Assembly: GCF_006345805.1 (NCBI RefSeq)
Contig: NC_043005.1
Coordinates: 68,820,001-68,884,000 of the forward strand
Source of the DNA: Octopus sinensis
Lineage: Eukaryota
Direction: 5' to 3'
DNA length: 64,000 nucleotides
Shown here: one piece after another, positions 1 through 64,000 of the stretch
How the letters are laid out: each line of letters starts with the position of its first letter
How positions within the stretch are numbered: the first letter of the stretch is position 1
Notes under the pieces: generated by a model
Databases searched by the model: none
What the model was told of the DNA's origin: nothing
What the model saw: only the letters and a program-made list of their open reading frames with translations
Program-made: the position numbers and the translations under genes

Positions 1-1077
1 CGCACACTCACTTACATAGCACTCATGCACTCCCGCATCTACACATGCACTTGTACACGCGCACACATGCATACACACCCATACATGCATATTCACGGAC
101 ACCCTCCTAAACATCTATATAAACGTATATGTCTACAAACTATACCCAAATAAAAAAATAAAGCTGCCATGATCACCATACCAAATATAATACAAGGGGA
201 TTGGAAACATTCACAATATAGGGAACTACCATACAAAAACACCCCTAAACACCTAGTGGCTCCCATTCATCCAAATCAACCCGTAACAAGTTATACCCAT
301 ATAAGCCATAAATTAATATTATATTATAATAAATTAATAAATTAATGTAAATAAACAAATCTAAATACGTACATACACAAACAAACCTATATAGCAATAC
401 CCCACCCTATAAACTATTTCCCACACCCTCACATCCCAAACTAAAACTAATATTCAAACAAACCAATTCCGCAAAAAATATAGTACAACCACATCACGTA
501 TACACAATATAATAAAATACCAAATTCACATCTGCACATATACATATATACACATATACACATACACATACACATACACAAATACGTATATACACACACA
601 CACAACTACATACAAATACATATACATACACAAATACACATATATACTCACATACTTATATACATACACATATGTACACACACCTACAACACACACTTAT
701 ACATACATTATACATACTAAACATACATACAATACTCGATATATACACCACTATATACACGCCCATTTCCATAAAATAATATATATACACATATATACAT
801 ATAATATATATATATATAATAAAATAAAAAATATATAAAATAAAATAATTCTAATATAAATAAAATTGTAACTTACCAGACTCAATATTCCATAAACAGT
901 TTTATATTAATATACATTAATAATAAATTAATTAATACAAAGAAATACCATTTATAGCCTAACTATAATTAAAACCTAAACTACATAACTAAAGAATTAT
1001 AATGGTACTCTAAACACATAAAATTTATATACTATAATAACCTTTAATAGGGAGCTATTAATGCTATTAAATAATTA

Positions 1078-1455
1078 TTATTTATCATGAAACTTATTAT
1101 ATAGGTAAAGTAACCTATGTCTGCATTTTATTTTGCGCTCTTCACCTGTATTAAATAAATTATCATACTTATAAAATAAAATTTCCTTAAACTCATTAGA
1201 GCATAAATAACAAAAATTCGCTCCTATAGTATATGATTTGGTTTTACAAATTATTTCCCAAGTTAAATTATAATTAATATTTTGTGATTTAAGTCTCCAA
1301 ATGTACTTGCAAAGTCCAGTGGAGTTGATTAAGTTTTTATTTTTAAAAGAATTCAGATGTTGTGCGATTCTTAATTTTATTTTAGAGGAAGTAGACCCTA
1401 TATAAATCGCTTTTGGGTAATTATTATTTTTAAAGTTATTATCATGTAATGTAAC
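1078..1455 (-). mobile_element. Penelope-like element, 5'-truncated GIY-YIG endonuclease C-terminus
   Basis: ORF reads IYIGSTSSKIKLRIAQHLNSF...STGLCKYIWRLK...WEII...CYLCSNE...CRH. This fits the PLE pattern YIGxT..RxxxH..SF / LSKYIW / CxLC / CRH. Residues upstream of ~1455 are microsatellite. Confidence 0.85.
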
Positions 1456-2404
1456 TATATATATGTGTGTGTGTGTATATATGTCGATATATATACAAAT
1501 ATATACATATATGTCGATATATATACAAATATATACATATATGTATACACACACAAACACACATATATCATCTTCTTAGGTTAGTGTTCTGTAAGGCGCC
1601 GATTGTCTGATCTTAGAAGATAAGACTCATGGTGCCCCCCCCCCCTCCACCAGGCTGACGCTCTGGGCTTCCACGCTGGGCGTTGTTTGTGTATATGTAT
1701 GTACATATTTAAATACATATATGTATGTATGTATGAATTTATATATATATATATATACACTATTAGTATAATATTTATGTATACACATATATACAGATAT
1801 ATCATATGTATGTATGTATGCATTATTACTGAATTAAATACAGTTATACAATATTGATTTTCTGCTCATTTTTCTTTTGGAAGTATTGTGGTTCCAGTGT
1901 ATTTTTCTGCCAGTTTCATTGAAATGAAGTTTTACATTTCTTAGTTCTTCATTTGAGAAAAAATAACAGCTTCTAGTTTACTGCATATATATATATATAT
2001 AAAACATTACGACTTTGCAAGCGTGGGTGTTTATTGTTTTTTATTGTATGCAAGTTTGTGGAGGTGGTTGTAGCTGTTGTCTTTTCTTGCTTGACAATCT
2101 TGGTGATGTTTGTAGTGGCGTGATGCATGGATGTAGAGTTATTGTTGCTTTTACATGTCTTTGTATTTGTGTTGATTCTGAAGTTTTTGTTGTCGTTGCT
2201 GCTATATTCTTATCTTCCTGCTTAACTGTAGCAGGTAAGAGTAGAAAACAATTTTCATAATATTTCTTCCGAAGAAAACCTTTGCTCCCTTGATTTGAAA
2301 AACCATAAATCTTAAAAACACACCATCAAGAACATGAAGAATAACAGCAGCAAGAATAACAACTACAACAATACAACATCAACAACAACAATAATATATA
2401 TAAT

Positions 2405-2622
2405 AATAATCCTTTCTACTATAGATAGAAGATCTGAAATCTTTGGTGAAGGGACTAGTTGAATACATCGACTCCAGTATTTCACTGGTACTAAATTTAT
2501 CGACCCCAAAATGATGACAAGCAATCTCGATGTTTACGGAAGTTGAACACAGAACGTGGAAACAGATGAAATGCCACTAAGCATTTCGCCCTGCATGCTA
2601 AGTATTCTCCCAACTAGCCGCG
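2405..2622 (-). mobile_element. tRNA-derived SINE, family A (Meta-like core), diverged
   Basis: Reverse complement aligns with the copies at 19864 and 39128 (GGCGAGCTGG...TTAGCA...GTCGATAAATT.AGTACCAG). Confidence 0.75.
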
Positions 2623-2624
2623 TT

Positions 2625-2700
2625 ACTATTACTACTACTACAACAGCAATAACAACAACAACTACTACTACAACTACTACTACTACCACTACTACTACAA

Positions 2701-2741
<41 letters not shown>

Positions 2742-2840
2742 TAATAATGATAATACTAATAATAATCATGATAATTATAATAATCATCATAATGATTATT
2801 ATTATTATCCTTATTGTTATTATTGTTATTATTATTATTA

Positions 2841-2906
<66 letters not shown>

Positions 2907-2935
2907 CATTATTATTATTATTACTATTATTTATC
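2625..2935. repeat. Compound trinucleotide microsatellite (CTA/CAA)n-(AAT)n-(TTA)n
   Basis: Read directly. It is the source of the poly-Ile and poly-Leu ORFs. Confidence 0.95.
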
Positions 2936-3290
2936 CATCCAAATTTATGGAACAACGATATTTCCCTACAGAACAAAAAGGATGTCGACGAGGCTCATCT
3001 AGATGCAAAGGCCAAGTCTTACTCAATCGCATGATCCTTGTGAACTGCCATAACAAACGCAGAAATGTCAGTTCCGCATAGATTTATTATAAAAAGGCAG
3101 TATGCTACATTCATAGATCTTGAAATTGTTGGATGTCTTCAAAATGTTTCCTGTGATTTCAAACTTCCTGAAACACAATATGTCAGTGTGGAGTACGAAT
3201 ATCCAATTATAACAATTTACTGGAGTACTGACCACAAAAAATATTAATATCAACTACGGTATTATTGTTATCACTATTATTATTATTATT

Positions 3291-3592
3291 ATTGAGTGAG
3301 AGAGAGCAGTGCATGCCATCAAAGTGACACTGATATACGAAGCCCAATATACCCATCATGACTACCCGTCTGATAAAGGTACACCAGGCACATGCATCAC
3401 AACCATATGTGCGCGACATGGTGATCTCATATCAAGATAAACAGCACATGACCTTGCAGGTGGGGCCCAGTTAGAATTTTCTTCAGGTTGAGTAGCCCAT
3501 CTCGCTCAAAAGGTCCTTGAATAAGGATTGTTTAAGGATGTTGAAAGAACCACCCATGTTTCCAGAGGTGAATTATTCAAACCCCAAAGAAT
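3291..3592 (-). mobile_element. 5'-truncated copy of a (TAA)n-tailed non-coding retroposon
   Basis: Near-identical to 3612-3918 and flanked on both sides by (TTA)n. Confidence 0.75.
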
Positions 3593-3611
3593 TATTATTA
3601 TTATTATTATT

Positions 3612-4170
3612 ATTGAGTGAGAGAGCAGTTCATGCCATCAAAGTGACACTGGGGTAAAATATACGAAGCCCAATATACCCATCATGACTACCCGTCTGAT
3701 AAAGGCACACCGGGCACATGCATCACAACCATATGTGCGCGACATGGTGATCTCATATCAAGATAAACAGCACATGACCTTGCAGGTGGGGCCCAGTTAG
3801 AATTTTCTTCCGGTTGAGTAGCCCATCCCGCTCACACGGTCCCTGAATAAGGTTTGTTTAAGGATGTTGAAAGAACCACCCATGTTTCCAGAGGTGAACT
3901 ATTCAAACCCCAAAGAATCCCTCTCAACACATGGCCATGATGCTCCCCCACTACTTCTGCTCGTGATCAGAGATGCACATATCGTCAGCCACTAAGGGAC
4001 ATGCTCAACTGGTTAAGGTCAAACAACTGACAAGCAAATCTGTGGTATTGAGCAGAATATTTGCTGTAGCCCATCTTTTATACCAAGACAAAACAATGTA
4101 CATGATAACACTTCCAATCAGTTAAGATCAGAAGCCATGAGAGCCACTGCCTGGTACTGCATCAGGGCAC
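3612..4170 (-). mobile_element. ~560-bp (TAA)n-tailed non-coding retroposon
   Basis: GC-richer block between (TTA)n tracts. The minus strand ends ...CTCTCACTCAATAATAAT. Related copies at 3291 and 41697. Confidence 0.7.
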
Positions 4171-4173
4171 TTA

Positions 4174-4244
<71 letters not shown>

Positions 4245-4245
<1 letters not shown>

Positions 4246-4735
4246 AATGGCAACGAAGCACAAGGCGTCCAAATAATGAAAGAAATTGGAACTGGAGCTC
4301 ACATTATCAGCCTGCAGAAAAGCACAATACCATATTATGTAAGAACACTAAGAAATATTCTTGAGATTTCAGGAGACTTGTCACTAATAACAAGTTAAAT
4401 AAATCCTAACTAAATTAGCATATACTCGCGTAATAATAATAGAGGCAACAAATCTCAGGGCTAAATGCAGTGGGTAAAGGCGTGTTAAAATATTTTGACG
4501 TGGACGACAAATAGTGAGAAAAGAAGGTGAGAATATAAAATCCTCTTAAGTACGAAATTGCCCAACTATGGAAAATGCAGAATATGAAGATAGTGCCAAC
4601 TAAGGTCGGGTTTTTGAGGACAGTATCGGACGGGATCAAGAGGACTACAAACGAAATCGGAATAGAGTTATTTAGCGAGCATTTAAACCAACTAAAATAT
4701 AGCTATATGGAATATATAAGAGCCTTGAGGAATCA
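4245..4735 (+). mobile_element. Two decayed C-terminal fragments of an R4/Dong-like (RLE) non-LTR element
   Basis: Translations MKEIGTGAHIISLQKSTIPYYVRTLRNILE and LKYEIAQLWKMQNMKIVPTKVGFLRTVSDGIKR resemble the RLE end (LW...VPIVVGALGTV...LQK..L...RILR). A short TAA tail lies near 4430. Confidence 0.65.
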
Positions 4736-5275
4736 TGTACAGCTCTTTATGATCCAAACTACTCTTCTAAAAGAGGAACATTTGTTTTAATTTCTCTGTA
4801 ATTCATTCTTAATGACCTCCAACGTTTTCCAGCCAATCTCCTTGCCCGACCTCCTTTCCAGCTCCGTGAAATTATTACGCCAACTAAATGTGATGCCTTG
4901 AAAGTTCCCTCCGTCGTCAGATGCTGGTATTAATAATAAATCAATTCCATTTGTAATTGCTTCAACTGCAACTCTTACGTTTCTCCGACAAATCGTTCGC
5001 CAAAACCAATAGTAACAGCATAAATTGTCTTCACACCACGAGATAAATATGTTTTTACTATCTCTCATTTTGTAAGCTACTCTTTTTACTTCTGTTTTTA
5101 CCACCTTCTGTGCAGAAACCTTACTACCACGATGCACCACCCATAACTCACAATATTCTCATCGTATAGAATTAGAATAGTATAATCCAATCCCAAAATT
5201 ATATAACTCATATGATATAGTATACCTACCTGAAAATGGATATATAACACATCACATACGAAATATAATCTAAAT

Positions 5276-5426
5276 AAATAAATAACAGTACTCGTACAAT
5301 ACAGAATTTTCACTACTAAGAGAGAAATAAATAACAGTACTCCTACAATACAAAATTTTCACTACTAAGAGAGAAATAAATAACAGTACTCCTACAATAC
5401 AAAATTTTCACTACTAAGAGAGAAAT
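5276..5426. repeat. Minisatellite, 3 x 49 bp
   Basis: Unit AAATAAATAACAGTACTCCTACAATACAAAATTTTCACTACTAAGAGAG starts at 5276, 5325 and 5374. Confidence 0.95.
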
Positions 5427-7065
5427 GACTAAAATGGCAAGATGATGAATATAACAAACTCTACAGCAACTCAAATCTTATGCAGCATCCACACAAACAC
5501 AATTTTATACGTGAACAGAAAACAATGTGTCACGTATTGAGGGAAAACAGATATGCACCTAGTGATGTTGTATGAAGTGGAAAGGGATTTTGAATATTTG
5601 ATGACATTAAAAATTATTTCTAATATAGGCACATGTCCATAAATTTGTTGGGAGGAACTTAGCCTATTAATCTGTTACAGTATTTGACCAGCGCTTGATT
5701 TTATCGACACCAAAGGAACATCAGAGCTGCTGATGAGTTGTTTTCAACTATCTTTCAAGTTGGGACGTAAGACGTCGTTGCTAAATGCCATTGGGAATTT
5801 TGTTCGATGCTGTAACGACTATAAACTATATCAATACTATGAAGGATATATAGGAATTACTACATGTTATTTCCCTATAGTATACTTATCATCGTTCCTT
5901 ATTATGTAACAGCCTAAACAGTTTCGCTCGGTGAAATTTCAAATACGGACTGTATTCCGTCGTCTCTATTTTCTTCGAAGCTGCGTCACTGCATCATATT
6001 AACTATTGAAATATAAGTTGACCACACAAGTAAAACATAACATTCATCATTGTAACAGCGAATCATTTCAACCGGGATAACGGAATATTGCCAGTAATAA
6101 AAAAATAAATGAAACAAAATAAAATATGACTAATAAATGGGAACAACAACGGTGTTATATATTTTCCATGAATTAGAATTGATGGCAGGTTGATAATTAA
6201 GTTATAAATTATAATCGAGAGATATATAAGAGAGACTGTGGTACTGGACATTGACAAATTGAAGCAGCGGTCAAATTATACGGGATAGCTGACGCTTGCA
6301 ACATTTTTATGTATGAACCTCTGGAATTTTCTATTGCATTGACAAGAACGATTCTTTTATTTCTGTAATTGCTATTAAATATGTTACTTAGTTGGATTTT
6401 CTTGGTAAGTGTCTTGAATGCAAATCGTGTGTTGAAACCGAATTATATGGTGCAAGTGTTATGATAACATTTTGAAACACATACGTCTGGTTATATTTAC
6501 ATATTTTATTTCCGTGACATTATGCAATACTATTGCAAAATATATTTAAAAAAAAGGAAATACAAATGTGCGTTAAACGGTGTAGATTATTCACCCTCCA
6601 CACAAACTGTTGTGTACATTATTATTTGGAAAATGAATCCTTTAGAGAGTGAAAGATCAATATTTGTACAACTGACTATCTCGAAGAGACTAACTTTACG
6701 GATTGTTGCAGAAGGTGAAATTGAGATAACCATATTATCAGTTCATTACAGTTTGACTAATGTCAGGTTAGGCTTCGACAACGTTATCTCATAAATTATG
6801 AGCATCTCAATAAATCTTTATGTAGCATATTCTTTTATTCTTTCACTTGTCTCTGCCATTCACTCTGGTTATAGTTGGCGAACGCCTTCAGAAGTGTAGT
6901 CAATGAATTCATACAAATTATTTCAGTTCGTATTTATAGTATGTGTTCCTTTTCACAAATCTTTGGGCCATGATTTCATAGGCAATCCAATACTATTTGT
7001 TTTAACTTGAGAGGCAATATATAAATCACTCAAACGTACACATACGTGGAGATGTATACATGCAA

Positions 7066-7132
<67 letters not shown>

Positions 7133-7139
7133 CACCTCT

Positions 7140-8170
7140 AAGGATCGGTTAAAATGTTTATAGGTTGCCCAATAGAATATTTACCAAATAAGATTTATAC
7201 TTCAACATAGTCCCGCTTGCGGTCCACACACTTCATCCACCTCTGTTTTAACGCTTGCATCCCATTGGTGAAGAAGCTTTCACGCCGTTGGTCAAGAAAA
7301 GTCATCAATAGCAGATATGACATCCTCATCACTGCTTGACTGGTTCCCTGCAAATTGTTTTAGTTTTTTCATCGTAACGAAGAGATGATAGGCAGATTGA
7401 AACAATTCAGAAGAGTAGGGAGGTTGATTAACCATTTCAGAGCCACAATCACGCACAACAGCTATTGAAAGCAAAGACGTCTGTGCTGGAATATTTTCCT
7501 GATGAAATAAGATCATTTTTGTCAGTTTTCCTGGGCGTTTTGTCTTGATAACCATTTGTAAACGTCTCAGCAAGTTGTCAGTGTACCCTGCATTGATAGT
7601 GTGGCCGATTTGGAGATAGGCAACAAACACGATGCCATCTGCATCCTCCAAAATATCTACAGATGAAATGACCTTGACCTTTCTGGAACTGGTGACGATA
7701 GGTGTTCCCACTTCTTGGAGTGTCTTTTTGTCTGGCTTAAAGTGATGGACTTAACAATCATCCTGGTTTAGGAAACGATTACAGTCTCCCGCGAGATGGT
7801 CAGTCTGATGTTCTTCCGATCAAGCAGCCACCAAGCAGAAATCTTCGTAAGGCCAAGCTCTATGTGCAGTATTGTCTACTCTCTCAAGTCATATGCTAAT
7901 AGGATTGTGTATTTGATGGATAGACAATCGAGTATCGTCTATCTGCATGTGATGAACGCGGTTAACGTACTCCTCGGTTGGCATTTGCAGGACACCCATA
8001 CATTGGGTCATCTTCAAGACTCTCCCTTCCACTCCTAGATTAAGCTGCCCACTTTTGTACTGTTGATGAAGCTGGAGTGACATTATCTAATGTAACAACC
8101 ATGCTAGCAACAATTTCATTAGGAGTAAACCCTTTCTCTGCATGAAACCAATTCTTTTTCATTCTCAAGA
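7140..8170 (-). mobile_element. Mariner transposon relic (transposase pseudogene)
   Basis: ORF 7292-7711 reads DADGIVFVAYLQIGHTIN...IKTKRPGKLTKMILFHQENIPA...QPPYSSELFQSAYHLF, i.e. degenerate HDNAPAH and HPPYSPDLAPSDYHLF. N-terminal HTH remnant in 7889-8083. Confidence 0.9.
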
Positions 8171-9244
8171 GAAGTCATTAATATATACTTTTGAAGTCTT
8201 CTTTGAGCAGTCAGATATCAGTTTACGGGGACAGAAACAATGTAGTTAGGAATGATTGTTTACGCCCAGTTTTGTGTGCCAGATTACCTCCACCGTTCCG
8301 CAAAAGTCGGACCAGGGCTAGAGCACAGGTCACTTGCCGAAGATTCCACGTGGTAGGAGTGAAATCTTAACCACGGCATTTTGACTGCATCTATCAGAAA
8401 ATTAATAAAGCAACATGAGGAGATATTTTGTTGGAAGAGAATCCACTTCAGACCGCTCGATAGAAGAAAATCCATGAATGTGATTTATATAGCTCATCGT
8501 TTTTACTGGTTTTTAAAACAAATAAATTGTGTGAAAAACATAAAACTTCAGGGCTAAATCGTAAATATGTCGTTAGCTTCAATCAGTCTTCTAATTTTGA
8601 GGTAGACGGTGTCTTTCAGCTCGTTTTCTTTCTGTAACAGCTTTTTCAATGACAACCTAGCTAGGAATTGTTCAAGATAAGAAACGCGGAACTCTGGTAC
8701 TAAAGCAATGTATTTCTAGAAACAAAATTCTGTAAAATAAACACAAATAACTCCAGCTCAATACGATGCCACAATTTAAGAGTAACTGTTTATTGGCTTA
8801 TATAATACTAATATCCTCCAACGCATATTTCGTTGGTAATCATCAAAGCCGTTTTCCATTAAAGCAGAGACATGGAATTATATTCGGTGAATACCACATT
8901 CGAATTATTTCAATAAATTTTACTGTGAAACTTGACCGCATGCACCTCTGAATAAAGGGTAATCACGATATGCGTTTGATTAAAGAAAATTCCTTTGATT
9001 ATTATATCTGCAGAATTTTGTACAAAAGGAAGAAGTTTTGTAAAGAAAGACTCACAAACGCTACCGAAAGTTAAATCCAATTTACTCGTCTAATTGCTCA
9101 AGATCGCTTTATTGTGCTCTTTGTTAGAAATGTAAGATACGGAATCTGGTGACTGGGAGTTCATATATACACACTATAAACACGCGCACGCACACACACG
9201 TACAAACCCGGGCACAGGCCTATATATAAGTATAGCTTTTACCT

Positions 9245-9445
9245 TTTCTCTTTTAGTTTTTCAGTTATTAGGCTGCGGCCATGCTGAAGTATCATCTTGA
9301 AAAATTTAGAGTCGATTAAATTGACCCCAGCACTTTTCTTCTTAAACCTGGTACTTATTCTCTCGACATCTTTTTTGCGAAACTACTAGCTTAGGGCGAC
9401 GCAAACACACCAACACCGGTTGTCAAATGATGCTGCTGACAAAGA
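9245..9445 (-). mobile_element. SINE family B, 3' half
   Basis: Matches the 3' half of 53398-53805 (GACAACCGGTGTTGGTGTGTTT...CAGCATGGCCGCAG). Confidence 0.7.
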
Positions 9446-9471
9446 CACACACACGCGTATATATATATATT

Positions 9472-10068
9472 GAGGATTATTATTTCTAATCTCCATAAAG
9501 GAGACTAAGGCAGCAGTACTGGGTATTAATAGATATCGCCAAGCTAGCATGTCAGTCCTTATCAATAAGGAGTAGCCGAACCCAGTAGGGGGAACCTGAT
9601 GACCGCACCCTGTTCGAAGGTTGTAATGGACACAGCTCTCTGTGTACATAGCTAGCTAGAGGTGATAGTCTATTGGAGCTAATCAACGGCAGCATTCGTC
9701 CTATTTTTCTGGAGTGCTATGTTATCTTAGCAATTACTATTAATACTCAGTACTGCATCCGTAGTTTCCTTTAGGGAGATTTAGAAATAACAATATTTTC
9801 ATTTTTGAAAACCAGTGAATGTGTTCTACTGAATGTATATAAAAAAAACATTCGAGCATTCGGCTACAGCACATTGAAAATACCCCGGAAACCGTTCTGT
9901 GGCTGTTGCACCAGCAGTGGAGAGCTGATGTCCTACCCTGTTTGAAGGTGATAATGGACACAGGTTTGTTTCAGATAGCTAGATAGAAGCTATTGCCTCT
10001 TGGAGCTAATCAACGGCAGCATTGGTCCTATTTTTGTCGACTTCCATGTTAGCTTGTCAATAACTATA
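9472..10068 (+). mobile_element. Retrozyme/pLTR-like repeat: inverted partial unit plus ~1.4 tandem units (period ~328 bp)
   Basis: CTGTT(C/T)GAAGG...ATAGCTAG.TAGA...TTGGAGCTAATCAACGGCAGC recurs at 9610 and 9938. 9472-9582 is reverse-complement unit sequence. Homologous to 57166-57888. Confidence 0.75.
9866..9906 (+). ncRNA. Degenerate type I hammerhead motif, U3:A8 variant
   Basis: ACAGCACA-TTGAAAA-taccccg-GAAA-ccgt-TC-TGTGGCTGT. Stem I is intact with one bulge; stem II is eroded. Confidence 0.5.
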
Positions 10069-10250
10069 TATATAGTGTATATTTCGCTTAAAATTAACCT
10101 TCACTGAAAGTATCGCTCGCTCGCGATGTTTCGCTTAAAATGTCGTTAAACATTTATTTTCCTCAAAATGACATTGCTCAAAGTGAGTGGTACTCGAAAT
10201 CTCACTTGGTTCTTCCTTCTCGTAGATTGATGTGAATGCACAATAGAAAA

Positions 10251-10468
10251 TATTGCTTTCTGATATTGGCACAAGACCAGAAAATTCGGGGATGGGCGAA
10301 AATCGATAATATCCACCTCGATGATCAACAGGTACTTATTTTATCAACGTTGATAGAATGGAGGCAAAGTCGGTCGAAACGGAATTTGAACTCACAATGT
10401 AAAGACGGACGAAATGATGCTGAGCACTCTGCCAGGCGTCCTGATGATGATGATGCCAGTTCACCATC
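10251..10468 (-). mobile_element. SINE family A, diverged
   Basis: GGAATTTGAACTCACAATGTAAAGACGGACGAAATG is the reverse complement of the family B-box region. Confidence 0.75.
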
Positions 10469-12052
10469 ATAATCGTAGGAAATATTAATCACTCAGTTTC
10501 TCTGCTGAACTGAATTATCATATTCAATCAAGTCAATTTTTGGTTTTTAAGTACACAGAAAACAGGTTTTAACTTACCTTTCTCTATTTGTGGATGCTGG
10601 TAACACTATTTCGGTAAAAATATTCTCACACTTAAAAATGCCATTTTATACGAAACTGCAAATTCTCTACACATATTCAATCACTACTTCCTAAATTGCG
10701 GAACGTGGATATAATAGAGAGGAAGTCTTACTTTAGGCAAACGGATTTGGTTATATATGTATTGAACGGGTAGGGTATTAATAATACAACTGCAAAAGTG
10801 ATTATACCGAATTATTTAACGAACATAATATATCGAAGCATATTCTTGACATTGGATGGTAGGCCTTGAAAGATTTAGATTTCTTAAAAAAAAAATTAGG
10901 TCCTGCACTGCACGCTAACTGTACGCTTTAAAAAGAATGGTAATTTAATCAACAACTATGTTCAGCAACAACGTTATGAGCAGTCACTCACACACGCACA
11001 CACACACGCATACACACATACACACGCACACACATATACACACACTATGCGCACGCGCACACACGCATAAATATATGTCAGGTATCGATTAATCTTAATA
11101 ATTTAATCATCAGAGAACTACAATAATAACAAAACTGCTTACGAAGAAGGATTATGAGACAATATTTTGCCTTACAAAAATATCAATTTAAGAAATATAT
11201 AAAGATAAATATTTTTCGGGCAGTAATCGATCAATAATGTTGAAACTAAAAATATTTGTGCACAATCGATGCAAGCTAAAGCCAAAATAGAAGATTATAC
11301 TCCATTTAGTAACAGTGAATACAAAGTAAAAATATTCAAAAAAAGACAACAGAATTCAAGAAAATTAAACAGACACGCATCTGTTGTCTTTAGCCGAGGC
11401 AATTCATAAATCATTGTACCATAACAAAGCTATCTAGAAGAAGAGGTCAAATATGTTCTGCGATTATCTTAGATGGTTTTTGCAAAATCGGCGGATTTAT
11501 TCATTTTGAAAAATGCCTAACTGCTCCATTTTCAGAAATGAATATATCACCCTTGTGATAATTCAATATTAGAAATTCACCGCTATTTTATTAATTTTGC
11601 ATATTATGTAACAGATTTTTCTTGTACAATTCCAATTCTAATTTAAGATTATATTAGTTTAACAAATGGTTTAATGCTATGGAAATTGATAATCCTTTAT
11701 CGTATTAAAAAGTGAAATATATTCAGACAGATGGAACATCTCTATATCATTTTAATATCATTAAATGAGATTTGTTTTCTGAAAACTTTCACTGATAAAG
11801 GCTAAACTGTCCGTAAATAAATCCTATCTTCATATCTATGACTTTGAATATAAACAGACAAACACGTTCGCAAGTATGTATGTGAAAGATACGTATATAT
11901 ATAAATACGCCACAAAACATACAGAGTCCCATTAAAATATAATATACCCAAATATAAAAATACATGGTTATACATACACATACACACACGAGTACGCACA
12001 CACGAAGCGACACACACATAGAGATGTACAAGTGATTATAAATACGTATCTA

Positions 12053-12083
<31 letters not shown>

Positions 12084-12333
12084 TCGAAAAATTGCGTAGG
12101 GATGGATAAATGTTTGGTTAATTTTATTTTAATAATAATGGGTAATTTTTATTTTAATAATAATGTCTAGAAAGAGTGACTCTGATATGTATTTCAAGCT
12201 TCCAAAACGCCGGCTTCAAACTGAAAATTTTGTTTCACTGGTTACTTAATTAGTAATTTGTTTCTTACGAGTATACATACATAAAATATACACAAGGAAA
12301 AGTAAAAAATACAATATCTGTGTATAAGAAATT

Positions 12334-12485
12334 TCTTCTTCTTCTTCATTCTTCTTCTTCTTCTTCTTCTTCTTCTTCTTCTTCTTCTTCTTCTTCTTCT
12401 TCTTCTTCTTCTTCTTCTTCTTCTTCTTCTTCTTCTTCTTCTTCTTCTTCTTTTTCTCGTCGTCGTCCTCCTCCTCCTCATCCCT
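12334..12485. repeat. (CTT)n microsatellite with (CGT)/(CCT) tail
   Basis: Read directly. It is the source of the poly-Arg and poly-Ser ORFs. Confidence 0.95.
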
Positions 12486-15400
12486 CCTCTACTTCATCAT
12501 AGAGATATCTGAAATCATGCTATTCAGTACGAATTTAGGGTGATCAGATAGGACATTGATATAATTTAAAGATTTATCAGGCTTTGAATAAATGATTATA
12601 TGAACCAGCATAGGATACTGACGCATCAGACGCTCACTTCTAGCAGAAAAAATCCTGATTTTCCGTGTCTCCCAACTTTGTTAAATCGATTTTCTTTACG
12701 CTATAATGTGTTATATAAATATCTGGCCATGGTCCTGACTGGACGCTGCAGCCATGTTAGGATATATAATGGGTAAGATTCGATGTAAGCAATGCGACCT
12801 ATTCCACCCGAATTCCTTCGTAAAAAGGAACTGTATCTCCCTAGCTATCTATATATACCGTCTCAAGCTCTCAGAGCATACTTTATTCTGGTCTATAGAT
12901 TATGGTTCGACCACACACGGCGCTAACCTACGTGTTTGTAAAGGGCATAGCTAAGAATCGCCCTCAGTATTATGCCCAAAGGATTCATCTTACATAATAT
13001 ATTGCTTGGTGTAATCTTTTCTGGCAGATAAATTGTGTTTCACCATTGGTCGTTATGTAAAATCATTGTAATTTCTCTTCATTATGAATAAATTTGTCTG
13101 GACATTATGTAAATATCTAAATATAATTATAATTTGTCTTCGGAGCTAAAAGTCATTCTTCACAACGTAGTTTTCTTCAACTTCCGCTCCCTTACCACAA
13201 CGCTTATTTCTCCCATGCTTATTTGCCTAGACCTCTACCATACATATTTGCCTAGACTTTGTCATGACCTCTGACACCCTTAATGTTTCATTGTCTGTGA
13301 GCCACTAGTTTGATTGTCCTCGAAATAAGGCACTACATTTTCGGCAGGCATGCCTGTAACACTATTTTCTTTTTCTCTTATTTATATCATCTCTTGATGA
13401 GGCTTTCTTCTTTCTCTTATCTTGTCTCTTATCTACCCCTTCTATATTACAATGTGTACCTGCTTTCTCTCTCCCTTCGCTTTTGTAAATATTCTCCTGA
13501 AATGTGTAGTGGGATGCACTGCAATGAATTCATCTCGACAGGTCACCGGTTGCATATATAAGACATTATTCACATATCACCAGTAAATTTTGGTTATTAC
13601 ATAACTCTTGGTTGTACATATATGTATAAACCCTAACTGAATTTATTTACACAACTATCTGTATATATGTGGAAATTTCTATGTATGTAACTATGTTTGT
13701 ATTTATCTATCTATCTATCTACATGCATACATATACATACATACATACATACACACACGCACATATATATATCTTCTAATATCCGAAAGTTGATGAACAA
13801 ACTAAATTTTTTCCTCCATTTTATCATTTGTATTATATATATATATATGTATATACATATATATAATGTATATATATATATATCCCCACATAATTGTCAG
13901 AGAATGACAAATTCCGTATGTGTGCGCTGAAATACGAGATACTTACTGAATAAATTAGAAATACCGGATTTAATCATTGAAGCAAAATATAATTGCCCAC
14001 ATACAACAGTGATGTGTTATGAATACTACTTTAAAATAGACAGTTACGTAAAATTTGGTAAATTTACTGTTTCACAAAAAATATGACTAGACGGTAAGGG
14101 GATCAGATAAATAATTAACATGAAATAGTTGTAGTTTCACAGCCATATATTAAAACATGACCTTTAAAGTGTGAGATCGATAAAAAATTTAAAATTAGAT
14201 ATATTGTACTTGACTCTACATATATCTTGTCATGGCTTTACTTAATTGGTAACCGAATTCAATTGTTTAAATGAAGGCTAAATTATATAGCACTAACATG
14301 TAATGCCTTCAAGAATAAACAAAAAATAACCCATTTCTTAGAACCGTAAATATCTCTGTCTGCTATTGATATTCGAAGAAATATTTCATAAGCGACCAAC
14401 GCATTTACTTCTTGTATAAAATTGTCCATAATTCATTGATACTAACATATGAATTAATACTAATGGATTTTATATTAAATATATATAGACGCCAGTTGAC
14501 AAAATTGTTGTTGTTTGAGGAAAACACCTTGTGGTATGTTTAATGAACTTTATTCTGTATTCAAATGCAAAGGATATCAAATTTGTCTTTCGTTGTTTCC
14601 GATGGAAATGTGCTGCTGTCGAGCTAATAAACGGAGTTATTCTGATAATTTGCAATCAATTGGTGTGAATCCGTAAATACTATGTCCCATCCATGAATGG
14701 AGCTCTGATTACAGATGGAGTGACTACTTGATACACAACAATTTCACATGTATATTATCGATTTCAAACACTATAACACTATCGGCATAAAATCCACTCT
14801 ACCATGTTCACACTCCATAAATAGCGGACCCAGGCAGGTATGTGATATGACAAAAGTAGAAAAAAAAAGGATTATTGGATTTTGGCAGCATGTTGTAGAG
14901 TATCTTTCTGTTGAGTCTAACAAGATATAAAAGCTACCAAGTTGCCAGTGATATTTCTAATTTAACCGGCAGTATGTATCTCTTTATCACACATATGCAA
15001 GGAAATTTGTCAATGTCAATTTACTTTTTTCCTCAAATGTATGTAACTAATTTATACCTGTATTTTTTAAAGCTGAATTCATACTTAAATGACACTTAAA
15101 CGTCTACTCGTGAACTCATTATAGGCTAGCGTTACATTTCACATTACTTGTAATAAAATAAATAATAGTGCGTATATACGTTCATCGTATTCAACTACAT
15201 ATTTCTGTAACATTTTGTGACCTTGTGAGAATTTGGAAGACAGGGTATAACAATATTTCTTGAACGACACTTCATTCGCTGATCTACATGTTGAAAGATA
15301 GATATTTCATCACTTTCTATTATCAGAAATACCAGCATTCTTTATTGCTCCCTAGAATATGTATCTCATTTTTCATTACTCCCACATGAAAGAGAGTTCC

Positions 15401-16919
15401 GAAATATAATATAACAAACAGATTTTTCAGTGGACAGCGTTATAAATACCTGTTTGTTTGAGAATTCCCATGAGAGCTTAATTTCAGCAAACTGATCTCG
15501 ACATTTGTGATCTGAATTTTTCACAAGTATACAGTGATGTGTATGTTGCACCCTCCACTCAGCTAATAATTCGATATATCTCTATATATCTACAATGTTC
15601 TCAGTTCATAGTCAACGTGAAAATTCATATAAAAGGGCGGATAGAGATTTTATGCAAAAATGAATCCTGTGTTATACAGATGTCATAAAATGCGCTTAAA
15701 TGATATATCATCGGTCTCTAATGGAATATTAGATTACAGTGACACTGGCACGCATATAAAAGAAGAAAATATTAACTGATGTGTAGTTACATAGCGTTAA
15801 ATGTATATAAGTGTACGTATATCTAAAACCATATTTGTCTATGGAACGTTGCGATGAACCGTGTAGGTATGCGTGAAAACATAGAATAATTATTGTAAAA
15901 TAGATATAATTTGCCTATTGACGCAATACGAACATTATGAATTGATTCATAAATACATTTAATGTAAGTAAATAGTCTCAAGAGCATAACATATTTATTG
16001 GCTTTCTATAAAGATCATCATTCTGTCTAGAGAAAACGAAGCTCTCAATTTTCTTAAGGTATGTCATTATACATATATAATTTAATCAAACTCAAATCGT
16101 TCTACGTATTTTAAATGTCTTTACGATTATACATTATATCACTCCCCGTTAGATTTAATTAATGATAAAATTTAAAATACTCTATGGAAAAATGTCCGTG
16201 ACACTATATAACACATCAAACATTACCATTTTAAGCTTTAACTATTTACTTGATGTAACAAATAAATACTACCACTCTTTCCGCAATAACCCTGCTTTCA
16301 ACGCCAATTCAGGCAAAAGTTCGAAGTGAAGATTTACATCATATTTGTGACACTTCCTCAGTGCCATCATAATCTTTACACCAATGTGCCCTCTTACGTT
16401 TTGCGTCTGTCAGACCTTTTGCTTTGCTTATATTGGGAGGATACAAAAAGTGAAGATGAAAATGTAAGTAGACCGCGATTAGTGTCAATACCAATGTAAA
16501 TACATGTATGAACGGAGGAAGAATAAGCAGTAAAAGAGCAAAACACAGAGTCTGTCACACATACAATATAAGAGAGCCTCATGGATGCAAGCCTGAAGAA
16601 GTGTCACTCTAATGTTTAAAACCGCAAATAATATATAAACTTTCAATTGAAACGTTCGCGTGAATTACCATTGAAATCACAGTCGGTACATAAAGATTGT
16701 AAGAGATAATTACATATATGTTAATGTATGTCGTTGGTTTCTTATTCGGATTGTATTTCACTATTTGCAGAAGCACACAGTGGTTTACCGTTGTGTAACC
16801 ACGATTTTCTACACTTGCTTGAATAATATCTTAATATTTATATCAATCCGACAGAATAGACAGCTTAAAGCTCAGGTTGAGTGCTGCACTGGAAATATTC
16901 TACCTTTCTACCTTATATA

Positions 16920-16991
<72 letters not shown>

Positions 16992-17208
16992 AAAATATTT
17001 TTTTTCTCCTCTCCTTGTGCTGTATGAACATCTAATGTGGTTTTATAGTCAGATTTTGGCTACTATTTTCAGCATGGCGGTATCTCGTAGATTCCCTAAA
17101 TTAAAATTTTAATAATAATTATTACCTTTGAAGGTTTTTGTTTCCATGCTGGCCACTGATAAGATCGTTATTTAATTTAAATTAGCGATCTTGTCCTTAT
17201 ATATATAT

Positions 17209-17347
17209 ATTAATTTATTATATAGAAGGAGCTTCTACAGGACTAGAACTGTTTCATTCAAGAGAAATCTTCAGGAGCTTCCTGAAGATTTCTCTTGAAT
17301 GAAACAGTTCTAGTCCTGTAGAAGCTCCTTCTATATAATAAATTAAT
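17209..17347. repeat. Perfect palindrome, 68-bp arms with 3-nt spacer (inverted pLTR-like)
   Basis: 17209-17276 is the reverse complement of 17280-17347; the spacer is GCT. Part of a ~190-bp insert between (TA)n tracts. Confidence 0.95.
17273..17329 (+). ncRNA. Type I hammerhead ribozyme
   Basis: Stem I AGGAGCTTC/GAAGCTCCT (9 bp), core CTGAAGA, stem II TTC-tctt-GAA, GAAA, stem III ACAG-ttctagtc-CTGT, cleavage triplet GUA. Confidence 0.85.
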
Positions 17348-17399
17348 TTTACTCTACTATGTATGAGTACCTTATTTACTTGTTTAACCCCGATAGGTA

Positions 17400-17443
<44 letters not shown>

Positions 17444-19863
17444 CATAGTCTTTCGGCGTGTTATAAACTTTTCCTGCAAATCATTCAAATACCAGTTTTG
17501 GATTCTTGTTTACTCCTAGTTATAACCGTTCGGTCTTATGTTAAACACGCACATATACCTAATCTGAAGATATTCCATACTGAGACATTATGAAATATTA
17601 AGACATTCAATATGAAATATATCATCAATAATATAATTACGAAGCAGATTATTTCGCTTTAGAATCTGTCGTTACGAATATCGACTTAATGTTAGAAATT
17701 GGCAACTACAATAACGATTGTTATTAGAAAGCTCAACTGAAGAAATAGGAGGCAAATAATTGATTCGATTATTTTGGCAACGTGCTAGAAATATATATTG
17801 TAACTATTTGAAATTAACTGATGTTTATGCTTTTAGGTATATAGTGAATTACTAAATGTCTTACGGGAATTATCCTAAGTGAAGTGAATTTTGGAATTTT
17901 GCATCTTATTTAGCGTAAAGAACTGCAAAACTGCTAGATTTCCTAGCGACCAGGAAGAAATGCTAGACACTTTCAAGAATTAATTTCCCAGAAAATTAAA
18001 TTTTCTTGGCTTATAGAAAATTCGATCTTCGTTACGAGTCGAGAAGCCACTAAGGATATGCTGCAGTCTTCTTACATTTCATCAGGGAAACAAAATGTTT
18101 GACGTCTGGTGTTACTTTTACTCTTCAAAGATCCATTTCTCATGTTACATTACTATCTACGTTAAAAGAAAAGAACGTAACAACTTTCCCTTAATCTAAT
18201 AAAAACTATAATGATTTTAGTGAGAAAATCTTACTTAATATATTATTTGTATGATGTTACGTTGAGCATTACAGAAGAGATGTCAACCCTTGGCAAACAA
18301 TAAAAGGAAAGAAAATAAACAGAAATCTCAGTATATATCTATCAAAGTCCGATAGGGCAACTATAAAATTGAGAATTTTAAGTACACATAAAGATACGTT
18401 AAACATATTTTGAATGTGATTTTGCTCTAAACTTGGCGTCAGAAACCGAAAGGGAATTTTGAGTAGAATATATATCATATCAAATTAAATTAACGTACTT
18501 CCTCTCATGTAATGATTATAAGAAACGCATACATTACTTTCATTGTAGTACATAAGTTCCCCAGTGAACGCTTGTATACAAAAGGTTAAAACATAACAAA
18601 TCGAATCAAAATATAGACCGGTTTGTTTGCAAAACTAAACTGGAAAATGCAACTCTACAATGTTGTTGCCTATTAAAATATTTGACGCTATCTTCTTTGG
18701 ACTATCGATTCGACTTGGTTATTGGAGAGTTCTCAAATAGATCAATTAATCAATGACGAAATCAACCATCTCTTATAAAAGTGTCTGTATCAATAATGTA
18801 ATTTGTTTGGAGTGCTGGTCTCATGCACATAAACACACGCATGCTCTAACACCCACAGACGCCCTCACAGACACCGTCAAACTTTTACAAACACAGCGTT
18901 CATTGTTATCAGATGTATTGGCATAACACATTATTATTAAACTGCTCAGTGTTATCTGCCAAACAAGGTGATCATGATAGAAACAGCAGGCAATTTCCCA
19001 AAAGTGAGACCCTTAGTCTTTTAACAAAGATTAAATATTGGCTTATGTAATGATGCATAGTGCATTCACTGAAACACGTAGTGAACAATATAATCTTCGA
19101 GAAGAAGGGGTTGGTCACACCAGGGATTTCTTTGGAAAATATTTCCTTTTGTTGGATGCTGAACTGTAGAACATGCGCAGTATATTTAATGCATGACAAA
19201 ATCTCTACCAACATTTCCTCGTCGGATTTAAAATATATAATGTTACAGTGTTAGGTGAAGATATTAGATTGTACTATGAGACAATTCCTGGTAACTGCTC
19301 CAGATCTGTGCGTTCTGAGTTCATAGTAACACACCACATGATGTAACAATCCTGCTTGGTTCCTGGTTGCATTTAACGTTAGTGATGTTTGCAAACACTT
19401 GACTAAAGTCAACATTTGAGGACAATCTCTTACGGAGGTCCTACAGAAAACGGCAAAAGAAGAGCTAAGATTTTCTCTGAAATAAAAATAAATGGACAAA
19501 CAATAGTGTTATAATACTGGCAGTTCAAAACCTGAATGACTGAGGCGGTCGCTCAGGTATAAGAATATCCTACTGAAACACGGGTCCCAATCTTTCTTTG
19601 TGTCTCTTCTTAGAAATCATTTTGTATAGTTTTATCCCAGAGATCACCATTCCATCTTATTTGTAGTTTTTGTTCCAGTTGCCACTAAGCAAATGTGCCG
19701 TGCTTTCTTCTCTAGAATTGTAAAGAATTTCAATAAATCAAAATTTTATCTTGCATGGCTTTTAATATAAATATATTCGTCTCTGTACTTCAAATATTAT
19801 ACCATTTGCCGATTTCGGCTAAATATCTAAGCCAATTTTCGTTTTATTTATATGTAGAGAGTA

Positions 19864-20282
19864 AGGCGGCGAGCTGGCAGAAATGTTAGCACGTCGGGCG
19901 AAATGCTTAGCGGTATGTCGTCTGCCGTTATGTTCTGAGTTCAAATTCCGCCGGGGTCGACTGTGCCTTTCATCATTTCAGAGTCGATAAATAAGTACCA
20001 GTTACGCACTGCGGTCGATGTAATCGACTTAATCCCTTTGCCTGTCTCTGTTTGTCCCCCCCTGTGTTTTGTCCTTTGTGAGCAATAAAGAAATAAGAAA
20101 CTTTATCACGTTAGAACTGCTTAGCCGTATTTCGTCTGTCTTTATGTTCTGAGTTCAAATTCTGCCGAGGTCGATTTTTGTCTTTCATCCTTTCGGGACC
20201 GATAAATTAAGTACCAGTTCCGTACTGGCGTTGATCTAATCGACTGCCCCCGCTCCACTAAAATGTCGGGCTATGTTTCTCG
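19864..20282 (+). mobile_element. SINE family A, head-to-tail dimer
   Basis: A-box-like GAGCTGGCAGAA, B-box GAGTTCAAATTCC and core GCCTTTCATC...GTCGATAAATAAGTACCAG. The body repeats from ~20100. Confidence 0.9.
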
Positions 20283-23149
20283 CCTACATAACATATATAC
20301 GTAGAGAGCAGAAAAAACATTTTGTATGGTATAATATATGTGTGCGTGTGTATGTGTGTGTGTATGCGTGTATGTATGCATAAATGTATAATATACTTAT
20401 ACAGATGTATAAATATATATATTTATGTATAGGTAAATATAACATATATGCATGTATGCATATATGTGTGGGTATGTGTATGAGTGTACTAGAATGCAAG
20501 TGGATGCGTATGAAAACATACATTATTCATCCAGTTCTTTTATCTAATATTAAAATCCGTTACGCTCGGTTATTGATAAAGCAATAGAGTTAATATGGTA
20601 ATTGCTCAGCCTGATCGCATGGACATACATTATCTAGAAGAATACATAAGTCGTGTGAGAGAATTAAAAAGCTCCGATTTCTTATAAAGGTGTATGTGAC
20701 AATGCCTTTAATGTGACATCAATGCTTTTAATTTGATTTACACACTGAATTGCTAGTGACACTAAAGACGCCTTTAGCGAATTGTTTGGCATTAATTTGA
20801 TATGAATTCAGAAAATCATATTTAGTAGCACGCATCAGAGATATTATTGTTTTTGTTTAGACACAGTCCAGTTTCTATTGATCATATCAAATGCATTTGA
20901 GCCGTGACCGTCCTGTTGTTTATTAAGTTTCAAATGTAGCGAAATCAAAGTATGTATATACTGAATTGAAAATTGCTACTTGACATTCTGTTGTTTATTA
21001 TTGATGATATATTAGTGAACAAGGTTTCATATGTCCAAGGAAAACTTTTGTAGTGTCATTAGTTTAGGTGGAAGTGTAGTATAAAAATATAGAAATAATT
21101 ATGTTTTGATCACTTCAATAAAAAAATCATTGTATCAGATGTCAATTACGATCGTGAAAATGAGATTCCCAAAGCTATTTCAATTCCGTCTCAATTCAGA
21201 AGTGCAACAGAGTGTAAACTATCTAATTTGTTATTATGTTAAGCTCATGTACTGTTTTCCTCAGGTGATTTACCTACCAGGTACTACTGGCTGCATTTCT
21301 TTCCCAAAATGTTCTGATTAAATGCATTCTAGAATGAGGCTTTATCATGACATTTGAAAGATCTGCTGTATAATACGGCGACGGATTTCTTTTATACAAC
21401 GCATTTGTTAGTAGAAGCGGTTGTCCGACCTGCACCCCATATGTTATGCATACTGCCTTTTGTTTGATACACTTTATATGACGTATTTCTAATTACCATG
21501 ATTTGTTAAATTTTGGTATACGAAGCAAGTTTCGAGTGCACAAATGAAATCTATAAAATCCCTGTTGTTTTATGGATAATTTGTATTTTCTAAGTATTCA
21601 ACATGATATTAAGAGCTTACAGTATATTCTGATAGTTGTTGTTTCTTTCATCTCTCTTTGCTATTTAGTTGTAAGTATGCCCTCCAGATTTCATATTTCG
21701 TGCTGGGTAACGATTACCAGACACAAATATTGTCGATATTTCCTATATGATTTTCCGGAGCGGTAGCGTTTCTCTATACAATTTATAACGCTTGTTTCTC
21801 TGTAAAATCTCGATTTGATTAGAAAAATACAATGAAATGTCAATGATTGATGATGGCCATATATTCTGTTGTAATTATAAAAACACGTCTTTTATCGATA
21901 AACTAATGGGGATTTCACAGTATGTTTATATACATATTAGGCTGTCAGCTTTCGTTATTTACACTTAAGAGTGAAAACCCTATCTTATATATAAGGAATC
22001 AGTAATCCTCCTAAGATTAAAATACTTCGCTGACATCAAATATACCAAGTATGCTTTGTATGTATACTTTTAATAAATTGATGTTTTCGTGTATCTGAAT
22101 CAAAAATTATTTTCTGAGTTGTTTTTAAGCTGTGAGGACAATCATCCGAGAGAACGCAATCAGTTTCGTGCGTTATGCGAACAATAAATGAATGACATTG
22201 GAATTAATGTAGGTGAAATGAAGAAAATAATATCGAGATCCCACTGGAAATACAAGTAACTTTTGCTCTACTCGGCGATGTGAAATTCCCTGCTAAATGC
22301 ATTGAGTTACTGTTTGTTGTCGTAAAATGTAACATTTTTCTTAATGTTCCTTCTCTTATACACATGCTTATATAAATGAGAAGACGTTTACTTCTGTCTT
22401 TCATGAAGAATCAGTAAAATTTCAAAGGATTTGTATCATAAATAATACTCAACAATATACTAGCAAATATATCAGAAGAACCTCTCTATCGATAGAGAAA
22501 ATGCGATCACACTGAAAGGAAAATCGATTATATGTTTGTAAGTATACTACGTCATAAGTTGTGCCATATCATCAATGTATGTAAAAAGGATTTCAAACGC
22601 TTTATCTTTGATATATAAGTATCCTTTCTAAGAACCAGCAATAACGCAAAATCTAACTTAGTTTACATAGCAGTCCATGGGTAGAATTATTTAGACCATA
22701 GTTAATAAACCGCCACGGAAACAAAGAAGGAGCAAAACATAGAACAGTTCTAGAAATAAGAAGGAAGTTTAACGGGTTTGCAAAATATATTCGGTTTTGC
22801 AATTGAGACGCAAAATTTATGGCTCTGACTACACACAAAAGAAAAAAAATGAATATAAATTAAATACCCGAACAGTTTTTTCTGTTAGGTGTCTGAAAAA
22901 ATGTTTCTTAATAATTTCATCGAAAATAAGGCACCATTTACGTACTAATGTAGGTCTATAATTTGTTTATAATGTAATGTTCAGCTCCTCGTGTTGTTAT
23001 ATCTTTCAAATTCTTTTACTTCATTCAAGAACAGGAATCTTATAGTTTATTAATTTCTCGTCCCCAACCAATACGTCAAGTCATTAATTTTCACAAAGTG
23101 CAAAGCAAGTTATTTGTTATCGAGACATTTTCAAGGGAAACATTTCTTT

Positions 23150-24170
23150 CTTTCAAAGTACGAAACTCGCATCTCCTTCAAAAGAGAATCTTTTGGTTTC
23201 GCGACCCTTGTTGTAGCGCCCCGGCCACTTTGTGAAGGCTTCACAGAAATACTCTAAAATAAATGTACCAGTTCACAGCTTCTATAGCTTCTCAAAACGA
23301 TTGCCTCTGTGGTTCTCCTTCAGCTTGGGCAACAACCAAAATTCACCCGTGACATGATATGGACTGAAAGGATGGTTAAGAACAGTTCTGATGCCCATCT
23401 CTGTCACGTTTTCGTATACTAGGATGGAATTGTAAACATTTGCATTGCCTGATGCAGGTGCTCTGGACTTTTGCTTCGAGGTCTCTTCTTGAATTTCCCC
23501 CACACCACCACGAATTTCAATTAGTTGACAATCTGGCCAGAAGAAAGTAAGTGGATGTACACAAAAAAGAGAATCATCATGAACGTAGCGGTGGAGTTAC
23601 TTTGCCAGGCTCTTTTTGGTGCGTGGGAGCTAGGGTGCCCCCACTGTGTAGCATGGCTTTTGGTCTCTGGATCATAAAAAACTTGTTCCAGGTTTCGTCT
23701 TATATTACCAGAGATTCTTGGATTGCAGGTAATGAGCCTAGCCATCTCTCTACTACCACCAACTCGTTTTTCATTTTGTTTGCTATCAGCGACATGGGAA
23801 GAAACTTTGAACAAATGATTTGCATGTTCAGATCTTGAATTATTCCGCGTACAAATACTACATGAATTTCCAAAGTAGTCTTTATAGACACATTTCCATG
23901 TTGTCTTTATACAATGTTACGATATTCATTCAGGAAATATAATTTTTCTCAACCAGCTCTGATATTCGAATGTGCTACTCTCTCATTCAAGTTAGTCTAT
24001 AAGCAGTCTGGACTATTTCATAAGAATTTCTATAGCGCTTTGCGCAGTTTAACACCAAACTTTAACTTCCAGATTGTTTTTACGTTCAGACAGCATTTGG
24101 CACAATAATTAGCTGTGACAAGCACTAGTGTTGAAAGAGCAGTTACTGCTGTCTATTTCAATTTCAAATA
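23150..24170 (-). mobile_element. Mariner transposon relic
   Basis: YDPETKSHATQW (cf. YDPETKxQSxQW) and HPFSPYHVTGEFWLLPKLKENHRGNRF (cf. HPPYSPDLAPCDFWLFPKLK). Multiple frameshifts. Confidence 0.85.
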
Positions 24171-24338
24171 AAATGTTGGCAGGGCAGCTTATTAGATGTA
24201 TAATAACGATATACGAAACAGACAATAATCTGGGACAATTATAAATGCCTTTCCCGAAATCTCAGTGATGCACCTAGCACATAATTCTAATAGAGCAGCG
24301 GAAACAATGAACTGTGATTCACTATTGCGGTACGCATT

Positions 24339-24403
<65 letters not shown>

Positions 24404-24578
24404 ATTATGCATATCCCCGCAAATGTTTCAAATGGCAATATGCAACTGATACATTTGTAAATCCCCTAATCTAATGACTAGGGAATTCTTTTCGATCTGA
24501 GGATGGAGCGGCAGATGAAATACCGCTAACCATATACATACATACATACATACATACATACAAACATACATACATACA

Positions 24579-24610
<32 letters not shown>

Positions 24611-25399
24611 CAGAGACACATTTGCTGTCATGCCTTTTAGTAGGTTGTCTCGTGTCATGAATTTCGGTCTGATACATTTAGGCAAAAGAAATATTTTGAT
24701 TGAAGACACTTAACAGAAACATTTGTAAAAGTTTTAGATGAATCGTTGCTAGGAATGAGGAACCAAGTCATATGATCGGATGTAAAAAAAATAGCAAATG
24801 TCTAACCATATCATTTCCCTGTAACGTACGTCCACATGTTTACAAGAATTAAAAAAAAAACGAAGAATATTGATGAATATATTTAGTAATGCACAACATC
24901 TCCATATGCAGAGAGGAGAGCTTTCAGCATAAATTCTTCGTTTTACACTCCTTTTAGAAATGTATTCATGGATTGAATATCAAATCTGAATAACCTAAAT
25001 AAATCAATAACGCGATATCAGTTAGATCATTAGCCTCATTTGGTTCAGTTTTCGTAATCAGTACTTTATATCAATTTTTCATCATCACGTTTGACATTAA
25101 CATTGCGCAGTAACAGAGATTGTTATGTACGCCAAATTAGCAAAGATATTAATGACTTTAGTGATGTGAAAGTGCACCAACATTTGTGAACTTATTAATA
25201 ATTGGGAGAATACACCACAAAATGTAATGACACTCAACCATGTTTGAATTATATATTCTTGCAGAATACCACAACCAAACGCACACATGTAAACTCATAT
25301 ACACACATTATGCGTAGATGTATACACACGAGTGTGTATATATATATATATGTGTGTGTGTGTGTGCGTGTATGCGCACGCACACATACATATATATTT

Positions 25400-25627
25400 A
25401 TTTTTTGGCCCACAGGGGGCATAACATAGAGTGGAGAAAGAAGGACCGACAAAGGAATTGAGTCGATTATATCGAACCCACTGCGTAACTGGTACTTATT
25501 TAATCGACACCGAAACGATGAAAGGCAAAGTCGACTTCGGCGGAATTTGAACTCTGAAAGTAACGGCAGACGAAATACTGATAAGCATTTCGCACGGCGT
25601 GCTAATGATTCGGCCAGCTTGCCGCCC
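25400..25627 (-). mobile_element. SINE family A
   Basis: GATGAAAGGCAAAGTCGAC.TCGGCGGAATTTGAACTC...GCCAGCTTGCCGCC. Confidence 0.9.
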
Positions 25628-26171
25628 TATTATACACATACGTATATGATGGATTCTCCCGTCGAAGACGACGAATAAATGTTCAGCTTTTGCCACTCGA
25701 CCTGCAAAAATGATTTGTGTATAGTGATTAAATGCTCATGCGGCACATTAGACCATTCTCTTAATCAATTCGCTGTTATCGGAACTCGTGCACTTTGTAC
25801 CAAGGGTAAGGTGTCGAAGAGGTCGCAGAGTAACGTGAGATGGAGCCTTTTGCTCAGAGCACAAAGCACTAACCGGATAATATTAAAATGTTTCAAAACA
25901 GATATGAGGTGGGCATGAGACTATATCTGTATAGAGGGATCTTAATTATTGTATTCGGAGGGTAAGAAATCCGTAGATAATTATTATATATAATTATTTA
26001 TTGTTAGCATGTCACAGTTACAATAGTCCTTTATTAGAACTATTTTGTCTTCCAGTTCTCAATAGAATTTACGAAATACAATGCATTTCTAAATAGTTTG
26101 ACCAAGAAGAAACTATTCGTAAATACTTCGCAAGCCGATACTCTTCACGAGGATGCAGCATAATTCATCTC

Positions 26172-26578
26172 GCGAGCTGGCAGAAAGTTAGCAGGCCAGG
26201 TGATATACTTAGCGGTATTTCGTCTGTCTTTACATTCTGAATTCTAATTCCACCGAGGTCGACTTTGCCTTACATACTTTCGGAGTCGAATAAATAATTA
26301 CCAGTTACGCACTGGGGTCGATATAATCGACTTAATCCGTTTGTCTGCCCTTGTTTGTCCTCTCTGTGTTTCGCCCCTTCTGGGTAGTAAAGAAGTAGGT
26401 ATTTCGTCTGCCGGCGCCTTTTGAGTTCAACTTCCGCCCACGTCGACTTTGCCTTTCATCCTTTCGGGGTCGATTAAATAAGTACCAGTTAATCACCGGG
26501 GTCGATGTAATCGACTTAATCCCGTTGTCTGTACTTGTTTGTCCCCTTTATGTTTAATCTCTTGTGGGAAATGAAGAA
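26172..26578 (+). mobile_element. SINE family A, dimer
   Basis: Two consecutive bodies joined at ~26400 (GTATTTCGTCTG). Confidence 0.9.
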
Positions 26579-27273
26579 AAAAATATATATAAAATAAGCC
26601 TGAATTTAGAATTCAACAATGAGCGCGTAGCCCAATAAACTGATTCAGGATAAATAGAGGCATTACTTTAGGCGCCCCAGAGATTACACTAAATTAAGTC
26701 CTCTGCTCCCAACCTGTATGCGAATACTATCTTTTCCGCTCAACATGCAGAACATATCTCTACCGATTGTTTCGAGCACATAACTAGATCTACTTTAGCA
26801 TAAAGATCTTGGATCACATTTTGATTAGATGGCTATGACGAGAGTTATCTCCATGACACAAACGTTTTAAAAGAAACGCAGCTGCTCTTTACATAAAAAC
26901 GAGATAAGTGTGACAATTTCGTAACAAAACAAAATTACATACCGAATGATACGTGTTAAATATTATTTAGACTCCGAGTATAATTTATAATATATTATTT
27001 TCAATGATCTATTAGTTCCCGATTGGTGTACAAATATGAATTATATTCATTTTAAGGAATGGGGGAACGTTATTAAGGAGCAGAGTGCAGTTATATATTA
27101 TTCGTGCAACAATCTTATTAGATTTCACCAATTTCCTATGATAATGGTTTTCAATGTGAAGTTCATTATAATCTATGATGGTGATATCTTAATTTTATAT
27201 CCCGTGAATTACGTTTGAGAAGAATGACGGCATTTTTGAAGGAGAATAGATTATATATATTTATACAGGTATC

Positions 27274-27354
<81 letters not shown>

Positions 27355-27440
27355 CATATATATCCATGTACATGAATGTGTGTATATATAAATATATATG
27401 CGTGTGTGAGTGTGTGTGTCTGTGCGTATGATTATATGTA

Positions 27441-27495
<55 letters not shown>

Positions 27496-30400
27496 ATGCG
27501 TTTGTATTTGCAGTTAATTTATGGCTAGTTAATCTGGTAACACATGCTTATAAAATCTTAAGTAAGAGGAAAACATAGAAACTAGAAAGAAGAAAACAGT
27601 TGTGAGAAAGATCATAAAAGGTGCGCTTGAAATATGTTGCATTGATGTCACGTGGAGACTCTACGAATTCGAACAACCTATCTACTTTTGGTAGATCACT
27701 GAAATTGAGTGGCTCCACCTACTCTATTGCGTTTCAAAACTATTCTTGAAATGTTCCCCTTCCCCCTCTCTCTCTTTCTCTCTCAGTCTAGTAAATTTCG
27801 CACTTGAAGAATTAATCCCTTAAGCTATCTGAAAAGTTTCCAGAAGACTATATATATGCCATTCCACATGAGCTGTTGATAAGAAAATATCGCTCAAAAG
27901 AATATAGCCGGTTTTAAGCCAATATAATTCTTGTTTATTAATCTGCACAGAGTCTGATATATCTTATACGTAGATAAATCTGACTGAGACAGTGGGAGAT
28001 GAATGTTCGTTAATTTATCTTCTATTCTTCCTAATATTTTCCCACTCTTATATAATTATCCTTCTACTGAATGCTTTGATATGTAAAGACTATATTATTT
28101 GATTTTGTAATCCCTGTTTCGTTCATTCAAATTGTGTTATCTCTCCAGCAAAATCTGTGTTCTAGTGCAAAAAGAATTCTGACTCTTCATTATTTTTCGA
28201 TGAAAAAGTAACTAATCGCAAAATTAAATTCTCTTATTTTTGACCGTAGTAGTTTTAAAATCTATCGGTAAATATGAAAACTTTTCTCATGGAACTAATG
28301 GATGTTGTCATTCTTCGGAAGTCTCTGGCACAATGTAAAATCTGAAGCTCTCATTTCTAACGTTAACTTGTATTTGTATTTTTACCAGAGATGACGACGT
28401 CAAACGCACTGCTCATTTAATTGGATAATTTAAACGAAGCAACCTGTTTAAATTATCCAGTTGTTAAGACGATTTGATTGCGTGATGTTGATGTATTTAT
28501 AGAATTGTTTTGTTGGTGCTTGCGATTTGTGATTGTAAAATTGAAAGTTTCCAATTATTCTATGTATGGAGGTAGCCCTGTATCTTATTATTTTGTTTTC
28601 TGTCTAAACTGAGTGATAGGCAATTTAAGTTTTCTAACTTCTATTAACAAGCAGATAAGAGTTATACATGGTTCATGGAAAATAGCTGTTTTTGGTGTGG
28701 AATATAAGTAATAGAATTTCTTTCCTTCCTACTTATATAAGAAATATTCCACTATCTCTACAGAGAACTCCTATTTTTTCGTACCCCGCTATCATAAAAA
28801 AAATAAATGTAATTTACTTAATGCATAATATCCAGATTTTATATGTTAGACACTAATGTTTCTTCGAAATAGCCACTAGAGCTTACTGAATCGAAATCTC
28901 TTTTTGTTAGTGTAAAACTCGAAATAGTTTACCAGTTTCAAATAGGTCTGTAATCAAATCCCAAGCCTATTAATTATTTTGCGACGATAGTAGGATCTTC
29001 ACCACATATTTCACTATACTGATAATAAAAATCATCTAAATTATGAACTAGAATCAATTGTACTTTAACGGTATAAAATTGATTGCCCTTTTCGTTTATA
29101 CACATGTTTGAAGTTGTTGAATATAGAATTAATTTTATTACTATTGATATTTAAGTTGGTGAGCTGGTAGACTCTTTGGCACTGCCATCTTCTTCTCCAA
29201 CTGTATATGACTGAGATAATAAGAACTAATATTTTCAATTGAAATTTTAATTTATGTTCAGAATCACGTTAGTAATTAATGTCAGGTTTGTTAACTTAAA
29301 TATTACTGTGGAAGGATTTACTATTAGTTAGTCTTTAAGTATATTATGTGATTGTGAGAAATTCAATTTCTTTTCTGAAATATGATGAAGTGTTTAGCTT
29401 AGAATCTTCTATAATTAATACATATTTCTTTCATATAGTTCCAAGCATATGTGTTTTTTTAATTTTGATAGCTTTTGAGGCTGACGTATAAAATTCTGTC
29501 AAATATATATAAGAAATTATGCTGTAAAAATAAATTCCATTTGATAAATTGCCCAATGTGTGACCAGATAAATGACATTTTAGTAATGCTATTCATAGTT
29601 TTCTGGATATATTTTAAAATCACAAAATAAACAACTGTGAAGTTTAAAAAAAAACCCATTTCATCTACTCAAAAATATTTCCGGAATGTCTTCAATGAAT
29701 CTGATTCTAATCTTGCTGAATAAAATTCTCCAACAACAAATAATGAAAACCTGCTTAAACTATGCAGATAACATTTCACGTTGGATAATCATGTAAATGT
29801 CCTCTGAAGAATCAATATCTGAATTTAGACTAATGGCGAAGATGTCAGACACAATCAAGAAAACATTTTCGATCTTTTTACTAGTTGAGAAAAATCAATT
29901 ACCAAATGCTTTAAAAGGTGATAAAATGAATTAAAGTGCATTTCTGATTAAAAATATCAATCAAGGCTTCAGTTCATCCAACCCATCCATCAATCAATGT
30001 ATCCGTCCGTCCGACCATCCATCCATCCCCCGCCAGCCTGCTACCCCTACCGTCTGTCTTACATATATACATGAATGCCTACACATTTACTGTTACGCAA
30101 ACACCAACATTTACACATATATGCAGCTATGAAAGAAAATGAAAGTGTGTTCTTTTCGTCCACTATGAGACTAGATATAAAAACCACTGCACATTTTATA
30201 AACCTTAGTAAACGGAAAGACAAACACTGAGGTAGACGAATATTCATACTCGCATTGCAATAGTAATATTTACGAAAGAAAATTCTGGCTTCGATATGGG
30301 CACGCACACACACGCATCCATGTCCATACAAGCACAACGTATTTTCATTAAAATTTTTGTGCATGTAAATGAAAATGACAGAAGGTAATGCAGCAATTTA

Positions 30401-30779
30401 AATGCTACGAATTTTACAGACGAAAAGTTTTGTATAATAGTAAATCAAATTAAATTTAAATACCAAATTTAATGCATTTTGTAGTCGGAAATTTCATGCA
30501 TATTTAATTGTAAATAACGGGCTATTTACAATAGTAAATAACGGACTATTTCAAGACTATTGAAAAGGTTGCAAGACGCAACGAGAATTTAAGGCACAAA
30601 GAGGAAATGACTCTCCCCAGACACAAATAAATTGTAAACATTATCATGGAAGTTGCAACAGGTTGCATGGTAATTTTGTATATTCATATTTTAAATTGAA
30701 TGATCAGCAAAGGAATTATTACGAATTTGGTTAACTGCCATTGTTTATGTTGATAATGATTATTATTTCAGTTGGTTTA

Positions 30780-30972
30780 TAAATTTGGCACAGGGTCAGC
30801 AGGTTTGGAGGAGGGCTAAGTCGATTAAGTCGACGACCATGCTTAACTAGTACTTATTTTATCGATCCTGAAGGGTTGCAGAGCAAATAAAACCCGTCTG
30901 AATTTGAACTAGAACGTAAAGGCACAAAGCATTTCGCCCTGCATGCTAACGATTCTGCCAGCCCAGCGCCTT
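30780..30972 (-). mobile_element. SINE family A, diverged
   Basis: GAATTTGAACT...GCATTTCGCCC...GCTAACGATTCTGCCAGC. Confidence 0.8.
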
Positions 30973-31900
30973 AGACCATTATTTATACTGGAAGTGTTTT
31001 CATGAGTCCTTATTAGCCATTTCAACCATTGATTATATGTATCGTTCTCTATGCTTCTTTCAATTTACTCCAAAGAAATAATTTTCAAGTGCATTTCCCT
31101 TACTAGGAAATTATATTTTTTTATTTATCGAATCTATCCTTCCTAGTCACCTTCCTAGTCACATAAGTTGAAGGATATAGGTAGAAAAGGATGCTGTAGA
31201 ATGATATAGGTAGTAAAGGATTCTGTAAGAAAACCTTTCAAATTAAATCATTGGGAACATTTTTCATTGGTTAAATTTTGGGATATCTCGGAATCTACTA
31301 AAAGTACAATCTATGTACATGTGCTTCTTGATGAAATTCTTCCATTGTTAATCAATACTTTTTTCTTTGTGGAATAGTATTCAGAATTAAATTTGCTACA
31401 TGCTGTGCAAATTAACTATCTAATGTATTGCGAAAAATGCAATAAGCGTGTGGATAAAGGTCTCCATAGCGAATACACAAAATACATAACAAACAAAGAA
31501 ATATGCAGGGAAATAATGAAATAACGAAATATGCAGGTAAATAATATCAGTAGCCAAATCATGTCTCAGAGGCTCTTCACAATTTGTAACCAATAAATAA
31601 TATTTAAAAGAGAAATGTTAACAGTGAATAAAATATTGCTAATAAGTTATTAACAATATTTAATACTGAGAGATTTACATAAATATAGGAACGCAAACAT
31701 AACGTTTCGGAGACTGTGCGATACAAACAAAGATAGTCATATTACAAAGAAAGGTATAGCATATACACAGATCAAATCTAAGGTTCTACCTACGACAAAC
31801 TAATCGTTAAAATAATGAGTCAGCATGCCAATAATACAAACGCGTATTGGTTTTATTTCACGTTGTTAAAATAGTTAACCAACTGATTATAAGCATACAC

Positions 31901-32300
31901 ATAATGTTTTCTACTCTAGGCACAAGGCCCAAAAATTTAGGGGAGGTAGCCTGTCGATTAGATCGGCTCCAGTACGCAACTGGTACTTAATCTATCAACC
32001 ACAGAAAGATGAAAGGCAAAGTGGACCCCATTGGAATTCGAACTCATGAAGTAAAGACAGTCGAATTACCTATTTCTTTACTACCCACAAGGAGCTAAAC
32101 TCAGAGGAGACAAACATGGACAGACATACGGAATAAGTAGATTATATCGACCACAGTACGTAACTGGTGCTTAATTTATCGACCCCGAAAGGATGAAAGG
32201 CAAAGTCGACCTCGGCAGAATTTGAAATCAGAATATAACAGCAGACGAAATACGGCTACGCATTTCGCCCGACGTGCTCACGTTTCTGCCTGCCCACCAC
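31901..32300 (-). mobile_element. SINE family A, dimer
   Basis: The core GATGAAAGGCAAAGT.GAC occurs twice (~32010 and ~32195). Confidence 0.9.
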
Positions 32301-32318
32301 ATTAATACATACATATAT

Positions 32319-32354
<36 letters not shown>

Positions 32355-33040
32355 CATATTATACCATTAATCCTGACACATTTATTCGCTCTCTGTATTT
32401 TTCTCTATCTATAATTTTTGTTCTCGTACCTCCCTGTCGAGAAGCGCCAGCTCGAAACTGCAAAGATATTTCCATTCTTCCCCAGCGTGAAACTTATGCA
32501 GCTGCATGTTGTTCCCTCATCTGCCTTTTGTTTTCTGAACATTTCAACCATATACATATACATACGTACATCCTTATATATATGTATATACATAAATACA
32601 TACACGTTCGTATACATTATTCTACAAACTATTCAGACAGATAGGGTTATAATACTAGTTGTGTATTTACGAAGTACACATACATATTCTAGTACTCAAC
32701 AATTATACGCAGCTGTTATAATTGAGTGAGGTACGAAGTATGAGTTGCAAAATACAGGAAAACGTATTAGCCGACTAATTACGTATATAAACAGAATATT
32801 GAAGGGGTGGTAAAATTTATTCACCATCATACGTGGTTCGCTTGCTACTTGGAATTACTAAATTGTACATGTAGGAAAAACTAATCGAAACCTCTATTAG
32901 GAATACTTCAGTCTGAGAATCAAATAAAATACTGCACCAATATACCAAACTTCATCTATGCATGTGCATGTAATATGCACATTGCAGATGCATAACTGTA
33001 TACACACACGCATACGTACATATTTATATGCATAAGCATA

Positions 33041-33073
<33 letters not shown>

Positions 33074-33495
33074 CCATTACATATATACACCCACATCCAT
33101 CCATCCATATATATATACACACGCATAATAGAATGGTACTAGTGAATACCTGCATCTTATTAAGCATTTACGTGTAGCCAAATTCTTGGGAAATTGGGTT
33201 GTAGAGAATTTAATCACGAAACAGAAAAAATTACTATGCGGTTAAGCTCACTTTGATGATTTCACAACGTAAAAGTAGTTAATTTCCTTTGTATCATTAC
33301 TTTGTGTAGAAACGAAATTGACTGCGATTGACATTTAACACGTTATTAAAACGTTTTAACAACGGTCTAGTTAACTGGAGAGCGTGCTATCGTATAAACC
33401 GCAGAAGGTATAGACACCACAATATCATTGAAACCTGATATATATATATATAGAAAGAGAGAGACACACGCTTGCATATACATACACAGAGCACC

Positions 33496-33547
<52 letters not shown>

Positions 33548-33647
33548 ATATATATATATATATACATATACACATATATATACACATATATATATATATG
33601 CATACATACATATACATATACATATATATATGTATATATATACATTC

Positions 33648-33725
<78 letters not shown>

Positions 33726-33928
33726 TATATAATATATATATATATATATTATATATATAAGTATGCCTGCGTGTGCGTGAGTGTGTGTGCACCCGCGGAA
33801 ATGTATACGTGTGTGTGTACGCATAAACACACATATACACACAATTATTTGTACTAGTTGGACCTGTAAAAAAATTATGGATAACATTAAAAATGTAAGC
33901 ATATGTAAAGAGTGTACTGGTGCCATGA

Positions 33929-34091
33929 GAAATGTTTGTATATTATGACCGTCTGTCTTTACGTTCTGATTTCAAATTCTGCCGAGGTCGACTTTGCATT
34001 TCGTCCTCTGGTGCTCGATTAATTAAGTACCAGTCGTGTGCTGATGTCGATATAATCAACTGGCCCCCTCCTCACAAACTTTCAGGCCTAG
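33929..34091 (+). mobile_element. SINE family A, partial
   Basis: GTCTGTCTTTACGTTCTGA.TTCAAATTCTGCCGAGGTCGACTTTGC. Confidence 0.8.
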
Positions 34092-35740
34092 AAAATTATA
34101 TTGTGAGAGTCACAGAATATAGAAGTTTATCTAACACCAATGAATATATAATCCAACCAAAATAACACAGGTGTAAGTAAATGCCATCCTATTCAATGGA
34201 AGAGCTTTATATCCTTTTATATTAGACTCCCACAACAATTTGATTGAACTAAAGGGATTGCGTTTCGCATCTTAATAATATCACATATGTGATATTCGAA
34301 TGTTTATACATTTATTTCTTGCGAACGATTCTGTTTAACGAAGAATTTATTCACATATTTATGAACTTCTCATGACTTCCTCTCCTTAGAAATGCTTTAC
34401 AAATATAAAATCTTGAATTAAGTTTATGACATCATCTTATAAGTCACACTAAGTTAAAGTTATTTGTAATGTATATGCTCCCAGCTAACTACGATTGACT
34501 TGGTTGTTTCTGGTTAGAGAGAAATTCTTCAAGAATTTTCATTATGAAATCTGCATTTATCCGTATTATAATGAAGAGGGATTTTTTCTCTGAAGGGCAT
34601 TAATACATTTTGCGCATGCATATTCTAGTGTAGATGGTATTAACTTTTCTCCCAAATTAATGGGCTCCTATGCCGTCTATAGGTTTATCTGGCTTCAAAT
34701 TTTATCCAGTCTATAGGTTTATCTGGCTTCAAGAGCATGATTGTATTGCATGGATCGTGCATTTCAGACTTTTGTTTTATGGTTCAGAACAAAATCCCAT
34801 CGATTATATGGGTACTCAGAATACTTATCCAAATGTTATGCTCATGTCGTTTCATTTTTGATGTGTTTTTAAAGAAACTGTTGCAAATAACAGATGATAG
34901 TATATTTGTATCGCCGGTACACTAGTGGAACAAATCTTTACACTTTCCTCACAATATTTACAGATCTATACATTCGCGAACTGTTTTTGTTTTTTTTTAT
35001 ATTGCAATTCCTCACATTACTCAATTATTTGTAACTGACTCTATTGATGGTATTTATAGTTAGCAATGCATCAATATTAAAATGAAATGGCTTAAATAAA
35101 TTAAGAAAAAAAAAACTAACAACAAAACTAAATCCAACAAATTAATTAACACAAATATCGATTTGATAATGGTAATAAAAAAGCATATTAATAAAATATC
35201 GACAAGAGTATTATTTGAAGGAAGTCGAATCAAACATTTTCATTTTTAAATGTACACTTACAAGCAATAGACAATTCATGAAAACGTTCTTCCTTCACTC
35301 ACAGGGTCCATGCATACAATAACTATTTTCGTCTCCTTACTACAATATGAGCATTTAATCCGCTCAAAGAATTCGATATCAATGCATAATCCTAATAGTT
35401 GCAGCTTTTTTTGTGTGCACACCTCGTTCGGCGAGACTAATGAGTAAAGTACATTTAAGTGTCAATAAACGGTTGTTATATCTTTCTCTTGGAATTGCTA
35501 CTTAGGCGTAGTCCACCCACTGGAAGATGCTGACAGGGTATTTTTCAAAGCCCCCAGCAAGACATAATGCACAGGAGCAGAAAGATGTACACAGACCCAC
35601 ACAGATACACACGTACTGATACATGAATGATTAGTAACTGCGGCCATATAATATATACACCTATGTATTTATATGCGTGCATGTGTGAACATTTATATAT
35701 GTGTATATAAGTTTACGTTTATATTTATATATGTATACAC

Positions 35741-35795
<55 letters not shown>

Positions 35796-37204
35796 CATAC
35801 ATACGTATATACACAAGCATATATATGTATGCATGTGTTTGCATATATGCGTGTGTACATACAATGCGTTGTGTATATTTATCGTCCTTGTTCTCAAGCA
35901 TTATGCCAGTCGATTATTGTTTAATACCCGTTATGAAATGTATTATGGTTAATAAAAAGTAAACTAAATATGTAATTGATACAATTCATAAAATTTATCC
36001 AACATCAAAGTACATATGTCGATGCTTCATTGCATTGTCGATCGTTATCTGAATTTGTCATTTGAGTTAATCTGAATGATCGACCAGTTTAATTATCACC
36101 AATATTTCTTATTCAACCACGAGTCTTTAACGATCTTGCATTTCTTTTGTTAATAATAGAAACAATATTTTATAAATTTAAAAAAAAACAGTAATATTGC
36201 GCAAGTTTCTGGACGTAGCAAAAATAAAATGCATCATCCATGCATTGTAGAATTTTCTGGCTCATTCGAAATATACCATGACAGAAAACTAGCATTTGTA
36301 TAGTACAAATGTAAACTAATTCCTTCTGCAGTATTTTATGTACGTAAATCGTTTTCATGAATAAAAATGAGATTGATCATTTCTATGTTAGCCAAATATA
36401 TAACGAGAATTTTCATGCAAATATTCATTTCTACATATTTCTTGTACATAATGAATTATCTTATCTTCAAGTCTGTTCATACTCACCATAAAATGCTTGG
36501 TTGGAGCTTAAGAATAACGGATATTATTTGCTACGGGATGGGATAAAATTCTGGTTGGAGTATAATTATGGAGACAAAGAATCAATTGTTTCGAATTCAT
36601 AGGCGTAAAATGAACACATTATCTATTCAAATACCAATAACTACTTGTTGGGATTTGATATGCATGCTTCTGCTTTTCAAAATCTGCTAAGTTTCCTATA
36701 ATGTGAAGTAGCAACCTTAGTGTTAATCATCTTTAAAAATACTCATAAGTGACATGCATAATTACGGAATTTCATTTTCCGTGAATTTACACGTATATCA
36801 TTCAGTAAATAAAAGTATCGGGAGGAATAATTAAAATATATTTAAGTGATATACTGGTTGCGTATCACATGTAGATGTGAAATCAAATCTTATTTTAGAA
36901 TCACGGTGAGGGAAAATATTAATTTATTACATAAAATCCATAATTTAGAGAGGCTCATGTACTAATCGATCTATCTATCTATCTACAAAGTCAGTGAAAT
37001 TAATAAAAATAACGATATAAAATGTAATCATTGAACTTTTTAAACTAAACGATACCAAATATTGCAAACCGAGTGAGATAATCAATATAACTGGGCATTA
37101 TATACAGTGCTTCTTTCATAAGAATGCCTGTTTAACTAGGAAAAATCACTGGTGGGAATTGAGAAAAAAGAACATTTTTCTAAGAATAATATATCGAGAT
37201 ATAT

Positions 37205-37545
37205 ATTTTTTATTCTTTTACTTGTTTCAGGCATTTGACCGCGGGCATGCTGAAGCACAGCCTTTAGTAAAAAAAAATTCGACCCCAGGACTTATTACTT
37301 GCAAGCCTAGTACTTATTCTCTCTATCGTATTTAATGTATATATAATATATTTGAGGTAGACCGTTATTCCTATCATCTCAACACATTTAGCATAGGCGC
37401 ATAGACGTATGCAAGACTGTGTCGTAAAATGTTTGCTTCGGAACCACGTGATTGCGAGATGGGACTCACCGCCCGTCATCTTGGGAGTGTAATCTTCCAT
37501 ATACACGGAGTGAGCAAAGCTTTGTTAGTGGATTTATTAATGCTA
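37205..37545. mobile_element. SINE family B fragments (3' tail on minus, degenerate head on plus)
   Basis: TTCGACCCCAGGACTTATT...AAGCCTAGTACTTATTCT (minus) and AAAGC.TTGT.AGTGGATTT (plus). Confidence 0.6.
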
Positions 37546-37550
37546 TCGTG

Positions 37551-37581
<31 letters not shown>

Positions 37582-37639
37582 GTGTATCTATATCTATCTA
37601 TCTATATATATATATAGTGGATTTACTAATGCTATCGTG

Positions 37640-37684
<45 letters not shown>

Positions 37685-38503
37685 GGGGTGTGTGTGTATG
37701 TATGTCTGCGTGTATACATGTATGCATATATACATATATATATATATACAGACATATACGTACATAAAATATATGTGTTAGAGGGATAAATGTATTCGTA
37801 GGGACTACTGATGCATCACTTTACTATGAATAGGCATTGATGTAAGGTTAACAGTAGTTTAATATGTTAACTTAGTTTAATATGTTCAGATAAGATAAAA
37901 GGAAGAATGGAGCAATTTGTAACATTCATATGTTGGTCATTAGCATTGAATGATAATAGTTTAATTATGGTTAAGATAGCATTTACAGCTGTTTCAGTTT
38001 GCTATTTTTTAGGTTATCATATGTTTATCTCCTTCTATGTAACAAGCGCCATCAGAATGATTTGAACTTTAACAGAAAATTATTAACAGGAGATCAAAGG
38101 ATGACAGGAGAAAAACGGCAAAAAGAAAAGGGAAAGAAAAGGGAAAAGAGGAAAAAGGAAAAATATTCCTTAAGTATTTAGATATTTTTCTGTCCTATGT
38201 GTATACCGCTGCTTTTAGTCGAAAATGTTTAAACCTGGTTGTAGTATCCAGTATCATTAATCGTAAGAAATACCGCTATGTGTCCGCTAGATAAGTCTCT
38301 ATGATTACAAATAATGCCCAAGTTAAAAATCAAAGACGCCCTCAAAATTTTAAGTCCGATATACGGTATATAGAAATTGATTCTCCGAATGATTATTATT
38401 TTTATATATTCATGCGGAAATGAAAGGCATCACTTAAATTAAATATGATTAAAAAATCTTGGATAATGCCCCAAACGGAAGTATTTTCATCCCCCAAAAT
38501 GCA

Positions 38504-38540
<37 letters not shown>

Positions 38541-38570
38541 GCATATTATATATTATATATAATATATATA

Positions 38571-38612
<42 letters not shown>

Positions 38613-38700
38613 TATATATATATATAATATATATATATATATGTATATATATATATTATAATATATATATATATATATATATCTATATATATATAAATAA

Positions 38701-38761
<61 letters not shown>

Positions 38762-39127
38762 TGTCTGTATTTATTAATATTAAGCCTGGTGTTACTTAGT
38801 TACACCTGTTCGTGATTTCAATTTCACTTTAGAATAAAATTGTTGATTATTTCGATGATCGCTTGATAGTCACCGCTCAAACACACACAAACATGTATAC
38901 ACATATACACATAATATATATACATGCATAGGTACGGACACATTTTTATATTTAAGACACTCACCTGAAATCACGTACATATTCGGACACCGACATTACC
39001 ATATAAAGCTACATTGAAAATATTTGGTGTTCAAACACACTGCGTCAGGGATATTTTTAATTTTGATAAACATAATTTGTAAAATACATTATAGTGATTT
39101 AAATTGGACGTACTATATGTATATATA

Positions 39128-39360
39128 GGCGGCGGCGAGCTGGTAGAAACGTTAGCACGCCGGGCGAGATTCGTAGCCGTATTTCGTCTGTCGTTACGTT
39201 CCGAGTTCTAATTCCGCCGAGGTCGACTTTGCCTTTCATCCTTTCGGTGTCGATAAATTAAGTACCAGTTACGCACTGGGTCGATGTAGTCGACTTAAAT
39301 CCCTTTGTCTGTCCTTGTTTGTCCCCTCTGTGTTTAGCCCCTTGTGGGTAGTAAAGAAAT
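39128..39360 (+). mobile_element. SINE family A, well preserved
   Basis: GGCGGCGAGCTGGTAGAAACGTTAGCACGCCGGGCG...GAGGTCGACTTTGCCTTTCATCCTTTCGG.GTCGATAAATTAAGTACCAG. Confidence 0.92.
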
Positions 39361-39395
<35 letters not shown>

Positions 39396-39528
39396 CTTTT
39401 GCAAACACCTTGCACATGCAAGCGCTCCCAGTCAAAAACTCCGCATACCGGAAGGCAGCAAGTGTATACGGTCATCAGGAGAGAATGCGCGCCATTTCGG
39501 GGCCTACCTCTCGATGGCATCAGTGTGC

Positions 39529-40635
39529 CTTATTTCCATTATTATTTTTGTATTGGTAGAAAACATAATGGAGTTTATGACGTATGTCTGCTTAGAAAGA
39601 GACCGTATATTTTCCGTTTATATGCATTTTATTCATTTCTCCGGGTTCCTGGATACGTTTATCTCTTTCGTTTATTCGTTTTCGTTTTTTTAGCTATTTT
39701 CCATCAACACAGTCGTCAATGAACTGCTTAGAGGATTTCATTCCAATAACATTATATAATTCTTTCTGTCACTGCATGCTCTTTGTGTTCTATTCATCAC
39801 TACTTCCACACCTCCAGCAATGAGGAGCATCCATAACTGCCTTACATGTAATATATCATTTTAAGACTTTTAACAATGGTTCACGCCCCAGCATGGCCAC
39901 ATCTCATGAGCTGAAACTGGAAAAATCAAAATCAAAATCCAAAAATCATATGACTCGCTTCTCATTCGTGTACCTATGTTTGTGTGACTGTGACTATGCA
40001 CACAACACACACACAAACACACATGTATATATGTATATATATATATATAATATATATATATATATATTATATATATATATATATATTTCTTTATTACACA
40101 CAAGGGGCTAAACATAAATGGGACAAACAAGGACAGACAAAGGTGTTAAGTCGATTACATCGATCCCAGTGCGTAATTGGTACTTAATTTATCAACCCCG
40201 AAAAATATATGCATGCATATATTTTTCTTGCAGTGTTTCTTTTGCTGAAAGCAGTTCGCCTCTTGGTGAGAATCTATGTTTGCATTTCATCTTTCTACCT
40301 TTTCTGGTGTTTACGTTGTTTCCACAGATTAAATCATTCAATATTGATATTTCACCTCTCGTTTTTCAATCTCTTCTTCAATTTTACTTTTCCAATTGAG
40401 AATACTTCTCAGGTTTCTATTTCATTCTTCTTTGTTTTTCAGAGGAATACTGTTGGTTTCAATTGTCTTAGAAGATGCGTACGTAATTTCATTTAATTTA
40501 GTGAGATCTGGTTTAATTCTTGTATAAATTCCTTTGTTCCATAGTTTCCAATTTTAATTTGTTTTCTATTTTGGATTGTATTTTAGTGCTTATGAAGTGG
40601 TTCTCTATCATGCATATCAAGACAAACAGCGCATA
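39529..40635 (+). repeat. Left arm of ~1-kb inverted duplication (partner 41995-42963)
   Basis: ORFs 40118-40399(+) and 42135-42644(-) translate almost identically. This arm carries two extra insertions. Confidence 0.95.
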
Positions 40636-41696
40636 TAAGGCAGGCACTGCTTGCTAGATGAAATGATTATCAAATACAGCTGAATATACTTCTAGCCATG
40701 GAGTTACAACCTGAACATTATAAATCACCAGCCGTTTATCTCTTATTTAGGGAACTCATCATCGTCTCCTTATTCGTATATATTTGAAACCTCTTTCTTC
40801 TTGTAGGGTTCTATCTATGAAACATATTGATCTTTTTCACAGATATTTTCTAAAGGTAACATTTTATTTGTTGCAGAAGAAGCTAATGATATTTCATTAA
40901 CCAATTCACTATACGGAGGATATTATATATGTGTTATTACCAGCACTATTATTTTGTCATTTAACGTTGAATTAAAACCATTTGATGGTGCTATGTATTT
41001 TTAATCAGAAATAAATACTATCTTGGTACATTCGATTCACTTCTATCTCTATAAAATGCATATATAAAAATAAAGCTATAATGATATCATTTATTATATT
41101 CCTACCATTAGTTAAGTGATATTTATTAGGCTTTACAGAAAACCATTCATAGTGTGACTGAATTAAAACCAACGTTTCCTATTACAAGCAAACCAAAGTT
41201 TGATACTGTTTATAACTAAGAGAAATTATCCATTTGTTAAATATGAATAGGAACCAAATATTACATATCTACTAATCAAGGATGATTTATGAATCTATTT
41301 ATTACACATTACTAACTGCATTGTATTTAAGATTGTTTCCAAACAGTAAGTTCAACTTGTATATATTATAAGGATGATAACTTACAAGGGTGGTCAATTA
41401 ATGATATATAAGAAAGTGATAAATGAAATATAGTGAAACAAATAAGGTATTATCATCACATGCCACATTACAATAGCATGGTAAAAGCAATATTTTGATT
41501 GGTAGCTAAGTTGTTGAATGTCTGAAATATCAATGGAAAATTAATACTTGAAGAAAGATTTCACTTTAAAATATTACAAAGAAATGAGTTAAAGTCATAG
41601 AACTTGCGAAAAACGATCAGATGCTATTAATATATAACCGGATACTAAGAAATAGCTATGCGGGTCGAGCATATTAGCTTCTTCTTACAAGTTAAT

Positions 41697-42017
41697 ATGC
41701 GGGTCGTGCATATTAACTTGCTCAATACCACAGATTTCTATATCAGTTGTTTGACCTTAATCATTTCAGTATGTCCGTTGGTGGCTGATAATATACGCAT
41801 CTCTTATCATGAGCAGGAGGAGTGCAGGAGCATCATAGCTATGTATTGAGAGGAATGTTTGGAGTCTGAATAATTCAACTCTGAAAACATGGCCGCTTCG
41901 TTCAACATTCTGAAACAACCTTTATTCAAGGACAAATTGAGTGGGATGGGTTACTCTTCCGGAAGAAAGTTCTATCCGGGCACACCTACACGGTTATGCG
42001 CTGTTTATCTTGATATG
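41697..42017 (+). mobile_element. Older diverged copy of the 3612-4170 retroposon
   Basis: TGCTCAATACCACAGATTT..TCAGTTGTTTGACCTTAA...GCTGTTTATCTTGATATG is the reverse complement of ~3755-4055. Confidence 0.8.
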
Positions 42018-42963
42018 CATGATAGAGAACCACTTCATAAGCTCTAAAATACAATCCAAAATAGAAAACAAATTAAAATTGGAAACTATGGAACAAAGGA
42101 ATTTATACAAGAACTAAAACCAGATCTTACTGAATTAAATTAAATTATGTACGCATCTTCTAAGACAATTGAAACCAACAGTATTCCTCTGAAAAAAACA
42201 AAAACAAAGAAATACAAACCTGTGAAGAATTCCAAATTGGAAAAGTAAAATTGAAGAAGAGATTGAAATAATGAGAGGGGAAATATCAATATTGAATGAT
42301 TTAATCTGTGGAAACAAGGTAAAAACCTGAAAGGGAAGAAAAATGAAGTGCAAACATAGATTCTCACCAAGAGGCGAACGGCTTTCAACAAAAGAAACAC
42401 TGCAACAAAAATATATGCATGGATATATGTGTGTGTATGTGTGTATGTGCGTGTATGTATGTAAATATATATATGGAGAGAGAGAGAGAGAGAGACATAT
42501 ACATATACATATATATACATGTGTGTTTGTGTGTGTGTAAGTGTGTGTGTTGTGTGCATAGTCACAGCAACACAAACATAGGTGCACGAATGAGAAGCGA
42601 GTCATAAGTGAACCATTGTTAAAACTCTTAAAATGATATATCACATGTAAGGCAGTTATGGATGCTCCTCATTGCTGAAGGTTTGGAAGTAGTGATGGAT
42701 AGAACCCAAAGAGCATGCAGTGACAGAAAGAATTATATAATGTTATTGGAATGAAATCCTCTAAGCAGTTCATTGACGACTGTGTTGATGGAAAATAGCT
42801 AAAAAAACGAAAACGAATAAACGAAAGAGATAAACGTATCCAGGAACCCGGAGAAATGAATAAAATGCATATAAACGGAAAATATATGGTCTCTTTCTAA
42901 GCAGAAATACATCATAAACTCCATTATGTTTTCTACCAATACGAAAATAATGATGGAAATAAG
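41995..42963 (-). repeat. Right arm of ~1-kb inverted duplication
   Basis: Reverse complement of 39529-40635, minus the insertions. Confidence 0.95.
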
Positions 42964-43620
42964 CATCACCTTCATAGTGCTTCTGTTATTACATCGATTA
43001 ATGCAATCATTGACATCATTATTATTGCAATCAATTCTACAATTACAAACAATACTGTCGCTATTATTAAAATTCGAACCCATAAAAACGCAGCACCTGT
43101 TTTTCGCTACTTGTTAGCATCAACTCGCAAACCTGTTTCAGTTTAAATCTATCACGTAAAAACATAGAGAAAAGAAACGTATTAGACTATTAAATAACGA
43201 CTCTCAGATACAAAATTATAGGAATATGTGTGTTTGCGTGTGCTTCTGTGTGTAATTATGTGAGTCCAATAAAATTAGGAAAAGCATAAATTTCACAGAT
43301 ATATTATAATTTGATTACGTTCAGTAGCTGCTTCATTAGGAATAAACGTCACTGTTTGTATAATTAAATTTTTAAGATATATAATTTATTAAATTGAATT
43401 TAAATTTGTTTAATATAATGTTATTCCAAAGTAATCAGGAATATCATGTGCAAAGGTAGCCACCAATATTTGCAATTAAATCGTTTACATCTCCAGTGTC
43501 TATTAGTGGAAAATTATCTGGTACTTTATGATAAAATACTCATCAGGTTTTGGTAAATAGTAATTCCATGTGACAGACAGAAAATTAGCAGCAATATTAT
43601 AAGAAAGAAAATTGTTTTCG

Positions 43621-43805
43621 GAGACGACGAACTTGCAGAATCGTTAGCACATCGGGAAAATTGCTCAACTGTATTTCGTCCTTCCTTACGTACTGAATAC
43701 AATTTCACAGACGATAAATTAAGTACCAACTGAGCACAAGGGTCGATGTAATCGACAAAGTCCTTTCCCCCAAGTTTCAGGCTTTGTGTCTCTAGTAGAA
43801 AAGGA
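43621..43805 (+). mobile_element. SINE family A, internally deleted
   Basis: GCAGAATCGTTAGCAC...CGATAAATTAAGTACCA...GGTCGATGTAATCGAC. Confidence 0.8.
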
Positions 43806-44268
43806 CATATTTGAAAAATTTTATTACTTTGATAATTCTTTCGTTTATATTACTCCATAATTATTAAAGCAATAATCTGTTTTGTTGATAATTTTCATAG
43901 CATGTACTTATATTACAACGCTATTATTTTTATTATTCGTATTATACACATACACACACACACACACGTGTGTATTTCTTAAATTACGTAGGAGTGTAAG
44001 TTGCAATACTAATGTATAGTTGCACTGTACAATTTATCGCATACGTACTAGTACATGCATGTAGAATATGTTATGCTCTAAGATATATTAATTTTACATA
44101 TGGGCTGCGAAACGTCCGTCTTTCTATGGATAACAACTGGATCACTAAAGGTATTGGTCTCATACCTCCTGGCCTTATTTATATATTGCATATGAGTACG
44201 CGCGAGCGTTTGTGTACGTGTGCGTATGTGAGTCCGATTGTGCATACAAATACGTACTTATATATATA

Positions 44269-44301
<33 letters not shown>

Positions 44302-45134
44302 ACATTAGGGTGAATTGAAGAAATGGAGCTGAACGCAGATTGAACAGAATCGTTTTTATTTCATTCTACACGTGTTTCGAAAGGCACAAATTACCAAAAT
44401 CCGATTGAATAATGGGACCATTGTGTCTTTCTCTTCAGGAAGAAAAAAGGAAATCCGTTGGAAAAACAAAAACATAACAGAGGCGGAGCAAAAAACAAAT
44501 CGAACTGTGCTCCCAAGAGCCATGGCGAACTGTTTATCAGTGTATGTTGAGAACCGGTGGCTGAAGAATTCAACGGGTCAGGCATCGGTCAATCATGTGG
44601 GTGAGGGTGTATAGATGTTCTTTGTGACGGAGAATAAAGTTCTGACTATTTAAAGAATATTGGATGTTTTATAAGTGGCGAGAAAAACTACTTAGAGACG
44701 TGTGTGTGTGTATACTGTTCTATATATGTGTGTGTTGGCGTAGGGGTAGAAAACATTTTTTGTGTACGTGTGTGCGTTTGATCGTTCGGCTGTCAGTGGC
44801 TACTGCCGTGATAACCGTTGGGTGGCAGAAAGAAAAAAAAAAAATATATATATATATATATATTATGTTTTATGTGTGTGTGTGTTCATCTAAGCCTACC
44901 TTGTCAAGGAAACCCCCCGCTGTGAAAAAACCAAGCCCCGTTTGTCTTACAGGAGTAATTCCCCTTGCAGTGGTCAATCGTAGATATCTTAAAGGCTATT
45001 TCTAGTGGGCTTTTCAAATCAAATCAGTTCTGGGAAGTTTGAACATTTTATAGTTTTGTAGTAGTGGGTGAGGAGGAAGTGAGACAGAGAAAAAATGTGT
45101 GTATGTGTGTGTGTGTGTGTGTGTGTATGTGGTT

Positions 45135-45575
45135 GTGCGTGCGTGTGTGTGTGTGTGTGTGCGCGTTTATATCTGAGAGTGAAGAAGTGTTATTTCCGTT
45201 GGTCTACTGGACCGCCTGTGGTTTTATAAGAACTTTGGCCGTCCATTTCGATGTCACTGAGTGTGTGTTGTGCGTAGGTTGGCCTGGCAAATGTCATTTG
45301 GGTTCACACTTTCTATGATCATTCTGTGGAGTGTGTGTGTGTGTGTGTGTGGTCCTTGTGTCCCTGTGTGTTTTCGTGTTGCGTGCGTGTGTGTGTGTGT
45401 GTGTGCGCGTTTATATCTGAGAGTGAAGAAGTGTTATTTCCGTTGGTCTACTGGACCGCCTGTGGTTTTATAAGAACTTTGGCCGTCCATTTCGATGTCA
45501 CTGAGTGTGTGTTGTGCGTAGGTTGGCCTGGCAAATGTCATTTGGGTTCACACTTTCTATGATCATTTGTGGAGG
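45135..45575. repeat. Tandem duplication, period 244 bp, ~165-bp identical cores between (GT)n tracts
   Basis: GCGCGTTTATATCTGAGAGTG...CTATGATCATT at 45161 and 45405. Confidence 0.95.
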
Positions 45576-45648
45576 TTGTGTTGTGTGTGTGTGTGTGTCT
45601 CTGTGTGTCCCTGTTGTTTTCGTGTGCGTGCGTGTGGTGTGTGTGTGT

Positions 45649-45680
<32 letters not shown>

Positions 45681-45721
45681 CTGTGTGTTTGGAGAAGGGG
45701 AGAGAGACAAAAAGAGAAAGG

Positions 45722-45903
45722 GAAAATAAAAAAATAATAATAAAAAATAAAAAAAATATAGAAATATAAAAATAAATAAAAATATAAAATATAAAAAAAT
45801 ATAAAAAATAAAAATAAAAATAAAAAATAAAAAATAAAAGAAAATAAAATAAAAATATAAAAATAAAATAAAAAATAAAAAATAAAAATAAAAATAAAAA
45901 TAA
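45722..45903. repeat. (AAAAAT)n-type A-rich low-complexity tract
   Basis: Read directly. Confidence 0.9.
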
Positions 45904-47082
45904 GGGAGGAAGTGGAGAAGAAAAAATATTTTTGTGTGTTGATATTTATACCAACATATATATCACACACAGACTTATACATAAAATATTTGAAAAAACT
46001 TTTTATCGGTTCAAAATGAACAACCAATTATACCATCTTGAAAATTGTATATTATAGGAAAGTTAAAATTAAAGTGACAATTAAAAGGTAAAGATGGAAG
46101 TGAATTATAAAGATAATAATATAATATGATGTATATAACAGGCAATACACACATCTACACACACACAGATTTGTCCTTCAATGTATGTTGAGTAAAGTTT
46201 CAGCCATTTAATTTGGGGGAGAACTTAGCTATGAAATGTTTTTCCATATTCCTCCTGAAGGGGGTGTCGTTCTTCGGACACTTGGAGAAGGGAAATATCT
46301 TAAATTTTCCTTCTCCACATGTAGCTAGGTGTGTGCTTAGTGGTATATATATATGCTTGTTTTCAGTCGTCATGTCGCGTTGTGCAGGGAGTGGTGGTGT
46401 TATTTTTCTATTCGAGTATTCAGTTTAGATTCACTACGAACACCTTACCACCTTCCCATTAATTTTCTCTCTCGTTTATAGTCTGTGTAAGTTTGATCTA
46501 CTTATATATTGATATCTCTATGTTTATCCTTAAATATTCGTCGTCTGAAAATCTCCAGTCTTTGATTTATATGAATTGACTATATAACGATATATATATA
46601 TATTGTATAACATACACAAACTTTTTGCATATAATTTGTTTATCCATGTAATTGCCTCTCCCAACCACTGTTTGCCGGCCTGTCTGTTTCTTTCTTTCTT
46701 TCTCTGTTTCAATCTGTATACATACATAAGAATGAATGTTTTTATATATAATGAACGTGAAATACAGGAAGGGACGAACACGGAACACAGACAAATCATT
46801 CGAAGCCTTCAATCTTCAGTCAGACACCGAATCATCATAGCAAATTTCGGCTGTTCAATTCTGATATTTGCTCCAACTCGGCCAGCCCCAAGAAAAAAAA
46901 CTAAGCTGTAAGCATTAGATTTCTTGGTAGAAGACAGGAATGTGAACGCACAAGACGGATGTGAATACAAGAGACGAAAACGAAATTGAAAACAGTAATG
47001 AATAAACAAAAATATATATAACGGTGGTTGTCATACGACTTTAGACCAAATGAGACAAAAACAACAACAACAACATAGCTGG

Positions 47083-47153
<71 letters not shown>

Positions 47154-48534
47154 GGAGGAAAAGTACTCACATTTACTTGGAGTGAAATGCATTTAACTGC
47201 TGTTTACCTATGTCCAACTTCAATCGATATATGCGTAGCTGACTGTTTGTCGTGGGAGTGTAATTCAATGAAATTCCTAATTTGAATGAATAAAACAAAA
47301 CAGAAAAAGATACAACTGTACTTGTTCATTTCTAATGATGGCCAGGAAATGGAGCTTTGTTTGTGTCTATTTTGGGACGTTTCTTTTTGCCTCTGTTTAT
47401 TGTATGTGAGTTTTTGCTAATATATATTTGGGTCTCTTGATTAACAATCTTTTAGTTTGTTTATGACGTGTTTATATCTATTTAGTAGATTAGATTTGCT
47501 TCTGTTGATGTGTGTCATTTTATGTTTATTGTCTTTGGGTGTTATTACACGTGTGCAATTTGCAAATTTATCTTTATTTTGTATATCCCTACCCGTGCTT
47601 TACTAAACTGAACGTTTGAAATAGGAAAATCTTCATCTGGAAATAGTTACGAATGAATGGTCTAAAATATGACGGTAATTCATGAGGATACTCATAACTG
47701 AGTGTTCATTAATATTATGACGTTTGAATGCTTTGGCGTTAAGATTGAAATATTCAAATGTTTTGTTTGTGAGTTGGATGAATGAGATGACAGCGATTTT
47801 ATAATTAAACTAATCAAACTGATAAGATATGTTTTAAGCTATTATTCAACATTATTATCAGTTTGATTAGCTTAATTATAAAGTGCACAGCTATGGAAGA
47901 ATATGCAAGTATCACGCATTAAATATGATGTACAGGGTCAGTGACAGTATGATAAAATTTTCTAATTATTTTCTAAGACTTACTTGCGTATATAAATTGC
48001 ATTACATTTAGACTGTCTAATAGATTATAAGTGGTTTGGGGCGTTGTGTGAAGAGAAGTTTTGTTTGTGGTGTATCGACATAAGCAGCTTGTTCTTTGCG
48101 TACGTCATTTTGTTTTGGTCAAGACATATTGTTTTTTTTGTGTTTATGCACGTCTATGTGTATTATAAATTTACTTTCCATTGAGAGGTGTTTGATCATG
48201 TAATGTGGATATCAGTATTTTGTATGTCCAAGGCAGTAAAATTGTTTTTATCTGTTTGGATGTTTGGTCTGTTTTGAAGATGAATTTATCTTGGTGTCAT
48301 AATCGTGACTCAAAACCTCTTATTCACTTGCTTTGTTGTTTGACACGATTATGTTGTAACCTTTTTATATGGTGATATACTGAATATTATTTCGCCAATT
48401 TTTTATTTGCCGTTATATTTTCTTCAAATCCGAGATACGTTTAGACCGAGATGTTCACGGACGGTGTGTTTCGTGTATCGGTATTTAATGATAACATTTG
48501 TAGTACAGTTGTTGTTTGGACATTGATTTAGATA

Positions 48535-48933
48535 TTTTTTACATGTTTTAGTCATTTGACTGTGGCCATGCTGGAGCACCGACTTTAGTCGAACAAATCG
48601 ACACGAAGACTTATTCCTTGTAAGCCTAGTACTTATTCTATTTATCTCTTTTGCCGAACCGCTAGGTTACGGGGACGTGAACATACCACCATCTGTTGTC
48701 AAGCGGTGTTGGGGGGGGGGGGCAACACAGACACACAAACATATACACACACATATAAATATATATATATATATAGACATATATACGACGGGCTTCTTTT
48801 CAGTTTCCGTCTACCAAATTCGCCCACAAGCCTTTGGTTGGCCCTTTGGTTGCCCCAGGTGCCACGCAGAGGGACTGAACCCGGCACCATGTGGTTCGTA
48901 AGCAAGCTACTTACCACGCAGCCACTCCTACGT
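48535..48933 (-). mobile_element. tRNA-derived SINE family B (CORE-like)
   Basis: Minus strand reads GTAGGAGTGGCTGCGTGGTAAG...GGGTTCAGTCCC...GGCACCTGGGGCAA..., internal (TA/TG)n, tail GCTCCAGCATGGCCACAGTCAAATGACT. Confidence 0.92.
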
Positions 48934-49029
48934 CTATTTCCTATGATTTATTTTTAATTTGAGCATTAGTTTAGCCTTCTCATAGTGTTTTGCTTTGTTG
49001 ACGTTAAGTTTGAACTGTTCGAAAGGTAA

Positions 49030-49260
49030 TAACACATGCTTTCTCTCCCGCAATGACATACATTTTCATACGTGTTTGCCCGATCATTGATCCATCGTTT
49101 TGATATCAATAAGTTCAACCGAATAATTTTTCTGCAGCTGTAGAAAACTTCTGCATTGTTTCTGTTGAGCAGCTTGTCTAATTTGCTCTCTACTGGAAAG
49201 TCTATTGTGTACTCTAACTTTGTTATATTTACGTTAAGAGTAGACATTTCTGATCGAGCA
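49030..49260 (-). mobile_element. Highly degenerate PLE RT-endonuclease linker
   Basis: FPVESKLDKLLNRNNAEVFYSC...NVCHCGRESMC resembles the PLE linker FP..HKLHKIFNRNxVKVSYSC...CNCR...CP. Confidence 0.55.
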
Positions 49261-49586
49261 GCTATTCACGTGCAGTAATTTATTGGATATTCAGCAGGGG
49301 TTGAGGTTTATCTGTCTTTCATTGTCGACTGTATTGCATCGTCGATTAATTACTAATATTCTGAGGCTTCTGCGAAAGAATTCTTATCGAGGGTGAGTGT
49401 ATAACTTCTACGCTTTTAAGTGAAATGAACTAGGTGCTTTTTAAGTGTAGTAAGTTTAGCTGTTCAGGTTAATCTTTGCTTGAAAACGGCTTGATGTTAT
49501 TTCGTTCCCTTGTCTGAATATGTGCAGTTGAAACACCACCTAACCTTTGCAGTACCACATAATTTTTTAATGGTTTTATCTAATAT

Positions 49587-49941
49587 TTCTTTTAGTTGTT
49601 TGAGTTATTTGACAGCGGCCATTCTGGAACACCACCTTTAGTCGAACGGTCTCTTATACCGAACAGCTAAGTTACGGGTACATAAACACACCAGCATTAG
49701 TCAAGTGTTGGTCGACGGAACAAATATGAACATACAAATACATACACACATATATATATATATACATATATACATATATACATGACGAGCTTCTTTCAGT
49801 GTCCGTCTACCAAATCCACTCACAAGGCATTGGTCGGTTCGAGGGTATAGTAGAAGACACTTGTCCAAGATGCTAAGCAGTGGGACTGAACCCAGAACAG
49901 TGTAGTTGGGAAGTAAGTTTCTTACTACACAGCGACTCCTG
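49587..49941 (-). mobile_element. SINE family B
   Basis: CCGTCTACCAAATCCACTCACAAGGC...GAAGACACTTG.CCAAG...CAGTGGGACTGAACCC. Confidence 0.9.
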
Positions 49942-49952
49942 AAAACATATGC

Positions 49953-50020
<68 letters not shown>

Positions 50021-51036
50021 CATACATATACATATATATAAATTTTAAGATTTCACCTTTTATAAATTCAACAATGAAAAAAGTAAATTATTACATATAG
50101 AAAAAATTACATTCTATAGAGAAAATTAAATATATGATAAAAACATATGCCACTCACATACAATAACAGAGGCAAAAAGAAACGTCCCAAAATAGACACA
50201 AACAAAGCTCCATTTCCTGGCCATCATTAGAAATGAACAAGTACAGTTGTATCTTTTTCTGTTTTGTTTTATTCATTCAAATTAGGAATTTCATTGAATT
50301 ACAATGATAATAAATAAATAAAACGTATATATTTGGTAAAGTGCGATGTCTCGACCATCTTCTCTGCTATGTTACTAATTCGTAAAACACTACGAGAGAA
50401 GAAATTTAGCAACGTAGACATTAATAGTTGCAAAAAATAAATTCACTATTCTTCTTTAATACATAGTGTCAAAAGTAAATTTTGCCAGCTGAAAATATTT
50501 ATTTTCTCACATAAATTACACATGAAAACTAAAATTTATTTCGTCATGATATGTTACTATTGTACTCGGAAATCAGTATGATACATTCATTAATAAAATA
50601 TGCCGAAGTTCAATAACCTATTTTTGTTAAGGTTATTATGAACCCATATTCTTTTATCACAAGGGTGTATTGCGAAATTTTAAAAATCGTTGTACGAATA
50701 AAGGTGGGTAAATGCGTATTGGGTGCCCATAATTTTATGCTTCTCAGATAAGAGCAGTGTTATATGAAATTATATATTTCTGATCAATAGCAAAAGAAGG
50801 AGTAACAGTAATTTTCATAAGCGTTTAGATTGAAAGGAGTTCTGCAATCTCTTGAGGGGAGAGTTGGTATAATCGTATCGGTTGATCATGATTATAATTA
50901 AGACGGTTAGATATCGCATTAAAACAAATGAAGCAATTCAATGAATGGAGTACGTAACAATGCAATGCCATAAACCGAATTTGTGTCTAAACGTTTGTCT
51001 TAAAAGTTAAGTTTTTCATGAAAATGTCTATAAGAA

Positions 51037-52908
51037 ACGGATCCAGGTCTATTCGCCGTAAGGCATTTCGCTGTAGGACAATTGACCGTAGGTCTATTCA
51101 CCGTAAAGCAATATTTTCACCGTAAGACAATATTTTGAGGATATTTTGCCGCAAGGACATTTGTAGTAAAGCATGAACAGAGAAAGATAAAAAAAATAAA
51201 ACTAAAATTAATAGAGATCATACGCTTTGTTTCAAAAGATAAGCTAACAAACTAAAAAGCTAAAAATCATTGACATTGCATGCAAATAATGTTGTTTTTG
51301 ATTTTGATTGTAAACTGTGACAATGCTTAGTATGTGCATATAAACATCTTTGTAATTTTTCTTGGTTGCGGTTTCTCGCATAGTTTACCTTCTTTTTAGA
51401 AAGAGATTCTTCATTTCTCAAGAGATTTTTAAGTTACAATAAATTTGATGAGTATTTCTAACAAATGCTTGCAGCGCATCATGGAAACCATCTGTTCTAT
51501 TTTTGGTGTTAGCCAGCTGATTTAGGGTTCTTTCATACATATTCCAAAGTAGGAGGTACTCTTCGGCTACGAACTCCCCTACCTCTCTCCCCACCAATGT
51601 AATGCTTTACAAAATATGCCACAAATTGTGACAAGTTATCGAACAGACAAATACATACGTTCTATAAATGCATCGATAGTGTTTGGAGGCGGGATGAATG
51701 TAAGTGTCATAAGGCACTTTACTTTTGTGTTAAAATCAGAATTAGTTTGATATCGCACCTTTAAGCCCAAAATCTGTCAACTTTCTGTAAACATTTAGAC
51801 AGGCATAAACAACAACAACAAAAACCCCCCCCCAAAAAAAAACAGCATGTTATATTTGAAAATGGAAAATTGTCAGAAAAAGTTAGAAAACTAGCTTGTT
51901 CAAAATGAATTATTAGATCTTCTTGTCTTTGGGACTCTAGCAAATCCTTAACCTTTTGAAAAAACCTATTGTATGTGTCAAGAGCCTTATTCGGAAAGAG
52001 ACCGTAAAATCGTGGCCTATGTTAGCATGTAAAGTATATAACTGATAATAAATTACAGGACAGACCTTAAATGCTCCATAACATGCCCAATTCTTATGTA
52101 TTTCTTGATCGTGCCACCCTGCGGTCGTATCAAATATCAACATTCTGTTTTCATCTTCCATCTCACTATCGTTGAGTAAAATTCTTTCTCTATTCTGTAG
52201 AAACGTAAATTCTTCGGGAATTACATAGCCGATTCTTCATCTAGGTATAGAAGGGAACTTTTCTTCTTTTTGTCTCCAACTTCTAATGTTTTTTCGATAA
52301 AATCGAAGTTGATGGCACAAGAGAGCGTCCTTCATCCTCCAATTCTCCACATGCGGCACCAATCAAAGAGCTTCAAGTTAACTGAGATTGAAGTGCATTT
52401 TCTTTCATATGTGCATTTTTGGTTGATTAGGATTCAATGCATGTATATGCACATTTATAATTTTACAAATAGAGATCACTCCTCTACTCAGCTTTACTCT
52501 TTGAATCAAAACACTTTAAATAGACTTTGCCTCCATATTTTATTTCTAGCCTATAAAGTTAGTGTTGTCTGCGGGCTCATCACAACCTCCGCTGCTTTTA
52601 ATAGAGTACTTAATATTGTAAGAGTTTAAGTTTCACCTTTTATAGACAAATATTGTAAATGGTCGAAGTAACCTCTCAAAACAAGCTTTTTGCTTTTGAA
52701 TTTTCAAGATAAGCTTGCTATTTTAAAATAAATATTAAACGACATTTCTGTTTATAAATTATCAATTCAACAATAAATACTATTCCTTTATCTACCTTAT
52801 TTAATTAACGACGCAGTTTCAAGCTTCTAATCGTCACCGCAAAATGTCGAATTGTCTACGGTCAATTGTCCTACGGGGAGTTTGTTTACGGCAAATTGTG
52901 CGGCCACC
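51037..52908 (-). mobile_element. Mutator-like (MULE) DNA transposon relic with TIRs
   Basis: RMLIFDT...WACYGAFKVCPVIYYQLYTLH (cf. W..DGTFK.CP..FYQLYTIH) and WNMYERTLNQLANTKNRTDGFH (cf. RTNN..EGWH). The ends share GTAGGACAATTGACCGTAG / CTACGGTCAATTGTCCTAC in 15-bp sub-repeats. Confidence 0.88.
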
Positions 52909-53356
52909 ACATGAAACAGGTACCATGCCTTTCATTCTTATTGGAATATAAAACGATGTGATCTGCAAAACCAAGTAATAAATATTATTTATATGTATAG
53001 TATTGAAGTTGTTACCATAATTTTTAATGATTCATATTATTTCCGTTACCCTCTTTGCTTGAGGAAAATAAAAATATCATATTTAAGATAGCTGTTTCAA
53101 TAATTGCACATTTTTTTGTCACAATGAATTAATAAATTATTTGAGTGGTTTCAGCTGCAAAATTACTTGCGTAGAGCTTGGTTTTCATATCATGTAACAG
53201 TTCTTGTTCCATCCTATTACTGGTCTATGAGTTCAGTCATTTTATTATTACTGACATTCAGTTTATACATTAAAAATTAAGAGAATGGAAAGCATAAACC
53301 CTTAAAGGGAATCTAATAGTAATTTCTCAAAAAAGGGAAACTCTGACTATATATAT

Positions 53357-53397
<41 letters not shown>

Positions 53398-53400
<3 letters not shown>

Positions 53401-53805
53401 TAGAAGTGACTGTGTGGTAAGTAGCGTGCTTACCAGCCACGTGGTTCCGGGTTCATTCCCACCACGCGGCACCTTGGACGAGTGCCTTGTACTATAACCA
53501 CGGACCGACGAAACCCTTGTCAGTGGATTTGGTAGACGGAAACTGAAAGAAGCATTTCGTATATATGCATATATATATATATATGTATGTATATGTTTGC
53601 GCGATATTGTTTGTCCCCCCAAATCATTTGACAACCGTTGGTGGTATGTTTACATCCCCGTAACTTAGCGGTTCAGCAAAAGAGACCGATAATATAATTA
53701 CTATGCTTCCAAAGAATAAATATCATGGGATCGATTGTTCGACTAAAGGCGGTGCTCCAGCATGGCGGCAGTCAAATGACTGAAACGAGTAAAAAAATAA
53801 AAGAG
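53398..53805 (+). mobile_element. SINE family B, full length
   Basis: tRNA head (GTGTGGTAAG; GGGTTCATTCCC), CORE-like GCACCTTGGACGAGTG, internal (TA)n, LINE-type tail. Confidence 0.92.
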
Positions 53806-53807
53806 TG

Positions 53808-53858
<51 letters not shown>

Positions 53859-53997
53859 AATATACAAAGGGCAGGAAGCTCTTTTCATTTCTACGCACCA
53901 CTTTCCTTGCGTAATGGAACTGCAAATATAACATATTCAAAAATGACTCCTCATATTGAACTCTAATATTTCCTTCTATTTAGCCATCTCACATCGA

Positions 53998-54042
53998 CTC
54001 TGATGAAGGGGTATCCCTAATATCCCAGAAACAGCTATAAGA
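53998..54042 (+). ncRNA. Degenerate minimal hammerhead in a probable solo pLTR (~53865-54115)
   Basis: CT-CTGATGA-a-GGGGTA-tccctaa-TATCCC-a-GAAA-CAGCTA-TA-AG. Stem III is one change from the palindrome ACAGCTGT; stem I is only ~2 bp. Confidence 0.6.
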
Positions 54043-54680
54043 CTAACTTTCTCTTTATTATAAATATCCTGAAATTCCACACAGCCTTGGATTTGTTGTC
54101 TTATTTTATTTAACATATATAATACACATATATTTGATATATTATGAATTTAATCTTATTTGAAACAAAATAATAACATACATGTTTCTTCAAGGATTTA
54201 TGTATTCGCTCCTTGTATCGTTCAACTGATGCATCTATAATCTATTTATCTCCATTGCTTTCTCTCTCGAGTTCTGTTACCCCTTTTCCACCCTCGCTCA
54301 CTCCCTTATGCGCACTCATTTATTAATTTTAAATTGAACATTTCAAAATGTTGGTTTGAATGCTTGAGAATTTACCTTCTAGTATCGAATAGAAAGCTTC
54401 GTTGAATTTCATAAATAATTATCATATCAATAATTACGTTATTTATTCTTCAGATTAAATTAATGTATGTTCATTAAATTTACTGGTGATATATCTTTGT
54501 TATATATTTATAGATTTTTCAGCTATATCATGCCCGTTATATAATTAATTACGCATAAACAATCATACACACGTACATATATACAGAAATACATATATAC
54601 AGAAATAATACTTACATACATACACAAAAAACATAAATATATATATATATATATATATATACGTTTATAAATATATATGC

Positions 54681-54732
<52 letters not shown>

Positions 54733-55050
54733 ATGTGTGTGAGTGTGTATATATATATACATATATATATATATATGCGTGGATGTACATACACACACAT
54801 ATATATATATTCACTCGGTTATATATAGAAGCGTAAAACAAATGAGGGTAAATGATTAAAACTGAAGATTTAATAATCAGCTGGCAAGAGGAAACATAAT
54901 TAAATAGAAACTTGTTGGAATATTGTACATAAATACACTTGCGCACACATTCATTTGCACACATACATATTTGGATTGGAATATATAATGATACATCTAT
55001 CCATATACAGACTCACGGCTATAACTTTATATATATATATATATATATAA

Positions 55051-56561
55051 AGCCCTACCCACCGTCTAAGTAATTTTATTGACATTGTTTTGAAACCACT
55101 ATGTACTTACATACCCAGTTTCATCAGGGATGACATCGACTTCCTGTCCCGTCTTCCCCAAAACAACAGAAACAAATTCAGTTTTACTAAGTTTTGATGT
55201 GGTAAGCCTCTACACCAATATTCCAATAGGAATAAAGGCGATTAAATACTGGTTAGAAAAACATAGAGAAGTGATTCCCAGCAGATTCACAGTGCCATTT
55301 ATATTAGACACAGTCAAACTTATTCTAGAAAACAATACATTCTTCTTCAATGGAAAGAATTACATCCAAATTAGAGGCACGGCGATGGGAACGAGGTTTG
55401 CTCCCGTTTACGACAACTCTGTAATTGGATACTTAGAACAACAACTCTACCAAGAGGTGGAGGTAAACTATGGCACTGGATTTAGAAAGTATATTGAAAA
55501 GGCATGGAAGAGATACCTTGACGACTGCTTCATAATCTGGACAGAATCTCTAAATACTCTGGAAGAGTTCAATATCCTCCTGAACAACCTACACCCATCT
55601 CTCCAATTACAAAGGAGATAAGTAGTACCAAATTACCATTCCTAGATATAATGGTAATTAAAAAAGACACACCATCACCACAGATATATACTATAAACAC
55701 ACAGACACACATCAATACCTAAATTTTAAGTCGTGCCATCCACCACATGCAAAACGCAACATCCCATACTGCCTAGCCAGAAGAATTTGTACCATTATAG
55801 ATGATGCAAATATCAGGAACAAACGCCTAATAGAACTAAGAGAATTTTTGCTCAAACAAAAATACCCATCTCTACTTATAGAAAATGGCATACAGCGGGC
55901 TATAAAAATACCCATACAACAACTTAGGTAGGACAACCCAAGGAAGAGGAAAACAAGAACAAGTCATACCATTCATAGTGGCACACAACCCATGTCACCA
56001 GAATATTTTCAACATTGCAAAAGCAAACCTACCAATCATTGCCCAAAGTAATGAATTAAAAGGCATAATCACGGATCGAGCTATGGTGCTTAGTAAAAGA
56101 CAGCCTAAAAACTTGAAAAAATTACTAACAAAGGCAAAATTTGACCTTAGCAACAAAGACCAAACATTCACTGTATCTAAATGCAATGATAATCGATGTG
56201 ACACATGCCAATTCATACATACCGACCAATATATAAAGACAAAAACCGGGAAAATATTCACAAACGCGAATATGAACTGCAAAGGCAGAAATTTAATTTA
56301 CTGCATCAAATGCCCAAATTGTGAAGAAATATATGTAGGTCAGACAGGAAACGCACTATCAGAACGCTCACGTGTATCCGGCAACAGATTAGAGACCCAG
56401 AGGTCCGTCAGATACCTTTGAGTAACCACCTAGCAACATGTGGCCGGAAAATGTATATAATATTTCCGTTCTACAAATTACACAGCCCAAGTGAAATCGA
56501 GAGGAGAATCAGAGAAAAGAATTTTATTGATAAATTCGAACCCAAGCTAAATAAGCAATAG
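55051..56561 (+). pseudogene. Penelope-like retroelement RT + GIY-YIG, 5'-truncated and frameshifted
   Basis: RT motifs SFDVVSLYTNIP, GTAMGTRFAP and RYLDDCF; Cys linker KCNDNRCDTC; endonuclease NLIYCIKCPNCEEIYVGQTG. Ends ..FEPKLNKQ*. Confidence 0.95.
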
Positions 56562-57165
56562 TAATAATACTTAGATAGCAGGAAAATTATCTTATTTAGG
56601 GTTAAAAGTTCTATTGCCACCACCATCACCACTAGCAACAATAATTAAGGTGCTGACAATGATGATGCTGGCAATTGAAATATAAAAATATAAAAATCTC
56701 TGACAAAGGCAATTTACACCATTTCTAAAAATAGCCCAACAATTGCTGCTTCGGCCAGGGTCAAGGTACAGGACTCTTGACATGTCCAACAAAGCGTGAC
56801 GCCTAAACCAGTCAGCTCAACCAACCAATCAGCTTAAGTAATTGAGTGATGCTACACACTGATTGGTCACTGATTGATTACAAAACCTAGCATTTGGAGC
56901 CTACCCAACTGTATTTAAAGCACATATTCAATCATCTCGCTACAGTCAAAAATTGTGAAGCATGACTGTCACCACTACTACATGAACCTGAAGATTGCAG
57001 AATTTAATGCATGAAAGTACTAGTTCAATGAGAATGAACATTTAACATTCTATTATTTTATTTTATTTTATTATATTATCTTATATCATTATCAGATTGT
57101 AAATAAAACGTGAAAATCAGACAAGGTCGGACTTCCTTTTATTAATATATTCTTCTATACACAAT
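56562..57165 (+). mobile_element. 3' pseudo-LTR of the Penelope-like element
   Basis: Follows the endonuclease stop. Contains CCAAT/ATTGG boxes, TATTTAAA, a hammerhead and AATAAA (~57102). Confidence 0.7.
56981..57030 (+). ncRNA. Minimal type I hammerhead ribozyme of the PLE
   Basis: CATGAAC-CTGAAGA-t-TGCA-gaatttaa-TGCA-t-GAAA-GTAC-TA-GTTC(a)ATG, with palindromic stem III AGTACT. Confidence 0.85.
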
Positions 57166-57311
57166 GGCAGTCATATAAATATAAGACTAAAGCTGTCGCT
57201 GATTAGCTCCAAGAGGCAATCGCCTCTAGCTAGCTATATGACACACGAACCTGAGTCCATTACAGCCTTCGAACAGGGGAGGTCAGCCGCTTCACATTGC
57301 TAGTGAGACAT

Positions 57312-57352
57312 CTGCAGACATGTTTCAGGGTTGTTGCCCTTTATCAATGCAG
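57312..57352 (-). ncRNA. Minimal type I hammerhead, U3:A8 variant
   Basis: Minus strand reads CTGCA-TTGATAA-AGGG-caacaa-CCCT-GAAA-CATG-TC-TGCAG. Confidence 0.8.
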
Positions 57353-57675
57353 CGTAGTCAGATTCAGCCGGAGTCGCTACTGACCGTCTGTTCGAAGGTT
57401 GTAATGGACGCAGGTTCGTGTGTCAAATAGCTAGCTAGAGGCGATGGCCTCTTGGAGCTAATCAGTGACAGCTTTAGTCTTATATTTATAAGACTGTCAT
57501 ATTAGTATGGCGATAACTATTAATATCCAGTAACGCTGCCGTAATCTCCTTTAGAGAGACTTAGTAATTTTAATACTTCTATTATTGAAAACAGGTGGAT
57601 GTATTCCACTGTAACTAGGTAAATAAAATCTTCGAACAGACGGTCAGTAGCGACAACTGCTGAGTCTGACTACGC

Positions 57676-57714
57676 TGCATTGATAAAGGGCAACGACCCT
57701 GAAACATGTCTGCA
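57676..57714 (+). ncRNA. Minimal type I hammerhead, U3:A8 variant
   Basis: TGCA-TTGATAA-AGGG-caacga-CCCT-GAAA-CATG-TC-TGCA. Confidence 0.8.
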
Positions 57715-57882
57715 TATGTCTGACTAGCAAGGTGAAGCGGCTGACCTCCCCTGTTCGAAGATTGTAATGGACACAGGTTCGTGTGTCATATAGCTAGCTA
57801 GAGGCGATGGCCTCTTGGAGCTAATCAGCGTCTGCTTTAGTCTTATATTTATAAGACTGCCATATTAGTATGGCGATAACTA

Positions 57883-57932
<50 letters not shown>

Positions 57933-58068
57933 CATACATAAAAATAATGTTTGTGGTGTGTGTGTGTGTGTGTTAAGGTACAAATTAACATACCCTAAGT
58001 TTCAATTAATTGGTGATTGCATTTTAAAAAAACATGTATTCAAATATACACAGCAAATATACATATGC

Positions 58069-58125
<57 letters not shown>

Positions 58126-58127
<2 letters not shown>

Positions 58128-58435
58128 CAGGACCAGATACTGCAACAGCTTCAGATGACCACAGCTCTTTAACATCCTCCCTAAATGCCTGAGAGACTTG
58201 CATGCTGTGGATGTGGGTTTCTTTAAAACTAAACTGGATCTCTTCTTGTCGGGGATCCCACATGAACCTACCTCACGACAGGAGACACAGAAGCGGGCAG
58301 CGACATCGAACTCCCTTGTTGACCAAGTGCCACCTATCAGAGGTGGATTCACATATTAGTGTAGCTCATTTAGTGGTGGTGCCCCAGCATGGCCGCGGCC
58401 TTCGGGCTGTAACATTTTTAAGGATTTAAGGATTT
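58126..58435 (+). mobile_element. 3' end of a CR1/L2-group LINE (ORF2 C-terminus, 3' UTR, short-repeat tail)
   Basis: My translation: PQLFNILPKCLRDLHAVDVGFFKTKLDLFLSGIPHEPT...RAATSNSLVDQV. The tail ends (TTTAAGGA)2. Clade assignment is tentative. Confidence 0.8.
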
Positions 58436-59348
58436 ATATATCTACATACATATATATATATATATATACATTTGACTTGTGGATAATTATTTTCTGTCCC
58501 CATATTTAGTATGCACAATGAAATTCAGAATATTTTTGTTCATTATTATTAATCTATACAAGTATTTAGTAAACTGTTCCGTAGAAATGAATGACACATT
58601 AGTTCAGTGAGGGATCAGATAGATAAGTGGTAGATATATCGATAGATAAATAGGTTGACACATAGTTAAATAGATGGATAGATATATAGAGAGTTTGATA
58701 GATGGACAGGTAGACAGGCAAATAGAAAAGTACAGACAATGTTGTAATTTGACCTGGAAAACAACAATAAGTCGAAATAAACTAAAAATAATGTTGCTGA
58801 ACTAAAATAGTAGTTTCTGTATTTCTTGTATTTTTAGTTTAAGTATATAACCCAATATATTCAAGAAGCTATTCCTTTTCAAACTAATAACAACCAGAAA
58901 GTTTCAACGTTAAATATTTGATATTATAAACTTACGTAAAAAGATACATAATAACTATCTATATAAAATTTTAAAAAGTATTTTCCTTTTTTTAAAAAGG
59001 CTAGCGTGTTTTTTCCTAAATTTCCAGGTTAAAATCTTCCTTTTTTCTGTACTTTTCCCTGTCCAACTCTCAGACGTTTTCTAGTATTCGGTGCCCGCAT
59101 TCTAATCCACATTTTTCCTGACTATTCTATTATTTGTATTATTATTATAACTAATTGTACGCCCTTTATGACAGAAAAAGTGATAATAACGTATTTTCTT
59201 CGATGCAGATTTAGCACCTAAAAAAACAACAAAGGATTAATTGCTGCATATATGTTAGAAATAAATATATTTTTCCCAAGTTTTATAATAACAAAATGTT
59301 ATCTTATCTAAACAATTAATAATAAATTTTTAATGATTGGCTTTTTTT

Positions 59349-60040
59349 ATTAATAGAGGTAACAAAAGTGACGGAGAGAACTGATTAGCACCGCTTTTCG
59401 AAACATAAGAGTTCAACTCACTGTCTTAATTGACTGACAAAAGGAGGTAAGTCCCCAGCGTACATAGTCGGATCTCAATTTCGGATTTTGACGTAGACCT
59501 CAGCAGTGGCTCTTAACGCCTAGGGTTAAACTCAACTCAGTCTTATAAGTAAGAATAAAAAAAAAATATTGAAAAGGTGTCCTGATTTCGAAAACGGTAA
59601 ACGTGTAAAAAAATAAATTACGCTTGGGACTTATCTGCCTTTGTCAGGAACTGAAGACTGTGTGTTTGTGGTTTTGAGTTTAACTCTTATGTTTATCAAA
59701 AGCGGTGCCAGTCGTTACCCTCTATCACGTTTCTGACCTCTATTAATTTTGCCTTTAGGTTTTTAATTTGTTGTCTACACTTTTACGATTTTGGAAATCT
59801 GCACAGATTTTCAATGGTTTTTCTTATACGACTGAGAGACGTAGTTGAGTTTAAGAGCCGTTGTTGAGCATTAAAATGGTCTACATAAAAATCCGAAATC
59901 CGAAACGCTATCTGCTTGGGACGTACCTTACTTTGTGTGTCATATCAGACAATGCGCTTTTGGCTTTGAGTTAGTTTAGCTCATATTTTTAGCAAAATCG
60001 GTGCCAGTCAGTACCATCTGTTACTTTTGTGACTTCTCCT
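59349..60040. mobile_element. MITE/foldback element: TIR pair 59349-59747 plus a second, more diverged right arm (~59830-60040)
   Basis: Termini ATTAATAGAGGT...ACCTCTATTAAT. GCACCGCTTT/AAAGCGGTGC and TAAGTCCC/GGGACTTA pair internally. Confidence 0.75.
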
Positions 60041-60109
60041 TCTCCCTCTGTCTGTCTGCCTCTCTCTCTCTATATATATTTATATATCTGTTTCTGTGTG
60101 TGTATATAT

Positions 60110-60204
<95 letters not shown>

Positions 60205-60353
60205 ATAGATGAGTGTATTTTTACCTTGTTAACAATTAACACGGAAAAATAAATAAATAGTTACCAGGGCAGCAAAATTCTCACAAGTAAAGATGTTGTA
60301 ACTCCTCGTTTATAAAGGTTGAAACTTCGTGTTTACGTTGAATATTTTGAATA

Positions 60354-60428
60354 ATATGAATAAAAAATGGAGTTAACGCAGGTTTAATACATGTTTAAAC
60401 CTGCGTTAACTCCATTTTTTATTCATAT
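60354..60428. repeat. Perfect 34-bp-arm palindrome
   Basis: ATATGAATAAAAAATGGAGTTAACGCAGGTTTAA-tacatgt-TTAAACCTGCGTTAACTCCATTTTTTATTCATAT. Confidence 0.95.
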
Positions 60429-60441
60429 ATATTCATATATA

Positions 60442-60498
<57 letters not shown>

Positions 60499-61306
60499 AT
60501 CCACATATATGTGTGCGCGCGCGTATGTATCAAGCTACCAAGTCATAAACATGATGCGTTTCTCTATTTACAATACTGCATATTAGTTATAGTGTTTTCT
60601 AGCATGTTGTCATGATCATTTTTGTTAATAAATTTGATTGGAGAGGTTTTGATCTTCAAAGAAATGAAGTTTCTAAAGAATAAAGAATTGGATAATATAT
60701 ATTGGTACTCGGAATCTGATAAAAAAACATGAAATACGAAAACAACAGGAAATGCGAAAACAAATGAGTTCAATACGCAAGCAACGAATGAAGCAAATGG
60801 AAAAAGGCACAAGTAATATAAAGAACGACCATTCATCACTTATCGGCTGTCTATTTACTCCACATTTCGAGCATTGAACGACAATATGAGTCTTCGAAGA
60901 CAGTTGCTTCCATCAGTACCAAAATATAATTGCGCATGAGTATGAATAAAATTGCATAAGTATAGGCTTCGTCTAAGTATAAGGCCTTAGACATGTTCAA
61001 AGGCTGTTTGCCTCGGTTTGGATTATGTATCTTCCTTTACATTGCAGAAGTATAACGACTACATGATACAGTAATCCTACGAATAATTTCAATCACAATA
61101 ACATGAGGCAGAACAAAATTTATTAAAGTTTATGCATATCAGCAATAAGAGCAATAAGAGGAATAAGTGTTGTTTCTATAACTATGATTTTGTTCTTCTC
61201 GACAAATTCTTACAGAGTCTAAACAAAAGTACCACACATATATATACATTCTCCTTATAATTTAATTGTGGTGAAACGTAATATATATATACATATATAT
61301 ATATAT

Positions 61307-61388
<82 letters not shown>

Positions 61389-61499
61389 ATGCGTGTGTGC
61401 GTGTGTGTGTGTGAAAAGCACGTTCAGTCCATCGTCTATTACTAATATTTTAATACTATATACGTATTCATGTAAGAGGGGGAGAGAAAGCATATAACA

Positions 61500-61628
61500 G
61501 ACACAAACAACCAAACGTAATTTTTTGCCCAAATTCTCATTTTCTGAATCGAATAGATATAGTGTTTGTCGTTTACCGTATTTAATTTCACTACAGTTAT
61601 ACGATATATATATATATATATATATAAT

Positions 61629-61685
<57 letters not shown>

Positions 61686-62570
61686 GCAGCGAAGAATTCT
61701 GATGAGCAAGAGGTGAAGAAATCACGAAAGACCGTTTTTGTATCTTCTTGCGATTTTAATGTTTTTCCTTGCAAAGATTTGTCTAATACCTGGAAAGCGT
61801 GATAGTCTCAGGCAGTGCAAGCTCTGGTGGATACGGTGGATGATAAAGTGCATCCAAGTTCAGGTCGAGTAACTTGAATAGCTTTCTTAGTGCAACATAT
61901 GGTCAAGCATATGCCTTGCAAGTGAACTGACCTCTCTCTATTGACCAATCTCGTTTATATAATTGCAAGTTCACACCTAATTTCATCCAACTAGTTGATG
62001 TATACATCCGCTGTGATTGACTTGCTAAGCCTGATGAAGCTGTAGTGAAAAGTATGCATTCATCATACGAAACAATAGACATAAAATTTGTTTGCATTAA
62101 TCCTGCGACGGCAAAAAACAGTAAGTTTTAAGACAACGTGTCATTTGATGCTCGTTCAGTTCCTGTGGAACCAAGTTGTCCAGGTTCTTTACCTTGTCGA
62201 TTTGTTTCAGATTGTCCAATAAAGATGGAATCGAAATATCAATCTATGCTACTAGTTTGAGGTGTATCGTCGTTCACTAGAATTTCCCGCCCATCATTAT
62301 GCACATTGGTCTCAGGTGTACCAAGGGGCTGATTTTCAAGTGTGTAGTCACCAGACCGGGACTTCTGAAACCATTGATGCACAGTGCGTTGATTCAACAA
62401 GTCTTCACTTCACACCTCTTTGATATTTCGAGCTGACTGGGATGCATGATACAACGATGGGACTCATATTCATAAATGGCACGAATATTCGATCTCTCCA
62501 TGGGTTCACAAAAATTGAAATGTAACAGATAACTCACAAAATAATTAGACACCATTACTTGCATCTCTAA
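61500..62570 (-). mobile_element. Mariner relic resembling Hsmar1/cecropia type, interrupted by (TA)n at ~61604-61682
   Basis: HPPYPPELA..DYHAFQVLDKSLQGKTLKSQEDTKTVFRDFF (cf. HPPYSPDL...DYHFF..LDNFLQGK). N-terminal VHQWFQKSRSGDYTLE. Confidence 0.85.
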
Positions 62571-62696
62571 AAGTGATGATGTAATTCTTTAATGTAAAAG
62601 TAAGAACTGTCAGGATACAAATTTTGAATTAACGATTGTCGGATTTGGTGCGTAAACACTCAGCATTTTATTTTTAAGGGCCTGGTATGTATTTAC

Positions 62697-62773
<77 letters not shown>

Positions 62774-62821
62774 TATGCATATACATATATACATACATAC
62801 ATACATAATGTATGTATATAC

Positions 62822-62876
<55 letters not shown>

Positions 62877-62886
62877 ATAGTATATA

Positions 62887-62938
<52 letters not shown>

Positions 62939-63348
62939 ATATATATGTGTATATATATATATATATACATACTTTTATACTTTAAGAAATCATTGCGAAA
63001 ATTATATGCTGAACACCAAAGCACTGCTTGCGTGTTACACTTAGTTCACATACGTCATACTCTCAGGACCCCTATGTAAATTTCAATAGAGTTATACACC
63101 ATAATATCATGTAATGAAAGAGAACAAAAGAAGAATTAGATAATTACATATATTAGCCTGGACATATATCCATAAAACAGAACAGTCATGAATTCATCAT
63201 GATATATAATAGCAGTGACCATACTGTGAGAATGGACACTGGAAATTATCACTTCTGTGTGTATTGTTCCTTAGCGTGGGCACAGCCCTAGGCTAATCAG
63301 ACTATATGTGTTAATTGTGCAACTTCTGTAGTATTGTCATTTATTAAT

Positions 63349-63391
<43 letters not shown>

Positions 63392-64000
63392 CATACATAC
63401 ATATACATATACACATACATATACATATACATGTGTGTGTGTGTGTGCATAGATATCTTTTTTTAGTTATGTAGATACTTTTATTTATATATATTGTATA
63501 TAATATATTGTCATTAGTTAAAAGCTACATTGGCGCAACGTGTTGACACAAACAGGATTCAATCAGAGGGTGGTGTTGTTGGGTTGAATGGTATGATAAT
63601 TATTGTGCTGGTGGTCCCTATTATGACAGGAGGTACATTTGGGCGTTGTGGAGGTGTATGTAGATGTATGTATTTGTGAGTTTATGGGTTGCGGGTGTAG
63701 CAGGGGAGAGATTAGAAATATAAGGATAGGAGAATATTTTAGGTAGTAAGTAAAATTCGGACAGAAAACTGTAATTAAAAATGATTAAGAAGGAGTTAAA
63801 AAGGAAGAAAATTATTCTTGGTTTAATACAGAATAGTACTGAGGGTGGATGAGTGGGAACTATACACACACACACACATGTATATATATATATATATAAT
63901 ATATACTTCAAATAGAGTTAGAATTTATGAATTCTACCAACTAAGTGATACTATTTACCCAATTACTAATGCACAAGTCTTGGTTATTGCGTGGTAATGA

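Follow-up and report, generated by a model that had tools for sequence, protein, structure and literature searches.

How did a perfect palindrome that carries a hammerhead ribozyme motif come to lie within a (TA)n repeat, as it does in the 64,000-nt stretch of DNA analyzed here (hereafter, the window)? The 68-bp perfect arms named in the original prediction are real: the arms at 17209-17276 and 17280-17347 are 68 nt each, 100% complementary, and separated by a spacer of 3 nt. Folded as a hairpin, the palindrome has a free energy of -112.6 kcal/mol (z -25.6), and none of 200 shuffles was as good. The placement of the ~190-bp unit in (TA)n was also correct, with a short left remnant (17198-17210, read from the sequence and overlapping the arm end) and a right target at 17402-17447. 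Element coordinates below count from 0, which is assigned to the base that opens hammerhead stem I (window position 17276). The plus strand carries a tailed arm that covers element positions 0 to about +119 (17276-17393) and is 97% identical to the full-length copy L208, while the minus strand carries a tail-less arm (17209-17276), an inverted copy of +4 to +71 that is identical to L208 at 68/68 positions. The arms meet at a head-to-head junction (17273-17283), which was delimited using a tally of palindrome centers and the genome listing. The one-sided tail (17348-17401, plus strand) was recognized in an alignment of 30 copies; in the window copy, its last ~20 nt are rearranged relative to the usual end at +138.

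A hammerhead had been proposed on both strands. On the plus strand, positions 17276-17326 read as a Hydra-type type I hammerhead, predicted from its core and stems and from comparison with File S2 of Craig et al. 2021 (PMC8557442); its core is at 17282-17288, three stems are present, and cleavage is predicted after A17320. The core and the 4-bp stem III (17304-17307 with 17316-17319, loop of 8 nt) are as originally described, but of the 9 bp described for stem I only 6 are native, as judged from the native copy L208, because the outer three pairs are supplied by the mirror arm, and stem II is weak, with 3 bp behind a U.U pair and a pair probability of 0.05-0.07. The isolated plus-strand 58-mer is no more stable than shuffles (z -1.65); with the hammerhead alone, stems I and III form, and the ribozyme fold lies at -15.2 versus a minimum of -16.4. 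The second core, on the minus strand (17226-17283), does not fare as described: instead of one bulge, its stem I requires two single bulges, which leave 2 contiguous pairs, and its folding prediction does not yield a hammerhead (z 0.37). Rfam returned no hammerhead match over 17268-17400 at E<=10, and its miRNA-model matches to the hairpin were below threshold and reflect the palindrome. The plus-strand motif is indeed unlike the minimal type of Penelope-like elements (PLEs), but it is not new, as Hydra-clade hammerheads with a 4-bp stem III are tabulated in the same File S2. The Hydra hammerheads listed there commonly have a 4-bp stem III with U on both sides of stem II, and three have the ACAG/CTGT stem of the window copy and a cut after A (GTA). 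On this sequence comparison, the 4-bp stem III of the window hammerhead can be considered typical of the Hydra clade. The suggested competition between hairpin and ribozyme was borne out by folding, in which the hairpin is predicted to out-compete the ribozyme fold; read-through RNA of the stub would, on these predictions, form the hairpin and not the ribozyme. For an RNA beginning at position 0, a small hairpin is predicted over the ribozyme fold.

Other copies, which had been named as something to look for, are abundant in the window's own genome (2.72 Gb, with the window on contig C9). A similarity search yielded 916 first-look candidates; 40 of these were scored, and apart from the window copy itself the remaining 39 were 96-98% identical; the 30 best copies all have (TA)n on both flanks. 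Exact patterns, whose counts are lower bounds, matched at least 1,716 tail-bearing ends (control 0), at least 2,800 cores of the main subfamily, and at least 587 or 589 head-to-head cores within 16 nt, depending on the pattern (control 1 or 0), corresponding to ~590 near-identical palindromes. There is no tandem array at the window site, and copies of the family occur as dispersed head-to-head pairs. Perfect arms could also be produced by a fold-back artefact of assembly or sequencing, or belong to a MITE of a DNA transposon, as palindromic MITEs exist (PMC5625713), but we give these explanations virtually no chance. About 588 copies have varied centers, a one-sided tail, and unique flanks; they correspond to the terminus of an element that encodes an RT, and contigs of run X15 show inverted-arm sequence ahead of position 0. 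For the family, the ~588 palindromes with many centers and a tail on one arm only refute the artefact. The MITE reading, which calls for the terminal inverted repeats of a transposase element, fails because the inverted arms are on one side, the tail is on one arm only, and the sequence comes from an RT element. The pairs also differ from retrozymes, which are head-to-tail tandem units each with a hammerhead, in being head-to-head.

The origin of these sequences is seen in copies that lack a mirror arm beside the hammerhead, which share a common upstream UTR running to an RT-endonuclease ORF. Among 20 ORF loci picked for long open frames (L113/L111 included), 17 have the hammerhead and tail downstream of a Hydra-type RT-endonuclease ORF, with the hammerhead mostly 2.6-4.3 kb past the stop. 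For the N-terminal part of the ORF, 30 loci were fetched, 26 examined, and 25 anchored; in 13 of the 25, a hammerhead (at -450 to -458) and then a tail (ending at -317 to -325) lie directly upstream of the ORF start, and the tail is found in 16/25. The hammerhead and tail before and after the ORF are a direct tandem pLTR. The suggestion of a head-to-head pLTR remnant is thus supported and tied to a parent, and the linked PLE ORF that had been sought was found, together with its tandem pLTR, elsewhere in the genome. The parent ATG lies at +183, and the ORF has Atlas matches to HTH_animal, RVT_1, and GIY-YIG clusters (0.95-0.99); a Pfam scan of the ORF gave no valid match. Its protein (translated from L113) has DKT, a CxCx5C linker, no CCHH, and CxxC plus CxH around the endonuclease E/N, and L206 has RWR where the Hydra clade has an N-terminal RWK. 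The 3' UTR (L117) is about 3 kb, mostly TA/TG microsatellite, and unusually long for a Hydra element. Judged by motif and hammerhead comparison with the described Hydra clade, this is a new Hydra family, and the window palindrome is the shortest product of this young Hydra-clade element. The window unit is likely a single insertion of the retroelement; the TATA box is absent from the stub, which is probably inert.

Further PLE remnants lie in the window. At 55094-56560 (plus strand) there is a decayed Neptune-like PLE with RT, zinc-finger linker, and GIY-YIG, followed at about 56984-57023 (plus strand) by its own minimal hammerhead, in which loop III is palindromic and the U.U pair recurs; this ORF is ruled out as the parent by its different hammerhead. 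At 1078-1575 there is a remnant Hydra-type GIY-YIG endonuclease of another family, read on the minus strand at 1078-1440 and likewise ruled out, as it is 39-42% identical to the parent's at the protein level. The window also contains a hammerhead-like core motif (54000-54040, plus strand), a 244-bp tandem duplication beside an A-rich tract (45134-45651, 96% identical), and frames at 7292-7750 and 23282-23916 (both minus strand) that resemble remnants of mariner-type transposases. Elsewhere in the genome, a looser pattern, with the window family excluded, gave 844 matches versus 146 in the control. These include a second Hydra family with 3,015 cores, which is ORF-linked and forms the same mini-palindromes; its 5' limit is less sharp, which counts against the model favored below. 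Another match, L265, corresponds by eye to the hammerhead that follows a third Hydra ORF in L071 (about 1850-1920); in the L071 copy one core letter of the hammerhead is changed. A different Hydra family at about 40% identity has numerous open frames of considerable length, the longest 766 aa, and has likely been recently active.

The way in which the arms are paired is highly regular. In 146 head-to-head pairs from all loci, a partly selected sample, a tail is present on one arm and absent from the other in 141 (93/95 short and 48/51 long pairs). Tail-less arms stop mostly at +68 to +72, and tail arms end at +138 in 67/70. At four subfamily sites the two arms of short pairs agree in 85/85, 89/89, 91/93, and 90/92 cases, and both arms therefore come from one template; in L232 and L242 the arms differ, so one unchanged template is not behind every pair. 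For a less biased view we used 70 tail arms of the first 81 listed on contig C1, leaving out 11 previously sampled loci. Here, 39 tail arms start at or before -40, none at -39 to -2, 23 at -1 to +6, 7 at +7 to +30, and 1 at +45. The 46 pairs classed in this genome-order sample comprise 27 short-short, 19 long-long, and no mixed pairs, where 48% mixed would be expected if the arms were independent. Over all loci there are 3 mixed and 3 intermediate among 144 pairs, and one mixed pair, L043, belongs in the genome-order stretch but is among the 11 left out. Neither arm is consistently the longer; in each class, about half of the pairs have the greater length on the tail-less side, with a difference of up to about 3 kb. 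Unequal arms could also arise through later central deletions.

Several observations bear on what the limit at position 0 represents. A TATAAAT motif starts 28-29 nt upstream of 0 in 133/136 copies. Among arms that reach 0, there are 13 whose preceding base cannot be attributed to the partner arm, and 11/13 have G at this place; the native base there in long copies is T in 127/129 (not deduplicated), giving a binomial P of about 1e-5 for the extra G. A contig of run X15 has +61 joined to 0 through a single G. Reverse transcriptases also add untemplated bases without a cap, and the G therefore shows the template end more firmly than it shows a cap (n=13). At L164 (C1 near 61,056,650), the first bases of the element occur three times as short repeats in the center, an extra G accompanying every one, as if the RT had restarted at the RNA end. 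Extra G at the 5' junctions of full-length L1 insertions is described as reflecting the cap (PMC11702581); Penelope of D. virilis, on the other hand, is described as having a TATA-less internal promoter, which counts against a TATA-driven start (PMC2377424). Contigs of runs that we guessed to be RNA cover the hammerhead, the tail, and the ORF start. At L117 the contig-run depth dips just upstream of 0, but we set this aside because L117 has indels there. Starts at 0 also speak to the state of the template. All 189 tail arms include 62 that start at 0 and 1 at the predicted cut site, +45, and cleaved RNA was rejected as the main template on these counts. Locus L186 (C1 near 95,108,955) is a solo copy that starts exactly at +45, directly against (TA)n and lacking a mirror arm; with 1 such start in 189, this may be chance.

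Position 0 might instead be a processing site or a strong RT stop, that is, a splice acceptor or a stall at the ribozyme fold, which we regard as very improbable. The native bases before +2 form an AG acceptor after a pyrimidine run, and in D. virilis the 5' end of helix I is reported to coincide with an intron end (PMC4209133). Arms that include the AG itself, and that have no common 5' exon, speak against a splice acceptor, as does, weakly, the lack of a listed splice joint in the contigs of the runs guessed to be RNA; if the RT stalled independently on the two arms, mixed pairs would be frequent. In the literature that we searched, which misses most subscription papers and bioRxiv supplements, we found no report of a 5' limit at the hammerhead edge with an extra G, or of a short-short/long-long rule, in PLEs.

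The centers of the palindromes provide a further record of how the arms were joined. A tally of 76 centers gave 23 distinct strings, with two types making up 52: in 24 the center is the 4-nt self-complementary start of stem I, and in 28 it is the window type, of 2 nt. The window junction is therefore one of the two commonest, and its sequence follows from a 2-nt overlap when one additional G precedes position 0. The window-type center occurs in both orientations (22 and 6, a count subject to selection bias). The predominance of two types would also fit a scenario in which mini-palindromes behave as non-autonomous elements, each copied in full from the read-through hairpin RNA of a few master palindromes. 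The A-to-G changes at L242 described below would fit it as well, since the 7 in one arm and the 1 in the other share a strand, the pattern expected from an edited hairpin RNA. We nevertheless consider this scenario improbable, as there are 21 other center types, the same common centers recur in different subfamilies, variants are symmetric in both arms with no shared one-arm variants, the palindromes form a continuum up to multi-kb arms, and there are 0 copies with the tested pair of opposite-strand changes.

A different possibility keeps the same element and RNA end and has a single cDNA fold back at the self-complementary short end of stem I and self-prime the second arm, with later central deletions making the arms unequal. 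It accounts directly for the identity of the arms and the scarcity of mixed pairs, the window center becomes a 2-bp stem with a 3-nt loop once the extra base is counted, and self-priming has already been proposed for PLE palindromes (PMC3846280). We think it rather unlikely, since it predicts that the tailed arm is never shorter, whereas about half of the pairs in each class have the shorter arm on the tailed side. It is also at odds with the window-type center being found in both orientations, selection-biased as that count is, and with the fixed end of the tail-less arm, which is what a second priming site would give. Because either arm can be longer, we prefer two primings to the fold-back of one cDNA.

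We therefore favor a model, with a probability of roughly 0.6, in which the RT-endonuclease cut (TA)n and one RNA was copied twice, from two fixed starts to its likely capped 5' end, after which the copies were joined head to head. The parent ORF, the tandem pLTR, the (TA)n target, and the tail on one arm were observed directly, as were the arm ends at +68 to +72 and +138, the sharp limit at 0, and the shared variants. Transcription would start at 0, beneath the TATAAAT box 28-29 nt upstream, which is also where a tandem pLTR would start the ORF mRNA; the mirror point of the palindrome thus likely marks the capped start of the element RNA, and the extra G would be the copied cap. Each target end would prime one cDNA on the same RNA, one at +138 and the other at about +70. 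Priming in the 5' pLTR would let the cDNAs run off at the cap after 139 and 70 nt and give a mini-palindrome, and priming in the 3' pLTR would give the long pairs. The cDNA ends would then anneal by 2-4 nt, using either the 4-nt start of stem I or 2 nt that include the cap-derived base. The template RNA would be uncleaved by the hammerhead, as 62 of 189 starts at 0 and 1 at the cut suggest.

The window hairpin had been put forward as a possible substrate of ADAR or Dicer, but the sole sign of editing comes from a different palindrome of the genome. L242 (L242:921-1170, C1 near 76,372,050) carries a tail on each arm, and one of the arms has seven A-to-G changes (six found by script, one by eye), a count reached by 1 of 359 arms and having a chance of about 1e-12 at the background rate; the partner arm has one A-to-G change on the same strand. 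L242 is the only genomic match to the doubly changed A-to-G pattern, and the corresponding opposite-strand double change has 0 genomic matches. There is no general A-to-G excess, with 17 A>G versus 21 T>C in the 359 arms and 6 of the 17 coming from L242. From its sequence, L242 likely preserves an ADAR-edited RNA template, a rare event. A broader reading of the family, to which we give slightly less than even odds, is that the mini-palindromes record Penelope integration itself, with a capped start at stem I, the ribozyme as a possible decapping switch, dual reverse transcription, a head-to-head join, a supply of dsRNA from several Hydra families, and at least one ADAR-edited template. If true, a ribozyme placed on the cap end could act as such a switch, and the genome would hold a genome-wide supply of perfect dsRNA hairpins; should the host be a cephalopod with heavy RNA editing, the palindromes would matter as a source of perfect short hairpins. 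The window locus by itself is ordinary repeat debris, and the interest lies in the mechanistic pattern across copies. Taken as a population, the copies bear on how inverted head-to-head insertions with a tail on one side arise in PLEs, and the model of two primings on one capped RNA predicts a start site for the Hydra element, a clade for which we found no mapped transcript in the literature searched.

Head-to-head pLTRs with a palindromic junction and a one-sided tail have already been described (PMC3846280, PMC8557442), and the closest known systems are the Hydra-clade PLEs, including Hydra-1_Obim (PMC8557442). As described there, they share the C-terminal GIY-YIG without CCHH, DKT, CxCx5C, the (TA)n target, the 4-bp stem III, a U before and after stem II, an inverted 5'-truncated partner, and the one-sided tail. 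The hammerhead and protein of the window family differ from those of Hydra-1_Obim when compared by eye. Its 3' UTR is mostly 2.6-4.3 kb and microsatellite-rich, while the described Hydra elements are < about 3 kb overall; loop III has 8 nt versus 1-3 in the listed Hydra hammerheads, RWR replaces RWK, and the tail is about 70 nt rather than 30-40 (PMC8557442). Small size, a lack of coding capacity, a type I hammerhead, and derivation from PLE pLTRs are shared with non-LTR retrozymes, which are described as head-to-tail tandem arrays, unlike the dispersed head-to-head pairs of the window family (10.64898/2026.07.22.740005; PMC7229834).

With regard to mechanism, the EN+ Penelope elements of Adineta vaga likewise have head-to-head pLTRs, a junction palindrome, a tail at one end, and TATA and Inr-like motifs in the pLTR, and were explained by self-priming on an antisense template (PMC3846280). 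Here, the arm lengths and the extra G speak instead for a pair of cDNAs templated by sense RNA, both terminating at the same RNA 5' end. A PLE protein, PAc Poseidon, has been found in vitro to extend both target strands, with RT starts at two internal sites that define the tail and bracket it (Frangieh et al. 2024, PMC11167929). The template in that system is uncleaved RNA, as the arm starts suggest here. No strand difference in start site is described for PAc Poseidon, whereas here there is one arm per site in 141/146 pairs, and head-to-head joining is not addressed in the accessible text of that study. Twin priming in L1 offers a parallel from another class of element, as both target ends prime on one RNA, the join uses microhomology, and an extra G is found at the full-length 5' end (PMC11702581). 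The difference is that L1 twin priming inverts the 5' part with little overlap, while in the elements described here both cDNAs would copy the same stretch, and the product is a palindrome.

Follow-up and report, generated by a model that had tools for sequence, protein, structure and literature searches.

Our analysis identifies a dispersed, non-coding family carrying a type I hammerhead with a U3:A8 core, which we read, with a probability of about 80%, as a non-LTR retrozyme whose RNA is copied into (TA)n by the reverse transcriptase (RT) and GIY-YIG nuclease of a Penelope-like element (PLE). One of its loci lies in the window, that is, the whole 64-kb stretch of DNA that was analysed. The initial annotation had proposed a non-autonomous hammerhead family mobilised by PLEs, and both the absence of an open reading frame and the Penelope-like insertion anatomy support this proposal. 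The U3:A8 core as such is already known; what is added here are sister families in which the 3:8 pair is broken, together with an anatomical record of PLE mobilisation.

The unit and its locus

The locus is a single insertion of a 363-bp non-coding unit, made up of an inverted arm, a partial tandem, a full unit and then (TA)n (Table 1). Positions within the unit are written u, the reference unit being 57527-57889 (+) of the window. The end at u363 is likely the first of two reverse-transcription start sites, and the microsatellite that follows it is the likely insertion target. According to the predicted fold, the rod around the plus-strand hammerhead would juxtapose the ends of a cleaved monomer.

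Table 1. Features of the locus and of the adjoining element (window coordinates)
Feature	Position	Strand	Details
Penelope-like element, 5'-truncated, frameshifted	55052..57165	+	RT, CX4CxxC linker and GIY-YIG
Minimal type I hammerhead of the adjoining PLE	56983..57027	+	CUGAAGA core, palindromic AGUACU, helices by eye
Inverted arm, u98-337	57164..57403	-	223/240 identical; back-to-back with the + arm
Second hammerhead	57312..57352	-	Core 57347-57341; C17 = 57317
Partial tandem, u225-363, 5'-truncated	57388..57526	+	132/139 identical at period 363
Full unit, u1-363	57527..57889	+	Sequence comparison
u1-59 stretch	57527..57585	+	Elsewhere often follows u363 as an optional 3' tail; second fixed end
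Predicted long rod around the hammerhead	57624..57766	+	RNA fold
Type I hammerhead	57676..57714	+	Core UUGAUAA 57680-86 (U3 57680, A8 57685)
Helix I	57676-79/57711-14	+
Helix II	57687-90/57697-700	+
GAAA	57701-04	+
Helix III	57704-09	+	Palindromic ACAUGU
Predicted cut	after C57710	+	C17
3' end of the full unit, u355-363		+	TATTAATAT; first of two fixed ends
(TA)n microsatellite	57890..57929

As the initial annotation had described, both copies at the locus read UUGAUAA and the parts of a type I hammerhead are in place, on the plus strand (UGCA-UUGAUAA-AGGG-(6 nt)-CCCU-GAA-ACAUGU-C-UGCA at 57676-57714) and on the minus strand, where helix I has 5 bp and the loop reads CAACAA. When both strands of the window were scanned by script for cores whose positions 3 and 8 pair, just these two came up; the scan missed the minimal hammerhead of the adjoining PLE. 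The two sit on opposite strands, which agrees with the earlier observation of one hammerhead per strand here; head-to-tail copies with at least two hammerheads on the same strand are absent at this locus and form only a minority elsewhere (3/120 arms with two complete hammerheads). Two hammerheads on one strand were also seen at loci L022, L034, L035, L036 and L064. The plus copy is slightly decayed: its loop 2 reads CAACGA, against CAACAA in 34/35 aligned pieces, and its helix I has 4 pairs, against 5 in 36/37 aligned pieces. Rfam returned no hammerhead at E≤10 for window positions 55500-59500.

A genome-wide search for the unit (2.72 Gb) gave 2,772 first-look candidates, 40 of which were scored. 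The 3' 17-mer has 1,930 exact genome matches, compared to 0 for its control, and TGCAYTGATRAAGGG, a 15-mer over the core, has 593, compared to 7 for the reversed control. Copies of the 363-bp repeat thus occupy well more than a thousand dispersed places in the genome. With a length of 363 bp and a GC content of 0.42, the unit, like its relatives of 340-365 bp, falls within the 150-450 bp and GC <50% used to recognise retrozymes, and full units carry the type I hammerhead with canonical helix sizes that is expected of them. Coding capacity is absent, the longest M-to-stop frame being 8 aa (+) or 30 aa (-) when read round the circle. The predicted circular fold is stronger than chance in 6 natural units (z -4.3 to -9.7, 40 dinucleotide shuffles each), and the minus strand pairs with itself just as strongly (z -4.9 to -9.1), so the effect is not strand-specific. 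Outside the hammerhead, covariation is modest among 19 full units of 78-100% identity, with double changes at 16/85 predicted pairs (term -1.09). Long tandem arrays, which are typical of published retrozymes, were not seen among the fetched loci. At L184 (G000:C11098:29000-31600), a C3:G8 sister family forms a 351-bp tandem with two hammerheads. The tail of L184 looks homologous by eye.

Other repeats were noticed in the window. Positions 9473-10073 hold an older insertion of the same superfamily (72-82% identical) with the same anatomy, namely a short inverted arm with tail, a partial tandem and (TA)n, in which the hammerhead is partly deleted. A 244-bp tandem with 2.1 copies (96% identical) lies at 45134-45651, and other repeat fragments, with one short repeat common to both, lie at 58129-58420 and 53748-53847; a short reading frame among these fragments presumably resembles the end of a non-LTR element.

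Insertion anatomy and the likely template

We analyzed the insertion anatomy in 120 arms from 67 regions, after dropping 11 overlapping loci; a few duplicated segments remain in this sample. The 3' ends of the arms fall at u355-363 in 55/120 and at u52-65 in 50/120 (105/120 together), that is, at two fixed sites 59 nt apart, while 5' truncation is variable. Seventeen of the 120 arms are longer than one unit. Both ends fall on fixed sites in 35 of the 43 back-to-back pairs: 31 of these carry one tail, 4 none and 0 two (p=1.2e-6). (TA)n borders one or both ends of 22/42 inverted loci, compared to 7% of random positions, and neither end of the other 20. Such flanks would mask target-site duplications, which in non-LTR retrozymes are longer than 4 bp where they occur. 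The copies display the PLE-type insertion features: two 3' ends, an optional tail, partial tandems, an inverted 5' copy and an AT-rich or (TA)n target. Two fixed ends, truncation and inverted arms have been described as PLE structure (PMC8557442), and for the anole PLE, cutting and priming on both strands and two internal RT start sites were reported in vitro (PMC11167929).

The arms also bear on the nature of the template. All 42 arms that reach u186 run on to u180, and the cut site shows no peak of 5' ends (0/42 of these arms stop there). As a cleaved monomer would contain the two fixed ends, copying of a linear monomer would stop at u185; since copying instead crosses the cut site and continues beyond one unit, a circle or an uncut multimer is the likely template. 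The 5' stops are mildly in excess at u186-200 (10 stops), u141-160 and u216-240, at predicted helices, with uncorrected p values of 0.005-0.016; the value for u186-200 (p=0.005) precedes correction for 7 bins. The excess at u186-200 could reflect some cleaved templates. To see whether both arms of a locus stem from one RNA molecule, we compared them with other loci: they are closer to each other than to the median other locus in 31/31 pairs, but at least as close as to the nearest other locus in only 5/31.

At L113:1499-2129, one arm joins two tandem units that belong to different subfamilies (identity of 76% on the upstream side of the cut site and 93% on the downstream side), which suggests a template switch or recombination. 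We considered this chimera as evidence of ligation and rejected it, as the switch falls downstream of the cut site, at around u190-230 by eye.

Contigs assembled from four runs that we guessed to be RNA cover the unit and join u363 to u1, and some of them extend across the cut site. Since genomic tandems yield the same joint and contigs are blind to ends, strand and circles, they are uninformative here, and contigs for a U·G family from guessed-RNA runs are likewise uninformative. Cleavage and circularisation of the unit RNA are inferred.

States of the 3:8 pair in the superfamily

Within the family of the window unit, U3 is present in 32/32 loci and A8 in 33/33; these come from 67 regions picked by the 3' pattern, whatever their ribozyme sequence. 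Variants common to at least 3 loci affect 0/9 core positions compared to 46/97 neighbouring positions (p=0.0045, U3:A8 family only). For the helices we compared 31 rows, the two window copies and 29 distinct loci out of 55 with a U six places after GAA; double-sided changes occur at 13/14 pairs, pairing holds in 88.7% of cells and 0/500 shuffles score as high, a control that overstates the result because the rows are preselected and related. At 3:8, these rows comprise 16 U:A and 15 C:G. Helix III is palindromic in 37/55 loci, with several different palindromes, as expected of hammerheads working as dimers (PMC4209133). Core sparing and helix covariation indicate that the hammerhead is under selection.

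A spaced hammerhead pattern with positions 3 and 8 left free and the loop CAAAUA gave 682 matches compared to 1 for the control, of which 595 are U:A, 44 C:G and, by subtraction, 43 other. The initial annotation had expected CUGANGA-based searches to overlook this family; they overlook most of the superfamily, as in this loop class, where 44/682 matches are canonical. Across the superfamily we found U3:A8 (595 or more), C3:G8 (151), U3·G8 (398) and C3·A8 (108), counts that do not form one table since the loop sets differ among the pattern searches, and that are silent on the conservation of the other core bases, which the patterns fixed. The C3:G8, C3·A8 and U3·G8 matches at the TGCAYTGATRAAGGG stage of the search have no BLAST match to the unit.

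The U3·G8 state occurs with other loop sequences (398 matches compared to 0 for the control). Of 30 fetched loci (L218-L247), 27 belong to two amplified families with near-intact helices. Family A comprises 20 loci with units 340-358 bp long; helix I has 6/6 pairs in 18 of them and helix III is palindromic in 19. In family B (7 loci), helix I has 5/6 pairs in 6. Median pairwise identities are 0.905 and 0.935, respectively, some loci being the same insertion, and both families show tandem and inverted arms, some with a (TA)n end. One U3·G8 family was also seen with a GUU site and one helix I mismatch. C3·A8 gave 108 matches compared to 0 for the control, and C3:G8 gave a further 107. C3·A8 recurs in older groups (L248-L257, L278-L297) with their own compensatory helix I sequences; helix I is often complete (on average 5.2/6 pairs in 30 loci), while helix II is weaker and palindromes are fewer (11/30). 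In one group, the 10 matches among the first 100 listed comprise 4 C·A, 5 U:A and 1 U·G (hand tally). The C3·A8 state is therefore less secure, and CpG decay can account for some other C·A matches.

A tree of 126 rows, built with positions 3 and 8 masked and 10 same-insertion rows dropped, requires 13 changes among the four states, and its well-supported branches force at least 3-4 changes per state; an earlier tree of 58 rows had 4 state changes. Being short and unrooted, the trees do not give the order of the 3:8 events.

The initial annotation had taken U3:A8 for a compensatory pair. This holds in that U3:A8 is fixed in the family and C3:G8 is found in sister families; strict covariation does not hold, given 398 U3·G8 and 108 C3·A8 matches. 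The Watson-Crick pair is kept in the family of the window unit and broken in the U·G and C·A sister families, and because U3·G8 and C3·A8 mark whole families, positions 3 and 8 do in part vary independently at the superfamily level. C3U and G8A single mismatches strongly slow hammerheads. The single mismatches C3G and G8C were reported to do so as well (PMC11167929). The U·G (hundreds) and C·A (about 100) natural copies thus break a pair treated as essential for an active hammerhead. The supposed novelty of the U3:A8 core itself did not survive the literature: natural U3-A8 cores were published in 2011 and 2014, UUGAUAA included (PMC3088659; PMC4209133), with some 1,300 U3-A8 matches among S. 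mansoni PLE ribozymes and UUGAUAA shown in the supplement of that report (PMC4209133). In the literature that we searched, we found no natural U3·G8 or C3·A8 core.

That the 3:8 pair has shifted between C:G, U:A, U·G and C·A is consistent with selection on fold and core, not on fast cleavage. We tentatively go one step further, in a reading to which we give less than even odds. The hammerheads of the superfamily would have walked through all four pyrimidine-purine states. U3·G8, and C3·A8 probably too, would have become fixed in source elements, which went on to multiply into hundreds of copies with their helices still covarying. The wobble cores would be working ribozymes tuned to be slow, as the uncut or circular RNA would be the template that PLE proteins copy; or else the fold would dimerise two RNAs for two-strand priming. 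The copies would then be a direct record of PLE mobilisation, in which each DNA strand has one RT start site. The 3:8 series offers natural material on how compensatory pairs evolve through single-change intermediates and on the amount of cleavage that a retrozyme requires.

An alternative which we consider unlikely is that the unit is a PLE-mobilised repeat whose hammerhead cuts negligibly, the fold and core being kept as a structural signal that might, for instance, dimerise two RNAs via the palindromic helix III or bind the PLE protein so that both strands are primed. It agrees with the fixation of U3·G8 in two amplified families and of C3·A8 in older groups, with the lack of 5' stops at the cut site, with arm pairs made of one tailed and one tailless arm, and with the report that PLE insertion in vitro is independent of ribozyme cleavage, hammerhead mutants having no effect (PMC11167929). 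It accounts less well for catalytic core bases spared by subfamily change (in the U3:A8 family only), or for a pyrimidine at position 3 and a purine at position 8 in 99/100 of the matches listed in each of two pattern searches (hand tallies). The 84/120 arms that lack a complete hammerhead also speak against it, though they reflect cDNA length and not the RNA.

In the retrozyme interpretation that we prefer, tandem copies would be transcribed, and two hammerheads would pair via the palindromic helix III and cut slowly after GUC to give monomers, which a host ligase could circularise. The PLE protein would bind the RNA near u363-u59 and nick both strands of AT-rich DNA, and reverse transcription would be primed on both, from u363 on one and from u59 on the opposite strand, which would leave back-to-back arms of which one is tailed; the template would be a circle or an uncut multimer. 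Since U·G and C·A families were amplified and PLEs insert in vitro without ribozyme cleavage, cleavage may be dispensable. A 2026 preprint reports cleavage in only 1/9 predicted retrozyme dimers (bioRxiv 10.64898/2026.07.22.740005).

The candidate Penelope-like partner and known systems

The PLE that adjoins the unit in the window gave weak Pfam matches below the curated cut-offs, and its atlas neighbours carry GIY-YIG and RVT_1 at 0.96. The CX4CxxC linker is a mark of Neptune/Nematis-type PLEs and has been associated with (TA)n targeting. The family is abundant (1,544 first-look candidates), and 24 other fetched copies, two of which are one insertion, are 92-97% identical. The copies end at TATTAATAT, the 9-mer also found at u355-363, or around 27 nt further, mostly in (TA)n, though the query favoured tailed copies; they carry inverted arms and their own minimal CUGAAGA hammerhead. 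In the window, both the last 12 nt of the PLE and the 3' end of the unit's inverted arm are gone, probably through a later deletion. At L150 and L240, the copies of a second PLE family likewise end in (TA)n. Retrozyme copies at L150, L240 and L199 lie a few hundred bases from PLE ends, with microsatellites between. Beyond the terminal 9-mer, the comparison of the unit with the PLE terminal repeat gave no convincing homology, and the 3'-end folds differ. Because wider homology is lacking, an A/T 9-mer is weak and a second PLE family is also found in (TA)n, the adjoining family is only a candidate mobiliser. It is not part of the unit.

That the unit is instead the terminal repeat (pLTR and tail) of an autonomous PLE, the copies being its 5'-truncated remains, seems very unlikely to us. 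Its anatomy is the same as that of PLE ends, and opposite-strand hammerhead pairs 100-700 bp apart are known in truncated PLEs (PMC4209133). Upstream of u1, however, we mostly found u363 of the unit or an inversion and not a common body, and the hammerhead geometry is canonical, not minimal. PLE peptides, with one family as query, match few of 105 and 158 loci, and no RT and GIY-YIG reading frame flanked by the unit was found in the fetched loci with the same queries. At L150, L240 and L267, PLE and unit are separated by microsatellites or unrelated DNA, while L021 and L028 were judged by distance only. That the hammerhead is a chance look-alike in a MITE or satellite with inverted repeats is extremely improbable, for in spite of the missing Rfam match and the long inverted arms at the locus, 13/14 pairs covary, the core is conserved, the pattern has 682 matches compared to 1, and the arms are back-to-back, truncated and of variable length, not fixed terminal inverted repeats.

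The literature that we searched on octopus and cephalopods contained no paper on such a retrozyme family, and we found no retrozymes described with a comparably detailed PLE footprint. Metazoan non-LTR retrozymes are the closest relatives: mussel units measure 350-390 bp (Cervera and de la Pena 2020, PMC7229834), and the unit shares with those described there its size, GC content of 0.42, lack of ORF, self-paired predicted circle, head-to-tail units and canonical type I hammerhead with a short palindromic helix III. Unlike them, it is found mostly as scattered partial tandems that carry inverted arms and lie in (TA)n, not as long arrays, and its dominant core is U3:A8 with U3·G8 or C3·A8 in sister families. 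The same compensatory core links it to the Cercyon PLE hammerheads of S. mansoni (PMC4209133) and to natural U3/A8 variants (PMC3088659). The S. mansoni hammerheads are minimal and lie in, or derive from, pLTRs (PMC4209133), whereas the unit is ORF-less and its motif has 5-6/4-bp helices, with UAC preceding helix I and CAAnnA as loop 2.

With endonuclease-positive PLEs (Neptune/Nematis-type linker; anole Poseidon, PMC11167929; PMC8557442), the unit shares two 3' ends, 5' truncation, partial tandems, an inverted 5' copy with a tail at just one of the ends, targets that are AT-rich or (TA)n and a hammerhead upstream of the start sites; it differs from them by lacking an RT or nuclease ORF and by a tail of 59 nt compared to 30-40 nt. 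Non-autonomous, PLE-dependent and inserted head-to-tail, it resembles retrozymes as PLE derivatives (bioRxiv 10.64898/2026.07.22.740005) and non-autonomous Chlamys elements such as MRC1 (PMC8557442). That preprint builds its case, mainly for vertebrates, on co-occurrence and on homology to pLTRs; for the unit, the PLE comparison yielded no pLTR homology and the support is the insertion anatomy. PLE mobilisation of animal retrozymes has so far been proposed from co-occurrence and homology, and the octopus copies show the PLE footprint itself: each strand has its own start site, two in all, copying continues past the cut site, and a candidate partner can be named.

Follow-up and report, generated by a model that had tools for sequence, protein, structure and literature searches.

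Inverted arms of Penelope-like elements and a retrozyme in Octopus sinensis likely join mostly where copying ended and rarely through the ribozyme helix

Head-to-head arms of short inverted insertions in the Octopus sinensis genome likely join mostly where copying ended, at a predicted RNA start or at a likely pause before a long hairpin, and only rarely via the helix that closes the ribozyme. The arrangement probably arises through twin target-primed reverse transcription: the two nicked target strands each prime on the same sense RNA, and the resulting cDNAs are joined by microhomology where they stopped. The window analyzed here is a stretch of 64,000 nucleotides. A first-pass annotation had proposed that inversion breakpoints recur at the ribozyme's closing helix at three loci in the window. 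These loci represent two families, A and C, and a third family, D, adjoins the locus at 57388; the claimed geometry was found at one of the three.

At that locus, the strand switch is as it had been described. An inverted family A arm (57164-57397, minus strand, unit positions 242 to 112) and a forward arm (57388-57889, plus strand, 1.4 units of the 362-363-nt monomer) overlap at 57388-57397 (gap of -10), so that both contain the 10-nt microhomology CTGTTCGAAG, the 5' strand of the helix read on the minus strand and its 3' strand read on the plus strand. The pairing reported for the intact unit also stands, as 57630-57639 is the exact reverse complement of 57751-57760 (5' and 3' strands of the outer helix, both on the plus strand). 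This outer helix is the base of a long rod, ~35 nt from the 5-bp stem I that flanks the core at 57680, and is distinct from stem I; the 5' ends of arms accumulate on its 3' strand (unit positions 359-13). The outer end of the forward arm is the “short” one (position 138) and sits on (TA)n; that of the inverted arm is nonstandard and abuts the tail of the family D element. The two meet at 57155-57170 with a 2-nt overlap, the tail being ~13 nt short of its usual long end and the arm ending at position 112; this meeting point may reflect a nested insertion or a later deletion.

The other two loci differ. Near 17277, the palindrome center does lie within stem I (AGCTTC at 17276-17281), but the insertion belongs to family C and both arms start on the same strand. 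Near 9580, where the switch had been placed just outside stem I, an older family A relative (9473-10073; 69 to 79% identity) has an inverted arm at 9473-9571 that starts near unit position 92-96 and a forward arm from 9582 that starts 28 nt before the helix 3' strand. Between them, ~10 nt (9572-9581) align to neither arm, and the junction is off the helix. The window also holds long inverted repeats of other families at 39529-42963, 47259-50303, 25409-26579, and 31953-32284, with arms of 139 to 356 nt that are 77 to 100% complementary.

Family A has the makeup of a non-LTR retrozyme: a tandem unit of 362-363 nt, within the 170- to 400-nt range of that class, with one type I hammerhead per unit. 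Arrays reach ~2.8 units, and the hammerhead sits at the tip of the long interrupted rod. In the window, the hammerhead lies at 57675-57715 (plus strand), where a motif scan gives a U3:A8 core at 57680 with core, stems, and NUH site in type I order and compensatory changes between subfamilies support the stems; the sequence predicts cleavage after GUC at 57710. A mirror hammerhead lies on the minus strand (core 57347). Among the 150 of 162 matches listed in an Rfam scan, hammerhead families were absent; those listed were microsatellite-driven miRNA look-alikes, each below its gathering score. No stop-to-stop frame of 80 or more amino acids was found within 57164-57879. The 2.7-Gb genome contains at least 2858 family A arms, which fall into two main subfamilies that are ~83% alike and differ by compensatory changes in hammerhead stem II and palindromic changes in stem III. 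Copies of the second subfamily (L044, L102, L109, L113, L116, and L136) show 97 to 100% mutual identity and carry the compensatory changes in stems II and III. This subfamily was probably active recently.

A search with a 31-nt junction pattern recovered the exact 57388-type junction at six loci genome-wide, including the window copy, versus 628 intact copies recovered by a pattern of the same stringency. A seventh helix junction occurs in the other family A subfamily (L112). The copies do not look like products of one ancestral inversion: at the six loci the outer ends and flanks differ, no variant is common to more than three of the six, and the variant found in three is a common one (19/50). 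An origin from one ancestor was set aside because the outer ends differ and the group has no private variant. A rare variant (0/49) links the window copy to L007, and these two may derive from a single source gene. Rough scaling from 12 pattern matches puts the total of family A junctions at ~1150 genome-wide, and the chance expectation for the helix junction, by similarly rough scaling, is ~0.4, so the six found represent ~15-fold enrichment. With ~1150 junctions in total, the helix route accounts for ~0.5%; in the unbiased sample described below, it accounts for 1 of 40. The helix junction is therefore a real but minor route, about 0.5 to 2.5% of junctions. The unit contains two 10-bp inverted repeats, the helix and a palindrome at positions 41-50, the latter outside the pause zone. 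Although equal in length, the palindrome yielded no junction genome-wide versus six for the helix.

Two further loci display the TTCGAA motif of the helix. At L202 (G000:C2:189078433), the entire ribozyme rod is missing from one family A arm, which is joined via the TTCGAA repeat that occurs in each strand of the helix; copying here jumped directly over the base of the hairpin. At L016 (1464-2211), a single insertion contains two junctions, each centered on the TTCGAA palindrome inside the helix 3' strand.

Rates were estimated from the loci behind the first 100 of the 2858 family A places, all on a single chromosome. With overlapping duplicates counted once, and without one tandem duplicate and one distant fragment, this unbiased sample comprised 59 loci with 99 arms and 40 head-to-head junctions; a best-match set, biased to long arms, was left out of the rate estimates. 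Breakpoints are not spread uniformly. In family A, 17 of 99 arm 5' ends fall at unit positions 359-13, versus 5.2 expected from the positions at risk (hazard ratio of 3.7, scan-corrected P = 0.012). Among the 99 arms, ends are not overrepresented on the helix 5' strand, in stem I, or at the cut site. Ends at 359-13 are also found in single-armed copies without an inversion (6/19). The partner ends were examined in 27 junctions with one end in this zone, a set that combines the unbiased sample with an enriched set biased against helix junctions: the partner lies in the same zone in 5, on the helix 5' strand in 1, and elsewhere in 21. The enriched set lacks copies with C at the first position, which include most intact copies and helix junctions, and was used for partner positions only, not for rates. 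Microhomology of at least 2 nt is present at 21 of 26 filler-free junctions versus 16% of random pairs, and filler is present at 14 of the 40. Unrelated sequence of 40 to 162 nt separates the arms at L050 (1609-1770), L125 (1746-1881), and L013 (1409-1448). We weighed and discarded the idea that family A transcription starts at position 1: the ends spread over ~17 nt, and neither a TATA box nor an extra G was seen. Drosha-like cutting of the rod was another idea considered.

Family C gave 4646 core matches by pattern search, which was used after a 67-nt DNA search returned no match, a limit of that search. The window copy is a two-armed insertion (17209-17402) with a minus-strand short-end arm (17209-17275) and a plus-strand long-end arm (17276-17402), and its center is the start of stem I (AGCTTC/GAAGCT). 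The type I hammerhead, assigned by hand, lies at 17276-17326 on the plus strand (core 17282, predicted cut after GUA 17320) and differs from the minimum-energy fold. The center lies on the stem I 5' strand, where both arms start, and the junctions are symmetric; therefore, pairing of the helix strands gives no microhomology here. Genome-wide, 465 tight palindromes lie just upstream of the core, or approximately one-fifth of all arms (palindromes and arms were matched at different stringencies), and 637 arms start at AGCTTC with another base in place of the T that precedes it in the element. None of the 50 spacers listed, inspected by eye, reaches upstream of the A of AGCTTC. A TATAAA lies 29 nt upstream of the start of stem I; TATA-to-start spacing and hammerhead numbering are used here as generally understood. 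An extra G precedes 10 of 20 distinct arms (from 30 loci), of which 6 could be explained by the partner arm and 4 could not. In 4 of the 50 listed spacers (C1:153597424, C1:166783044, C2:59596654, and C2:85062167, by eye), T replaces the first A after the extra G, perhaps through misreading of a modified first nucleotide.

With its pLTR-like end bearing a hammerhead, tail, inverted arms, and (TA)n target, family C behaves like a nonautonomous passenger of Penelope-like elements (PLEs). In four long loci, where the arms extend up to 3.5 kb and are rich in microsatellites, no RT-EN open frame was found upstream of the pLTR, only microsatellite-rich sequence. Three near-perfect palindromes with such arms (L261 1-8001, L258, and L251) are possible sources of long double-stranded RNA.

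The idea that family C ends mark a capped RNA start preceded the analysis of family D, which served as the discriminating test. Family D is a broken PLE (55094-57163) whose frameshifted ORF remnants (55094-56560, plus strand) appear to hold RT pieces followed by a GIY-YIG piece (Pfam RVT_1, E = 0.0026; GIY-YIG, E = 0.048; both below the curated cut-off). Family D has a pLTR with a hammerhead, an optional tail, an inverted truncated copy, and a (TA)n target. In the window, all on the plus strand, a TATA-like box at 56912-56919 precedes by 30 nt a predicted transcription start at 56942-56947, which lies 46 nt upstream of the core (56988) of a minimal hammerhead (56981-57030, stems read by hand) and ~39 nt upstream of its stem I; the pLTR end and tail occupy 57030-57163. 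Genome-wide, 184 arms lack the base of the intact element at -67. One hundred of these were scored, and 5 proved intact. Of the remaining 95 ends, 64 lie at -40 to -48 and 24 at -10 to -39. Stem I accounts for 5, one of which belongs to an intact copy that has lost 1 nt, and the last 2 lie at -49 to -59. The region at the predicted start is thus a genome-wide hotspot of 5' ends and palindrome centers, and since it holds 64 of 95 ends and stem I only 5, the family D hotspot tracks the TATA box and not the ribozyme. It also opens a 7-bp hairpin, so a structural cause could still be at work. Immediately before 13 of the 18 ends at -46, a G replaces the element's T; the partner arm could supply many of these. 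An untemplated G beside (TA)n was seen in 7 of 25 ends at the start versus 0 of 9 further in, which is suggestive only and not significant (one-sided P = 0.09). This comparison replaced one that also counted templated G (P = 0.73) and was ill-posed.

Two-armed copies nearly always pair one short-end arm with one long-end arm (92 of 95 scored, three families). In family A, 35 of 40 do so and the other 5 have a nonstandard end; none pairs two short or two long ends. In family C, the pairing holds for all 39 scored among 43 loci, or for 39 of 40 if L149 (long plus long) is counted; the remaining 4 loci, L149 among them, have more or fewer than two arms and were excluded, and L261 was unscored. 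In family D, it holds for 18 of 26 copies (18 of 20 scorable), with 1 short plus short, 1 long plus long, and 6 unscorable. The same-end copies number three (L149, L335, and L350). Furthermore, sharing of source variants is roughly five- to sixfold higher between arms of the same locus than between arms of different loci (45/246 versus 412/13384 and 21/64 versus 92/1352; 0 of 2000 permutations), and the subfamily is the same in 39 of 39 scored arm pairs. Variants common to both arms could also come from later gene conversion. At some family C junctions, both arms carry an extra G with one filler base between them (L158/L159), which requires two finished cDNAs.

Because nearly every scored copy has one short and one long outer end, and because a PLE protein can extend both target strands from two sites, twin priming is the simplest explanation. 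RT would start at each of the two outer ends. For families C and D, the clustering of ends and their spacing of 29-30 nt from the TATA-like box suggest that the inner ends gather at the capped 5' terminus of the transcript; for retrozyme A, they would gather where RT pauses as it meets the 3' strand of the rod. The two cDNAs would then be joined by short microhomology wherever each stops. The 57388 junction would be a special case: one cDNA has paused on the helix 3' strand and pairs with the 5'-strand copy carried by its partner, the long helix microhomology being available when the partner cDNA has already passed the 5' strand. A bolder proposal, to which we give somewhat less than an even chance, is that PLE integration is obligate asymmetric twin priming, with an RT dimer engaging the two start sites of a single capped and uncut sense RNA, so that each target strand is served by its own site. 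If true, inverted pLTRs, the one-sided tail, and junction palindromes would be one phenomenon, palindrome centers would map transcription starts from genome sequence alone, antisense self-priming would be unneeded, and retrozymes would exploit this machinery too, RT pausing at the base of their rod. An untemplated 5' G has been read as a trace of the cap in L1 and SVA (PMC4859970, PMC9341517). Two reports count against the twin-priming explanation: Frangieh et al. saw no strand difference in start site in bulk (PMC11167929), and Penelope of Drosophila virilis has a TATA-less internal promoter (PMC2377424).

An alternative is self-priming or snap-back, in which one cDNA or antisense transcript folds back and is extended into a copy that the endonuclease then cleaves at the short site. 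The junction palindromes of rotifer Penelope elements have been attributed, as a proposal, to self-priming of an antisense template (PMC3846280), the tail has been ascribed to endonuclease resolution (PMC8557442), and snap-back in R2 happens after full-length cDNA is made (PMC11371274). It would account for the shared variants and for the short-plus-long ends, and 21 of 35 family A copies, as well as short family C palindromes, can be nested as it predicts. However, fold-back copying of one arm could not have made the other 14 of 35, in which each arm holds sequence that the other lacks; the L158/L159-type junctions call for two cDNAs; and TATA spacing of sense polarity fits a sense template. 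We therefore regard snap-back as unlikely. The fold-back priming invoked by the first-pass annotation fared similarly at the helix itself, where L034 and L036 are nested as it predicts but the arm spans of three of the seven helix junctions (L007, L031, and L112) make it impossible. That annotation's broader reading, that the closing helix supplies microhomology for a template switch or fold-back and so sets where inverted pLTRs break, draws support from these nested copies, the recurrence of the exact junction, the family C hotspot on stem I, and the skip of the entire rod at L202. As an account of a few events (seven junctions) the microhomology survives, but as a general rule it is very unlikely: it is used in 1 of 40 unbiased junctions and is outnumbered by intact copies 628 to 6, family C junctions are symmetric on one strand, the 9580 junction is off the helix, single-armed copies end in the same zone, and the family D hotspot lies ~39 nt from stem I, which contradicts it as a rule.

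RNA structure alone might instead set the stops, with every hotspot a helix edge and no role for the cap. All hotspots do touch a predicted helix (stem I in C, the 7-bp hairpin in D, and the rod in A), and the cap-G test was not significant. We nevertheless judge this quite unlikely, since stops in C and D lie at the far 5' edge, past the unwound helix and against a sharp upstream wall, since only 6 of 95 family D ends fall at -16 to -27, around the hairpin 3' strand, and since the sites in C and D have the same 29-30-nt TATA spacing. Postinsertion rearrangement or misassembly at inverted repeats is hardly credible. Palindromes are hard to assemble and some loci are tandem duplicates (L062-L065), but the flanks are distinct, the spacers are varied and include filler, and the fixed short-plus-long ends sit on (TA)n in three unrelated families (82 of 96 standard ends in family A).

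The twin-priming model has a precedent in L1, where the first primer is at the poly(A) end and the inverted and forward pieces are adjacent parts of the RNA without overlap. Unlike in L1, the arms here start at fixed internal sites 20 to 70 nt apart and overlap, which yields long palindromes. A second priming at the target and microhomology-joined cDNAs are common to both (Ostertag and Kazazian 2001, cited via PMC10760644). How tandem and inverted PLE structures form has been stated as an open question (PMC8557442). Our literature search found no paper mapping PLE inversion junctions to RNA starts or helices and none applying twin priming to PLEs; this is weak evidence of absence, as subscription papers such as the 2005-2006 PLE reviews were outside its reach.

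The nearest biochemical system is the anole PLE protein (PAc, Poseidon), a predicted dimer that nicks and extends both strands and starts at two internal sites (PMC11167929). Its target-primed reverse transcription in vitro resembles the insertions here in the two internal RT start sites bounding the tail, the AT-rich targets, and the uncut RNA template; the main text of that report gives neither the pairing of start sites per insertion nor cDNA joining. The present counts give a rule that can be tested in this existing system: one short and one long end per insertion, and inner ends at the RNA start or a strong helix, with the 57388 junction a minor special case. PLEs with an inverted 5'-truncated pLTR (PMC8557442, PMC3846280, PMC2377424) share with the copies here the head-to-head arms, one-sided tail, microsatellite targets, pLTR hammerhead, and junction palindromes. 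In the available text of those papers, the origin of the inversion is undefined or ascribed to self-priming, whereas here the inner ends are mapped and the short-plus-long pairing is counted. Metazoan non-LTR retrozymes (PMC7229834; bioRxiv 10.64898/2026.07.22.740005) match family A in the 170- to 400-nt tandem unit, type I hammerhead, lack of an ORF, and high self-pairing, and the U3:A8 core of family A has been reported for PLE hammerheads (PMC4209133). Retrozymes have been described as tandem repeats (PMC7229834; bioRxiv 10.64898/2026.07.22.740005), whereas most copies here are short two-armed inverted insertions with PLE-type ends, and these shared insertion signatures tie the spread of the retrozyme to PLE enzymes.
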